64,000 nucleotides of DNA. Source: a plasmid. Positions 1 through 64,000 of this stretch are shown in pieces. Position 1 is the stretch's first letter, and each line of letters begins with the position of its first letter. The DNA lies in sequence record CP104424.1. One strand, written 5' to 3'. Under the pieces are notes generated by a model. It saw nothing but the letters and a program-made list of their open reading frames with translations, was not told the origin of the DNA and did not search any database. A program made the translations under genes and the position numbers.

Positions 1-154
1 GCACAGAGAGAAGCGGAAAAAATAATGGTGAGTGAAAAGATATATTTTATCATTTCATCGTCTCCTTTTTATTTATGAAAACAGGTGCAATTAATATTGC
101 GAAATAATAACGTTCAGGTGTTTTTTTTTGGCAGTGTGATACTTCACGCAGGGC

Positions 155-835
155 ATGAATTCCAGTACGCTGATATCCGTGATGATACGGCAACAGATAT
201 CCGGTGACGGTATGCAGGAACATATTGATTATCAGATTGAGAAATATCAGTTCAGGGCCAGGAATGAGTCACCGCGACTGATGCGCCAGTGGGAAGATGT
301 CATGCGTGAATGCCATGATACCGGAGCAGGAGCCAGGGAGCGGCTGCGGATTGCCTTACTTAATGTTGATTATGTGACCAGTTTTGAACTGCCGTTTCGT
401 CTGCTGTTAACCCGGACACCGCAGATGATTGACAGCGTGCGGCGGGAATGGCAGCTCAGCCAGAAAAAAGTCGTATTCAATGAGCGGCAGCGGGGATGTG
501 TATACAGTCTGCAGAATGACTTATCCGGCGTGCCGGATAGCTTCAGTTACAGTCTTGCGACGCGAATACGGCGGGCGGACAGCTATGGCATGACGACGCG
601 TTGTTTCACTGATATAGCCGGGCAGGTTAAAGCCCCGACAGCACGGCTGAAACTGGCGCTGGAAAGCGGGTTAATTGTCACCGCGCTGGATGGTCTGTTC
701 TGGCTTGGTATTCAACGTATTGCCGCAGATGTGCAGCGGCTGCGTCAGTCCGGAATGACAATCATCACCCGGGATGTTGAGGTCTCAGACTCGCTGACCG
801 GAACCACACGGGTTGTTTCCGGGTACAGCCTTTGA
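155..835 (+). CDS. hypothetical protein, 226 aa, no recognisable motif
   Basis: ATG-initiated ORF in the variable region upstream of pnd; no TM segment, signal peptide or catalytic motif recognised. Confidence 0.4.
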   Translation: MNSSTLISVMIRQQISGDGMQEHIDYQIEKYQFRARNESPRLMRQWEDVMRECHDTGAGARERLRIALLNVDYVTSFELPFRLLLTRTPQMIDSVRREWQLSQKKVVFNERQRGCVYSLQNDLSGVPDSFSYSLATRIRRADSYGMTTRCFTDIAGQVKAPTARLKLALESGLIVTALDGLFWLGIQRIAADVQRLRQSGMTIITRDVEVSDSLTGTTRVVSGYSL

Positions 836-1251
836 TTTATGCAACAAAGTATCGCAGCGTCGAATATGAGCTATGGCCAGATTTTTGTTAATCGTGGTTG
901 TTGCAACATGTAAGGCGAATGACCACACTATTCTGGCACGCTCGTAATCATGCTGAAATTCTGCTTCCTGTCCTGCCGTGATGAGTTCCGACCAGGACAT
1001 ACGGCGAAGTGTATGTCTGTCAGTAATATCCGTCATGAGCTCTCAGCCTCCTCCTTCGTATTTCCGTCAGAAACACAAACGCCCCGCAGAGAAAATTCGC
1101 CAACATTCTCCTTTTTAATGGCGCGCAATGCATCGCGGCAGGCCCGTTCGGTATGAAAGGCCTGGCTGTGCACCGCCAGTGTGGGCTGACGGGCATCACC
1201 GGAAGAGACATTAAAGGGCGATGAAAGCCAGAAAATCAGTAGCCACATGCG

Positions 1252-1635
1252 TCACACCTCGTCCTTTTTATGCGGGTATCTGGACAGAATATTGAGCGCC
1301 TGTAATGGCGCTTCATGCATTTCACGGATACAACGGGCATCGGTGATATTTTCCCGGTAATGTGTGGTTTCCAGCATCATATGATGCATATGGAGCATCC
1401 GGGCCAGGGCTGCGCGGAGTTCTTCAATATGTTGTTCATGGGAATGCTGGCGGGGCTGTATCCGGCAGAGAGGGATAACCTCCACATCATCCGGGTGCGC
1501 GCGAAGCCACGCGTCAGTGACTGCAATGTCGTCAGTGTAAAACCATGTGCCGGATGTCCCGTTGGCCAGAAAACGCATTTTCCAGGTTTCTGGGGTGGCG
1601 GTTGTGTTGTTATCTTTCATGGTGCTACCACTCAT
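1252..1635 (-). CDS. hypothetical protein, 127 aa
   Basis: ORF only; His/Met-rich C-terminal half; no family recognised. Confidence 0.3.
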   Translation of the reverse strand: MSGSTMKDNNTTATPETWKMRFLANGTSGTWFYTDDIAVTDAWLRAHPDDVEVIPLCRIQPRQHSHEQHIEELRAALARMLHMHHMMLETTHYRENITDARCIREMHEAPLQALNILSRYPHKKDEV

Positions 1636-1910
1636 TCAACAGGCTTAATGCTGTCCAGGCGCAGTCTGCTCAGACTGTCGTGGCTGCCACAGCGGCGTCC
1701 AGTGCTTTTGCTGTAGCACTCCTGCCCCCTGATACACCATGCCGTTGGCGTTTCGTAGAGGCTGACACGTCGGGTTTTATCTTTAATGATGAGAAGCCCG
1801 GTGTGAGTTTTTGTCTTTTTCATCGGTGGGGTACAAACGCAGAAATTTTGTTGTCATCAGTTTTTGCCTGCAGAGGCCTGAAAAGACAGCGTTTTCAGGC
1901 CCTGTTCAGG

Positions 1911-2153
1911 TTAGTGAATATTCTTGCCTGGCTTTTCGGCAATATCAATCCCCTGAAGTTGCATGGATATCCCATGCCCATTGAGCATCTGGCTGTCCAT
2001 GGAATGGATACCGCATGTCATCATCAGGTTGTAACAAAGCGTACTCAGCATGGTGAGCGCCTCTTCTGAGGATTTACAATGTGTATTCATAAGGGCCAGA
2101 AACTGCTCAACAACATCCGGGTTAATGCTGGTACTGTGTATTTCATCCTTCAT
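1911..2153 (-). CDS. hypothetical small protein, about 80 aa (ATG at 2153; track ORF 1911..2231 starts on GTG)
   Basis: Internal ATG is preceded by AAGGA at 6-nt spacing on the minus strand; the upstream GTG start has no RBS. Confidence 0.35.
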   Translation of the reverse strand: MKDEIHSTSINPDVVEQFLALMNTHCKSSEEALTMLSTLCYNLMMTCGIHSMDSQMLNGHGISMQLQGIDIAEKPGKNIH

Positions 2154-2334
2154 GATGTGTCCTTGTTTTTTATTATTTTGCATTTCAGAAAATAACACGA
2201 TGCCTGCAGCCCGGAAAACAGATGTGTGCACACGTAGTCACTTTCCGGCTTTATTTCTGTCCCTGACACAAAATACGTGGTGGCATGAAAAGGATTGTGG
2301 CGGACAGGAAAACGATTAGAATAGCGGCGGGCGC

Positions 2335-2628
2335 TTGAGGCTGTATGCCGAAAGCGTTTTGTGGACGGCATGTAGCAGAAAGCCCCAGGCGATTTTTTTA
2401 TCAATCAACCCAGGGCCCACTGTAATGCCTCAACAACATTATAGTAGCCCGATGACGGCCGAAAGGCAATGGAGGGGCTGCGATGCCACAACGAACGTTT
2501 TTAATGATGTTAATCGTCGTCTGTGTGACGATACTGTGTTTTGTCTGGATGGTGAGGGATTCGCTTTGCGGATTTCGTATCGAGCAGGGAAATACGGTGC
2601 TTGTGGCAACGTTAGCCTACGAAGTTAA
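2335..2628 (+). CDS. pndC: pndC (mok-like leader frame overlapping the killer gene)
   Basis: ORF overlaps the Hok-family pndA frame in another reading frame, as mok overlaps hok; true start uncertain. Confidence 0.45.
   Translation: MRLYAESVLWTACSRKPQAIFLSINPGPTVMPQQHYSSPMTAERQWRGCDATTNVFNDVNRRLCDDTVFCLDGEGFALRISYRAGKYGACGNVSLRS
2395..2470 (-). ncRNA. pndB: pndB (Sok-like antisense RNA); position inferred
   Basis: Hok/Sok-type loci carry an antisense RNA complementary to the mok/hok leader; placed from locus architecture, promoter not mapped. Confidence 0.3.
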
Positions 2629-2635
2629 ACGTTAA
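2483..2635 (+). CDS. pndA: PndA, Hok-family membrane toxin (50 aa) of a post-segregational killing locus
   Basis: Translation MPQRTFLMMLIVVCVTILCFVWMVRDSLCGFRIEQGNTVLVATLAYEVKR is a canonical Hok/PndA sequence with TM helix and conserved SLC/EVK motifs; below the 60-aa track cutoff. Confidence 0.85.
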   Translation: MPQRTFLMMLIVVCVTILCFVWMVRDSLCGFRIEQGNTVLVATLAYEVKR

Positions 2636-2646
2636 CGGGCAACACG

Positions 2647-2667
2647 GCGGCAGGACATCTGCCGCCG
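2647..2667 (+). terminator. perfect 8-bp stem / 5-nt loop (GGCGGCAG-GACAT-CTGCCGCC) just 3' of pndA
   Basis: Inverted repeat seen directly; consistent with the 3' fold-back/terminator of hok-family mRNAs; no T-run. Confidence 0.35.
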
Positions 2668-4310
2668 GATTGTTGCGAAGGCTGACCTCAATGCGCCTTG
2701 TTTGTCTTTTTTACCGGACGACTGCTGGTTGCTGCTGTCCGGCAGCTATTATTTTTTCCGTCCTGTGCGTCATCAATTATGACAGTCGCTCTCATTTGGT
2801 TGTCTCTGGTTAGATGTATTATTAGATATTTTCGGGGTAATTCGATAAAAGTTATCCACTTCAGCACCAGACTGAATGATATATGCAATAAGATCTAAAC
2901 GATGAATCTCGTATCGTGTACGTAACTCCATCATTTCACGCCATGCTAAAATCCTTGATGTTTTCAGTTCAGCCTCTATAAGTTTCCATGTGTTTGTTGA
3001 GATGGCATGTTCTTCCAGCTGACGTAACGAGAACCTATCACTAATGACCAACCATCCCCATCCTCGAGTATGTGCCCATTTGCGACCTGCATTACTTTTT
3101 ATTCTCGTGAGACTCAAGGTCATTCGGTCTGTTGGCTTCACTTCCATAAGTAGGCACCGACCATCAACTGTCGCAATGAGTAAATCTGGATAGTATTTTT
3201 TTGATTTGTTTTTAAAACAATATGGAATAGAAAATGGTTGTTCTTGATAGAAAAGAACCTGATCGCAACATTCTAATAGATTCATTATTTTAAACTCAAG
3301 CCCTGATTCGTACTGGACTGTACGACCTAATTTTTGAGAGTAAAAGAATCCAGATATGTCAGTATCATTAACCGCTCTCTGTGAACATAGCTGTTCTACG
3401 GGGGGAGGAGGTGCGATATATTTTGGCCAATGTGTATTGTCTAGCCATTTACTGAATATGAACTCAACTCTTTCTTTCTTGATTCGGGCTCTTTCCTGAG
3501 CGTGAGCGTGTGCTAATTCTGCTCTTCGTTCACGTAACTTCTGCTTTTGTAATTGTGATATTAATGAGAGCGAATTTTTTATTTCATCTCGTCTTGCTTT
3601 AGGAATGCCTGCGGCAAAAATGATGAATTTGGCGGCTAACTCAGAGGATGTAACGAAATCCCGATGAACAATACGATAAATCCATACTGCTATATCATAT
3701 GGTGAATTACCTATTGAGTTAATAAGGGCTTTAAGGCAAGCTCCAGGTGTCCCTTCATAGCGAGATTTAGCAGCTAGTAAGCCAAGGGCTCGTTCCTGAA
3801 GTTGTCTTACCCTTTCACGGGAAATTCCTAATTTGACGGCAATATCTGCCAGAGAATGAGGTGAATCATCTGTGCCGAGTCGCATTAGAAGAATATATTG
3901 ATGTCGTTTATTAGATAAACTTTCGATAGCAGAATGAATTAGCATAATGACATCATGTTCATCGGCTATATAATCTTTAAAATCTGTATTGGGTTGGCAG
4001 AGGGGGAGTGGGGTATTTTGTTTAAAACTATTCTTTTGTATTTCAACTTTATCATGAGCAATTGTTTTTGCAGTGCTCAATGATATTAAATTATTGATGA
4101 TACTATTGTGTTCTTGGCGAGGAATCTTGTTGAAGTAATTGCTGAGATCATTCACCGTGTTTATATCGTTGAACTCAAGAAACTCAGAAGGAAGCAGGCG
4201 TTTGATTGCTCCACGTATTCCCCCGGACGATCGTTGATGTGTTTGAGTAAGTTTTTTTAGCGAGACGCCCTCCGCTATGGATACGAGAAGACGCTGTAAC
4301 TCTTCAGTAT

Positions 4311-4319
4311 TCCATGGAG
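4311..4319. repeat. IS1 target-site duplication, left copy (TCCATGGAG)
   Basis: Identical 9-mer directly abuts each IS1 end. Confidence 0.9.
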
Positions 4320-4374
4320 GGTAATGCTGCCAACTTACTGATTTAGTGTATGATGGTGATTTTAAGGTGCTTGC

Positions 4375-4650
4375 GTGGCTTCCATTTCCATCAGATGTCC
4401 TTCCTGCTCCGCTACTGAAGGCGTGGTGCGTAACGGCAAAAGCACTGCCGGACATCAGCGCTATCTCTGCTCTCATTGCCGTAAAACATGGCAACTACAG
4501 TTCACTTACACCGCCTCTCAGCCCGGTACGCACCAGAAAATCATTGATATGGCCATGAATGGCGTCGGATGTCGCGCCAGTGCACGCATTATGGGCGTTG
4601 GCCTCAACACGGTTTTACGTCACTTAAAAAACTCAGGCCGCAGTCGGTAA
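4375..4650 (+). CDS. insA: IS1 InsA (transposition inhibitor, N-terminal part of the InsAB' transposase)
   Basis: [43 protein letters not shown]... matches IS1 InsA with its zinc-finger CxxC pairs. Confidence 0.95.
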
Positions 4651-5072
4651 CCTCGCGCATACAACCGGGCAGTGATGTGATTGTCTGCGCTGAAATGGAC
4701 GAACAGTGGGGCTACGTCGGTGCTAAATCACGTCAGCGCTGGCTGTTTTACGCGTATGACAGGATACGGAGGACGGTTGTGGCGCACGTCTTCGGTGAAC
4801 GCACTCTGGCCACACTGGAGCGTCTTCTGAGCCTGCTGTCGGCCTTTGAGGTCGTGGTATGGATGACGGATGGCTGGCCGCTGTATGAATCACGCCTGAA
4901 GGGAAAGCTGCACGTTATCAGCAAGCGTTACACTCAGCGCATTGAGCGACATAATCTGAATCTGAGACAACATCTGGCAAGGCTGGGACGGAAGTCACTG
5001 TCGTTCTCAAAATCGGTGGAGCTGCATGACAAGGTCATCGGGCATTATCTGAACATAAAACACTATCAGTAA
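4569..5072 (+). CDS. insB: IS1 InsB' frame (expressed as InsAB' via -1 frameshift at the A6C run near 4626..4632)
   Basis: Translation ...[21 protein letters not shown]...[10 protein letters not shown] matches IS1 InsB; the TTAAAAAACTC slippery motif is present. Confidence 0.9.
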
Positions 5073-5087
5073 GTTGGAGTCATTACC

Positions 5088-5096
5088 TCCATGGAG
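5088..5096. repeat. IS1 target-site duplication, right copy (TCCATGGAG)
   Basis: Identical to 4311..4319. Confidence 0.9.
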
Positions 5097-5342
5097 TACC
5101 ATGTCGTGCTGGAAAATTGCTGCGGGATTCAGACATGATTTTATCTTTATGTTTTCTAGGTACTGCCTTGAGTGTGTGGATATGATAATTATTTATAATG
5201 ATATTGTTATCTTTTATAGATAACTGATATGCAGAATTGTATTGATTTTGTCTACAGTGGGCAAGACAGTGCTAAGAATTTGTGGGGAAAACATAGAGAC
5301 TCCATGCGGCGTCCTGAGATAGACGGCAGACAGGCATTCTGC

Positions 5343-5377
5343 CTGAAAAGAAAAAGCCGGTTCAGAGAAAACCGGCT
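5343..5377 (-). terminator. rho-independent terminator downstream of excA
   Basis: Stem AGCCGGTT/AACCGGCT followed on the minus strand by a T-rich tract (TTTTTCTTTTC). Confidence 0.55.
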
Positions 5378-5409
5378 GACGGATTATCGTCTAACAGTTG
5401 ATAGCTACC

Positions 5410-6063
5410 TCAAAATACTTCTGCAACAGGAACACCGGCAACTTTTTCCCACTCTTTAACCCGATACCGGATCATCTGTGGGAAACGTTCCTTGTACTCA
5501 TATCCACGTGCAGCCATGGTGTGCATGGTGTTGGCCAGCGTCCTTGATGAGATGCCGGAGATCTCAAGAGGAATCATCGGCAGACTCACATAGGTGGTGT
5601 GGATTTCCAGCTTGCCGTCCTCAGCAACCGTGCGGGTAAAGTTGTGAATATCCAGACCAATTACATCCATCACATTGTTTGGATAAATACGCACATACAG
5701 CATGGTGCCGTTTTTAATGTCGATCCCGAAATAACAACTCTTCGAGAATGACAGTTGCTCATAATCGCTGGTCGGCGCAAAGGGACTGCTTTCTTTTATC
5801 TGCTGAACAACCTGCTGGACTTTCTTTTTCTTCGCTCTGGTTTTCATATATAGCCAGAGTGATGGGAGTATTAATAGGAGCCAACTGCCATAAGTATATA
5901 GATATGCTTGAATATCTGTTTCTATATATGGTTCTGTAAGCATCATACCGGTAAATCCTAGAGAACATAGTAATAAAAAAGGAACACCAAATATAAAATA
6001 AGCAGTGCGGATAAGGTAATAATATGCCCACCAGGAAGGATATCTGCTTTTTGTTGTGTTCAT
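5410..6063 (-). CDS. excA: ExcA-like entry (surface) exclusion protein, 217 aa, two N-terminal TM helices then a K-rich linker
   Basis: AT-rich ORF immediately downstream of traY, where R64 excA sits; size and membrane topology fit. Confidence 0.6.
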   Translation of the reverse strand: MNTTKSRYPSWWAYYYLIRTAYFIFGVPFLLLCSLGFTGMMLTEPYIETDIQAYLYTYGSWLLLILPSLWLYMKTRAKKKKVQQVVQQIKESSPFAPTSDYEQLSFSKSCYFGIDIKNGTMLYVRIYPNNVMDVIGLDIHNFTRTVAEDGKLEIHTTYVSLPMIPLEISGISSRTLANTMHTMAARGYEYKERFPQMIRYRVKEWEKVAGVPVAEVF

Positions 6064-6150
6064 AATAAACCTCCATATTCACCTGAATGTATTTTAATCT
6101 CTTCAGGTGAATATGGCAATGGTGTTTTAGTGGTTTTTCGATATTTTCAT

Positions 6151-8316
6151 TTATTGTTTTATTCCGTCTTTATCATCTCTATTAATATTTTTCAGTTTTT
6201 CTTCACGAACGCCAGGTGTTCTGCGCATATTGGTATTACCTCCGGCAATAATATCTTTGACTGAAGAAACCATATTCCCCAGCATATTAACACCGTCACG
6301 TCCGCCCAGAAAATTAATTACATGGTCAGGCAGATAAGCCTGAAGCGCAAAAACGGCTGCAACCAGTGTGGTACAGGCGCGGGCATAAATCATCAAAAAT
6401 CCCGCCATGCTGAACACGCCCGTCACAGAGTTTATCTGGACATTCATCAGTGCAGCAGCATACAGCGCATTCAGGATTGTGCCGCCGGCCACGATGGCGA
6501 CTGATGCAAAAAAGAACCCGAACACCATCAGCAGCGGTCTGATCATGCTGTCTATCAGGTAGATGTAACCGTAAGCGGCCCGGCTTCCCCGGTCCTGACT
6601 TGTTCCCAGATGGGTGGCGGCCCACAGGGGGCCAGCAGCACATCCAATCAGTACGCTGACTATCCAGTTGCCGATGCCGGTCATCCAGAAGATAAACGGG
6701 ATAAACGGCAGGTAAATGGATAACGAAAAACCGGCACAAAACAGCAAAAACAGCAGGAAGTAGAGTGGTGGTGCGGATGCTTCCAGAAAAGCCTTTGCGG
6801 CGTCAGATAATCCGCTGACGGCATTGACCAGTCGACCAAAAACGGAGTTGCTGCCGGCCGTGGAAAGTACCCTGACGGTGGTATAACCCGCCCAGATGGT
6901 TTCGGTCGTAACCATGGTGTAATCGCCAATGTTTTTCATTTTTATCAACGGATTTAGTTGATTAGTTGTGGTACCTGTACCGCTCAGATAAGTGGCTGTC
7001 CAGTTAGTCATTCTTGTTAGGTTAAACCCAATCAATTTTAAGATTGCTGATTGAGGGTCTTGAGTTTTAGATGCGTGGTATTCACTGGCAGAGGTGGCTG
7101 TTCCCAGTGCAGGAGTATACGCTGAGTTCTGTAGCTGTGCCTGGTAAGCCCCCTTGACTTCCTTCAGGAATTCCGTATCCCCGGCTTCGCCCAGTGACGA
7201 GACGCCACTCACAGTAGGAGCGCGGTTGGCCAGGTCTTCCAGTCGCTGGTTGGCGGTGGCAAAGGTCTGGTACCAGGCACCCAGGGCAACCCAGCCGTAG
7301 GTGGTCAGGTAGGATTTCAGCTGCTCCCTGCGCTCAGTTTCTGCGTTATCTGCCGGCAACGCCTTCTGCACCGTTTCTTCATACCGGTTGGCTGCCTTCT
7401 GAATACGGCTTTCAATATCCGGCAGGTTGCCGTTACCCGTGTCGCGCCGGGTCCGGTATGCCGACACAAATTCCTGCGCCGCGCTGTCCAGGTCACGGAG
7501 CATGGTATCCATGGCGGAGCGTTGTGCCGTCAGAACCCCCTGATATTCCGTTTCAATGAAGGGATTGAAAAAATGGGCCAGCGCGGACTGCTTGTTACTG
7601 CCGTTTCCTTTCACGGAGAGACTCACACTCCCGCAGGTGGCGCTGCCATTTGAGACGGTGACGGTATATCTGCCATTCTCTGTCCGTGAGGATTCGCTCA
7701 TGGGCGGCGTTGATGAACGTGCGGTACGGTTAAAGTCATCGAGGCCCGTATTCATGGCGTGTTTGCACAGTTCCATCTCCAGAATTCCCCGTGCTGCCGT
7801 GCGGGTGGAGACATGTACTGGCTGTACGGTCATTGAATAGCCTTCAGCAATGTTTTCTGCCGCTGTCTGAACCATGATATTGGCGGAACCGATGCCCATG
7901 ATGGATGCGCCCCACAGCATGACCAGTTGCGCCAGACTCCAGCCGGAAGCGGTGGGCACAATCATCAAAAATCCACTCACGACACTGAGTATGCCGACGA
8001 CGTCCCGTCCGTTGTTAAAGACACTGCCCTGGTGTCCCGTGCGGACAGCATGACGGATACCAATAAACAGAAACCAGACTATCCCCATCGTGGCGATAAT
8101 TGCGTTAAACACCATGAACAGGTTGCCAATGATGGTGTTGCTGCTGGCTGTCAGGGGATTTGTGACCACATCACCAAAAATGGTGACCAGTGCCTGGCGC
8201 GACAGGTCATCCGGATTGGTGGCGGCACTCACAATGTCCTGATAGGTGACGAAAGCCTGTGCAGGTACGGCAGCCAGCGCCAGACCTGCACTCAGTGCTC
8301 TGGGTATGATTTTCAC
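6151..8316 (-). CDS. traY: TraY-like integral membrane transfer protein, 721 aa
   Basis: Signal-like N-terminus, large periplasmic-type region and a multi-TM C-terminal half; first gene of the traY-to-traL block next to excA. Confidence 0.65.
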   Translation of the reverse strand: MKIIPRALSAGLALAAVPAQAFVTYQDIVSAATNPDDLSRQALVTIFGDVVTNPLTASSNTIIGNLFMVFNAIIATMGIVWFLFIGIRHAVRTGHQGSVFNNGRDVVGILSVVSGFLMIVPTASGWSLAQLVMLWGASIMGIGSANIMVQTAAENIAEGYSMTVQPVHVSTRTAARGILEMELCKHAMNTGLDDFNRTARSSTPPMSESSRTENGRYTVTVSNGSATCGSVSLSVKGNGSNKQSALAHFFNPFIETEYQGVLTAQRSAMDTMLRDLDSAAQEFVSAYRTRRDTGNGNLPDIESRIQKAANRYEETVQKALPADNAETERREQLKSYLTTYGWVALGAWYQTFATANQRLEDLANRAPTVSGVSSLGEAGDTEFLKEVKGAYQAQLQNSAYTPALGTATSASEYHASKTQDPQSAILKLIGFNLTRMTNWTATYLSGTGTTTNQLNPLIKMKNIGDYTMVTTETIWAGYTTVRVLSTAGSNSVFGRLVNAVSGLSDAAKAFLEASAPPLYFLLFLLFCAGFSLSIYLPFIPFIFWMTGIGNWIVSVLIGCAAGPLWAATHLGTSQDRGSRAAYGYIYLIDSMIRPLLMVFGFFFASVAIVAGGTILNALYAAALMNVQINSVTGVFSMAGFLMIYARACTTLVAAVFALQAYLPDHVINFLGGRDGVNMLGNMVSSVKDIIAGGNTNMRRTPGVREEKLKNINRDDKDGIKQ

Positions 8317-8390
8317 GGTAACTCCGGAACCGAAGGGGATGCCCGGGCATCAGCCCCCGGAATGAGGAAAAGAAATTGCAGACCGGACAG

Positions 8391-8960
8391 TCAGTACTGC
8401 CGGTGGGTAATGGCCAGCCATGTGGCCTGTTTCCAGCCGTGCCGGGCCTGCAGGTAATCGGGGAATGTGCCCTGTTCGTCCTCGCTGACCCGACGTTCAT
8501 TCAGCTGCCAGAGGCGGTATGACGCAATCAGGGCTTTTGAGGCACACAGTGCTGCAATGGTACTCATCAGTAACAGGCAGACCAGGATACGTATCAGGGT
8601 GATGACCGGCAGTGCGGTGGCCGCAAGGGCCATACCACACAGCAGAAGTACCGGTATCATCATCAGCCAGAATCCTGTCCGCCAGAACATCCTGCGACGT
8701 CGCAGACGCCGGTCCAGTTCGTCGACCGTCAGTCCGCTGGCCCTGACCGCTTCCTCCCAGGTCATACAGACCGGACTCTCCGGTTGCCGGTCGGGCATGA
8801 GGCGCTTCAGGCGCGTTTTATGCTGGTCCAGCATATGGCGGCAGCTGCGCAGCATCCAGCGGGTTTCGGCCAGTGGTGCGAACAGATTTATCCCTATATC
8901 ACCGATGCGGCGGAGACGGGGGGCCGGTTTTTTTTCGTCGATGCTGTTGTCGTCTTTCAT
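8391..8960 (-). CDS. traX: TraX-position membrane protein, 189 aa
   Basis: Two hydrophobic helices; position by ORF count within the transfer block. Confidence 0.5.
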   Translation of the reverse strand: MKDDNSIDEKKPAPRLRRIGDIGINLFAPLAETRWMLRSCRHMLDQHKTRLKRLMPDRQPESPVCMTWEEAVRASGLTVDELDRRLRRRRMFWRTGFWLMMIPVLLLCGMALAATALPVITLIRILVCLLLMSTIAALCASKALIASYRLWQLNERRVSEDEQGTFPDYLQARHGWKQATWLAITHRQY

Positions 8961-10162
8961 CTTACGCTCCCCTGGCTCATGGCCTGTGACAGTTCGCCAA
9001 GGCGCTGTCCGTAATACTGCCGTGCGGCCAGCGCAAGTTGCTGCCCGGCGATAACGTTACCCTGACGAATCTGCTCTTTCAGATCGTTCATCTGCCAGTT
9101 CAGCAGGGCGGTGGTGCGCAGCAGCTCACGGAGAAGGTTATCGCCTTCCATGCCCTGCAGATCCTGCTGCCAGTCGGTGTTGGCATACCGTCTGCCGGCT
9201 TCAAAGGCCTCAAACTCCCGCTGGCTCATGTGGCCACGGGTGCGGGCTTCTGATGATGCGGTCCGGTCAAAATATGCCGCAGCTGACGGTGACTGCAGGG
9301 CTTCAGTCAGTGCCCCACGGGTGGCTTCATTAGGGGTACTGTCAGCAATCAGTGACAGCTGCGGATGAGAGGCGGCATCGATGATGCCGTTGTATTCATT
9401 CTGCAGGCCCACATACGTGCGCCCGGTCTGTGTGCCCACTTCTCCTTTCCCCGGGGCACGACCCGCTGACGGTCTGGCGGTGTTTTTCATATAAGCCGTC
9501 GCAGCATCAATCTGTTTCTGATCCCAGGTGAGAGCGGCCGGGGTATCTGCTGTGCCTGCGCCCTGATAGAGCGATCGTACCTGGCTGTCTCCGCCCGGCA
9601 GATCGCCCACGGCAGGGCAGACATCAGTTCCGCCAAAGCGGGCATACTCCGCTTCCGTGCAGTAACCGGCGTGGATGCCGGCACTGTCATACGCCTCGCG
9701 GACCGGGGAGTCCGCAGCCCGGGAGAGACGTTCCCGGATGGGTTTACTGCTGACCCCTCCCCCCTGACTCAGACGTGCCGCTGCAGACGCTGCTGCCCGG
9801 CGGCTTTCTGCTGCAATGCCGGACGCGGATTCACTGCAGATGGAGTCCGGCACGCTGAAGCTTTTCCTGGCCTCCTCGAGGCGGTGTGTTTCATTACTGA
9901 ATATCATCTGCTGACGGGTGGCCTGCCCGTCCTGGGCAATGACGGTGGCCAGTTTTTCTGAGTTCTGGGTGATGGCTGTGCCGGTGGCCGTCTGCATACG
10001 GACCATTTCCTCCATGATGCCCTGTATGGTGGCCAGCTCCGGCATGATCTGTCGGGTGACCGGCTGACTGGACACAACATTCACAGAGTAGGCATGGGTG
10101 GCAGGGATAACCGCACAGCCTACAAGGAGTGCAAGCAGTGTGGTTGCAGATTGTCTTTGCAT
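8957..10162 (-). CDS. traW: TraW-position lipoprotein, about 401 aa from the internal ATG (MQRQSATTLLALLVGC)
   Basis: Lipobox LVGC after a hydrophobic leader; GGAG RBS before the internal ATG; the track ORF extends 35 codons upstream without an RBS. Confidence 0.55.
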   Translation of the reverse strand: MQRQSATTLLALLVGCAVIPATHAYSVNVVSSQPVTRQIMPELATIQGIMEEMVRMQTATGTAITQNSEKLATVIAQDGQATRQQMIFSNETHRLEEARKSFSVPDSICSESASGIAAESRRAAASAAARLSQGGGVSSKPIRERLSRAADSPVREAYDSAGIHAGYCTEAEYARFGGTDVCPAVGDLPGGDSQVRSLYQGAGTADTPAALTWDQKQIDAATAYMKNTARPSAGRAPGKGEVGTQTGRTYVGLQNEYNGIIDAASHPQLSLIADSTPNEATRGALTEALQSPSAAAYFDRTASSEARTRGHMSQREFEAFEAGRRYANTDWQQDLQGMEGDNLLRELLRTTALLNWQMNDLKEQIRQGNVIAGQQLALAARQYYGQRLGELSQAMSQGSVR

Positions 10163-10740
10163 TCTTTTTTCTCCGTTTTCGGGGGATACAGGATGTCTGG
10201 TACGCGATGACTGAGTGATTCCGGCAGCGGAGCCAGCGGGAAACACTGGAAGCGGCGCGTGATCCATCCCTGACGGTTACGGTTATCGATGAGCGTGAAG
10301 GTACGACGCTTCACGCGTTTCAGTGTCGGGGTGTCGCTTTCCATGACCGGCCAGTCTCCGGCTGTGAGTGCCGGTGTGCCGGGGACATCCGGCCACAGCC
10401 AGGTGTTGTCAGACATCAGCGCAGTGAGTGGTGCGGGCAGAAGCCAGTGAATGACATGCTGTATATCAAAAGGCGGTCGCTCCGGCACGTTAACCTGCCA
10501 GGTGGCCGTTGTTATCAGCGTGCCTGTCTCTCCGGGCAGGGCCAGGCGAATACCACTCATCTCCCCGTCAGCCCGTCTGTCACTGGCAAAAATGACCCGG
10601 GGATTGGGGGACGGTCGCAGTGTGAAGCAGGCGGACGGCAGGGTGAAGCTGAAACTGTCACCGTCCACGCGCAGTGTTTTCAGGAAGACCTGTCCCCGGG
10701 CAGGACGCCGGCAGCGGGGGGTGATATGAATGCTGTACAT
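10120..10740 (-). CDS. traV: TraV-position protein, 206 aa (start uncertain; overlaps the traW start)
   Basis: ORF and operon position only. Confidence 0.45.
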   Translation of the reverse strand: MYSIHITPRCRRPARGQVFLKTLRVDGDSFSFTLPSACFTLRPSPNPRVIFASDRRADGEMSGIRLALPGETGTLITTATWQVNVPERPPFDIQHVIHWLLPAPLTALMSDNTWLWPDVPGTPALTAGDWPVMESDTPTLKRVKRRTFTLIDNRNRQGWITRRFQCFPLAPLPESLSHRVPDILYPPKTEKKECKDNLQPHCLHSL

Positions 10741-13700
10741 CAGAGGTTATATCCCTGCTTACGGATGAGTTCTGCTGCCAGCTCATGGATGACGTTTTCA
10801 CTGTCATGTGTGCGGGCGCGGTGTTCTATCAGTGAGGTGGCTGAACCCCGGGGAAAGTGTTCGGCCAGGATCTGGCGTGCCCGCAGTGACCCCACCTCCT
10901 GCGTCAGCGCACGTCGCAGGGCGCTGTCTTTAGGAGAGGAGTTCAGTGCCCACAGCTCCAGTGGACCGAGGGTGAATTTCAGGATCCGGGCCAGCGTGCC
11001 GTTTTTTACACGGAACACAGCCAGTACCGGGACACCGCTGCCGTCCGGTGCGGCCCCTTCCGGCATTTTCAGGAAGCGCCGCAGTGTGACTTCCGGGACG
11101 CCAAAGTTATCCCGCAGGAACGGAATTTCGTCAGGGCGGTAACGCAGCAGCCACAGGGTGTTGGCGGATTTGAGCACGGCCGGAGGATAATGCTGCAGCA
11201 GCTGGGTGCTCAGCACCGTGCGTATCCCGAACTTACGCTGCTCCAGCTCCTGGGTGTCCAGGGCTTCCCAGATGAAGTTGATCCCTTTTGCATTGTGCAG
11301 TTCGTCATAGACTTTGGTCTTGACCTCCTGATCAAGCTGTTCAATGCGGCGGAAAATCACCTCATGGTAGCGTGGGTCGAGATTTTTCCGTATTTCCTCC
11401 TGATACTGCGGCAGGACAAAATCCCCGCCGGCGATCTGCCCGGCCAGCAGATACATGATACCGGTGCGCAGACGTCCGGCAGGTGTCTTGTCCCCGGCCA
11501 CATTGTTCAGATCAACGGCGACCACGCGGGTGTCGGGGCTGAGCATAAACCGGGTACAGCCGGACATCATCGGGTAGTCACTGTGTCCCTGATCGAGGGC
11601 ACGGCGGATGTAGTCCAGCAACCGCTCTTCCGAGTTATCACGCTGAACGGTGCCGAACACATCCCGGATGGACGGCTGTCCCAGCAGGGCGGACATTTCA
11701 GCCAGCAGGGGCATGGCCTGGTAGTGTGCCCGCTGGGCGGCGGGGATATTCCCTGCAATATGCAGCATGTCCCTGATTTCAAACCAGGTGGCGGCATTCC
11801 ACCATCCGGCATCATGTTGTTCAGCGATGCCGCTCTCTTCCAGGGCAAGATCCACCAGGGGTTCCGTACCTGCGCGGTAAAGTCTGGGGTTATTCTCGCC
11901 ATATTCCCGGAAGGCCAGGTCCACCAGGCTGCTGATGATTTGCCGGGTGTCGCCGGGATTACAGGGCTGACCGGTGCCGGTATCCACACACAATGCACAG
12001 AGGACGGAGACCATGAAGTTCTTTTCCGGTGTGACGGGTTTTCTGGCCCCGTACATCACATCAAACAGGTTGCGGGTGTGGTCCGGGTCATTACTCAGAA
12101 TGATCCCCACGGCTTCGTCCTTTCTCTGCTCAGGCAGGCTGTCACGGATAAGCTGTACCAGTCCCTGTGCACTGAATCCCTTGTCGATATAGGCAATGAA
12201 AGGGAGATTCTTCTGGGCTGAGGCTATCTGGATCTCCGACAGTGCGTTGATGAGTACCGATTTGCCCAGACCGGGTGCGCCGGGTGTCAGCTCCGTGTGC
12301 TTGTTCTGTTGTGATGACGCCAGCGCCACCTCCCATGCAGAGCCGTCTTCGGTGTGCATCATCAGATTTCCCTGTCCCCGCCAGACAGAGCCTGCCCTGT
12401 TCAGGGGAAACAGGGAAAGGGCGTGTGAAAGGGGCGGGTAAAGGGGGATCGGGCCGGAGCTGTGGGAGGCTGCCAGAACCGTGTTCACCCAGGCACGTCT
12501 CGGATCACCGAAGGTTGTGGTGGTGCCGCATACCCCCCAGCCTTCCAGCGCAGATTTCAGGAGAGCCTGGTTACGGGTACAGACTTCCCGGCTGTTTCCC
12601 CATGTGGTGGCAACAATGGTCATGATACAGACCGGATCATGCTTGTTGATGTCATTCAGCATCATTACCGAGTCATACATGGGCCGGAGAGGAGGAATAA
12701 AGCTGCTGTAGGTCAGCAGGGTTTTCTTGACCCCCAGCGCCTTCATGCCGTCGGGCATCAGATCCATCCGGATACGCCAGGGGATTGCACGGGGCACATC
12801 CCTGACCAGCTGGTTGAATGTCCGCAGATTCTGAGGGGGCAGGGTAATGGCGACCATACCGTGCCAGAGCTCACCGGCCTGAATCAGGCTGCCGTGTGTT
12901 TCAGGCTGTGTGGTGAATAACTGCAGATTCAGCGACGGTGCGTGGAATACAGAGGTATCCCCGCCCTGTCGCCAGCCGGCAGGACGGGCATCTTCAGGCA
13001 GATGAGGCTGCCATACTGCCGGTGTACTGTTGCGCTCCAGCTGGCGGCGGATTTCCCGTCCCACTTCATGGATATCCATCAGGCGAATCAGCAGGCCATC
13101 AGAATCATGTGTCAGGGCCTGCTCCAGCGTGTCCAGTAAGGCGTCATGCCGTATTTTGAGGGCGGAAAGTGTCCAGCGCCAGGGATCCTGCGCAAAACGG
13201 GCTGGCGGAGCGTGTTCAGCTAGTTTCCTGACACGGGTCTGATGGTCCTTGCGATCGGTCCGGCTCAGCAGTTCTTCAGAGCTCCAGACGGTCAGCCAGC
13301 AGCGCTCCCGGACAAGCCAGGGGGTGAGTGTGGTGACTTTTTCATCCAGGACGTCCTGAAGCAGGATCCCCGTGCGTGCGATGGATTTTCGCTGGGGTAA
13401 GAGCATGGCTTCGATTTCATCCCTTCCACGCTCCGGATCGCGTTCGAAAACAAAACTGATTTTGTGGCCGGAATTTTTCCAGGCCGTGTTCATTCGCTCA
13501 GCCAGTGCTGCAATCAGTGACTCCAGTGTCCCGGGGGCCGTCTGGTCCGGGTTTTCATCCATTTCTTTCAGGGCACCGCTGATTTCAAAGACGGAAAGGT
13601 AATACCCCTGTTTTGTGGTGGCAATGTAGGGGGCTTTCAGCCAGGGGCGGCGTTCGCGGTCCTGCTGGTCCAGACCGATGACGGTGTGCAGATCACAGTA

Positions 13701-13796
13701 ATCGGGGAAGAATGCGGAAACGGAATACCGTGACAGGGTACTGATACAGTCTTCAATGGCAAAAATAATGCGGTTGATATTCATGGCATGGGGCAC
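10740..13796 (-). CDS. traU: TraU-like type IVB secretion ATPase (DotO/IcmB, VirB4-like), 1018 aa
   Basis: Walker A GAPGLGKSVL; size and position fit R64 TraU. Confidence 0.8.
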   Translation of the reverse strand: MPHAMNINRIIFAIEDCISTLSRYSVSAFFPDYCDLHTVIGLDQQDRERRPWLKAPYIATTKQGYYLSVFEISGALKEMDENPDQTAPGTLESLIAALAERMNTAWKNSGHKISFVFERDPERGRDEIEAMLLPQRKSIARTGILLQDVLDEKVTTLTPWLVRERCWLTVWSSEELLSRTDRKDHQTRVRKLAEHAPPARFAQDPWRWTLSALKIRHDALLDTLEQALTHDSDGLLIRLMDIHEVGREIRRQLERNSTPAVWQPHLPEDARPAGWRQGGDTSVFHAPSLNLQLFTTQPETHGSLIQAGELWHGMVAITLPPQNLRTFNQLVRDVPRAIPWRIRMDLMPDGMKALGVKKTLLTYSSFIPPLRPMYDSVMMLNDINKHDPVCIMTIVATTWGNSREVCTRNQALLKSALEGWGVCGTTTTFGDPRRAWVNTVLAASHSSGPIPLYPPLSHALSLFPLNRAGSVWRGQGNLMMHTEDGSAWEVALASSQQNKHTELTPGAPGLGKSVLINALSEIQIASAQKNLPFIAYIDKGFSAQGLVQLIRDSLPEQRKDEAVGIILSNDPDHTRNLFDVMYGARKPVTPEKNFMVSVLCALCVDTGTGQPCNPGDTRQIISSLVDLAFREYGENNPRLYRAGTEPLVDLALEESGIAEQHDAGWWNAATWFEIRDMLHIAGNIPAAQRAHYQAMPLLAEMSALLGQPSIRDVFGTVQRDNSEERLLDYIRRALDQGHSDYPMMSGCTRFMLSPDTRVVAVDLNNVAGDKTPAGRLRTGIMYLLAGQIAGGDFVLPQYQEEIRKNLDPRYHEVIFRRIEQLDQEVKTKVYDELHNAKGINFIWEALDTQELEQRKFGIRTVLSTQLLQHYPPAVLKSANTLWLLRYRPDEIPFLRDNFGVPEVTLRRFLKMPEGAAPDGSGVPVLAVFRVKNGTLARILKFTLGPLELWALNSSPKDSALRRALTQEVGSLRARQILAEHFPRGSATSLIEHRARTHDSENVIHELAAELIRKQGYNL

Positions 13797-14078
13797 TCCG
13801 GTAAGGATGAATCATCACGGTCTTATATTTTTTGATGCCACAGCAGGGGATGTGGCATGAAAAAACAGCAGAGAAGATAAATAATCTGTTGAGGGGCAGG
13901 GGCGTATTTCTGTGTGATTACACCCGGATAAATAAACTGCTGTCGGCGAATGAACCGGGCAATCTCTTTTTCATCTCCGTCAGGCGGAATATCGTCAGTC
14001 AGCGACCGGATAATAAAGTGCCGGAATGCATCTGCGGAGAACTGATATCCGGCAGAACGTCACCGGCACCGGTGTGTG

Positions 14079-14897
14079 TCACATGACGTACTTTTTGTCA
14101 GGAAACGAATCCGGCAGCAGAATGAGCGCCACCCCGTCCATTTTCTCCCTCAACGTTTTACGCTGTGCCGGCGGCCAGCGGCGCAGGGCATCAGCAAAAT
14201 CCGCCGGACGCCAGGTGCGGAATTTCTCCTCAACGGCCAGACGGTTCTGTACCAGGGCATTCAGGACTGCCCGTCCCTGCCTGACCCGCTGACGGTTATC
14301 GCTGAAAATCTCCTGCAGTGCCCGCGCATTGAGGGCAACCACCGAGGCCGGATGCAAATCGGGGAGCCAGACCATCACTCCCTGTGCGGCAGCGTAGCCG
14401 TTCAGACAGTGCCAGGCGTGGCAGAAGGCACAGAGATGAAAGGGCGGGCCTTCCGGCTGCAGCAGGTCACTTTCATTTTCGCTGAGTGCATCCGTTGTGA
14501 CGATTTGCGACTTTTCCACATGACGCAGGGCCAGTCGTCTGGCCGACAGGCGGGCCTGTGCCAGGGACCGCTCCGCATCCTGCAGGGTTCGGGTGTGTTT
14601 CTTTTTTTCGTCAGCGTTTTCCGGTACCGGACGTTTTTTCAGGCGCATCACCCGGGTGAGGTTTTTTTCCAGCAGGACGATCGTATCCCGGCAGGTGTCA
14701 GCCATCTGCTGTAATGGCCATGAATCTTCCAGAATGAAGCGGTGGGTGACGGTCCTGCGACAGCAGGGGCAGCGTCCCTCTGTTGAGAGCACTGGCGGTG
14801 GTAACAGGGCTTCACCGCTGAATACCGTGTCCGGTTGCGGGAGCGGGAAAAGCCATCGTTCCCGGACCGGGGCGATGAGTGGCGGGGTCTTTTTCAT
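14079..14897 (-). CDS. traT: TraT-position protein, 272 aa
   Basis: ORF, operon position, translationally close to its neighbours. Confidence 0.5.
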   Translation of the reverse strand: MKKTPPLIAPVRERWLFPLPQPDTVFSGEALLPPPVLSTEGRCPCCRRTVTHRFILEDSWPLQQMADTCRDTIVLLEKNLTRVMRLKKRPVPENADEKKKHTRTLQDAERSLAQARLSARRLALRHVEKSQIVTTDALSENESDLLQPEGPPFHLCAFCHAWHCLNGYAAAQGVMVWLPDLHPASVVALNARALQEIFSDNRQRVRQGRAVLNALVQNRLAVEEKFRTWRPADFADALRRWPPAQRKTLREKMDGVALILLPDSFPDKKYVM

Positions 14898-15063
14898 ACG
14901 CTTTTCTCTCTGTATACAGGGTGACGGCAGCCAGAATCAGTGCTGCTATAGCGGTGGAGTAACACTCTGCAAACACAAACTCCTGATTATCCCGGTTGTC
15001 GCGGGCAATCACGTTGCCGTGCTCTGTTCTGAGCAGGGTGAAAGGGGGTAGCTCACAGGACAT
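14812..15063 (-). CDS. possible TraS-position small protein (about 83 aa; overlaps the traT start by about 85 nt)
   Basis: Counting ORFs predicts a small gene here; one hydrophobic helix; start chosen at the internal ATG (MSCELPP). Confidence 0.3.
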   Translation of the reverse strand: MSCELPPFTLLRTEHGNVIARDNRDNQEFVFAECYSTAIAALILAAVTLYTERKAYEKDPATHRPGPGTMAFPAPATGHGIQR

Positions 15064-15119
15064 GGTCTGGTCCTCCTCATTGTGTGAAGACGGCACCGGT
15101 TTCCCGGTGCCTTTGCGGA

Positions 15120-15518
15120 TTAACTGATTGAAACCGGAGAAAGACCGAGCGTTTTCTGTCCGCTGCCCATCAGTTCCGGTACGACGGCAAGGCAGATGCC
15201 GACCAGAATTGACAGCAGGCAGGCCAGCCCTGCACCGGGTTTTTTACCGATTTGTTTGAGGCCAAGCAGGCCGCCGATAAAGAGCACCAGGCCAATAACC
15301 TGACCGATAGCCACAAACGAACTGCTGGAGCCTCTGGCACCATCGCCAACGGTTTTAATCATATCGAAGAGGGTATTTGCCATTGCGGTGTGGGGCAGCA
15401 GCATCACGGGAAGCAGCAGTAACAGGCGTACCAGCCGGTCACGGCAGGCCATCAGGCATAACTGAACATAAACAGATGCAGCGCGCAGACGCGCCGCCAT
15501 GGCACGAAGTCGTGACAT
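15120..15518 (-). CDS. traR: TraR-position small membrane protein, 132 aa from the ATG with AGGAG RBS
   Basis: Strong RBS (TAAAGGAGACACT-ATG) at the internal ATG; two TM helices. Confidence 0.5.
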   Translation of the reverse strand: MSRLRAMAARLRAASVYVQLCLMACRDRLVRLLLLLPVMLLPHTAMANTLFDMIKTVGDGARGSSSSFVAIGQVIGLVLFIGGLLGLKQIGKKPGAGLACLLSILVGICLAVVPELMGSGQKTLGLSPVSIS

Positions 15519-15564
15519 AGTGTCTCCTTTATTAACAGATTGATTTACTGAAAAAATACAGGGG

Positions 15565-16095
15565 TCAGAAGGCGATACCGAGGCTTGCCAGAGTGGCATC
15601 GATAACCCGGTCGTTGAAAACCAGCAGAACGCCGGCCACAAACTTGACGTTCCCTTTACTGATGGATTCACTGGCGCTCAGGGCGGTGTGCCCGTCCAGC
15701 AGTGATTTGCGCCAGATGGATATGCCGTTCATGACAAAACCGACGCCGGCCAGTTTTGCCAGTGAGAGAATGGCATTGACGGCACCGGCAGCGGCACCAA
15801 AGGAGCCCGGCTGCACGTATGCGATGGGGGCGAAAGAATCTGCCCTGAAGCCCATCTGGGTACCACCGGCATTGATCATTGAGGGCAGACTGACCAGCAT
15901 GCCGCAGATGAAGATACCGGCAATAAATTTTCCCGGTCCCATACTGCGACGTCCTTCTGCCCGGGCGCGCATCAGATGACCGATAAGGCCGATAATCCCC
16001 AGCAGCTCTCCCCAGGTAAAGAGAAACTCCATGCCTGCACTGAAAATACCGCTGGCAAAGTTCTCTATGGCTGTCAGGGCATCAATGCTCATCAT
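15565..16095 (-). CDS. traQ: TraQ-position membrane protein, 176 aa
   Basis: Multi-TM, Gly-rich; operon position. Confidence 0.5.
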   Translation of the reverse strand: MMSIDALTAIENFASGIFSAGMEFLFTWGELLGIIGLIGHLMRARAEGRRSMGPGKFIAGIFICGMLVSLPSMINAGGTQMGFRADSFAPIAYVQPGSFGAAAGAVNAILSLAKLAGVGFVMNGISIWRKSLLDGHTALSASESISKGNVKFVAGVLLVFNDRVIDATLASLGIAF

Positions 16096-16805
16096 CGTAA
16101 TGTACCGGCAGAGGTGATGACTGCCCGGCTGGACGGGTCAATCCGGGTGATGGTGATGTTTCCCAGACTGTCGCCTTCCCGTACTGCCCAGGCACTGCCC
16201 TGCCAGCGGATCCAGGCCATGCCTTTCTCCACCGACATGATTTTCATGCCCTGCAGAGGTGAAGGCAGGGTTTTCGCAGGCTGTCTGTTATTCCCGGTCG
16301 GGGCTGGCAGTGCTCCCTGCATCTGTAGGGTATGCACCTGCTTACGGGTCTCCTCAAGCAACTGACGGGTTTCCTGTGCCCAGGCCTCATCCTTCTGAAT
16401 GGCGTTACTGAGGGTGGTGATACTGTCCTTCAGCATGGTCAGGGTGCGCCGGATTTCCTCATCCCGTCTGTCCAGCTCTGCTTTCAGATCACGGGCAAGT
16501 TGCTGCATGTCTGCCTGTGGGGTAACCGGCGGTGCGGGCATGTTGTTTCCGCTCCCGGACTCCGTCATGGTCATGGGCTCTGCCCAGCTCTCAGCAGCGG
16601 GCGGTGTGACAGCAAAGCCTGCATCTGCAGGGGGCTCTGAGGGTGTCCGCAGAAACTTGTACCAGATGGCGACCAGGATGATGAGGGCACAGCCGGCCCA
16701 GACCGGCAGGCTGTATCCCATATACTGGCGTTTCAGGAAGGATTTGCCGGATGCCGGTGCCGTCGTTTCGCCAAAGCTGCCGGGATCTTCATGTTCGTTT
16801 TTCAT
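16092..16805 (-). CDS. traP: TraP-position bitopic protein with coiled-coil, 237 aa
   Basis: One TM helix plus coiled-coil region; start overlaps the traO stop. Confidence 0.5.
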   Translation of the reverse strand: MKNEHEDPGSFGETTAPASGKSFLKRQYMGYSLPVWAGCALIILVAIWYKFLRTPSEPPADAGFAVTPPAAESWAEPMTMTESGSGNNMPAPPVTPQADMQQLARDLKAELDRRDEEIRRTLTMLKDSITTLSNAIQKDEAWAQETRQLLEETRKQVHTLQMQGALPAPTGNNRQPAKTLPSPLQGMKIMSVEKGMAWIRWQGSAWAVREGDSLGNITITRIDPSSRAVITSAGTLR

Positions 16806-18139
16806 GGATAACTTTCCTGTTGTATGCCGTAGCGTTGCTGCATTTCATTCTGTTTACGGAGGACCGCCGCCCGGATCCTGTCAGAGGCCTGGTGCTCTGC
16901 CTCCGCCTGGGTGAGCGGACGTCCGGAGGAGGGGGACTCAGAAGGGGCAGTGCCGGAGGACGGCGTACTGATATCGTTGCTCATGACCGGCTCAACAAAC
17001 AGAATGGAGACGACCTCGCCCCGTGATACTGTCACCTGACGGTAAGGTTCGCTCTCTGCCTGGCGGGTCAGCAGCTGGCTGCCCCGTTCGGCCATGCCAC
17101 CTGCAATGACGCCGGCCAGCGCCTCTCCATCAGGCATTCCCACCCTGCCGGTAATACTGCCGTAGTTTCCCTGAAGGATCTGTGTGTTGGCGTCTTTGTA
17201 AAGACTTCCGACATTGCCCACCCCGCCAAGTACGGACGGCAGAACGATGTGCTTAAACCAGCGGTGGTTCACGTCGCTGGCCACGGTTGACATTCCTGTT
17301 CGTTCATTCAGGGCATATGCATTGACCTTCAGAAACATGCCCCGCCACATCATCCGGTCAAAGTGGATATCCATTCCCTGACCTGCGAGTCTGGCGTCCT
17401 GGCTGTAGAGAACGGCTCCGGCCCATGGCCCGGCAGGTACGGAGGCCACCACGCGGGAGACCGCATTGTCAGAGTCCACTGCGGTGTCGATGTAAGCCGG
17501 TACGCGGGTCAGTGCCGGTATCAGCTGGATCCCCTGACGTGTAGCCGGTGTTGCCAGACTCGTCTCCTGCAGACGGGGATGCTGTGATGTAACGGTACCG
17601 GACGGTGACGCATGAGGGGCTGTCCCGGGCGCGCCGGTGGTGCTCCACATGGCTGCTGCCACTACCGGTGGCCGGGCATCCTGATGCTGTGTGTTGATAC
17701 GGGCAAGCAGTTTCTGTAATGCCTCACGCCGTTTTTCCCGGGCCGTCTGATCTTCCTGAGGAGGGGATGCGTTTTGCCCGGAAGTGCCTGACTGATCATC
17801 GGGGGGATTATCCCTTTTCTGATCGTTTCCGGTATCGGTATCCAGTCCCCGGGGCAGACTGGCGATAAACGTCTCGTTATTACGTAACGCTTCTGCAGCA
17901 CCACGTTCATTGTCAGCCCGCAGTAAATCCCGGTAGTGCTGTGTCTCCATCACGTTCCGTCCGCCGCCGGACGTTGTGCTGTTGATATTGACTGACGAGA
18001 GCGATGCAGCGTTTTCGGGGGACAGCCAGGTGAGCAGCAGGTATCCGCCCCCGATGATAATCACGCCCCCCATAACCAGCAGGGCTGACAGCTTTTTGCC
18101 GGATTTTGCGGCTGTGTCCTGTTCTTGTTCTGCGCTCAT
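16802..18139 (-). CDS. traO: TraO-position Pro-rich envelope-spanning protein (DotG/VirB10-like features), 445 aa
   Basis: N-terminal TM, Pro/Gln-rich linker and conserved C-terminal domain. Confidence 0.55.
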   Translation of the reverse strand: MSAEQEQDTAAKSGKKLSALLVMGGVIIIGGGYLLLTWLSPENAASLSSVNINSTTSGGGRNVMETQHYRDLLRADNERGAAEALRNNETFIASLPRGLDTDTGNDQKRDNPPDDQSGTSGQNASPPQEDQTAREKRREALQKLLARINTQHQDARPPVVAAAMWSTTGAPGTAPHASPSGTVTSQHPRLQETSLATPATRQGIQLIPALTRVPAYIDTAVDSDNAVSRVVASVPAGPWAGAVLYSQDARLAGQGMDIHFDRMMWRGMFLKVNAYALNERTGMSTVASDVNHRWFKHIVLPSVLGGVGNVGSLYKDANTQILQGNYGSITGRVGMPDGEALAGVIAGGMAERGSQLLTRQAESEPYRQVTVSRGEVVSILFVEPVMSNDISTPSSGTAPSESPSSGRPLTQAEAEHQASDRIRAAVLRKQNEMQQRYGIQQESYP

Positions 18140-18142
18140 GAT

Positions 18143-19117
18143 TTACTCCAGTTCCGGGGTGACGTGAACGGACTGACCATTCACGGAGAAGGTGAGTAAG
18201 GGGGTCACCGGCAGTTTCCACAGCCGCGTACCATCAGCCGATGCCAGCGTCTGTTCAAATTCATCCCGCAGCATGGCCCGTGAGCGCACGAGAAGATCAT
18301 CGCCGTGTTGCCAGATGGTGGTGTCCGGGACGTTACCGGAGAATTTCAGGCGGCGGATGGCGGGATCATCCGGTGGCACACCGTCCAGAAAGGCCTGCAG
18401 AGTGGCGTCATGCAGGGCAATTTTTTCTGACGGTATGGACACCACCGGGCTGGCAGGTCCCTGCCGGGGAATGCGCAGATCCAGACGACTGTCGATTTCC
18501 TGACTCAGGGTAGTGGTGTCTGTTTCACCACTGGTGATATTCAGGATGACCGGTACAGACAATCCTTTGAGATAGACCGTCACATTCCCGGCAGCCCAGG
18601 CGCGCAGGGGGGTGACGGACACCATATTGCCGTTGAACTGCACGTCAAAGTGACCGGGCGCAGCGTTATAGGGCGGATCCGACTGTGGCCACGGACTGCC
18701 GTTGACGTCAGTGAAGGTCACCACGCTGACGTTATGCAGAGCGGTACGGACAAGGGGCAGGCTGGCCCCCGGAGACAGATTCACCGTGAGGGAACTGATA
18801 CGGGGCACCACACTGGTGAGCGGGGCACTGATGGCCCGTTCGTTATCGGCCATTATCCCACGGAGTTCACGAATTTCACCGGCATTCAGGGGAGAATCCA
18901 GCGATGCGCCTTCCTGTACAAGAGCAGCGCCGGGAGGCGGCAGGTTTCCCGGGAGTTGTGCGGCTGGCGGGGGACCGCCTGCCGGGGTGTTCCCGGTTGC
19001 CTGTGCGGTCTTTCCGCCGGTCTGCGGGCTTCGTGCATTTTTCCAGCCCGGGTTATCTGCAGCTGTGACAGTGCCGCACACAATAAGCAGTGCGCCAATA
19101 AGATGATGTATGTGCAT
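18143..19117 (-). CDS. traN: TraN-position secreted protein, about 325 aa from MHIHHLIGALLIVCGTVTA
   Basis: Signal peptide at the internal ATG; the 423-aa track ORF would overlap traM entirely, so the shorter start is preferred. Confidence 0.5.
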   Translation of the reverse strand: MHIHHLIGALLIVCGTVTAADNPGWKNARSPQTGGKTAQATGNTPAGGPPPAAQLPGNLPPPGAALVQEGASLDSPLNAGEIRELRGIMADNERAISAPLTSVVPRISSLTVNLSPGASLPLVRTALHNVSVVTFTDVNGSPWPQSDPPYNAAPGHFDVQFNGNMVSVTPLRAWAAGNVTVYLKGLSVPVILNITSGETDTTTLSQEIDSRLDLRIPRQGPASPVVSIPSEKIALHDATLQAFLDGVPPDDPAIRRLKFSGNVPDTTIWQHGDDLLVRSRAMLRDEFEQTLASADGTRLWKLPVTPLLTFSVNGQSVHVTPELE

Positions 19118-19127
19118 GATATGAGTC

Positions 19128-28242: not shown

Positions 28243-29445
28243 TCAGAAGGTGAACTGTAACTGAGCAATGGCACCGTAGTTGTTGTCGGTGCCCACGAGG
28301 CCGGCGACATCAATGTGAATCACATCAAACGGTGAGAGCCCAATCCCGGCAGTGAATGCACTGCCGTTGTTGCTGACCAGATTCTGGCGGTAACCGGTAC
28401 GTAACTGTGCCCATTTCCAGGCATTAAACTCAGCACCAACGGCGGCAAACTGACGTTTGCTGTCTGATGTGAAGCCGCTGGCCGGGGTCAGATCCACATC
28501 CAGTGCCGTGGTGAACATGTCGTTGTGCCATGATACGCCGGTCGTTACCTGCGGACGGATCCTGAAGGTTTCAGTGACACCATGTACCTCTTTGGTCTCA
28601 ATGCTGCGTGGGATCAGGTTCTGTGCGACCAGACCCAGCGTCCAGTTGTCATCCAGGTCCATGCTGGCACCGATATCAGCGTTAATACCGTTTTGGGTGT
28701 TGTGGTAACGGTCACCTTTGAATGCGCTGCTGTCATAGTTTTTTATCAGCGTATTGTAGTTAAACAGGTCAACACGCTGGAATTTTGGTGTGAAGCCCAG
28801 TGACCATTTTTGTCCGGCCGTTTCCAGTTCAGTGGCCAGCGCAACGCCCACATCGGTGATCAGTGCGGCACGGGCAAAAGCCTGTGAGGTCAGTCTGTTT
28901 TTATCCACATCCTGGCTGCCACTGTCTGCAATGCTTTCCAGATAGTTCAGGTCGGCATCGCTGACTTTACCGTCGACGCTGACAGTCCCGAACGTTTTCA
29001 GCATCAGTGCAGCAGCGAGGGTATCACCGGGAAGGGCCGCCACAGCAGATACCCCGGCCTGTGCGCTGGCATGGGTGTTCCGGAAGTCCTGCAGTCTCTC
29101 TTTCAGGCGGGCCGCTGTCTGCGGTACCCCGGAGTGGCTGTCGACGGCACGGTCGAAGGCTTTCCAGTCATCGCTGATTTTGTCGGCGTTGTCGGCGATA
29201 TTACCCGGATCGGACAGCTGCGCACCCACGGACGGAAGCAGAAGACTGAAGTCATCTTTTGCACCGGATTTTGTCAGCAGTGCCGGGTTTGCCAGTGGGG
29301 CCACACCATAGTGAGAGGAGGCAACCCCCGTTCCTCCCATCGCATCATTGCGGGCTTCAAAATATGACGTTGCTGCAGTCGAATTAAAGGAAAATAAAAC
29401 GGCAGACGCGATGAGAGTACGGGTAATATGCTTTTTCATCATCAT
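28243..29445 (-). CDS. secreted outer-membrane beta-barrel-like protein (FadL/TodX-like features), 400 aa; transfer-region gene (traG/traF position)
   Basis: Signal peptide, alternating beta-strand pattern, C-terminal ...LQFTF aromatic terminus. Confidence 0.5.
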   Translation of the reverse strand: MMMKKHITRTLIASAVLFSFNSTAATSYFEARNDAMGGTGVASSHYGVAPLANPALLTKSGAKDDFSLLLPSVGAQLSDPGNIADNADKISDDWKAFDRAVDSHSGVPQTAARLKERLQDFRNTHASAQAGVSAVAALPGDTLAAALMLKTFGTVSVDGKVSDADLNYLESIADSGSQDVDKNRLTSQAFARAALITDVGVALATELETAGQKWSLGFTPKFQRVDLFNYNTLIKNYDSSAFKGDRYHNTQNGINADIGASMDLDDNWTLGLVAQNLIPRSIETKEVHGVTETFRIRPQVTTGVSWHNDMFTTALDVDLTPASGFTSDSKRQFAAVGAEFNAWKWAQLRTGYRQNLVSNNGSAFTAGIGLSPFDVIHIDVAGLVGTDNNYGAIAQLQFTF

Positions 29446-29546
29446 TTCAGTTTCCTGTATTGAGGTATTTTGGGTATAACAACAGAGGGCACGGCTGTGC
29501 CATTAAAAACAGTTGGTGTATTATTCCGGTTTATTGCTCAGTATTA

Positions 29547-30368
29547 TTACCAGGGGGATAACGGAACCCTGAATAACGCAGTGGGTAATATTTTTCCTGT
29601 TATCAGATATTCTGCCTGTGCCGGAGTGAGTGTTACGGCGCGAACAGGGATATCCGGAGATATTTTTCGGGCCATCTGAAACCAGCCTTCTTTTTCTATA
29701 TCCATTCTGACCGGATATAACGAAAGTACCGGATAAATAATGGTGTTATTAATTTCTTTTTTCTGCCTGAGCAGAACGCCGCAATATTCTCCGGAATGCG
29801 TTCCGGCAAACGGAAAACCATGCCAGAGAATAATGTCCATATTCTCGCGGGCTGAAATAATCCTGCAGAATATCTCCTGTGTGGCTGGCCAGTCTCCCGG
29901 ACGATACAGTGGATAATGCACCCTGCCGTTCAGCCATTCCGGACTGAGATAAAACCAGTCAGCCAGTGCTGCAAGAATCTCCCCGGTCAGATAGTCAGTG
30001 AGTCTGTCCGGCTCCCGGAAGACGGCAGGGCGGATATTCCAGGGGGCCAGTAATGCAGCCATCGTTGTTGCGCTGATATCATGTGCCTGCATGATGTGCT
30101 CCATCCTGCTGAGAAGACGGCGGACGATGTTATCTGCAGGAAGAAACATTTCACTTAACGCGTCTTCGACCAGGATACGTGTCAGGTCAGAGACGGAAAG
30201 AGAAAGCTGTTCGCTCATGATACCAAGGGCATCCCTGACTCCCTGCGGATAACGAACCTGCAGGGGTGTGGACTGCAGCTGGCGATGACTGAGCAGGCAT
30301 TCGCAAATTCGCTCCCTGTCCAGGGAGAGCATCATACGGGCGGCAATACCTGTGCTGTCAGTTTTCAT
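29547..30368 (-). CDS. hypothetical cytoplasmic transfer-region protein, 273 aa (traE/traF position)
   Basis: ORF and position between rci and the tra block. Confidence 0.45.
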   Translation of the reverse strand: MKTDSTGIAARMMLSLDRERICECLLSHRQLQSTPLQVRYPQGVRDALGIMSEQLSLSVSDLTRILVEDALSEMFLPADNIVRRLLSRMEHIMQAHDISATTMAALLAPWNIRPAVFREPDRLTDYLTGEILAALADWFYLSPEWLNGRVHYPLYRPGDWPATQEIFCRIISARENMDIILWHGFPFAGTHSGEYCGVLLRQKKEINNTIIYPVLSLYPVRMDIEKEGWFQMARKISPDIPVRAVTLTPAQAEYLITGKILPTALFRVPLSPW

Positions 30369-30580
30369 TTCACCTCCATGCGGGTCAGCGTGTTTTGTTC
30401 ATAAATTGAGTCTAAAGAGAGTGTTTTTTAAACGGAAGCGAGTTATTTCGATCGTTATGATCGAGTGTGTTTCAAGAGTGTTTGCAACTCTGTTTTAAGG
30501 GCGAATGAAAAGGATTCGGACAGGATGACCGTGATTAATTTAACCCGGAAGCAAAAGTTGATTTTCATTCTGATATGCCT

Positions 30581-31735
30581 TCAGTTTGTTAACGGACAAA
30601 TCATGACCCGTTCATCAATGTTTGCGGGTAGCTCGCCTGGCGTGGGAACGCGTTCACCCCGCTGAGCCGCCTGTGCCAGTGTGCGCAGCAACAATACGCT
30701 GGCATGAGATATAGCCAGTTCCCGGGTTTCTGCACGGGTTTCAAGGTCGAAATCGTGCAGTGTCACGACAAACAGCCCGTTTCTGCACCCGACAGTTGCA
30801 GGGTAGGGAACAAAATAAGGGGAAATTTTGCTGGTCTGTTTACGCTTGGCATCGAGTTTGCTGACCAGCTGATATGCCCGGAGATGCGTGTACCGTTTTA
30901 ACATGTTCAGGGAGCGGTGGCCTGAAATAGCGGCAACTTCAATGACATTCAATGTACCAAGTTCGAAAAATCGGCTGATGGCTTCATGACGGAGATCGTG
31001 AAAATGCAGATTTTCTATTTTCAGGTCCAGAAGTGCGGTACGCCAGGCGCTTTTGAAACCGGATGAGGTGTAACTGAACACATTGCCGTTTATCTGTTGT
31101 GGCAGAATTTGCAGGTAGTTGCGAGCTTTCCGGGAGAGTGGGACATCGCGTGGTAAACCATTTTTCGTTTCAGGAAGATGCGCCACTCCGTGCTGCAAAT
31201 CGAGGTGTTCCCAGCGTAATGTGAGGATTTCCCCCTGTCGCATTGCTGTTTCCAGGGCCAGATGGAAGATAACGTAGAGCTGCTGATTTTTATCTCTGAA
31301 ATAGCGGGAGAGTCGGCGTTCTTCGCCAGAAGTCAGGCGACGATCGCGTCCACTACTGATTTTGGGTTTTCGGACCAGTTCAACAGGATTCATACGGCAT
31401 GTCCCCCATTCCACACTGGCGATATTGAATAATGATGATAAAAGAGCAAGTTCAAGACGGACGGTGTTTCCGGTGATTTGACGCCCTGTTCGTGGGTTAA
31501 TTTGAGCCAAACGCTGATCCCGGTAAGTGGCGATATCAACGGTGGTGATTTCATCCATATAGCGCTCGGCCATAGGGTGACGTTTAATCACATTGACGCG
31601 ATAAAACTCCTGCAGATGACCTTTTTTGTGGATGGATACTGTCTTCAGGTATTTGTCCAGCGCCCGGTTGAGAGTCATTTTGCGAATTTTTATTTTTCGA
31701 AACATATCTGCCTTCCACGATAAATCCGAGGAAGG
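30581..31735 (-). CDS. rci: Rci shufflon-specific tyrosine recombinase, about 385 aa from [16 protein letters not shown]
   Basis: Phage-integrase catalytic region (…[11 protein letters not shown]…LKRYTHL…); lies next to the shufflon; the 488-aa track ORF extends 5' into the first sfx repeat. Confidence 0.85.
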
Positions 31736-31767
31736 TAGGAATACTGAATCAGAAATGCAATGTCTCT

Positions 31768-31786
31768 GTGCCAATCCGGTATCTGG
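31768..31786 (+). repeat. sfx 19-bp repeat (rci-proximal end)
   Basis: GTGCCAATCCGGTATCTGG. Confidence 0.8.
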
Positions 31787-32241
31787 ACAACGGCAAAAGT
31801 GAACTTCACTACCAGTACGTACAATATCGGGAAAAACACCCGAAATCTGAGCATTGGCGTACATGCGTACTGTTCGTGGACATACCTTAATGGTGCGCCT
31901 TTTGGTGGGTTTCAGCAGGTATACTCCGACCAAAACAAGGTTTGGTATGTGAATAATTATGCGTGGGGAAATTATGAGTCCGGCGGCACAATTACTGTTA
32001 CATGCCTGAATCTTCCTGGTGCTGGGATTTAACCGAAGGGGCAACAATAAGCATCAACGTGTTCCTCATCAACGCCATCACCAATGCCATACATGCGTGT
32101 ACCTGTCATGATAAATCCGGTCGGGCATTGAATGGGTTTGTAGTAGATAGATCCTCCACTTTTCCCGCCAATGAAGTGATTCATTGCTACAGATGATTGA
32201 TACCACTTACAGGCGGAGTAGTTCACTTTATTGCCACCAGA

Positions 32242-32287
32242 CCACCGACCGGATTGGCACTGGCCTCCGTGCCAATCCGGTACGTGG
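32242..32287. repeat. head-to-head sfx pair separated by 8 bp (TGGCCTCC)
   Basis: CCACCGACCGGATTGGCAC-TGGCCTCC-GTGCCAATCCGGTACGTGG. Confidence 0.8.
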
Positions 32288-32460
32288 AGAAGGGCATCAG
32301 GTAGCACTGTTCTGACAGGAAAAATAGCAAATGGACAACAGATCCCATTGCCATCTGGTTTTTCTGCCAGCCAGTGTACCTGGAGTGTCAGTAATGCAGA
32401 AAATCCGCACGGGTGGAAGCCGAATTATTTTGCGGGGTCAGTTGCAACCTATGATGCCAA

Positions 32461-33230
32461 TCGAATTGTGAAATGCGGCTTCTATGACGAATACAACTTT
32501 TATGGCGGTACTCACCGAACTGACCTGTCGGGGAAATGTAGTTACATCGTGGTTTGCCAGTGATAAGTATCGTCACTGGCAAATGGCGTAAACTGTAATG
32601 GAACCATTTTGATCTTCGGTCGTGTCGCAACTGGCAGTCCATGCATTGTTGCCTGAAGGCATGGAACGCGTGAGCCATATAAATCCGGTATTTGATCTGC
32701 ATTGACCGCCTCCACGCAATGACGCTCAATGCTCAGATTTCGGACGTGTTGCCGTTGCCCGAGTATTGCTACGCAGTAGCTGAAGCGGTAACAATTTGGC
32801 TATCACCTGCGCCAATTTTTTTCCACGTACCGGATTGGCACTGGCCTCCGTGCCAATCCGGTGTGGAAAAAAATTGGCGCAGGTGATAGCCAAATTGTTA
32901 CCGCTTCAGCTACTGCGTGGCGTTGGCCTGGAGCAACGGCAACATGTCCATCTGGCAAGAAAGTCATTGGTGGAGGCGGTCAATGCAGATCAAATACCGG
33001 ATTTATATGGCTCACGCGTTCCATGCCTTCAGGCAACAATGCATGGACTGCCAGTTGCGACACGACCGAAGATCAAAATGGTTCCATTACAGTTTACGCC
33101 ATTTTGGCCAGTGACGATACTTATCACTGGCAAACCACGATGTAACTACATTTCCCGACAGGTCAGTTCGGTGAGTACCGCCATAACAAGTTGTATTCGT
33201 CATAGAAGCCGCATTGTCACAGTTCCGATC
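32461..33230. repeat. about 770-bp imperfect palindrome centred on the sfx pair: two about 380-bp inverted arms with a 50-bp divergent patch
   Basis: Reverse complement of 32461..32841 aligns base-for-base with 32850..33230 apart from one 50-bp patch. Confidence 0.75.
32823..32868. repeat. head-to-head sfx pair separated by 8 bp (TGGCCTCC)
   Basis: CCACGTACCGGATTGGCAC-TGGCCTCC-GTGCCAATCCGGTGTGGAA. Confidence 0.8.
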
Positions 33231-33274
33231 ACGGCAAATGACATAGATGCCTTTCCGCAGGAGTTATTGCCGGA

Positions 33275-34480
33275 TCAAAACATGGCAATCGGGCATTCAC
33301 AGCCATGTAAGCTCGGATGTGTTGGCGCATTACCGGCACCGGACACCGACTGGCCGATCAGCAACAGATAGCACATGTGGAGTCTGCTGCCAGTATTTCT
33401 CCCGTTAAATGTTCCCCGGTGAGAACCCAGATTGCTGTAACTTCCGTCAGGTGCACCAATCGTTCGCCACACACCGGATTGGCACGAAAGTATTGCCCCT
33501 TTGCTGTCACGGCCTACAAGTCCATCTGGTGAACACTTTGTATTTGCTACGGCTGTTTTATCCAGCTGTAAATACTCACCTGTGGAAAGGCGACCGTCAG
33601 ACCGGACTGTTCCCCCACTGACTTTTCCTCCTTTGATTTCCCCTGAGGTTATAATTCCTTTACCACCGACTGCGCGTATCCACTGGCTGTCTGTCATCGT
33701 AAAACCGCCACCATAGGTGATGTTCTTCCAGCCTTTATCATTTTTGGTGATTAACCAGCCGTTTTCGCTTGTAACATCACCTTTCAGTGTTGCACTTTGT
33801 CCATTGACGTTTCCTGCATTGTTCAGGTTGTTCCCTCCCATATTGATGGCCGTGTTCATCTGGTTCAGCTCCGGTCGTCCCGGTACCTGAAAGCGATACA
33901 GGCGATCGCTTTCCTGCAGGTCATCACCCATCATTACGATGGCGATGTGCCCGCCATTGCAGCTGAGTCCATAGTCGCCGGGTTTATCTGTCCATCCACC
34001 AAAAACACCGGTTGCTGTGCCATTTTTTCCTATAAATCCGCCCAGACCGGGGAGCAGGCTGGCGATACTGCGCAGGGCATCGTCTTTGATATTCTCCCCT
34101 CCGGTGGAGCAGGTCAGGGCCTCCAGACGACCGGTACTCGTGTTACGACGGATGCCGGTGGTATAACTCTGCCCAAAGGGCGAGCGGTTAAGACCCTTCA
34201 GATATCCTTTCCGGATTAACTCATCCGCCGTGAAGGTGGCAGGAAGCGTTCCGCTATGCAGGCGGGCATTGTTATCGGCGATGTAGGTCCTGGCTGCAGT
34301 ATTGTAGGCATCTGCATGAAATGCGGCGCTCTGGTTGCGCATTTCATTCAGGTAGTCTTCAATGTAAGACCAGAACAGCGGCATGAGCAGGCTGATGACA
34401 ACCAGTCCTCCCAGAATTTCAAGAAGTGCAAAACCTTTATCGTTGTCTTTTTGCATAGTCGTTCCCTCCGGTATTACCAA
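33275..34480 (-). CDS. pilV: PilV, prepilin-like minor pilin/adhesin of the thin pilus (constant region 34480..33486 plus the currently joined shufflon tail), 401 aa
   Basis: Type IV prepilin N-terminus DKG/FALLE (Glu at +5); ORF reads through the 33467 sfx into segment 3. Confidence 0.8.
   Translation of the reverse strand: MVIPEGTTMQKDNDKGFALLEILGGLVVISLLMPLFWSYIEDYLNEMRNQSAAFHADAYNTAARTYIADNNARLHSGTLPATFTADELIRKGYLKGLNRSPFGQSYTTGIRRNTSTGRLEALTCSTGGENIKDDALRSIASLLPGLGGFIGKNGTATGVFGGWTDKPGDYGLSCNGGHIAIVMMGDDLQESDRLYRFQVPGRPELNQMNTAINMGGNNLNNAGNVNGQSATLKGDVTSENGWLITKNDKGWKNITYGGGFTMTDSQWIRAVGGKGIITSGEIKGGKVSGGTVRSDGRLSTGEYLQLDKTAVANTKCSPDGLVGRDSKGAILSCQSGVWRTIGAPDGSYSNLGSHRGTFNGRNTGSRLHMCYLLLIGQSVSGAGNAPTHPSLHGCECPIAMF
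33467..33485 (-). repeat. sfx repeat at the junction with the pilV constant region
   Basis: CCACACACCGGATTGGCAC (reverse orientation) inside the pilV ORF. Confidence 0.8.
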
Positions 34481-35100
34481 AGGCCACCGGGATAAAAAGT
34501 AAATGCGTACTGTGACGCGCAGAGAAACGGCCCAAAGGGAAGTTCTCTGGTAATGCGTCGTTGTCTGTTACACCGCAGATAAAGTAAGGCTCCGCCTGCT
34601 GCCGTTGCGACAATCCAGGGGATGTCTCCCGGCGGGGACCAGATGGCAATACCGGCAATCAGAAAAACATCGCCCAGGCCTATGGTTTCTGTTTTCCTGC
34701 GGTAAGAGGTGTATTGCCTGAACAGAAGCAACAGCAGGAACCAGAACCCTGCACTGCACAGGCCTGTCAGCCAGTCTCCCTGCCAGAGACGAAATGCGCT
34801 GCCGCTTATCAGATACATGATGGTGAAGGGCCGGGGAAGACGGCAGGATGCAGCATCCGTCAGGGTCATCAGTGTCATACATCCGGTCATTATCGTCATA
34901 AACAGCACCCCGACAGCACTGTCATTCTGATAAAGACGCAGGATAATGGCGGCAGCTGCAAGCATCCCGCTCATCAGCGCAAGCCCATGGTGAGGGGGGC
35001 TGGCATTCATCCGGGAGAGTCGATAGCGACTCATCTGAACGGCCAGACACTGTATTACCACGGTTATTGCGACCAGCAGTGCCGGGATCATCTGGAGCAT
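34474..35100 (-). CDS. pilU: PilU, prepilin peptidase-like polytopic membrane protein, 208 aa
   Basis: Multi-TM with conserved Asp residues; position between pilT and pilV. Confidence 0.65.
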   Translation of the reverse strand: MLQMIPALLVAITVVIQCLAVQMSRYRLSRMNASPPHHGLALMSGMLAAAAIILRLYQNDSAVGVLFMTIMTGCMTLMTLTDAASCRLPRPFTIMYLISGSAFRLWQGDWLTGLCSAGFWFLLLLLFRQYTSYRRKTETIGLGDVFLIAGIAIWSPPGDIPWIVATAAGGALLYLRCNRQRRITRELPFGPFLCASQYAFTFYPGGLW

Positions 35101-35115
35101 GGCAGTTCTCCCGGA

Positions 35116-35601
35116 CTAACGTCCCTGCATGTAAGCGCTGTAAATCTGCCGGGCGTATTTCATCCGGCGGTGAGTGTTACTTTTACTGAAGCCGGCGTTA
35201 TAACTGCCGAGGCATTCCCAGTTTACGCCGCATCGCTGAAAATGCCGGGCGAGGATCCATGCTCCGGTCTGAATATTCAGGCAGACATTATTCAACAGAT
35301 CTTTCTCACTCCGGATAATGCCCATTTTTTTCAGCCCGGGAATATGTGTGGAGTTAATCTGCATTATCCCGTAATCGGTACTGATAATTTTTCCTCTGTC
35401 ATTCCTGTTATGATTAATGGCCCGGGGATTCAGACTGCTTTCCCTGCGGGCAATAATTTTGAGTAATCCTGGATCAATGGAATAACGTTTTCCGGCGGTA
35501 ATAAAACAACGATCATATTGTTTGTCCTGTGGGGATGCCTGTGCGGAAGGAAGTGAGCATAACAGTGAAAAAATCACTGTCAGGATAAATAACCTGTTCA
35601 T
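35116..35601 (-). CDS. pilT: PilT, lytic transglycosylase (SLT domain), 161 aa
   Basis: Signal peptide; SLT motifs RRESSLNP and DYGIMQIN. Confidence 0.7.
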   Translation of the reverse strand: MNRLFILTVIFSLLCSLPSAQASPQDKQYDRCFITAGKRYSIDPGLLKIIARRESSLNPRAINHNRNDRGKIISTDYGIMQINSTHIPGLKKMGIIRSEKDLLNNVCLNIQTGAWILARHFQRCGVNWECLGSYNAGFSKSNTHRRMKYARQIYSAYMQGR

Positions 35602-35645
35602 ACAGTGACCTTAAATAAAGCGCCCAGGCGGGCGCTGATGAATGA

Positions 35646-36182
35646 TTAACTGTTGGTTTCCAGTTTGATAGTAGTTTTATCTGCGTTACATACTGTAGAC
35701 GGGTCAACTTTATTCGTCACATTGCCGTTGATTTTTGTAAACATGGATGAACTGCGCAGGCTGGTGACCAGATCAATACAGTTTTTCTTCGGCACATTGC
35801 TGGATTCAATAACGTAGGAGTATTTATCTGAACTGACTTTGATGGTTACCGCACCACCCCAGGCATTTTTCGCCTTATTACCACCGGCGATCATATCGGC
35901 AGGCAGGCCACCACTTTCGGTCAGGATTTTGACGTAGTCAGTACCTGTATACTGCCCCTGGAATTTCTGGGCTTTCATTTTGGTGGCGATTGTCTGCAGG
36001 TTTTTGAGTTCCTTCTGGTTGTCTGAAGAGGACAGGGTATCGGACATAAGTCCCATCACGGCACCAATAACAATGGCAGCGACGACCAGAACACCGAGGA
36101 CTTCCAGCAGGGTCATGCCTTTATCATCGTTCTGAAGGTGACGAATATTATGTTCTGAATACGAACAGGTTATGACGCTCAT
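35646..36182 (-). CDS. pilS: PilS, type IVb prepilin (major thin-pilus subunit), 178 aa
   Basis: Long leader then DKG/MTLLEVLGVLVVAAIVIG with Glu at +5. Confidence 0.8.
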   Translation of the reverse strand: MSVITCSYSEHNIRHLQNDDKGMTLLEVLGVLVVAAIVIGAVMGLMSDTLSSSDNQKELKNLQTIATKMKAQKFQGQYTGTDYVKILTESGGLPADMIAGGNKAKNAWGGAVTIKVSSDKYSYVIESSNVPKKNCIDLVTSLRSSSMFTKINGNVTNKVDPSTVCNADKTTIKLETNS

Positions 36183-36243
36183 ATTAGCTCCTGAGATTGG
36201 TAAAACAGAATTTGGATCGAGGGGAATATAAAGGATGCTGTGT

Positions 36244-37338
36244 TTACTGCTTCAGCATGTCACTGATGCCGTAAATGGCACTGACCATATTGATGATGAA
36301 GAGAAATACCAGCAGACCTGATATAGCAGTAATAATAATGCCGCTTTTTCTGACACTCTTTTTTGCTTCTTCCAGCCAGCGGTCTGCATAAAGCGCCATA
36401 CTGGCAACACTGTCCTCCCTTTCTGAATTTAAAAGAAGATTATTCACACAGGATTTTGACGGAAAGTCATAACCACTGTTTTTCATGGCCAGTGCCAGTG
36501 ACTGACCGGATAAGACATTTTTTCTGATAGCACTTATTCGTGATTTTAACCATCGGTTATGTTCTGCATGTTTTTCTATTCTGGTAAGGGCATGAGATAA
36601 AGGAATATTTATCTGCAGCATGGATGAAATATTAAAAAGGTAATTCACGCCATGGAATGTCTGATACAGGGACCACGGCGGGATGCGATCAAGATACCGT
36701 CGTCGGGGACCTTTATACAGACTGAATGACATCCTGATGAGAATTGCCAGCAGAAGCAGTCCAGCCAGCAGCCACAAACCATAACCGATAACCAGCTCGG
36801 AGGATTTGGCCAGAATGACCATCTGCACTGACCAGCGTTCTTCCGGTGCAAAGGCGCTGATCATCGGAATAACCCGGGTATGAACGTTATACATATTCAC
36901 CACACAGAGCGTCAGCAGGATGAGCGGATAGAGGCAGACACTCACCAGACTGCTAATCATCTCCTGTCGTCCTTTTGCCGTTTTGACAACCTGAAACATG
37001 GCTTCAGCGATATCACCGCGCTCTTCACCGTTACGGATCAGGGCAATTTCATCTTTGGGTACCCAGTCCTTCAGGGCCGGAGAGAGCTGACCACTGCTGC
37101 GTATGCTGGCGATACAGTCTGTCGCCAGAAAATACAGGCCGGACTGCCCTTTCTTTTTACCAAAATCCGTTTCCACATCGCAGATGAACTCCAGTGCCCG
37201 CATAACCGGTGTGCCGTCCCGGATCATGCCTGCAAGGGACTCGTAAAACGTAGTCCGCCTGAACGTCTTTTTGCCCAGCCAGCGGTTAAGGCCGGACAGT
37301 TCCAGTTCCGTATTGTTGAGTCTTTCCAGAATTTTCAT
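36244..37338 (-). CDS. pilR: PilR, GspF/PilC-family inner-membrane platform protein, 364 aa
   Basis: Three TM blocks and the duplicated cytoplasmic domain layout of GspF proteins. Confidence 0.7.
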   Translation of the reverse strand: MKILERLNNTELELSGLNRWLGKKTFRRTTFYESLAGMIRDGTPVMRALEFICDVETDFGKKKGQSGLYFLATDCIASIRSSGQLSPALKDWVPKDEIALIRNGEERGDIAEAMFQVVKTAKGRQEMISSLVSVCLYPLILLTLCVVNMYNVHTRVIPMISAFAPEERWSVQMVILAKSSELVIGYGLWLLAGLLLLAILIRMSFSLYKGPRRRYLDRIPPWSLYQTFHGVNYLFNISSMLQINIPLSHALTRIEKHAEHNRWLKSRISAIRKNVLSGQSLALAMKNSGYDFPSKSCVNNLLLNSEREDSVASMALYADRWLEEAKKSVRKSGIIITAISGLLVFLFIINMVSAIYGISDMLKQ

Positions 37339-37339
37339 A

Positions 37340-38848
37340 TCAGTGCAGCAGCGTATAGCTGTCCTCGTCTACAGGGGATATGTAATGCGCAGCCAGCGGA
37401 TCGACCTGACCACTGTTGATTTTGCCCAGCAGGTGCTGATTTCGTGTCATACCGCCGAGCTCCCGGTGCCAGTAGGTTTTTGCCTCAATCCGGCCTTTTT
37501 CCCGGTAAATCTGGAAAAACTTCGCATCCGGGGAAATCACTTCTGCAATGACGGTCCGGCCGTTCACTCCACGCCAGCAGTGTGGGCAGCCGTTATGGTT
37601 ACGAAGATACACGGCATCGGGCTGGCAGAAGTTTTCCACCAGGCGTCGTTCTTCATCCGTCCGGGAGCTCTCCACCTCATGCCAGGGGAGGCGGCAGTGG
37701 GGACATATCACCTGAACCAGACGCTGGCTGAGCAGGCCGATAAATAACTGCGGATCTGCAATCATCCTTGCCTGAACGCCCTCCATTTCCAGACGCTCAA
37801 GAATATTTATCGGGTCGTTAGCATGAAGGGTGGTCAGCATCAGGTGACCGGTCATGGCGGCTTTTATCGCCGTGATGGCGGAGGCATGGTCACGTATCTC
37901 CCCGTTCAGGATAGCGTCAGGATCAAGGCGCAGGGCGGACTTAACAGAATCGACCCAGCCCTGAGCGGTATCCATAACGGCCGTCTGAATTGCACCGGGG
38001 ATACGCCCCTCTGGTGGTGATTCTATTGTGAACAGACGTCGCCGGGGGAGCAGGATCCCTCCGGTATCGTTGAAGCCATACTGTTCCAGATAGGCGGCAG
38101 AAGCCGTCCTCAGCGTGGTGGATTTTCCGGAACCGGTGGGGCCAGAGAGGATCACGATGCCCTCCGGTCGCTGCAGCATCCTTCGGACAGCGCGCTCCTG
38201 CTCAGGGTGATACCCCAGCATACTGAATGTCGGTATATGCTGACTGTCATCCTTGATCAGACGCAGTACGGCATAGAGCCCGCCCACACACGGATAGTGG
38301 GAGTAGCGTGCACCAAACAGTCCGGCCAGTTTCAGGAATCTTTCAGCCAGACGGGCATCCTGGGGGACACCGGGATCAAACTGTGTTCCCTTTATGACGT
38401 CAGTCATTCCGGAATAGGTGGCCCCCAGTAATTCCAGCCCCTCATCTTTTCTGACGATATCGAGCAGCTCCAGCTCTCCGTGGACACGGGCCTCCAGATA
38501 CGTGAAATCCGTACTGTCACGCCCCGGCGTGATGTGAAGATCTGAGGCGCTGAGGGTGGCCGCATGGCTGATATACCCGAGCATTTTTTGCTGTACGGGG
38601 TTAATTCCGTTTTCCACCCCGGAAATGACCGTCTCCTGCCGGAGTCGGGCGATCACATCAAGTGTGGTGAACTCAAACGGGGATACTTTACCCGGATAGC
38701 GGGAGCACAGGCGGGTCAGATAATCCTGGACGGCACGAAGGTGTTTTTTTCCTTCCACCACTCTGACACGAATTTGTCCTGTTTTATCTGTATCAACAAC
38801 CACGTAATCCAGAATGTCATCAGGTGGCTGGTCTGCAGGTGCCAGCAT
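37340..38848 (-). CDS. pilQ: PilQ, GspE/PilB-family pilus assembly ATPase, 502 aa
   Basis: Walker A LSGPTGSGKSTTL; tetracysteine CPHC...C...CPHC zinc motif. Confidence 0.8.
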   Translation of the reverse strand: MLAPADQPPDDILDYVVVDTDKTGQIRVRVVEGKKHLRAVQDYLTRLCSRYPGKVSPFEFTTLDVIARLRQETVISGVENGINPVQQKMLGYISHAATLSASDLHITPGRDSTDFTYLEARVHGELELLDIVRKDEGLELLGATYSGMTDVIKGTQFDPGVPQDARLAERFLKLAGLFGARYSHYPCVGGLYAVLRLIKDDSQHIPTFSMLGYHPEQERAVRRMLQRPEGIVILSGPTGSGKSTTLRTASAAYLEQYGFNDTGGILLPRRRLFTIESPPEGRIPGAIQTAVMDTAQGWVDSVKSALRLDPDAILNGEIRDHASAITAIKAAMTGHLMLTTLHANDPINILERLEMEGVQARMIADPQLFIGLLSQRLVQVICPHCRLPWHEVESSRTDEERRLVENFCQPDAVYLRNHNGCPHCWRGVNGRTVIAEVISPDAKFFQIYREKGRIEAKTYWHRELGGMTRNQHLLGKINSGQVDPLAAHYISPVDEDSYTLLH

Positions 38849-38950
38849 AAAATCTCCTTACGGGCAGCGGTACCCGGAAACGATTTTTTTGTGATTAAGG
38901 GCCGGGGGAATAATCTGTTCCGACAGCCGCCTGTAAATGGCGGCACTGAG

Positions 38951-39409
38951 TCAGGGTTGTAGTGTTGTTCTGATACCATTTTGTTCAAGGACAACACTGT
39001 CAGTGGTGATCTTTTCCACGCGGAATGTGGTGCCGGGAATGTGTTGCCCTTCTTTTACATCAGCAGTTCGTCCGCCCGGCAGTTGTATCCTGGCGGTTAT
39101 CTGGGGCTGAACTCCGGATATCTCTGTCAGCCGGGGAATACCGGTAATGGGGGCAGGGGTATCTGTCGTGACGGCTGAACTGCTTTCCTGTGAATGCACA
39201 GGCTCAGCTGGTTCTCCCTGCTCCAGGGTTCTGAGTTCATGTCGCACCTTTTCTCTTGCCAGCATGGCTTCATACAGTGCAGTTTCTTCCTGAATCTGTT
39301 CCACCTGGAGTTGCCGGTTATTCTGTTGCATGTTGCTGATGGTGCTGGCCGCGACCGTTGTCGGCAGGATCAGGACGGAAAGCAGAAGAGCTTTTGTTTT
39401 ACTGGACAT
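38951..39409 (-). CDS. pilP: PilP-position secreted protein, 152 aa
   Basis: Signal peptide MSSKTKALLLSVLILPTTVAAS. Confidence 0.5.
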   Translation of the reverse strand: MSSKTKALLLSVLILPTTVAASTISNMQQNNRQLQVEQIQEETALYEAMLAREKVRHELRTLEQGEPAEPVHSQESSSAVTTDTPAPITGIPRLTEISGVQPQITARIQLPGGRTADVKEGQHIPGTTFRVEKITTDSVVLEQNGIRTTLQP

Positions 39410-40694
39410 AATATTTACCTGTGAATTGATAACGGAAACGACCCTCTTCCAGTTGCCTTGTTACGGAGATAAAACGGACGGAGGGTTCACTGAAATGCTC
39501 TGCCACCTGGTGCGCCGGAAGTGTCGTCAGTATCTGCAGGTCATACTCCTTCCAGGGGGGCTGGATGGTATTTCCGTCTTCATCGGTGAAGCTGTTGCTG
39601 ACTTCCTGCCAGTCCATTTTCAGCTGCATCGACCGGGCGAGTGTGGTCAGCCGTTCCTGCAGGAGGGTGTTTTCCGGTAATGCCTCAACGGCAACGGGAG
39701 TTTCAGGCATACTGAAGGTGACCGGCAGGGCAAAACCACCGCTATTCCCGTCCGGCATAACCATAAACGGCCGGATGCTGAAAATTTCCCTGACCCGCTG
39801 GCTGAATGCGGTCACTGTCGTCCCGGCGATGTTTGTATATGATGCACGCAGATTGCCGCTGTTCCCGGTGGCAGCACACTCGGCGAGTGAATATCGCCAG
39901 CCGGCGACTGACACCGGCAGGCGTGACCATACGTCACTGCATCCCCGGATAAAATCTCCGGTTTCCGGCATACTCAGCCACGGTGGTGTGATCCGTTCCT
40001 CTGCGGCTTTTTGTGCTGCTTCAGCAAGTGCTGCTTTTTCTGCCTTCAGGCGTTCATAGTACTGCCAGCCATACCATGCAGTACCCAGAAGGGTGAGTAT
40101 GAGTAATACCGGAATAAGCTGTGGCCCACGGGATACGGGGTGAAGGCGTGCCTCTGCCGGATATTTCCCTGCACCTGTCAGAGTTTCCAGTGGCAGGGGA
40201 CCTCTGCCGTCAGGCCCGTTAAACGAGGGCGGTTCATAACATGTCCAGCCGTGTTCAGGCGCGCTGTTAATGGTGAGGAATATTTCCCGGGCCTCCCTGA
40301 TTTCCTCCCGGGTTCCCACCAGGTCACTGACCAGGATGCCGTCAACAGCAGAAACAAAACCATAAAGTTCTGTATCGTTTGCCTGTGACAGTTCAACGAT
40401 AGCGTATCCTCCTGACTCGAGCAGGGGCAGGATAAGCATGGCGAGAGAGAAATACCTGCGGCTGCCTTTGGGGAGTGTATTCTGGCTGACGGCTGCAACC
40501 ATGATGTGACGATCGGTATCTTCCGTACTGAGATACTCACAGGAAATATAGCGTACTGCCCCCAGACTGCGGGCAAACGTCCGGGGGTTTTTATGGCTTG
40601 CGGGCAGTGTTTTCCAGTCCATTCCGGCAAGAAATACATTCCGTCCTGCCGTCAGCGGAAACACCTGGCGCTCTGTCGGTGAAATATCCGTCAC
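39399..40694 (-). CDS. pilO: PilO-position protein, 431 aa
   Basis: ORF, one TM helix, operon position. Confidence 0.5.
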   Translation of the reverse strand: MTDISPTERQVFPLTAGRNVFLAGMDWKTLPASHKNPRTFARSLGAVRYISCEYLSTEDTDRHIMVAAVSQNTLPKGSRRYFSLAMLILPLLESGGYAIVELSQANDTELYGFVSAVDGILVSDLVGTREEIREAREIFLTINSAPEHGWTCYEPPSFNGPDGRGPLPLETLTGAGKYPAEARLHPVSRGPQLIPVLLILTLLGTAWYGWQYYERLKAEKAALAEAAQKAAEERITPPWLSMPETGDFIRGCSDVWSRLPVSVAGWRYSLAECAATGNSGNLRASYTNIAGTTVTAFSQRVREIFSIRPFMVMPDGNSGGFALPVTFSMPETPVAVEALPENTLLQERLTTLARSMQLKMDWQEVSNSFTDEDGNTIQPPWKEYDLQILTTLPAHQVAEHFSEPSVRFISVTRQLEEGRFRYQFTGKYYVQ

Positions 40695-40714
40695 GATAGT
40701 CCTCCTTCTGCAAA

Positions 40715-42334
40715 TCAGATGATATTGGGCGTGATCAGCACCACGAGAATGGTGTCGTCGTTTTCACTGTTGATCCCACCGCCAAGACCGAAGAATCCCG
40801 GTGTGCCGACACCCTGTTTTCCACTGCGACGCCCTGACTGCTGGAAGCCACTGATAATGACTGTCTGCCCGGATTTCAGGTCCACTGTCTGGTTGATGGT
40901 TTTCAGATCCACATTCGGCAGCTGGGCTTTGCTTCCACCACTCTCGTAATTCTCAATAACCGGTTTGTCGGAGAGACTCATGGAATAGAGCAGCTGCAGT
41001 GTCTGTGAGTCCGGGAGAATGAACGGCAGAAGGGTCATATTAAAACCGGTGGTGATGGTGGCCGCATTCAGGGAGGTGGATGAGCCGACATTGGCGGTGG
41101 TATCCGTCGTCACACTCTCAATGTAGCTCTGCTGATTGGCAATCTGCATCGGTACCGGGGTCAGGTTTTTGGTCACGGCGGAATTCCGGGTTACCACACT
41201 GACATCTCCCTGGGAAGAGAGTGCTTTCAGGAAGGCTTTTGAACCGGTGAGTTTCCCGTTCACAATGGAAACACCACCAGTGACGGTATCGCTGGCTGCA
41301 CTGGTGAATGTGCTGCCGAGGCTCAGTCCCAGCGTTCTGTCGCTGAAGACTGCGTTCCAGTCGATACCTGCCTGCTCATTACGGGTTTTCCGGATACTCA
41401 GAATTTCCACATTCAGCACCACCTGGCGCTTCATTTCTTCATTGCGTTTTTCAATGAACGTCCGGACCGTTTCCAGTACCTGTGGGGTGTCCGTGACGGT
41501 GATAAAGCCCGTCGACATGAACATGCGACCAATCCCCGGCGTCAGCATTGATGAGACAGCATTTTTCACATCCTGATACAGCGCAGATTTCATATCCACG
41601 GTGGTGGTCTGGGTATTACTGGCATCACCGGAAATGGCATCCGATGCTGTTCCACCTGATGAGCCATTTGATGACATGGTACCGCTGACCACGGTGGCAT
41701 TATAGGCAACCTGGCTGTCCATATAGGTCACCGGGAAGGTCCGGGTATCAAGATAATAGAACGTGATATGTGAACCATCATAACGCCAGGAAATCCCGAG
41801 ACGGGAAGCGACCGCATTCAGCAGTGATGTCAGTCCTGAAGCCTTCAGTTCAGGAAGTGACGCCGTATTTCCCTGCAGGCGGGGAAGTGTCGTGTCAGAA
41901 CTGCCTATGGCGGCCAGTGGAACCATACCGCCGGTATCCGGCGGTGGTACTGTGCCCTGGATTTGCTGCGTACTGCCGGAGGTGGTCACGCTCAGATACG
42001 CCTGTACATCAGGGGTGATCCTTACAGGAATATGACAGTTTTCCGAGATCCGCTGGGCCACCTGCTGAAGGGTGATGCTCTGCCGGGTGTTAATGATAAT
42101 CGGACAGCCGGGCACCGCATTACCGGGGTTTTTATCCGTGACCGGACGGGGATTGATCCACTGACGTGGGGATTCCTTTACAACCGGTGTCCGGTTTCGC
42201 AGCTCAGCGATCATTTCCCGGGCCCGTTGTTGTTCAGCAACGGCGTCTTTTCTGGTGTTCTCTGCCTGTCGGAAACTGGTACAGCCCTGCAGCAGAGTGG
42301 CTGCAATCATAATAGCAAGAAGTTTTTTGTTCAT
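40715..42334 (-). CDS. pilN: PilN, secretin-family outer-membrane lipoprotein, 539 aa
   Basis: Lipobox LLQGC; C-terminal secretin domain (...GTPGFFGLGGG...VVLITPNII). Confidence 0.75.
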   Translation of the reverse strand: MNKKLLAIMIAATLLQGCTSFRQAENTRKDAVAEQQRAREMIAELRNRTPVVKESPRQWINPRPVTDKNPGNAVPGCPIIINTRQSITLQQVAQRISENCHIPVRITPDVQAYLSVTTSGSTQQIQGTVPPPDTGGMVPLAAIGSSDTTLPRLQGNTASLPELKASGLTSLLNAVASRLGISWRYDGSHITFYYLDTRTFPVTYMDSQVAYNATVVSGTMSSNGSSGGTASDAISGDASNTQTTTVDMKSALYQDVKNAVSSMLTPGIGRMFMSTGFITVTDTPQVLETVRTFIEKRNEEMKRQVVLNVEILSIRKTRNEQAGIDWNAVFSDRTLGLSLGSTFTSAASDTVTGGVSIVNGKLTGSKAFLKALSSQGDVSVVTRNSAVTKNLTPVPMQIANQQSYIESVTTDTTANVGSSTSLNAATITTGFNMTLLPFILPDSQTLQLLYSMSLSDKPVIENYESGGSKAQLPNVDLKTINQTVDLKSGQTVIISGFQQSGRRSGKQGVGTPGFFGLGGGINSENDDTILVVLITPNII

Positions 42335-42365
42335 AGATAAATCCGTGAGTTATTCAGAGTCCGGC

Positions 42366-42803
42366 CTAATTCATCCAGATGATGACCTGATCGGGGATCA
42401 CAGCAGGGAGCGTGATGGAAATACGCCGCCCACGGGTGTCCAGGAGGCGACCGTTTTCCACTCTGGCAAGCAGGGCCGAATCACCACTTTGTTCCAGGAG
42501 GGCACCCATAAGGCCGGGTTTTTCTTTTGCCCAGACAAAAACGCGCTGCTGACTGATGAGGTGGCTGACGTTTTTCGTGGCGGGCAGACCGAGCTGTGCT
42601 GACGTGAGCTGACCACCGGCAGCACGTCGTTCAGGGTGCTGATACAGGTAATCGTTGATGGCATTCATATAACGAATAAAGTCTGCAGCCTGCTGTGTGA
42701 TTTCAGCGGTCTGCTGATGGTGCACAGTACGGCTGAGGTGACTGTGGAACCAGAAATTACCAATGGCCATAATGACCATAATGAAACCCGTAACCCATCC
42801 CAT
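42366..42803 (-). CDS. pilM: PilM-position protein, 145 aa
   Basis: N-terminal TM helix; operon position. Confidence 0.5.
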   Translation of the reverse strand: MGWVTGFIMVIMAIGNFWFHSHLSRTVHHQQTAEITQQAADFIRYMNAINDYLYQHPERRAAGGQLTSAQLGLPATKNVSHLISQQRVFVWAKEKPGLMGALLEQSGDSALLARVENGRLLDTRGRRISITLPAVIPDQVIIWMN

Positions 42804-42806
42804 AGG

Positions 42807-43877
42807 TTATTCCTGCGGGCGGTCTGTCACACGGAGCAGGCATTGTGCAGTGCTGGTCCGGGCATACAGCGGTTTTTCAGCCGGGGTATAGAGTGCAAAG
42901 AGCTGCTCCAGCGCCTGGCGGAAACTGCCGGTGAAAACCAGAGGGGCATCGATGCTGTAGTTGACAGGTGTTTCCCAGCGCAGTGTCCATGTGCCGTGCG
43001 GGCATTTTTCGGATGATGTCCAGCGGGCCAGTCCGTCTTTCAGGGTGGTCCCCTTTTCCATTTTCCACTGCCGTGGCGGTATGACCTTCTGCTGTGGTGG
43101 CACTACCGGTTTCGTGGCCACCGGGGCTGGCGTGGTTGTTCTGCTCTCTGGAGTTCCGGATGTCCCGGTGGTGGTCTGAGCCCGGGAAACGCTGACGGCA
43201 GGTGTCACTGGTGTCGGGCCTGCCGGCGTTGCGGTGCTGCCCCTGAACGGATTACGCGGTGTATCAGCAGCTTTCTGTGAACCCTGCGGTGCCGTGACGT
43301 CGACCGGCGGTGTTGCAGAGGTCGTGACAGTCAGTATTTTCCTGTTCCAGTCCATATGTCCGTAAAGCTGCTGGCCGGCCAGCAGCGCATTCAGTGCCCG
43401 GTGCCACTGGTCATTAACGGACCAGACGGGGAGGCGTTTGTTCAGTGCCGGTATGGCAGCGTTCTGTTGCCGGAACTGCCAGCCGGGTGGTAGCAACTGG
43501 CGTATCCAGTCACTGACGGAGCGCTGATGTGCCTCACGTAAATAAACGACGGATGACTGACCGGGTTTACCGGTCATAACCAGTGCGGGCAGCTGTGTGG
43601 CCTGAAGGAGCGGACGGGGAGGCAGTGCGGTACTCTGGCTGCTGACTGCGGTTGTGGGCGTCGCTGTTGTTGTCGGGCGGGGCGGCGTCACAGGGCGGGT
43701 CACCGGTGGCGGAAGCAGACGTTTTTGCGTATGGGCGATAATGGCAGCGCTTTCGCGAATTTGTCCGTCGACGAACACCAGAGCCGGAGGCGTGGTGTCA
43801 GGAACAGGCGTGGCATTAAATGCCGTACAGCCGCTGAGTAATGACGGCAGAAGGAGTGTAAGTGATTTCTTTTTCAT
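42807..43877 (-). CDS. pilL: PilL, Thr/Pro-rich lipoprotein, 356 aa
   Basis: Lipobox LLSGC; size matches R64 PilL; first large gene of the pil operon. Confidence 0.6.
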   Translation of the reverse strand: MKKKSLTLLLPSLLSGCTAFNATPVPDTTPPALVFVDGQIRESAAIIAHTQKRLLPPPVTRPVTPPRPTTTATPTTAVSSQSTALPPRPLLQATQLPALVMTGKPGQSSVVYLREAHQRSVSDWIRQLLPPGWQFRQQNAAIPALNKRLPVWSVNDQWHRALNALLAGQQLYGHMDWNRKILTVTTSATPPVDVTAPQGSQKAADTPRNPFRGSTATPAGPTPVTPAVSVSRAQTTTGTSGTPESRTTTPAPVATKPVVPPQQKVIPPRQWKMEKGTTLKDGLARWTSSEKCPHGTWTLRWETPVNYSIDAPLVFTGSFRQALEQLFALYTPAEKPLYARTSTAQCLLRVTDRPQE

Positions 43878-44103
43878 AGAATAAATCCGGTATGTATCGG
43901 GTTACGGTATAAGACAGGTGGCTGGTAACAGGTCTTCAGATAAATATAATTTCATCAGGATATTGATGATGAACATTCATGTTCGGGGTGATTATGAAAA
44001 CTAAAACATTCCGGTTCCGGAAATATAAAAAGAAAAACGTCCTGCTGCAAATGATAGTTTCCAGAAAACAAGTGATATTGTTTTTCAGAACTGGAACATT
44101 ATT

Positions 44104-44439
44104 TTATTTCTTGCCTGTTATTGAAACATGTCCGGTTATGATCTCCGAATGGCAGGTATCAATAAAATCACTTTTCCCCGATTGTGTGTCAAAGTCAACG
44201 TGGGTGAATCTGTGTACATCCTGCCATATGGTGAAACAGACAGGACAGGTAACAGGTAGTTTACCTTCAGCTATTTTTTCGCAGCTTTCAACCAGTTGCT
44301 GCGCCTTGTTGTATCTGACGTTATAGCCATTTGTGCAAAGCGTTTCATACCCATGAGCTCCTGTAACTATATGTGTGGCGATTCTTTCGTGGACTCTCCC
44401 ATTAATTAATAATTGTTCACGTGTTGTGATTGTTCTCAT
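44104..44439 (-). CDS. small Cys-containing protein (CPVC), 111 aa; pilK position by count
   Basis: ORF only; overlaps an opposite-strand ORF judged less likely. Confidence 0.35.
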   Translation of the reverse strand: MRTITTREQLLINGRVHERIATHIVTGAHGYETLCTNGYNVRYNKAQQLVESCEKIAEGKLPVTCPVCFTIWQDVHRFTHVDFDTQSGKSDFIDTCHSEIITGHVSITGKK

Positions 44440-44554
44440 GCCTGTTTCTCAATTGGTCATAACAGAAAATAATCTGCATTCCTGAAAAATATCGCGGTTG
44501 TGAAATATTTAATTTTTACCCCCTTTTATGGGGGATGAAAAGCAGGCTGTCAGG

Positions 44555-44872
44555 CTATAACTGAACGCGGTTTCTGGATTTTGGTGCTAATGTCACATCT
44601 TTCCATTCACAGCTGCTTCCGGGAATACGCTCTTTGCGTCGTATTATACGGGAGTTCTGACACACAATAATTAAGCCATTGTCTGCCGTCTGAAATGGCA
44701 TTATAGCGATGTTTATATCTTCTGTTGCAGGAATATAACTGACTTTCTTTTCACATGTATTGGTGTATATGACAACTCTGAATTTTTCTGCGGACATTTT
44801 CAATCCTCTTTTAAACCAGAATATCCCGTGAGGGCATTCTTTGTGAAAAAGATGCCGGAAAAATTCCGGCAC
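44555..44872 (-). CDS. small protein, 105 aa; pilJ position by count
   Basis: ORF with a 5-bp gap to the upstream gene. Confidence 0.3.
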   Translation of the reverse strand: MPEFFRHLFHKECPHGIFWFKRGLKMSAEKFRVVIYTNTCEKKVSYIPATEDINIAIMPFQTADNGLIIVCQNSRIIRRKERIPGSSCEWKDVTLAPKSRNRVQL

Positions 44873-44877
44873 GGGGA

Positions 44878-46572
44878 TTAAACCTGTTGTGGTTCTGAGT
44901 TATCCGGAGCGGTTACCGGTTCGCTGACATCCGGAACCTTTTCCGGGGCAGGCATGACCAGTGGACGTGTCAGGGCTGTAAGTCCTTCACCGGATAAACC
45001 CACCTCTTTCAGCAGGGAGTCGATGAGCGGAGCCTGTGTACGGTAAGCCAGAGCGGCGGTTACTGCCTGTTCAGCGAGATTTCCGCCACTTATGTCGGTT
45101 GTTGCTGTTTTACCGCGGGTAACACCGCCATTCAGACCATCCACCTGAATGATTTTAATACCGTCAATGGATTTCATTGGTTCTGTGGACTTCTCTATGA
45201 CGGCAGGTAATGCATCCAGCAGGGCAAGACGGAAGCGGAGGCTGGTCTGCTCATCCGAAAGCACGTTAATGGCATCGTTCAGTGCGCGCTGTGCTTCTGC
45301 TTCTGCCAGACCTTTCTGACGGGTGGCCTCCGCCAGTTCAATAATTGCTGCTGCCTGGAGTTCGGCTGCTTCTTTTTCAGCCTGTGCGCGAACCGTCAGT
45401 TCAACCGCTTTCGTTTCAGCTTCCTGAGCAGCAGCAATCAGGGCAACCTGTTTGGTACGGTCGGCCTCCGCAGTCTGGCGGGTGGTTTCCACATCCTGCT
45501 GGGCCTGTACGGCCTCAGCCAGTGCTTTACTTGCCCGGGCTTCTGCCTGTGACTGCTCTTCCGATTTTGCCGCCACGGCAATGGCTCTGGCCTGGCTGGC
45601 GATTTCGGTTGCCTGCTGTTGCTCAATTTCCCGTATGGCCACTTCCCGTTCGGCTTCGACTTGGCGGGTACGCACTATCTGCTGTCGTTCGATTTCGGCT
45701 TCCTCTATCTTACGTTCAGCCAGAATTCGCGCGGATTCTGCTTCACGACGTCGTTCAGCTTCAATAGCAGCAATACTGGCACTCTGCTCTGCCGTACGGG
45801 TTTTTACCCGTTGTTGTTGCTCCAGAGTCATGAAGGCTTCCTGCTGTTCAATCTCCAGACGTCGGGAGAGTGCATCCCGGTTTTTTTCCCTGATGGCCAC
45901 TTCAACATCCTGCTCAACTTCGTTGCGTTCGCGACGACGACGTTCTGTTTCCTGGGTCAGAAGGGTCAGGCCTTCAGCATCAAAGGCATTGTCAGGATTA
46001 AAATGTACCCGTGCAGTCTGGTTGAAACTTGTCAGCGACACACTTTCAAGCTCCAGACCGTTTTTGGATAAGTCTTCCGCAACGGTGTTCTGCACACCCT
46101 GAACAAAGTTCTCGCGGGCATCCTGTAAATCCTGCATGCTCATTCTGGCCGCCGTGGCCCGTAGGGCATCAACAAATTTATCCTCGACCAGACTACGCAG
46201 ATCTTCAGGTGTGAGCGTGCGTTGTCCCAGCGTCTGGGCTGCAGTGGATATTCCTTCGGCTGATGGTTTTACCCGAAGAAAAAAGGCAACGGCAACATCA
46301 ACACGCATGCGGTCGCGGGTTATGAGACTTTCAGCCGCTGCACGACTGACTTCCAGCTTCAGGGTGTTCATGTTGACGGGAATTGTTTCGTGAAAAATGG
46401 GCATAACAATTGCACCGCCACTCATTACCACTTTTTGGCCTCCCAGACCTGTGCGGACAAAGGCCTGCTCTGCCGATGCCCGGCGGTACAGGCGGGCAAA
46501 TATCAGCCCGATAACGAACAGGGTGAGGACCAGCGCTATAACGGTAAACAACCATCCCGGAAGATTAAACAT
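44878..46572 (-). CDS. flotillin/YqiK-like SPFH (band 7) membrane-scaffold protein with a long Ala/Glu-rich coiled coil, 564 aa
   Basis: N-terminal TM, SPFH domain (...GGQKVVMSGGAIVMP...ITRDRMRVDVAVAFFLRV...) then EA-repeat coiled coil (ERRRRERNEVEQD...). Confidence 0.7.
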   Translation of the reverse strand: MFNLPGWLFTVIALVLTLFVIGLIFARLYRRASAEQAFVRTGLGGQKVVMSGGAIVMPIFHETIPVNMNTLKLEVSRAAAESLITRDRMRVDVAVAFFLRVKPSAEGISTAAQTLGQRTLTPEDLRSLVEDKFVDALRATAARMSMQDLQDARENFVQGVQNTVAEDLSKNGLELESVSLTSFNQTARVHFNPDNAFDAEGLTLLTQETERRRRERNEVEQDVEVAIREKNRDALSRRLEIEQQEAFMTLEQQQRVKTRTAEQSASIAAIEAERRREAESARILAERKIEEAEIERQQIVRTRQVEAEREVAIREIEQQQATEIASQARAIAVAAKSEEQSQAEARASKALAEAVQAQQDVETTRQTAEADRTKQVALIAAAQEAETKAVELTVRAQAEKEAAELQAAAIIELAEATRQKGLAEAEAQRALNDAINVLSDEQTSLRFRLALLDALPAVIEKSTEPMKSIDGIKIIQVDGLNGGVTRGKTATTDISGGNLAEQAVTAALAYRTQAPLIDSLLKEVGLSGEGLTALTRPLVMPAPEKVPDVSEPVTAPDNSEPQQV

Positions 46573-46598
46573 AGTGAGAACCTCTGTATATGTCGGGA

Positions 46599-47219
46599 TT
46601 AAAGAACATCCGGCCAGGGATTCAGTTCGCCCAGCCAGCGGGAACCGGAAAGACGGCAGACAATAATCACTTTGTCTCCTCGTCTGAATTCTTTCCCGGC
46701 CTCCGGCTCCAGCAACAGGTAATGAACCTGCCCGAAGCGGTCTGTGAAGCGACCTTCACAGGGGGAACCCGCCACTGCGTGATAACCAGTGATGGTGGCC
46801 ATACAGCCGATGAATGCCTCCTCGGTGAGCGCCGTTGTTTCATCACGGGGTAACCAGGGGGCAATCAGTCTGCCGGTGCGGTGTACGAGAGGACATGTCA
46901 GCAGCAGGCAAAGTGGTGCAAGGAGAATGTTCGGAGCAGGAGCCTGCAGCAGATGAATAATAAGACCCTGCAGGAGAATGCCGGATATACCAAAAAAACC
47001 TGCCAGCATACAGAGGACGATCAGCAGGGGGATCCGTCCGATGTTCAGCCAGTCCAGCGCCTCTCCTGTCAGACCCTCCGGTAAATCAGGTGTATCCATA
47101 GCTGAAGAGAGGGAGTGTCCGCAGAGCAGGGCGATAAGTTCAGCGATACCAGTAAGCAGAACAAAAGTCAGGGCTGCCAGATAGGGTGCGTTATACGCGG
47201 TAAGTAACGTCAGTGTCAT
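46599..47219 (-). CDS. NfeD/YqiJ-like membrane protein with C-terminal OB-fold, 206 aa, co-transcribed partner of the flotillin gene
   Basis: Three TM helices plus C-terminal beta-rich domain (...GDKVIIVCRLSGSRWLGELNP); AGGAGG RBS; 26-bp gap to the flotillin gene, as in yqiJ-yqiK. Confidence 0.6.
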   Translation of the reverse strand: MTLTLLTAYNAPYLAALTFVLLTGIAELIALLCGHSLSSAMDTPDLPEGLTGEALDWLNIGRIPLLIVLCMLAGFFGISGILLQGLIIHLLQAPAPNILLAPLCLLLTCPLVHRTGRLIAPWLPRDETTALTEEAFIGCMATITGYHAVAGSPCEGRFTDRFGQVHYLLLEPEAGKEFRRGDKVIIVCRLSGSRWLGELNPWPDVL

Positions 47220-47485
47220 TTTTCCTCCTGTGGCAGGTCAGTCAAACAACATTATGGCGTGAAGCTTCCGCTTCTTTAATTGTCAGAAGAAGCATATCGT
47301 CAGTCATCAGAAGACAAGGGGATGTCTGCAGGAGGGGATGATAACAACAGAAGCCTCACGCCGGAATGCGCTTTATGACAACCGGAGAGGACGGATAATC
47401 AAAAATGGGACATCCACATCAGCAAACCGCGATTTGCGAAAAAAAGTCAGCGGAGAGTGGCTGCCGTTGTGGCTGTCCCGGTATT

Positions 47486-48148
47486 TCAGTGTAAAAGCAG
47501 ACTGTTGTCCATGCCCCATTCCTCTTCCGCTAAACCTGAATGGCCCACATGAAGAATGCGTGACAGCATATTTCTGCCGCTGCCGTTCAGACTGCATTCG
47601 CGCCCGTGTGCGAGCATAAAACCTTCATCCCGGAATATCTCTTCAACCTCAGACGTGTTGATGGTGGCCGGATGGATTAATGAAAATGCCACCGGTCTGA
47701 TCATTCTGCCCGTGGTGGAAAAGGTGTCCCCGGTGCTGTTCAGCTGCAGGATATGACGTTTCCCGGTCTGTGCGCGGGAAAGTGTCTCACTCAGTAACTG
47801 GTCATTCCATGCGCACGTGCCAATCTGCCATCCCAGACTCCTGCACGTGGCAAGAGCCGAGCGGAAGCGGTACAGGTCGTATAATGCTGCGTTATTGCCA
47901 CTTTCCAGCAGTGATTTCAGGGTGTTTGCTACCGGTATGTCTGAATTGGTGGCCAGCAGTTTTCGCAGGGTAGTGAACTCTTCAGCCATTCCTCTGAACT
48001 CGCGCATCTGACGGGCAGTGTCAAGCCAGTTCAGCAGGTAACGCCGGCGACGCCGTTCGTTGTTTATGTTGTCCGGGGCGGTGGAGAGTGCTTCGAGCAT
48101 ATTCTCCAGTAACAGAATGACAGGGTTTTCCTGGGATAGAATGGTCAT
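47486..48148 (-). CDS. traC: TraC-position regulatory protein, 220 aa
   Basis: ORF between the NusG-like traB and the pil operon. Confidence 0.45.
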   Translation of the reverse strand: MTILSQENPVILLLENMLEALSTAPDNINNERRRRRYLLNWLDTARQMREFRGMAEEFTTLRKLLATNSDIPVANTLKSLLESGNNAALYDLYRFRSALATCRSLGWQIGTCAWNDQLLSETLSRAQTGKRHILQLNSTGDTFSTTGRMIRPVAFSLIHPATINTSEVEEIFRDEGFMLAHGRECSLNGSGRNMLSRILHVGHSGLAEEEWGMDNSLLLH

Positions 48149-48288
48149 AAAGGCGTCCTGAAAAAATGCCCGACAGCCGCTCTCCGTACACCCTCAGGTG
48201 TCACCGGTGCCGGGCATTGTGGAAACAGAAGGGAAAAAAATCCCGGCCATAAAGGCCGGGAAAAGTCGTCAAATTAAGACAGCAATTT

Positions 48289-48930
48289 TCATGTCAACGC
48301 TCCGTCATCAGATACCAGGTGCAGGAGCAGGGCGATCCTCGACTCCGGCAGAGGCTGTGCATCAAGCCGGAGGAGGTACTGGTAACGCGCTTTTGTCAGC
48401 CAGAGGGTGGAGGCAGCATCCAGCTCCTCCCTGGCTGCCGGATTGAGCGCAGGATCCGGGTACACTTTCATCAAAGACTGAACGATATCCTCCCTGACGG
48501 TTTTGATTTCACCGGCCATTTTCACGAAGTCCAGAAAGGCACTGTGACGGCGAAGGTGAGTGAAGCTGTGGCTTTCGGGGTCTGCTTTCAGGAAAAAGTA
48601 ACCGGGAAACACGGCGTGTATATGTCGACGGTAACCACAGACTTTATCCGTGCGGCGGACCTTTTTCAGTATCAGGGGTGTCCAGGGAAGGACGTGTTGT
48701 TCGGAAAGCCAGGAAAAGAGATGTTCGCGGTTTTTGCCGGCAGGGATGTACTGTGCCAGATACCAGTTGCGTTGATGTAATTCACTGATATTCAAAATCC
48801 GGAACGCTCCGCGAAAATCGATCCCCGCAGGGGGGCTTCGATGTTGTTGTGAACGGCGAATACATAAAGCATGTGTCGGAAACAGCGGCTGACCCACGTT
48901 CAGCCTGGCCTGCAGTTCTGACAGGCACAT
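48289..48930 (-). CDS. traB: TraB, NusG/RfaH-like transcription antiterminator paralogue, 213 aa
   Basis: NusG N-terminal-domain signature (NWYLAQYIPAGKN...VFPGYFFLK) and a KOW-like C-terminus. Confidence 0.55.
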   Translation of the reverse strand: MCLSELQARLNVGQPLFPTHALCIRRSQQHRSPPAGIDFRGAFRILNISELHQRNWYLAQYIPAGKNREHLFSWLSEQHVLPWTPLILKKVRRTDKVCGYRRHIHAVFPGYFFLKADPESHSFTHLRRHSAFLDFVKMAGEIKTVREDIVQSLMKVYPDPALNPAAREELDAASTLWLTKARYQYLLRLDAQPLPESRIALLLHLVSDDGALT

Positions 48931-49467
48931 GATTTACGCACTCTTGTAAGCCTTGTGGACGGTTTCGAGGCGGGCGAAAACCGACAACTCCTGCAAACAG
49001 GATTAATGGCTGGAAAATATATCACATAAGGATGTATCTGTGGCAAGAGCGAAGATAAGCAGTTGAATAGATCGTTATATTTGATAAGGCAGAATATTAT
49101 TCTGTATTTGATGTTGTGTGCGGGATATTAGATCGTTTAAAAAAATTCGGCGATCTCTTCTACTGGAAAAGAAGAAAAAAGCAGCATAAAAGATCGTTTG
49201 TGAAATTGTTCATTTTTTTGACAGAGTTCAAAAAAACGACGCTTTTTAGGGGGTTAAAGAGGGCAACTGTAACTCTGAGAAATCGTGTCGGCTTTTCAAA
49301 GCGGTGGAAAAGGGGTATATTGCGGATCGTTATTCAGTGGCTTTTGGGATCCTCGCGGTCCGGAAAGCCAGAAAACGGCAGAATGCGCCATAAGGCATTC
49401 AGGACGTATGGCAGAAACGACGGCAGTTTGCCGGTGCCGGAAGGCTGAAAAAAGTTTCAGAAGACCA

Positions 49468-49538
49468 TAAAGGAAAACCCCCACTATTTTTCCTCGAACT
49501 TGGCGGAACGCAGAAAAATAATGGGGGCCTCACAGAAT
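49468..49538 (-). ncRNA. inc: Inc-type antisense RNA (copy-number control), position inferred
   Basis: Complementary to the repZ leader stem-loop (stem CCCCCACTATTTTT/AAAAATAATGGGGG, loop containing TTGGCGG); promoter not mapped. Confidence 0.4.
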
Positions 49539-49553
49539 ACGGGATAAGTATAT

Positions 49554-49643
49554 ATGAAACCGTACCAGAGATTCAACCCTGTGCAGTGTATAAATACACG
49601 GCACAATCGCTCCGCCATAAGCGACAGCTTGTGGCAGGTCTGA
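49554..49643 (+). CDS. repY: RepY leader peptide, 29 aa (MKPYQRFNPVQCINTRHNRSAISDSLWQV), translationally coupled to repZ
   Basis: 29-codon ORF just upstream of and overlapping the rep start, as in ColIb-P9/IncI-B-K replicons. Confidence 0.8.
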   Translation: MKPYQRFNPVQCINTRHNRSAISDSLWQV

Positions 49644-50662
49644 AGAATACTTCATATAACGCAGTACACTGGAGTCAGTTAGCACCCGAAGAGCAGATCC
49701 GTTTCTGGGAAGACTATGAAGCGGGAAGGGCGACCACTTTCCTGGTTGAACCGGAAAGGAAGCGCACGAAGCGCCGTCGCGGTGAGCACTCCACCAAACC
49801 CAAATGCGAAAATCCGTCCTGGTATCGTCCTGAGCGCTATAAAGCGCTGAAAGGGCAGCTCGGGCACGCCTATAACCGTCTGGTGAAAAAGGACCCGGTG
49901 ACCGGCGAGCAGAGCCTGCGCATGCGCATGTCGCGGCATCCTTTTTATGTACAGAAACGGACGTTCGTCGGTCGCAAATACGCTTTCCGGCCGGAAAAAC
50001 AACGTCTCCTCGATGCCATCTGGCCGGTTCTGGTCAGCTTCAGTGATGCCGGCACACATACCGTGGGGATGAGCGTCACTCGGCTGGCTGAAGAAATCAG
50101 CCCGAAAGACAGCGAGGGACATGTTATTCCGGAACTGGAAGTGACGGTCTCCCGTCTTTCCCGTCTGCTGGCCGAACAGGTGCGCTTTGGTGTGCTGGGG
50201 GTGTCAGAGGAAACAATGTGGGACCGTGAACATCGTCAGCGTCTGCCACGTTACGTCTGGATAACACCGGCAGGCTGGCAGATGCTGGGCGTCGACATGG
50301 TAAAACTTCACGAACAGCAGCAGAAACGACTGCGTGAAAGTGAAATCCGCCAGCAGCTCATTCGGGAAGGTGTTCTGCGTGAGGATGAAGATATCTCCGT
50401 TCATGCGGCCAGAAAACGCTGGTATCTGCAGCGCAGCCAGGATGCCCTGAAGAAGCGCCGAGAAAAAGCCGCAGCCAGCAAGCGTGCCAACCGCCTGAAG
50501 AAATTACCTGTTGACCAGCAGATTTATGAGATGGCTGAGTATCTCCGGAAGCGTCTGCCGCCGGATGAAGCCTATTTCTGTTCCGATGACCATCTGAAGC
50601 GACTGGCCATCAGGGAGTTGCGTCAGCTTGAACTGACGCTGGCTGCCCCGCCACCGCACTAG
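49631..50662 (+). CDS. repZ: RepZ replication initiator, 343 aa from GTG at 49631 (track ORF starts at ATG 49586, 358 aa)
   Basis: GTG lies 8 nt before the repY stop, which fits termination-coupled initiation and a 343-aa RepZ; basic Arg/Lys-rich initiator; followed by the CIS/ori region. Confidence 0.75.
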   Translation: MAGLKNTSYNAVHWSQLAPEEQIRFWEDYEAGRATTFLVEPERKRTKRRRGEHSTKPKCENPSWYRPERYKALKGQLGHAYNRLVKKDPVTGEQSLRMRMSRHPFYVQKRTFVGRKYAFRPEKQRLLDAIWPVLVSFSDAGTHTVGMSVTRLAEEISPKDSEGHVIPELEVTVSRLSRLLAEQVRFGVLGVSEETMWDREHRQRLPRYVWITPAGWQMLGVDMVKLHEQQQKRLRESEIRQQLIREGVLREDEDISVHAARKRWYLQRSQDALKKRREKAAASKRANRLKKLPVDQQIYEMAEYLRKRLPPDEAYFCSDDHLKRLAIRELRQLELTLAAPPPH

Positions 50663-51560
50663 ACAGCATCATTCCCTCAGCACTGAATCATCGCCAGCCC
50701 CTCCGGGGCTTTCGGCGCTGGTTCCGCTCAGCCCAAAATCTGCAGTAATCACCTTAAATCCCCTCAGAGGGGCATATCTGCCCATAAAACCACCTATCAG
50801 TCATCAGAACATGGCCACGTTGTTTCAGTTATCCACATAAATCCGCAAACAAAGAACTTTAAAAAGCTGCAAACCTGAAACAGCAAACCTGCAATATAAT
50901 CCTAACCCCATTATTTAATCCCCTGCGTTGCTTCGCCGCAGGGAAAGTCTTTATCTCTGAAACCACTGTGAACAAATACAAAGAGGCCTTCGCTTGCAGC
51001 GGCCAAGGCCGCGCCGCTCAGAATCTAAAAGCACCTCCCACGCTGACGCGCGGGCCCCGAACCTCACCGTTCTGAAACCACAACAAAAAGACATCAGGAA
51101 TAAAAACACCACACAAACGCAGCACCGTGCCTACCCCTCATAACTGAAAAGCGAGGCCGCCCCCGCCCGAAGGGCGGGAACAACATCGCTTTTAATTATG
51201 AATGTTGTAACTAAGAATCCTCATCGCTGTCAGTCTTCTGGCTGGAAGTCCTCAGTACACGCTCGTAAGCGGCCCTGACGGCCCGCTAACGCGGAGATAC
51301 GCCCCGACTTCGGGTAAACCCTCGTCGGGACCACTCCGACCGCGCACAGAAGCTCTGTCATGGCTGAAAACGGGTATGGCTTAGCAGGGCTGGGGATGGG
51401 TAAGGTGAAATCTATCAATCAGTACCGGCTGACGCCGGGCTTCGGCGGTTTTACTCCGGTATCACATGTAACCACAGCGTGCCGCCTTCCATGCCGCTGG
51501 CGCGGCATATCCTGGTGACGATATCTGAATCGTTATATACTGTGTATATACGTAGTAATG
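50663..51560. other. CIS/oriV region of the RepZ replicon (hairpin-rich, GC-rich blocks)
   Basis: Non-coding 0.9 kb after repZ with perfect hairpins (AGCCCCTCCGGGGCT 50693..50707; CCCGCCCGAAGGGCGGG 51158..51174; CCCGAC...GTCGGG near 51300). Confidence 0.45.
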
Positions 51561-51572
51561 ACGAGGTGATAA

Positions 51573-51842
51573 ATGGCACAGGTTAATATGAGTTTAAGAA
51601 TCGACGCTGAACTGAAGGATGCTTTTATGGCCGCTGCAAAAAGCATGGACCGTAATGGCTCTCAGTTAATTCGGGATTTTATGCGCCAGACCGTTGAACG
51701 GCAGCATAATACCTGGTTCCGTGACCAGGTTGCGGCAGGACGTCAGCAACTCGAGCGCGGCGATGTGCTTCCCCATGACATGGTCGAATCTTCTGCCGCT
51801 GCATGGCGGGATGAAATGAGCAGGAAGGTTTCCGATAAATGA
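51573..51842 (+). CDS. RelB/DinJ/ParD-type antitoxin (ribbon-helix-helix), 89 aa
   Basis: N-terminal RHH-like MAQVNMSLRIDAELKDAFMAAA; 4-bp overlap (ATGA) with the downstream toxin gene. Confidence 0.6.
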   Translation: MAQVNMSLRIDAELKDAFMAAAKSMDRNGSQLIRDFMRQTVERQHNTWFRDQVAAGRQQLERGDVLPHDMVESSAAAWRDEMSRKVSDK

Positions 51843-52120
51843 TGGAGATATTCTGGACCATGCTGGCCAGCCAGGACAGGAAGCGCATTCGTGAGTACAT
51901 TGCGGAGCAGAACCTGATGGCCGCCATTGAACTGGACGAACGGATTGGTTATTCAGCCAGCAGCCTGGCCGGGCAGCCGTATAAAGGTCGCAACGGTCGT
52001 GTGGAAGGAACCCGGGAACTGGTTATTCACCCCCATTTTGTTCTGGTTTATGAGGTCGACAGCCAGTGGGGAAAAGTGTATGTCCTGCGCGTGTTGCATA
52101 CCGCACAGAAGTGGCCATAA
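51839..52120 (+). CDS. RelE/ParE-family toxin, 93 aa
   Basis: Size, position and motifs (…RIREYI…GQPYKGRNGRVEGTRELVIHPHFVLVYEV…VLRVLH) typical of ParE/RelE. Confidence 0.6.
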   Translation: MMEIFWTMLASQDRKRIREYIAEQNLMAAIELDERIGYSASSLAGQPYKGRNGRVEGTRELVIHPHFVLVYEVDSQWGKVYVLRVLHTAQKWP

Positions 52121-52315
52121 AATTCCAGTCAGGAATAATACTTTTCATTTTTAGTTTACTGCTCCCCCAGTAAGAGCGATATATTCCGAACAGTCTTGTC
52201 TGGGAGGTATGGTGCAGTCAGCGAAGAACCGCCGAGAATCCTCGCCCAATGCGGGCGGGGAGCAGTCACCGGAGTCTTCGCCACCCGCCCTCTGTGCACT
52301 GACCGGGTGATCCTG

Positions 52316-52657
52316 TCAGTGAGCGTGGTTCTGCCACTTCATCCGAATTCTTTCTTCCAGTTTGCTATGCAATCCGCCTCCGATCCACTGGCTGACCAGA
52401 GCTGCTGTTGCAAATGAACAGAAAGTCAAGGCGAATCCATGTTTAAACGTCTCCGGTAGTTCCTGGCCGGCGTGCTGAGTGATGATGGAAAACCCTATAT
52501 ATATAATAAAGGTACAAAAAATTCCTGTGTGGGCGAGCCAGGCAAACCATTTGGCCACCCTGTATAACCCGTATTTCAATGGCATCTCCCGTTTAATATC
52601 ATGAATAATCATTGTATCTATCTTGTGGGTCAGAGATTGAAATTTTGTAAATATCAT
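52316..52657 (-). CDS. small polytopic membrane protein, 113 aa
   Basis: Three hydrophobic helices; ORF only. Confidence 0.4.
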   Translation of the reverse strand: MIFTKFQSLTHKIDTMIIHDIKREMPLKYGLYRVAKWFAWLAHTGIFCTFIIYIGFSIITQHAGQELPETFKHGFALTFCSFATAALVSQWIGGGLHSKLEERIRMKWQNHAH

Positions 52658-52677
52658 AAGTCCTTAGTCCATCTAAA

Positions 52678-53544
52678 GTGAGATTTACCGTATCTGAATA
52701 TATCAAAATGCTAAGGCAGAATCCCCGGAAATTTGTGTATTACTTCTGTAGCAGACACGGCAAAATCGTTGCATTACAGGTGCATCTGCTGGGGCGTCTG
52801 TTTATCGATGCATCAGATTTAATGTCTGACAGTTACTTTTCTGTATCACCCACACTCTCTGCTTTTTCATTGCTACTGTCATATTTATGTCTGTTGCGCG
52901 GTTTTATCTGTGTATATAAAATACATCTGTATTCATTGTTTTCTAAAAATTTGCGTATGTTGATAAAAAATCCGATTTCTTATTTCCATATTGGCACGTT
53001 TTTATTTTCAGGAAAAAAACGTCATCTTCTGGAATGCTGGAAAGCAGAAGTTATCATGCGGGATAAGTTTGTTTTTCACCGGCTTATCAGGAACGGTATG
53101 CAGAGGCAGAGAGGTTTTCTTCTGTGGTGGCGCCTGGCTAATGAAATGTATATATCGGGGAATAAAAAACAACGAAAATGTGCGATCAAGATAAAAAATG
53201 CGCTTATGGCGAAGTATGGATGTGATATTGGTCTGGGGGCGCAGATTGGTAAAGGCCTCGTGCTGCCCCACCATTCAGGCGTCGTCATTCACGGAAATGT
53301 AAAAATCGGTGAGAATGTGATTATACGGCAGAATACGACCATTGGCGAAAAGGAATCTGACAGCAGAGAGAATTATATCGTTATTGGTGATAATGTCGAT
53401 ATCGGTGCCCATACGTGTATTATCGGGCTTAACGTAAAAATAGGCAGTAATGTAAAAATTGGAGCCATGTCTTTTATTATGGAGGAGGTTCCGGATAACT
53501 GTACTTACGTTACCAGGAAAGAATCACGGGTAATTATGCGTTAA
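52678..53544 (+). CDS. left-handed beta-helix (hexapeptide-repeat) acyltransferase, CysE/NodL/LacA-like C-terminal half; up to 288 aa, start uncertain
   Basis: Tandem hexapeptide repeats GLGAQIGKGLVL.HHSGVVIHGNVKIGENVII...IVIGDNVDIGAHTCIIGLNVKIGSNVKIGAMSFI; gene is AT-rich relative to the backbone. Confidence 0.55.
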   Translation: MRFTVSEYIKMLRQNPRKFVYYFCSRHGKIVALQVHLLGRLFIDASDLMSDSYFSVSPTLSAFSLLLSYLCLLRGFICVYKIHLYSLFSKNLRMLIKNPISYFHIGTFLFSGKKRHLLECWKAEVIMRDKFVFHRLIRNGMQRQRGFLLWWRLANEMYISGNKKQRKCAIKIKNALMAKYGCDIGLGAQIGKGLVLPHHSGVVIHGNVKIGENVIIRQNTTIGEKESDSRENYIVIGDNVDIGAHTCIIGLNVKIGSNVKIGAMSFIMEEVPDNCTYVTRKESRVIMR

Positions 53545-53825
53545 TCATGATGATATTATTCACAGTTTTATTGTATTGTTGATTGAGAAATTTATACGTG
53601 CGGGGGGGATGGCCTGAGTACAGGAAGGAAGCCCCCGTGATTGTGGTGATTTTTTTGTTACTTTATTTCAGTATGCGGCAGATATCCATTGCATCCTTGC
53701 GGTCGCTTTTTTCCTTTCAAAAGGCAGTTACGTCGCTTCTGCCTTACATCTGATGAGCCTTTGGTGGCATCCATGAGTCTGTAAGCAGACTCTGATACAC
53801 AATGTCATGATGTTATCTGAAATGT

Positions 53826-54419
53826 TTATTGCTCAGTCTGCCGTTCCTTCATCCTGAGCCACCGTTGTTCTATTATCGCCAGTCTTTGAACAGCACTCTG
53901 TGCTTCAGTTTCTGAGACCTGCCCATCGGGATGACCATCCAGCCCATAACGAGGGACGCCGGCGACAGAGGTCCGCTGCAGATATACGCGGCGGGAGGTG
54001 ATGCAGGACACTGCACAGAGCCATTCGTCCATGGACAGTTCTGTATCCGGGCTTTCTGCCAGAAATGCCGAAATATCATTGCTTATGCCAATTTTCAGGG
54101 GAATAAATCCACCACCTTCAGCACGAAGATGAGGAAACAGGGCCTTTATTTTTTCCACGCACTCGTGAGTATACTCACGGGTCCAGTGGGAGGGACGTGG
54201 AAAACGGTGTCTTTTCTTTTTCTTCTTCCTGGCTGGCGCTTCGGGGATATGTGTTTCGACGGCAGATGAATTTATTCCGGCGGGGGCTGATTCTGCCGTC
54301 TGTTCAGTAAATACAGGTGCGATAATATCTGTTTTTTCGGATAAGGACGGTGGCGAAAAAGTTCGACGTTTTTTCACCACAATGACGGGAGTTTTCCTTT
54401 CTTCCTGATTTTTTCCCAT
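53826..54419 (-). CDS. FinO/ProQ-domain RNA-binding protein (FopA-like), 197 aa
   Basis: ProQ/FinO N-terminal-domain signature (...IKALFPHLRAEGGGFIPLKIGISNDI...) plus a basic KKKKKRHR tract. Confidence 0.55.
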   Translation of the reverse strand: MGKNQEERKTPVIVVKKRRTFSPPSLSEKTDIIAPVFTEQTAESAPAGINSSAVETHIPEAPARKKKKKRHRFPRPSHWTREYTHECVEKIKALFPHLRAEGGGFIPLKIGISNDISAFLAESPDTELSMDEWLCAVSCITSRRVYLQRTSVAGVPRYGLDGHPDGQVSETEAQSAVQRLAIIEQRWLRMKERQTEQ

Positions 54420-54772
54420 AAATACCTCGGCTGGCTGGTTTTACTCTTTAATAATATCACAATCCATAAATTAGTAAATTTCCCATCAGGTGATTTTTCA
54501 TGGCTAATAAGTCCATTCTCTGAATATTTATACTCGAGGTAGTTACAGTTATGGCATGACAGTCGAATTGATATTCTACTGAACCCTGACAGAAACATGG
54601 TTGATATATTCTCTCACTTTAATGTTGTCATGATATAAATAAAAACAATTCATTTGAAAGGATATCAGAAGAAGATATCGGGGCGCACAGTTCATCTCTG
54701 CCTTTGTTTCATGGGGTGTTCTTTGTATATTTTACTTACTGTTTAAGCATGTACATAAGGAGTGCTTTCATT

Positions 54773-56119
54773 ATGCCAATGATACTTGTAAAGAAGAATC
54801 CCCGGGGCAAAGTGATTCGGGAGCTTAGCAGTGAGGAAGAGACTGCAGTAAAGACGGTCTGTGGACTGAAAAAGCCAGCAACCATGGCACTACATAACCT
54901 GGCCAATGATATTCTCCGGGAAATGCGTGAGTATGATGCATGGTTACAGTGTGACTGTATTCCGGGAGATTCGCCGGCCATGAATTTTGCTGCTCTTAAA
55001 AACAATACGGGTACTCTTTATCTGTCCAGTTTTAATCATGAGCATGCACCTGAATGCCCCATGTATCGTCAGTTATCCGGAAATGAAGAGGAAACATCTT
55101 CCGGAGCAAGCCGGCATCCCGTTAGCACCCGTATAAATTACAGAAACTTTTTACCACCTGATGACAGTAATTCTGTTATCAGACTGCAGGCCCGCTCTGC
55201 TTACCATAATGGTGAGAGCTCCTCCGTTCGCAAGAAACGTCCGCGCCTTGCCCGTTTACTCCTGTCGCTTATTGACGATGCTGGGCTGAATAAACTGGAT
55301 TCCCTGGCTAATCCCCGTATCCGGACTAATTATCGTGAGTGTCTTGATGCCATACGGCAGGTTACACTGCAGCAGGAGTATATTCGGGGAAGATCCTTAT
55401 CTGAAATTATCCATTTCCGGCCTGGAATGTCTGAAAGGTCTCAGGAGCGGTTAATGGAAACGCTGGAGAATTCAGAACGACACTGGCCTGCCAGAAGAAA
55501 ACATATGTTCTTTCAGATTTTTATGGCGCAGCACATCTGTCGTGATGCTGTGGAAATTCACTGGGCGAACGGTAATATTCAGGTCATCAGACCTGTGCGG
55601 GGGATCAGTATTAATGGTGAAGCGCAGGGCGGAATACGTCCCCCTTACTGGGTTATTCTTGCTTTTTGCCGGAGTGCCGATGGCAGAATCATCTGCAGTG
55701 AAGGGTATGCTCATGCTCTTTATCAACTGACATGTCCGGTGCCTGTGGACAGCAAACTGGAACGAAACACGCTCACTGCTCTTCTGAATGTGGTCAGCTG
55801 GCTTAAAAGAAAGCCAGGTACGCCGGAATTAAGTCTGGAAAGGCCCCTGTTTGATACAGAAGTTTATGTTAATGGTGAAAAGAAATATGTCCTGCCGGAT
55901 TTCATTGTCACAGCAAGGGCTCCTGACGGAAAGACGGCCAGAGTGGTCATCGAAACGATGGGATATGAAGACAGTGATTACTGCGCGAGAAAATCCAGGC
56001 AGCATACCGGCATGAAGCAGATTGGTGTTCTGCATACCGATCCACCGAAATGGCTGGATAACGATCATCCCCCTTTTGAGAAACATATGTACGGTGTTTT
56101 TATGCATCTCAGGTACTGA
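54773..56119 (+). CDS. yagA-like hypothetical protein, 448 aa, with Cys/His cluster and a C-terminal TnsA-like PD-(D/E)xK-type motif
   Basis: AAGGAG RBS before MPMILVKK; CDCIPG...NHEHAPECPMY cluster; C-terminal ...EKKYVLPDFIVTARAPDGKTARVVIETMGYED resembles the YYPDLLIATVDGRCLLMEVKP motif of the IS1-disrupted protein. Confidence 0.5.
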   Translation: MPMILVKKNPRGKVIRELSSEEETAVKTVCGLKKPATMALHNLANDILREMREYDAWLQCDCIPGDSPAMNFAALKNNTGTLYLSSFNHEHAPECPMYRQLSGNEEETSSGASRHPVSTRINYRNFLPPDDSNSVIRLQARSAYHNGESSSVRKKRPRLARLLLSLIDDAGLNKLDSLANPRIRTNYRECLDAIRQVTLQQEYIRGRSLSEIIHFRPGMSERSQERLMETLENSERHWPARRKHMFFQIFMAQHICRDAVEIHWANGNIQVIRPVRGISINGEAQGGIRPPYWVILAFCRSADGRIICSEGYAHALYQLTCPVPVDSKLERNTLTALLNVVSWLKRKPGTPELSLERPLFDTEVYVNGEKKYVLPDFIVTARAPDGKTARVVIETMGYEDSDYCARKSRQHTGMKQIGVLHTDPPKWLDNDHPPFEKHMYGVFMHLRY

Positions 56120-56562
56120 GATATTTTGTGGCTCAGTTCTGTAACTTTTCCCGTAACATTGTCTGTTGTTACGGGAAAGTCCGGTTTTTGTATTGCACCA
56201 GAGAATACTCAGACTGTGATGCTGCCACAGCGTCAGCAGGCTTTCTGAACGGTGTAACATTACTTCATGTTAATGATAATCACTATCATTAAGTCTTGAC
56301 ATGCCATTTTCTCCTTAATAAATTAATAATGTATATGTATCCATATACGTAAGCAGTTAATTCATTTGTTTTCCTCAGAGGATGAAGGAGATACCGAATG
56401 TCTGACCCTGTACGGGGTTCAGTGAGTTAGCTGGCCTGGATGTAACCACTCGTTCAACTCAATTCTCTTAGCGTGGGAAAATTTCCCTTTTCCAAGCGGA
56501 CCCCTATTAATATTTGTTTTGTTTTAGGTTCTATTCAACATAGGTCATCCTAAAATACATTG

Positions 56563-56640
56563 AAGATAACAAGATAACAAGATAACAAGATAACAAGATA
56601 ACAAGGTGTTATCTTGTTATCTCAAGGTGTTATCTTTGTT
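56563..56640. repeat. partition-site iterons: 5 direct AGATAACA repeats followed by inverted TGTTATCT copies
   Basis: Seen directly; immediately downstream of the small ParB-like gene. Confidence 0.7.
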
Positions 56641-56932
56641 TTACTTCTGCTATCAATCGTGATACCTCTGTTTTTGATAGTGTTTTAAGTGCTTCTACCG
56701 CCGCCCTGACAACATCAGAACGATTCACTCTGCCTTTACCTGAAACCATCTCAGCCGTTATAAGGGCATCAATGTCTTTTAGGTTTTCTTCAAAAAAAGA
56801 AATACTCACTGGTTTTGCTTTGCTTACAACCGATGATTTATCTGATGACTTTTTGGTATTATCAAGGCCAGCCGTGCCACCGTTAATAAATGCTGCCTCG
56901 TCACGAGGTGAAGTGTTTGCTCTATTTCTCAC
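56630..56932 (-). CDS. small ParG/ParB-like centromere-binding protein, 100 aa
   Basis: Translationally coupled (4-bp overlap) to parA; size and basic N-terminus typical of type Ib partner proteins. Confidence 0.5.
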   Translation of the reverse strand: MRNRANTSPRDEAAFINGGTAGLDNTKKSSDKSSVVSKAKPVSISFFEENLKDIDALITAEMVSGKGRVNRSDVVRAAVEALKTLSKTEVSRLIAEVKQR

Positions 56933-57555
56933 AGAATAACCTCTTTCACTAACGCTTCGATTTCTTGCTGGGCTTTATCATTTTGCGTTTCAAAAATTGT
57001 CATTGATTCGGCCCAAGCATCTCGATGTGCTTTACGATCACATACCCGGGAGTTTGCCAGATGCATTTCAGGGTAATCCTTAAGTACTTCAGCTGCCTCA
57101 TTGGCTTCATTAACAAACATATTTGTGGGCGTCATGTTTAAAACGAGATATCCCCGAACATCCTCATTAAAATCTTTTGCTGCTGTAAAAACGGAGCATG
57201 TATGAGGCACAACATCCAGGTCCATCTGAGATGGGCGCAAAGGAGAAATGAATACATCTGCGGCCATCAATCCACTACGCATTTCTGCGCTATCACGGCC
57301 AGCACAGTCTGCAATAACAAAATCATAGGATTTTTCGTGTTCCTTTAACATGGCTTTGATGTTACCTGTCGCGCCTGTAACCGGAATATGAGGGAGATCT
57401 TCAGGGCGATTGTTGTACCAGGTTAATACTGATTTCTGGTCATCTGCGTCGACAATAATCACTCTATTGCCTAGTGACATCAGATACGCAGCTATAGATA
57501 CCGCCAGTGTACTTTTACCTACCCCACCCTTTTGACTACCTAATACTATTATCAT
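56929..57555 (-). CDS. parA: ParA/ParF-type Walker partition ATPase, 208 aa
   Basis: Deviant Walker A GSQKGGVGKST; A' and B motifs present. Confidence 0.75.
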   Translation of the reverse strand: MIIVLGSQKGGVGKSTLAVSIAAYLMSLGNRVIIVDADDQKSVLTWYNNRPEDLPHIPVTGATGNIKAMLKEHEKSYDFVIADCAGRDSAEMRSGLMAADVFISPLRPSQMDLDVVPHTCSVFTAAKDFNEDVRGYLVLNMTPTNMFVNEANEAAEVLKDYPEMHLANSRVCDRKAHRDAWAESMTIFETQNDKAQQEIEALVKEVIL

Positions 57556-57680
57556 TATAGCCTCATATTAAGCTGTTAAGTTAACAACTTAATATTGCCA
57601 TCTGAACGCGAACCATGCAATTATTTTTGTTATGTTAACAACTTAGCAAGTTGTTAAGTATTTGATTTATAGATTAATTA

Positions 57681-57738
57681 AGATAACAAGATAACAAGAT
57701 AACAGGATAGCAAGATAACAAGATAACAGGATAGCAAT
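57681..57738. repeat. second AGATAACA / GGATAGCA iteron block upstream of parA
   Basis: AGATAACAAGATAACAAGATAACAGGATAGCAAGATAACAAGATAACAGGATAGCA. Confidence 0.7.
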
Positions 57739-57758
57739 ATTATGGATGGATTACATAT

Positions 57759-64000: not shown

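Follow-up and report, generated by a model that had tools for sequence, protein, structure and literature searches.

The window analysed here is a stretch of 64,000 nucleotides from a plasmid (sequence record CP104424.1), and all positions refer to it. Between pndA (2483-2635) and excA (5410-6063) the minus strand carries a gene that is split by a copy of IS1. The insertion element (4320-5087, plus strand) is 768 bp long, is bounded by 23-nt terminal inverted repeats and includes insA (4375-4650) and the insB frame (4569-5072); it is flanked by the 9-bp target-site duplication TCCATGGAG, whose left and right copies form direct repeats at 4311-4319 and 5088-5096 (repeat family D5). The 5' part of the gene, codons 1 to 16 (MSESRSNFPARHGTPW), lies on the minus strand at 5088-5136 and runs on into IS1, where it gains R and then a stop, and the 3' part, from codon 15 to codon 528 and the TGA stop, occupies 2773-4319 on the same strand. 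Joining the reverse complement of 5097-5136 to that of 2773-4319 restores a single open reading frame of 528 codons, with the ATG at 5136 and the TGA at 2775-2773. This confirmed the reconstruction proposed in a sequence-only reading of this DNA, and the motifs quoted there, HSLADIAVKLGISRERVRQLQERALGLL, SGLEFKIM, YYPDLLIATVDG and LLMEVKP, were all found in the restored frame. The sequences on both sides of IS1, including the entire 3' part, are 100% identical to plasmid pCT, in which the gene is annotated uninterrupted at 47259-48845; neither PLSDB nor the complete E. coli genomes of RefSeq contain this exact IS1 junction. The gene is thus pCT_066, which is accessory in IncK/B/O/Z plasmids and is inactivated here by IS1 after codon 16.

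Cottell et al. 2011 (PMC3377399) named this gene a "putative sigma 70 factor"; its intact product (WP_000004564.1) is named "TnsA endonuclease N-terminal domain-containing protein" in RefSeq; the same fusion has been mentioned in passing for M. abscessus (PMC9934374). It had been called uncharacterised, which holds for its function, although it had not gone unnoticed given that pCT_066 was already annotated and named. No functional study of the gene or the family was found in the literature, and a 2026 paper on the pCT transcriptome does not mention it. A pCT_066::aph knockout has been published, in which plasmid stability, growth, biofilm formation and competition were unchanged, and conjugation to E. 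coli and Salmonella was as in the wild type (PMC4083329); pCT_066 is dispensable for plasmid transfer and stability.

Together with 185 bp upstream and about 50 bp downstream, the gene forms a lineage-specific cassette in the excA-pnd slot (2722-5321, minus strand), 1823 bp in length when IS1 and one copy of the target duplication are subtracted. In p135-1, an IncK2/Z plasmid that lacks the gene, homology covers positions 1-2721 of the window and restarts at 5322. The slot is variable, and other I-complex plasmids have no such gene there; in IncK1, IncK2/Z and IncB/O plasmids, the position of the gene directly downstream of excA/traY is conserved. The GC content of the region is 0.34-0.43, against approximately 0.5 or more in most flanking windows, and these values and the coordinates bear out an AT-rich position between pnd and excA. 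In contrast, the idea that the gene takes the place of the trb genes of an R64-type backbone does not hold for this lineage: in pCT, trbA and trbB lie some 7 kb further left. The upstream region that belongs to the gene (5137-5321, minus strand) includes two promoter-like sites recognised as consensus matches, one of them TTGCCC-17-TACAAT (5264-5236) and the other at 5210-5182. In the IS1 allele, a hybrid promoter-like site is located at 4333-4306. A terminator-like hairpin followed by a T-run lies after excA (5355-5377, minus strand); this hairpin would keep the gene insulated from the tra operon. A search for TTGACA-type sites in the 300-nt upstream regions of the gene and 10 homologues gave a single site, in homologue L091, and nothing points to autoregulation through operators that resemble the -35 element.

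The conserved position next to excA/traY could indicate a transfer, establishment or entry-exclusion factor tied to the neighbouring tra/exc genes. We regard this as highly improbable. The knockout conjugates at an unaltered frequency with both recipient species and lends no support to a role in establishment, the gene is parted from excA by the hairpin and by its own promoter-like sites, most homologues are chromosomal and far from conjugation genes, and IncI1-type relatives transfer without it. A relationship with TrbA was rejected, since BLASTP against pCT TrbA gave only an E value of 1.7; this value and the normal conjugation of the knockout contradict the proposal of a trbA-like transfer factor. 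For donor functions, a transfer role is largely refuted.

The 528-residue protein is composed of five segments, all encoded on the minus strand. Residues 15-56 (4192-4317) form a three-helix HTH-like domain, Myb/SANT-like by eye, that has no Pfam match; its family consensus is RHG.PW..EE...L...I..G..L.EL..RHQRT.GGI, and it is an addition of long forms such as the plasmid protein, being missing from the short forms of about 400 residues. A sigma-70 region-4 domain follows (residues 134-198; 3766-3960), with the recognition helix SRERVRQ at residues 180-186 (3802-3822). It matches Sigma70_r4 (PF04545) at residues 150-193 with 36.2 bits, above the curated threshold of 24.1, and in a profile comparison with region 4 of sigmaA/RpoD (E 7e-16) the similarity covers regions 4.1 and 4.2 and continues as far as the C-terminal helix. 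The HTH had been read as sigma-70 region 4 or LuxR-GerE; the first identification stands, whereas the GerE-type HTH model does not support the second. The next segment is a helical spacer (residues 205-307; 3439-3747) that holds a helix rich in K, R and E. A coiled coil had been suggested at this place, of which the composition was corroborated, and the form is a single predicted helix of 54 residues (254-307), and the spacer may serve for dimerisation. The distance between the region-4 and nuclease domains has a family median of 131 residues.

The catalytic domain is a TnsA-type PD-(D/E)xK domain (residues 330-442; 3034-3372), recognised by Pfam Tn7_TnsA-like_N at residues 366-440 (46.6 bits, curated threshold 26.5), with the catalytic codons E355 at 3295-3297, D392 at 3184-3186, E406 at 3142-3144 and K408 at 3136-3138. 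Foldseek aligned about 225 columns with TnsA, and among solved structures a transposase subunit comes closest. The C-terminal segment (residues 445-510; 2830-3027) is winged-helix-like, with three helices and two short strands, and occupies the place of the C-terminal domain of TnsA, although Pfam TnsA_C gives no match. Comparison of the N-terminal, region-4, spacer and winged-helix segments by hhalign revealed no internal duplication, and PADLOC, PHROGs and NCBIfam yielded no informative family beyond the two recognised domains. Sequence and fold agree with the original view of a sigma-70 region-4 HTH joined through a long helix to a TnsA-type nuclease domain with an intact E/D/ExK signature.

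The conservation of both domains was evaluated in 25 family sequences from Enterobacterales, Xanthomonas, Streptomyces, Kitasatospora, Archangium and metagenomic sources. In the nuclease domain E351/S352/E355, E373-Q374-P375, Y389/D392, E406/K408 and K421 are invariant. The sigma-70 residues R554, R562, T572, L573, T583, R584, E585, R586, R588 and Q589, which contact the -35 element, correspond to R152, R160, T169, L170, S180, R181, E182, R183, R185 and Q186 in a mapping that rests on alignment to sigmaA, and conservation at each of these ten positions is 84% or higher. The retention of these contacts, and the sigma factor-like names given by NCBI and by the authors of the pCT work, could suggest a transcription regulator or an alternative sigma-like factor, in which the nuclease-like domain serves only for DNA binding or oligomerisation. 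We consider this very unlikely. None of the 25 members has Sigma70_r2 or Sigma70_r3, so they lack the parts that bind the core enzyme and recognise the -10 element; a purely structural domain would not be expected to keep its full catalytic signature invariant, as this one does; and the loss of the gene left growth, biofilm, conjugation and fitness unaltered (PMC4083329). The "sigma factor" label, in use since 2011, is misleading.

The invariant core of the family consists of the sigma-70 region-4 HTH, a helical spacer of about 130 residues, the TnsA-type PD-(D/E)xK domain and the winged-helix-like tail. The family includes at least several hundred diverged representatives, 414 of them at E<=1e-10, distributed in at least four phyla. 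When the nuclease and winged-helix part alone was used as the query, 2207 representatives were obtained, and the region-4 domain is present in 105 of the 109 best of these that are at least 340 residues long; the coupling of the two domains is obligatory. A profile search of genome contigs with the full-length alignment keyed on the sigma HTH and returned almost only genuine sigma factors, hence it was of no use for neighbourhoods. Among complete E. coli genomes, 255 of 5426 have the gene, in every case on a plasmid, and 49 of these carriers hold only partial copies; the natural decay alleles include the IS1 insertion described here, an IS2 insertion, a frameshift and truncations. Three loci were found in IMG/VR, and the phage collection yielded one full-length homologue, which lies inside a recombinase element inserted in a prophage and, for this reason, is not a phage gene. 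The gene is solitary, given that no conserved partner was detected in any of the contexts examined.

Several of these features could be expected of a selfish mobile nuclease, that is, a free-standing gene similar to those of homing endonucleases, or a domesticated or orphaned TnsA-type transposition nuclease, which would spread or persist by cutting DNA itself, with no benefit for the host element. The gene stands alone, its distribution is patchy and its GC content atypical, it travels together with its upstream region as a cassette of about 1.8 kb, and decay is frequent. Furthermore, it is found in plasmids, in integrase islands, in a three-recombinase element of M. abscessus and beside IS elements, and its nearest structural relative belongs to a transposase. 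Nonetheless, neither TnsB/TnsC nor any other transposase adjoins it consistently, neither terminal repeats nor target duplications were seen at the borders of the cassette, and the strong purifying conservation across phyla fits a selected function. In addition, the plasmid copies always occupy the same site and share at least 99% identity, a pattern that points to vertical inheritance along with the backbone. We therefore judge a selfish nuclease to be rather unlikely.

The neighbourhoods of the homologues point in another direction. As established with PADLOC (PADLOC-DB v2.0.0) and Pfam, the gene lies near GajA (E 9e-269), GajB and McrBC in Pectobacterium; LmuB, SIR2 and GmrSD in Xanthomonas; BrxA/B/C and PglX in Salmonella; ThsB, a GajA-like protein, PIN, HNH and a NACHT-like protein in an integrase island; and BovA in a Providencia plasmid. 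Other contexts include PrrC with a type I restriction-modification system, and PglX-PglZ-BrxL. A system recognised by PADLOC was present within about 6.5 kb in at least 7 of approximately 23 independent contexts, an association that is qualitative. The batch PADLOC and Pfam scans provide family counts, in which not every defence match is tied to a locus. About two thirds of the contexts examined have no recognised defence system, and some, such as that of Streptomyces and several metagenome loci, resemble ordinary chromosomal neighbourhoods. Hot spots of mobile elements gather cargo of many kinds, and this counts against reading such neighbours as a link to defence.

The gene is placed in a variable plasmid slot and, in relatives, beside known defence systems. 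Since relatives often adjoin anti-phage systems, a defence-type nuclease is probable, rather than a sigma factor or a transfer gene. We propose that pCT_066 encodes a stand-alone endonuclease of a widespread family, docked through its sigma-70 region 4, that cleaves DNA in a TnsA-like manner and plays a defence role in conflicts between mobile elements; we give this proposal about an even chance of being right. The protein, probably a dimer formed through the long helix, would dock on DNA by means of an HTH that retains every sigma-70 residue that reads the -35 element, and the TnsA-like active site (E355, D392, E406, K408) would cut nearby DNA. The outcome could be the restriction of incoming phage or plasmid DNA, or the death of the infected cell, and the gene would be a dispensable cargo of plasmids and defence islands. 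The nuclease activity, the DNA target, the dimerisation and the defence role are all inferred here, and for the last of these, one of the candidate roles listed in the sequence-only reading, the support comes from the genomic neighbourhoods. Against this proposal, tight regulation would be needed to keep a nuclease directed at -35-like sequences from being toxic, neither a methylase partner nor an immunity gene was found, self/non-self discrimination is not evident, TTGACA-type sites are all but missing upstream of the gene and its homologues, and no PADLOC v2.0.0 model matches the protein apart from a weak match to SspB (E 4e-4, 17.8 bits).

In another version of the defence role, the region-4 domain would not read DNA. 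It would mimic region 4 of the host's primary sigma factor, either as a bait for phage proteins that seize this region (those of the T4 AsiA or G1 ORF67 type, and anti-sigma factors) or to tether the protein to the beta-flap tip of RNA polymerase, and takeover of transcription by a phage would release or activate the nuclease. A decoy of this kind would solve the self/non-self problem. The domain is much closer to region 4 of primary (group 1) sigma factors than to a generic HTH, it is coupled to the nuclease in nearly all representatives, and its structural neighbours include complexes of sigma region 4 with anti-sigma factors and with a phage protein (4g6d). On the other hand, the best-conserved residues are exactly those that contact DNA, and plain DNA binding is the most economical explanation. 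At the position of D581, a residue that matters when partners bind sigma-70 region 4, 21 of the 25 sequences have G. Members of the family also occur in phyla for which phages with AsiA-like factors are not known. We consequently see a bait or tether as improbable; were it true, the protein would be a "guard/decoy" immune sensor made from a piece of the transcription machinery.

The gene resides on globally spread IncK/B/O/Z resistance plasmids. If it encodes a defence nuclease, the immune repertoire carried by plasmids would gain a single-gene system with an unusual sigma-70 region-4 module for targeting or sensing, and this could affect phage therapy and the competition among plasmids in Enterobacteriaceae. 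In the literature searched, sigma-70 region 4 was not found as a sensor or targeting module of a defence nuclease.

Compared with known systems, the protein shares with primary sigma factors (RpoD/SigA) the HTH of regions 4.1-4.2, including RERxRQ, R554 and R562, but it is fused to a nuclease and lacks regions 1.2, 2 and 3, hence it cannot act as an initiation factor; the NCBIfam sigma models match it at region 4 only, with scores far below their cut-offs. With TnsA of Tn7 (PDB 1F1Z/1T0F; PseCAST TnsA) it has in common the PD-(D/E)xK domain and the residues E, D and (Q/E)xK. In contrast to TnsA, it has about 330 additional N-terminal residues with HTH domains, scores 46.8 bits with NCBIfam TnsA_like_Actin, below the cut-off of 110, and no TnsB, TnsC or Tn7-like element surrounds any copy of the gene: a TnsB/TnsC-type gene was not found in 10 annotated contexts, and in 13 metagenome loci with 97 neighbours the 25 most frequent Pfam families include none of this type. 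MzaA of the MZA anti-phage system (NCBIfam NF041931) is a defence-annotated protein that also has a sigma-70-type region 4, to which the region-4 part of the plasmid protein is weakly similar (E 1.7e-6, 27 bits, far below the cut-off of 800); however, MzaA belongs to a multi-gene system and lacks a TnsA-like domain. The single-gene nuclease defences with DNA-binding modules, among them type IV restriction enzymes such as GmrSD and the McrBC-associated nucleases, and the Rpn PD-(D/E)xK proteins (PMC10400941), share with pCT_066 a stand-alone gene of the PD-(D/E)xK nuclease type that is located in defence islands and mobile elements, lacks a methylase partner and frequently suffers loss or disruption. 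The plasmid protein differs from them in that its sequence is related to no PADLOC model, and in its sigma-70 region 4, the putative sensor or targeting module.

The minus-strand gene at 2773-5136 is split by an IS1 element (768 bp, 4320-5087, with 23-nt inverted repeats) that is bordered on both sides by the 9-bp direct repeat TCCATGGAG (4311-4319 and 5088-5096). When IS1 and one repeat copy are taken out, a 528-aa open reading frame is restored on the minus strand, with its ATG at 5136 and its TGA at 2775-2773. In the window as it is, the 5' fragment codes for MSESRSNFPARHGTPW and one IS1-derived residue before a stop; the gene is therefore broken after codon 16, and this copy is inactivated by IS1. 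The IncK plasmid pCT (NC_014477.1), which carries the uninterrupted gene, is 100% identical to the window along 139-4319 and 5088-6300; along 1-6300 the sequences are identical save two insertions, the IS1 being present within pCT_066 in the window only. An IS21-family ISSso4 lies in pCT (locus L001, 3900-6540) at the point matching window 139-144 and is missing from the window. The IS1 junction was not found in PLSDB or in the RefSeq complete E. coli genomes. On the minus strand, a promoter-like site that has a TG extension (4333-4306, TTGGCA-16 nt-AATACT) extends across the left end of IS1 and the gene, and an ORF (2773-4494) that lies antisense to insA within IS1 continues in frame into the gene, joining it at codon 15; the disrupted allele may yield a fusion or an N-terminally altered product.

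In the restored protein Pfam recognizes Sigma70_r4 at aa 150-193 (36.2 bits against a gathering score of 24.1) and Tn7_TnsA-like_N at aa 366-440 (46.6 bits against 26.5). A profile of 25 family sequences matched PDB entries of primary sigma factors in their region 4 (E 7e-16), and when the nuclease segment was aligned to a CAST TnsA, the E...D...ExK motif fell in register. An AlphaFold2 model on the family alignment (mean pLDDT 88) includes a three-helix N-terminal domain (aa 15-56) with further helices after it, a disordered linker (aa 102-122), the sigma-70 region-4 helix-turn-helix (HTH) domain, or sigma-4 (aa 134-198), a helical domain (aa 205-250), a single 54-residue K/R/E-rich helix (aa 254-307), an alpha/beta domain (aa 337-440) and a winged-helix-like tail (aa 445-510). 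Given that Pfam, the PDB profile, the CAST TnsA alignment and the model agree, the combination of HTH, K/R/E-rich helix and TnsA-type domain described from the sequence alone is right throughout. This architecture is real and conserved. It had been called uncharacterised, which holds in that the literature searched contained no paper assigning a function, but it is already catalogued (pCT_066; WP_000004564.1, the intact pCT counterpart, annotated as 'TnsA endonuclease N-terminal domain-containing protein').

A word-based search retrieved 66 homologues, most of them with the same architecture, from Enterobacterales, Xanthomonas/Stenotrophomonas, Streptomyces/Kitasatospora and Archangium. Columns without variation in the 25-sequence alignment include Y-E351-S352-x-x-E355, E373-Q374-P375, Y389-x-P-D392, E406-x-K408 and K421, which make up the complete catalytic signature, and the HTH residues E182, R183, R185 and Q186 are likewise invariant. 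The -35 contacts of E. coli RpoD (R554, R562, T572, L573, T583, R584, E585, R586, R588 and Q589) correspond in the same order to R152, R160, T169, L170, S180, R181, E182, R183, R185 and Q186, each retained in at least 21 of the 25 sequences; the same HTH motif is visible in the alignment of the family profile to sigmaA. An exhaustive search with aa 310-528 (the nuclease and winged-helix part) gave 2207 cluster representatives at E<=1e-3 (414 at E<=1e-10), and Brachybacterium, Frankiaceae and Neobacillus extend the list of taxa. The best 150 of the 2207 were scanned with our own HMMs built from the family alignment: of those with a length of 340 aa or more (109), 105 have sigma-4 and 26 have the N-terminal domain, and the median length of the spacer from sigma-4 to the nuclease is 131 aa. 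The fusion is thus old, obligatory and under purifying selection, and the 528-aa plasmid protein is a 'long form' of a ~400-aa core. The small N-terminal-type module seems able to move within the family, since its HMM also matches the C-terminal end in a few representatives. The Streptomyces/Kitasatospora long forms P0051 and P0056 have an additional C-terminal segment, ...AGGWTR.QLA.WGV.WP.PKGWK... (family alignment columns 770-824).

The order excA - gene - pnd (hok-type) is fixed in IncK1 (pCT), IncK2/Z and IncB/O plasmids. Homology to p135-1, an IncK2/Z plasmid without the gene, ends at 2721 and restarts at 5322, thus the cassette spans 2722-5321 (1823 bp once IS1 and one copy of the repeat are discounted). 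Its GC content is 0.34-0.43 versus ~0.5 or higher in most of the flanking windows, in agreement with the AT-rich position noted previously. A terminator-like hairpin (5377-5355) follows excA, and promoter-like sites precede the ATG of the gene. In gene-less plasmids this slot is filled by small ORFs, by a DinQ-like toxin or by pnd in a second copy, and small toxin genes likewise have a hot spot here. In p135-1 (L103 3402-4275) it holds two tandem Hok/Gef (pnd-type) genes, with duplicated segments 82% identical. Of the complete E. coli genomes (5426), 255 carry the gene, in every case on a plasmid; 49 of these carriers have only a partial copy, and other alleles show an IS2 insertion, a frameshift or truncations, a decay pattern from which we conclude that it behaves as dispensable cargo.

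The gene corresponds to pCT_066, which Cottell et al. 2011 (PMC3377399) named a 'putative sigma 70 factor'. After its replacement by aph the plasmid was as stable as before and conjugated equally well to E. coli or Salmonella, with no change in host growth, biofilm or competitive index (PMC4083329), and an essential donor-side transfer role is thereby ruled out. The gene had been proposed to stand in place of the trb genes and to encode a trbA-like transfer factor; nevertheless, trbA and trbB of pCT lie ~7 kb further left, comparison with TrbA revealed no kinship, and the knockout conjugates normally (PMC4083329). We consider a role as a transfer or exclusion factor highly improbable. Neither is the protein a sigma factor, given that none of the 25 family members has region 2 or 3, and we consider it very unlikely that it works as a regulator. 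Both labels, 'sigma factor' and 'TnsA', are misleading as statements of function. On ~150-kb plasmids, 267-bp remnants of the 5' end (E. coli genome matches H140-H142) are annotated 'RNA polymerase subunit sigma-70', and are annotation fossils of the old label.

Every copy examined stands alone behind an upstream region of its own (300-670 bp), frequently in integrase-bounded islands or on plasmids; a selfish mobile nuclease is thinkable, albeit doubtful. In Pectobacterium the gene directly follows Gabija (GajA, E 9e-269, and a UvrD-type GajB) and precedes three genes and McrBC. These three co-directional genes (734, 643 and 327 aa; island L002, 12150-17274) had no match in Pfam or PADLOC, and are a candidate defence system of undescribed type because their integrase-bounded island also holds Gabija. 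In Xanthomonas cannabis the gene adjoins Lamassu LmuB, a SIR2 protein and GmrSD, and in a second Xanthomonas it occupies the same chromosomal site beside an IS and satellite-type AlpA/DUF3987 genes. It lies 3 kb from BrxA-BrxB-BrxC-PglX in Salmonella, among ThsB, GajA-like, PIN, HNH and NACHT-like genes in another enterobacterial island, after Borvo BovA on a Providencia plasmid, in an integrase island at smpB in Mangrovibacter, and in M. abscessus inside a 22.5-kb element that has three tyrosine recombinases and carries the gene as cargo; a Streptomyces copy has no defence context. Among 13 further metagenome or viral-contig loci, one has PrrC and a type I R-M system, another (L171, contig Ga0209347_1002710) has PglX-PglZ-BrxL immediately upstream, and in others the neighbours are conjugation genes, IS110 elements together with integrases, or ordinary housekeeping genes. 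In L171 (78-8058) the 472-aa homologue begins inside the end of the crude BrxL ORF call, and the BrxL match ends at model position 505 of 698; the homologue may have been inserted into, or have replaced, the 3' end of the BREX locus. A recognised defence system lies within ~6.5 kb in at least 7 of ~23 independent contexts, a raw count without a background rate that is suggestive of a defence link. Upstream of the homologue, a ~150-nt non-coding leader (9850-10000) is conserved in L002, the Providencia plasmid (L088) and Salmonella (L095) despite differing neighbours, and is not conserved at the window's copy; it travels together with the gene, and a regulatory element may lie in it.

For function, all of which we infer, the most economical reading, with about an even chance of being right, is a stand-alone endonuclease kept as conflict cargo, a PD-(D/E)xK conflict nuclease whose sigma-4 module is unusual. 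The sigma-4 HTH would engage DNA, assisted by the HTH-like domain at the N-terminus and the winged-helix domain at the C-terminus, a dimer would probably form via the long helix, the TnsA-type site would then cleave the bound DNA, and the gene would be retained on mobile elements as anti-phage or anti-plasmid cargo. However, this reading is weak at self/non-self discrimination: the gene has neither a methylase nor an immunity partner, and toxicity is to be expected of a nuclease aimed at -35-like hexamers. Because discrimination is unsolved in a DNA-reading model, it was considered that sigma-4, which copies region 4 of primary sigma factors faithfully, could be a decoy for phage factors that seize this region, or a tether to the RNA polymerase beta-flap; we judge this unlikely. 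The putative conflict nuclease is also distinct from a functional Tn7 subunit, since it scores below the NCBIfam TnsA-like cut-off and, whereas Tn7 has TnsB and TnsC as partners, the sigma-4/nuclease gene stands without either in the neighbourhoods examined.

Follow-up and report, generated by a model that had tools for sequence, protein, structure and literature searches.

RESULTS

Layout of the locus and the IS1 element

We analyzed a 64,000-nucleotide stretch of the plasmid in sequence record CP104424.1 (the window), in which a complete IS1 element sits inside a minus-strand gene bordered by the pnd toxin-antitoxin locus and excA (Table 1). The layout of these genes shows that the neighbors are unaffected by the insertion, and polar effects are unexpected, because the interrupted gene is the last in its direction and pnd is convergent with it. 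Upstream, excA is intact, and its terminator-like hairpin precedes the native promoter-like sites of the interrupted gene. Rfam matches to an I-complex repZ pseudoknot (positions 49470-49618) and to sok RNA are consistent with an I-complex plasmid backbone. A first-pass annotation, made from the sequence alone, had placed excA next to the interrupted gene and had described the target as AT rich; both descriptions are borne out, the latter by a G+C content of 39% in the interrupted-gene fragment versus 52% in the window (IS1 itself, 52%).

Table 1. Features at the IS1-bearing locus (positions in the 64,000-nucleotide window)
Feature	Position	Strand	Basis or remark
pnd (hok/sok-type) toxin-antitoxin locus	2329..2635	+	Convergent with interrupted gene
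sok RNA	2329-2485		Within pnd; Rfam, 124.7 bits
Hok-family ORF	2483-2635		Within pnd; Hok/Gef family protein
Interrupted gene, 3′ fragment, codons 15-528 plus stop	2773..4319	-	DNA 100% identical to pCT_066 / WP_000004564.1
Putative hybrid promoter-like site created at the IS1 left junction	4306..4333	-	Consensus scan only, 9/12 matches
Left target-site duplication copy, 9 bp, TCCATGGAG	4311..4319		Identical to right copy
IS1, complete, 768 bp	4320..5087	+	Length, inverted repeat match, coding content
Left inverted repeat (IRL)	4320-4342		Within IS1
insA, 91 aa, GTG start	4375..4650	+	Zn_ribbon_InsA 5.9e-20, HTH_Tnp_IS1 4.9e-30 (Pfam); NF033558 IS1 family transposase
insB′ frame, DDE catalytic part of InsAB′ transposase	4569..5072	+	DDE_Tnp_IS1 1.3e-74; NF033558 3.5e-43
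A6C -1 frameshift motif, TTAAAAAACTC	4624..4634	+	Motif position in sequence
Right inverted repeat (IRR)	5065-5087		Within IS1
Right target-site duplication copy, 9 bp, TCCATGGAG	5088..5096		Identical to left copy
Interrupted gene, 5′ fragment, codons 1-16, MSESRSNFPARHGTPW	5089..5136	-	Start is the annotated pCT CDS start
Two promoter-like sites 5′ of native ATG	5182..5264	-	Consensus scan only
excA terminator-like hairpin	5355-5377		Upstream of native promoter-like sites
excA, upstream neighbor, intact	5410..6063	-	NF033891 1.2e-84; same annotation in pCT

The element has every part that the first-pass annotation had listed for it, including both inverted repeats, insA, insB′, and identical 9-bp flanks. 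Its inverted repeats are identical at 20 of 23 positions (the left end starts GGTAATGCTGCCAACTTACTGAT and the other end, reverse complemented, GGTAATGACTCCAACTTACTGAT), its reading frames match Pfam families PF03811, PF12759, and PF03400, and the DDE_Tnp_IS1 match of InsB′ spans the whole 131-position profile. The A6C -1 frameshift motif, which in IS1 fuses InsA to InsB′, is in place as well. With its open reading frames and ends intact, this copy is a functional-looking isoform. It is 91.3% identical to annotated IS1A (67 substitutions, zero gaps), and other plasmid-borne IS1 copies (E. coli, Shigella, and enterobacterial) reach 99.9% identity to it.

The 9-mer TCCATGGAG that flanks IS1 occurs only twice on the plus strand of the window, with exactly 768 bp between the copies (the chance of such a match at fixed spacing is about 4e-6), and it is single copy in IS-free relatives. 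Deleting 4320..5096 in silico restores a 528-aa minus-strand ORF that runs from 5136 to 2773 and reads MSESRSNFPARHGTPWNTEELQ..., as expected from the earlier prediction that the flanks would rejoin in frame. The rejoined 2,003-bp locus is found as one uninterrupted, 100% identical piece in many IS-free plasmids, and the event is therefore a simple IS1 insertion, not a rearrangement. The earlier call of a simple insertion that left the plasmid backbone in order thus agrees with the contiguous flanks of these relatives.

Identity of the interrupted gene and its intact alleles

The interrupted gene is pCT_066, described as the "unusual putative sigma-70 factor" of plasmid pCT, and encodes the same protein as WP_000004564.1 and pMS7163B_00520; it is a known accessory gene of IncK/B/O/Z plasmids. 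In pCT (NC_014477.1, the IncK reference) the 1,587-bp gene lies between a Hok/Gef gene and excA-traY, and pMS7163B carries the same 2,003-bp locus at 100% identity, with the gene at 50148..51734 and the same protein. The search for an IS-free allele in related plasmids that the first-pass annotation had suggested thus ends with these two plasmids among others. More widely, gene-specific sequence is present in 304 PLSDB records. At least 80% of the gene is found at a single place in 272 of these, and also in 208 of 5,426 complete E. coli genomes.

Effect of the insertion on the gene

IS1 splits the gene between codons 16 and 17, inside a conserved N-terminal RHGxPW motif in which conservation among 39 homologs reaches 90% or more at G13 and W16. 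The position of the split in this motif supports the start codon as called, and it also supports a loss of function. After codon 16, the 5′ fragment now reads through a single IS1-derived codon (R) to a stop, encoding MSESRSNFPARHGTPWR*. The 573-aa ORF listed at 2773..4494 has its start 175 nt inside IS1, where it runs antisense to insA. The first 58 of its codons thus belong to IS1, and its earlier dismissal as an artefact was correct.

The first-pass annotation had further concluded that the gene was knocked out. What stands of this claim is that the promoter, the ATG, and 16 codons are severed and the motif is split; the loss of function itself we infer from this structure, and a truncated protein expressed from the 3′ fragment is possible but unlikely, judging from the signals around the junction. 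Such a protein is the subject of an alternative account, in which the gene is modified rather than inactivated: a promoter formed jointly by the IS1 end and the gene would drive an N-truncated protein, or the 573-aa fusion ORF would be translated, and either product would retain the HTH and nuclease domains described below. IS1 ends reportedly create hybrid promoters, and a putative one does arise here (4333-4306, minus strand), with a -35 TTGGCA in IRL and, after a 16-bp spacer, an AATACT -10 with a TG extension in the gene, pointing toward the 3′ fragment; in-frame restart codons also lie 5′ of the HTH domain (GTG 4155, TTG 4080, ATG 3945). However, the promoter matches the consensus at only 9 of 12 positions, a level reached by 10 sites in 2.9 kb versus 5.8 expected by chance, no recognizable Shine-Dalgarno or ribosome-binding site precedes any of the three restart codons, and a product that lacks the conserved N-terminal motif, or has it split, would probably be impaired. 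We therefore consider a modified but active gene improbable and favor its inactivation.

Spread and age of the IS1 allele

A whole-IS query returned more than 5,000 IS1 matches and was uninformative for the allele, and junction queries were used instead. Neither the left nor the right IS1 junction was found among the 72,556 plasmids of PLSDB (with at least 80% of the query required to be covered), the left junction was likewise missing from the 5,426 complete E. coli genomes searched, and as exact patterns the left junction had zero matches in JGI metagenome contigs and the right junction zero in GTDB representative genomes. PLSDB does not contain the source plasmid; for window positions 42000-64000, its best match has 98.9% identity over 90% of the query. 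One candidate for a shared junction, H41 (NZ_CP075698.1), was rejected, as it carries an unrelated IS1A beside a different excA context that does not include the gene. As far as the searched collections go, the IS1 allele thus looks private to the present plasmid. The insertion is probably recent, a view based on database absence, the perfect duplication, and mutation-free flanks rather than on a dated phylogeny; the same observations fit the apparently recent insertion proposed in the first-pass annotation.

The gene has occasionally been disrupted in other ways among relatives. A 1,371-bp in-frame deletion common to 19 PLSDB records, among them IncK2/Z-typed plasmids like NZ_CP024887.1, leaves a 71-aa ORF and spans the window equivalent of 2940-4310, its right edge coinciding with base 1 of the target duplication at IS1. 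An IS2 insertion in CP088378.1 has a 5-bp duplication at window-equivalent 4288-4292, 19 bp from the IS1 site, and a second, independent IS2 in CP097477.1 and its derivative ON556675.1 has a 5-bp duplication at 3496-3500; there are also a few other truncations. The CP088378.1 IS2 and the right deletion edge both fall within 32 bp of the IS1 site. It had been expected that relatives lacking IS1 would show an intact junction, which is true of many but not of the 19 records with the deletion; these deletion alleles do not conflict with a simple insertion in the present plasmid.

IS1-mediated adjacent deletions retain the IS. An adjacent deletion of this type is unsupported as the source of the IncK2/Z deletion allele, there being no IS1 at the junction. 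Slippage at a CCATG microhomology that lies one base inside both deletion ends predicts G where the junction has T, and thus microhomology alone fits only with one extra substitution. The clustering of breakpoints could stem from a target preference at this site or from selection that favors clean 5′ nulls; the 5′ end may be a preferred null site because partial products are harmful, or it may be a transposition hot spot.

These breakpoints bear on a second alternative, that the IS1 allele is neither private nor recent and instead reflects an older IS1-related history or a 5′-end hot spot tied to the 1,371-bp IncK2/Z-type deletion. In its favor are the coincidence of the deletion edge with the target duplication, the nearby independent IS2 of CP088378.1, and the resemblance, a loose one, of the left deletion edge (...TCATTTCAC) to the right tip of IS1 (...TCATTACC). 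Under a uniform model, the chance of at least three of four breakpoints falling within 32 bp is about 0.005 and that of a deletion ending on the duplication edge about 0.0013, both calculated post hoc. Against this, no record in the searched collections has IS1 at either junction, the deletion alleles do not have the IS that an adjacent deletion would have kept, the IS-independent slippage plus one substitution would explain the junction too, and the flanks in the window are 100% identical to intact alleles whereas the left flank of deletion allele L002 (query 1-305) stands at 98.4%. We regard an older history as quite improbable and a private insertion as the better explanation. The remaining alternative, that the structure arose by IS1-mediated rearrangement (cointegrate resolution, adjacent deletion or inversion, or IS1-IS1 recombination) or is an assembly artefact, appeals to the fact that such rearrangements are common and that repeats often cause misassembly, but it is effectively refuted already by the perfect direct duplication that brackets IS1, the contiguous and identical flanks of IS-free relatives, the presence of a single IS1 copy in the 64-kb window, and an order of pnd, gene, excA, and traY that matches pCT.

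Domains and predicted fold of the interrupted protein

The only Pfam domains in the protein are Sigma70_r4 (PF04545, residues 150-193, 4.4e-9) and Tn7_TnsA-like_N (PF08722, residues 366-440, 5.3e-12), the latter belonging to a TnsA-like nuclease module that spans residues about 330-510. Homologs (n = 66 at E ≤ 1e-5), most of them with both domains, occur in Dickeya, Pectobacterium, Salmonella, Providencia, Buttiauxella, Mangrovibacter, Xanthomonas, Stenotrophomonas, and Streptomyces. Both domains were matched in all 39 aligned members, and none of the 39 matched Sigma70_r2 or Sigma70_r3 at E ≤ 0.01. In this alignment E351, S352, E355, E406, and K408 do not vary, D392 is almost invariant, and these conserved residues make up the TnsA-type E...D...ExK catalytic set. 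An AlphaFold2 model built from the homolog alignment (pLDDT 89.3) has TnsA (1t0f/1f1z) as its top Foldseek matches in the PDB (E about 4e-4 over 211-238 columns), followed by sigma region 4, and the family profile matches RpoD/SigA region 4 structures at about 1e-15. The score of the protein against NF033179 is 46.8 bits, versus a cutoff of 110.

We rejected two identities for this protein. The protein lacks region 2 and is hence no true sigma factor; regions 2 and 3 are unmatched in the whole aligned family. Nor is it a subunit of a Tn7-like transposase, because tnsB and tnsC are missing nearby, both in the plasmid and in nine homolog contexts (TnsB- or TnsC-type neighbor in 0 of 9). The most economical reading of the profile matches and the predicted fold is that the protein would be an HTH-directed PD-(D/E)xK DNA endonuclease. 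Literature searches found no published function for TnsA-like/sigma-r4 fusions, nor any published assay of protection against phage or foreign DNA.

Genomic contexts of homologs

In the nine contexts, homolog genes are solitary, without a conserved partner, and usually on mobile DNA. Recognized defense genes lie within 8 kb in four of the nine, a small sample without statistical control: an OLD-TOPRIM/UvrD pair (Gabija-like) and an McrB-like ATPase in a Pectobacterium island; an SMC-like ATPase and a SIR2 protein in Xanthomonas; brxA-brxB-brxC with a PglX-like methylase (BREX) in Salmonella; and TIR, PIN, HNH, and STAND-like genes in an integrase-bounded island. An F-like plasmid with ArdA-like antirestriction and RadC genes and a KAP NTPase is a weaker fifth case. 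The Mangrovibacter homolog lies in an integrase island at smpB and the Providencia homolog on a plasmid-like contig, the Streptomyces homolog has nothing suggestive nearby, and the ninth has a HipA-like kinase gene 2.3 kb upstream and no recognized defense system. The protein itself has no real match among PADLOC-DB v2 defense models (weak SspB only, 4e-4, 17.8 bits), and its similarity to MzaA is weak and limited to region 4 (27 bits versus a cutoff of 800). A role of the family in defense or inter-element conflict is a sensible hypothesis, though one that we rate well short of probable.

Published phenotypes of the identical gene

The first-pass annotation had proposed comparing transfer and establishment phenotypes of plasmids with and without IS1, and this comparison is largely in print for the identical gene, with a null outcome (PMC4083329; PMC10286972 S1 Table). 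A pCT_066::aph knockout, whose recombination arms map to window positions 3089-3128 and 4234-4273, equaled wild-type pCT in stability and in conjugation to E. coli and Salmonella, and host growth and biofilm were as for the wild type, with a competitive index of 1.00 (PMC4083329); these assays covered conjugation, stability, growth, biofilm, and competition only (PMC4083329). In TraDIS of pMS7163B, gene 00520 had a logFC of +1.30 after conjugation, below the study threshold of 2, and was filed under "Other genes" (PMC10286972 S1 Table). Assays with phage or incoming DNA are absent from both published studies of the gene (PMC4083329; PMC10286972).

The pCT "sigma factor" PCR primers of Cottell et al. 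map exactly to window positions 3009-3028 and 4278-4297 and define a 1,289-bp amplicon. Because this amplicon lies entirely within the 3′ fragment, the typing PCR would miss IS1 and would score the present plasmid as positive and intact.

DISCUSSION

We propose that one copy of an IS1 isoform transposed by the ordinary mechanism, with a 9-bp staggered target cut, into an I-complex (IncB/O/K/Z-like) conjugative plasmid, and that it landed in codons 14-17 of a pCT_066-type accessory gene that has the pnd toxin-antitoxin locus on one side and excA on the other. IS1 thus cuts off the promoter, the start codon, and codons 1-16 from the remaining 512 codons, and the native product would thereby be lost. 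That product was probably a sequence-directed DNA nuclease of mobile elements, neither a sigma factor nor a transposase subunit. In the laboratory, we expect loss of the gene to leave plasmid transfer and maintenance unchanged, as seen for the identical gene in other plasmids. We hold this account as a whole with high confidence.

The finding is real but routine, an ordinary IS1 in a known, dispensable accessory gene, and it amounts to one more private decay event in a gene whose loss earlier work had found not to alter transfer or maintenance. What our analysis adds is that the gene is named as pCT_066, that the "sigma factor" label is corrected, and that the published null-phenotype data are linked to the IS1 allele. 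Automatic annotation is misleading at this locus, where it would yield either a spurious 573-aa ORF or a pseudogene. The gene itself is the more useful lead, being a conserved HTH-nuclease fusion, misnamed a "sigma factor," that sits on mobile elements.

Two further observations, both new, offer leads: the homologs stand alone on mobile elements and often have defense systems as neighbors, and breakpoints cluster near the IS1 site at the 5′ end of the gene. As a speculation to which we give only about one chance in several, the solitary HTH and TnsA-like nuclease proteins may form a widespread family of single-gene defense or inter-element conflict nucleases carried by plasmids and genomic islands, with the first ~50 bp of the CDS as a preferred site of null mutations. 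If this is true, the IS1 allele would already provide a natural null with which the function of the gene could be tested.

Compared with known systems, the element is a typical member of the IS1 family in its 768-bp length, its ~23-bp inverted repeats starting GGTAATG, the zinc ribbon and HTH of insA, the A6C -1 frameshift, the DDE domain of insB′, and its 9-bp target duplication in an AT-rich gene; it differs from the reference isoform IS1A in sequence, being a divergent copy at 91.3% identity. The restored gene does not differ from pCT_066 at all, with 100% DNA identity over 2,003 bp and pnd and excA as neighbors common to both, whereas in its present state it is split by IS1 and the copies in pCT and pMS7163B are intact. 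The protein shares with the sigma-70 family the region 4 HTH, the reader of the -35 element, but is without regions 2 and 3 and hence lacks the part that contacts core polymerase and the -10 element. Unlike TnsA, the endonuclease subunit of Tn7, it has an N-terminal helical half of ~320 aa with the sigma region 4 HTH, and neither this plasmid nor the nine homolog contexts contain tnsB, tnsC, target-selector genes, or Tn7-like ends. Like TnsA, it matches the TnsA profile over its C-terminal ~200 residues, keeps the catalytic set, and is predicted to adopt a fold that aligns to 211-238 of the ~260 TnsA residues.

Disruption and genomic context of the interrupted gene

Homologues of the IS1-interrupted pCT_066-type gene are solitary (contexts L007/L008, L009, L012, L019, and L020) and often adjoin Gabija-like, McrB, SIR2, BREX, TIR/STAND, or KAP NTPase genes, with plasmids or integrase-bounded islands as alternative settings. 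Their solitary occurrence near defense-type genes or on mobile elements suggests, from homologue context, a putative role for the family in defense or conflict.

In relatives of the plasmid, the gene has been hit by IS2 twice, independently, in backbones that are otherwise 100% identical; the IS1 site and the nearer of these insertions are 19 bp apart. Another relative (L002, NZ_CP024887.1, 3500-3520) carries a 1,371-bp in-frame deletion that leaves a 71-aa ORF. The deletion junction, found in 19 PLSDB records in total, joins window-equivalent positions 2939 and 4311; on the right, the deletion edge coincides exactly with the base that opens the IS1 target duplication. CCATG microhomology lies one base inside each end of the deletion and does not reproduce the observed junction.

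Features in the window and in related plasmids
Feature	Position	Details
226-aa ORF	window 155-835	C-terminal winged-helix HTH_39 domain, 6.4e-6
hok/sok-type pnd locus	window 2329-2635	convergent with interrupted gene; Rfam sok, 124.7 bits; 50-aa Hok-family ORF
pCT "sigma factor" typing primers (published)	window 3009-3028 and 4278-4297	1,289-bp amplicon
IS2 insertion, L004/L006 (CP097477.1 and derivative ON556675.1)	window-equivalent 3496-3500	
IS2 insertion, L005 (CP088378.1)	1948-3288; window-equivalent 4288-4292	
I-complex repZ regulatory pseudoknot and rep ORF	window 49470-50662	Rfam PK-repZ, 188.9 bits

The 358-aa rep ORF lies immediately downstream of the PK-repZ pseudoknot, and the window therefore contains the replicon. 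The pCT homologue of the 226-aa ORF is shorter and is annotated "helix-turn-helix domain-containing protein."

Comparison with pMS7163B and pCT

In pMS7163B TraDIS data, conjugation led to a depletion of insertions in pnd (logFC, -3.44) (PMC10286972). In the same study (S1 Table), excA (pMS7163B_00510) and the counterpart of the interrupted gene (pMS7163B_00520) have logCPM values of 10.7 and 11.2, lower than those of most of the much shorter genes nearby (12 to 14); possible reasons are that Tn5 disfavors AT-rich DNA or that insertions are less well tolerated there. Both pCT "sigma factor" primers anneal within the 3′ fragment of the interrupted gene, and therefore the published typing PCR would score the IS1-disrupted allele as present and normal.
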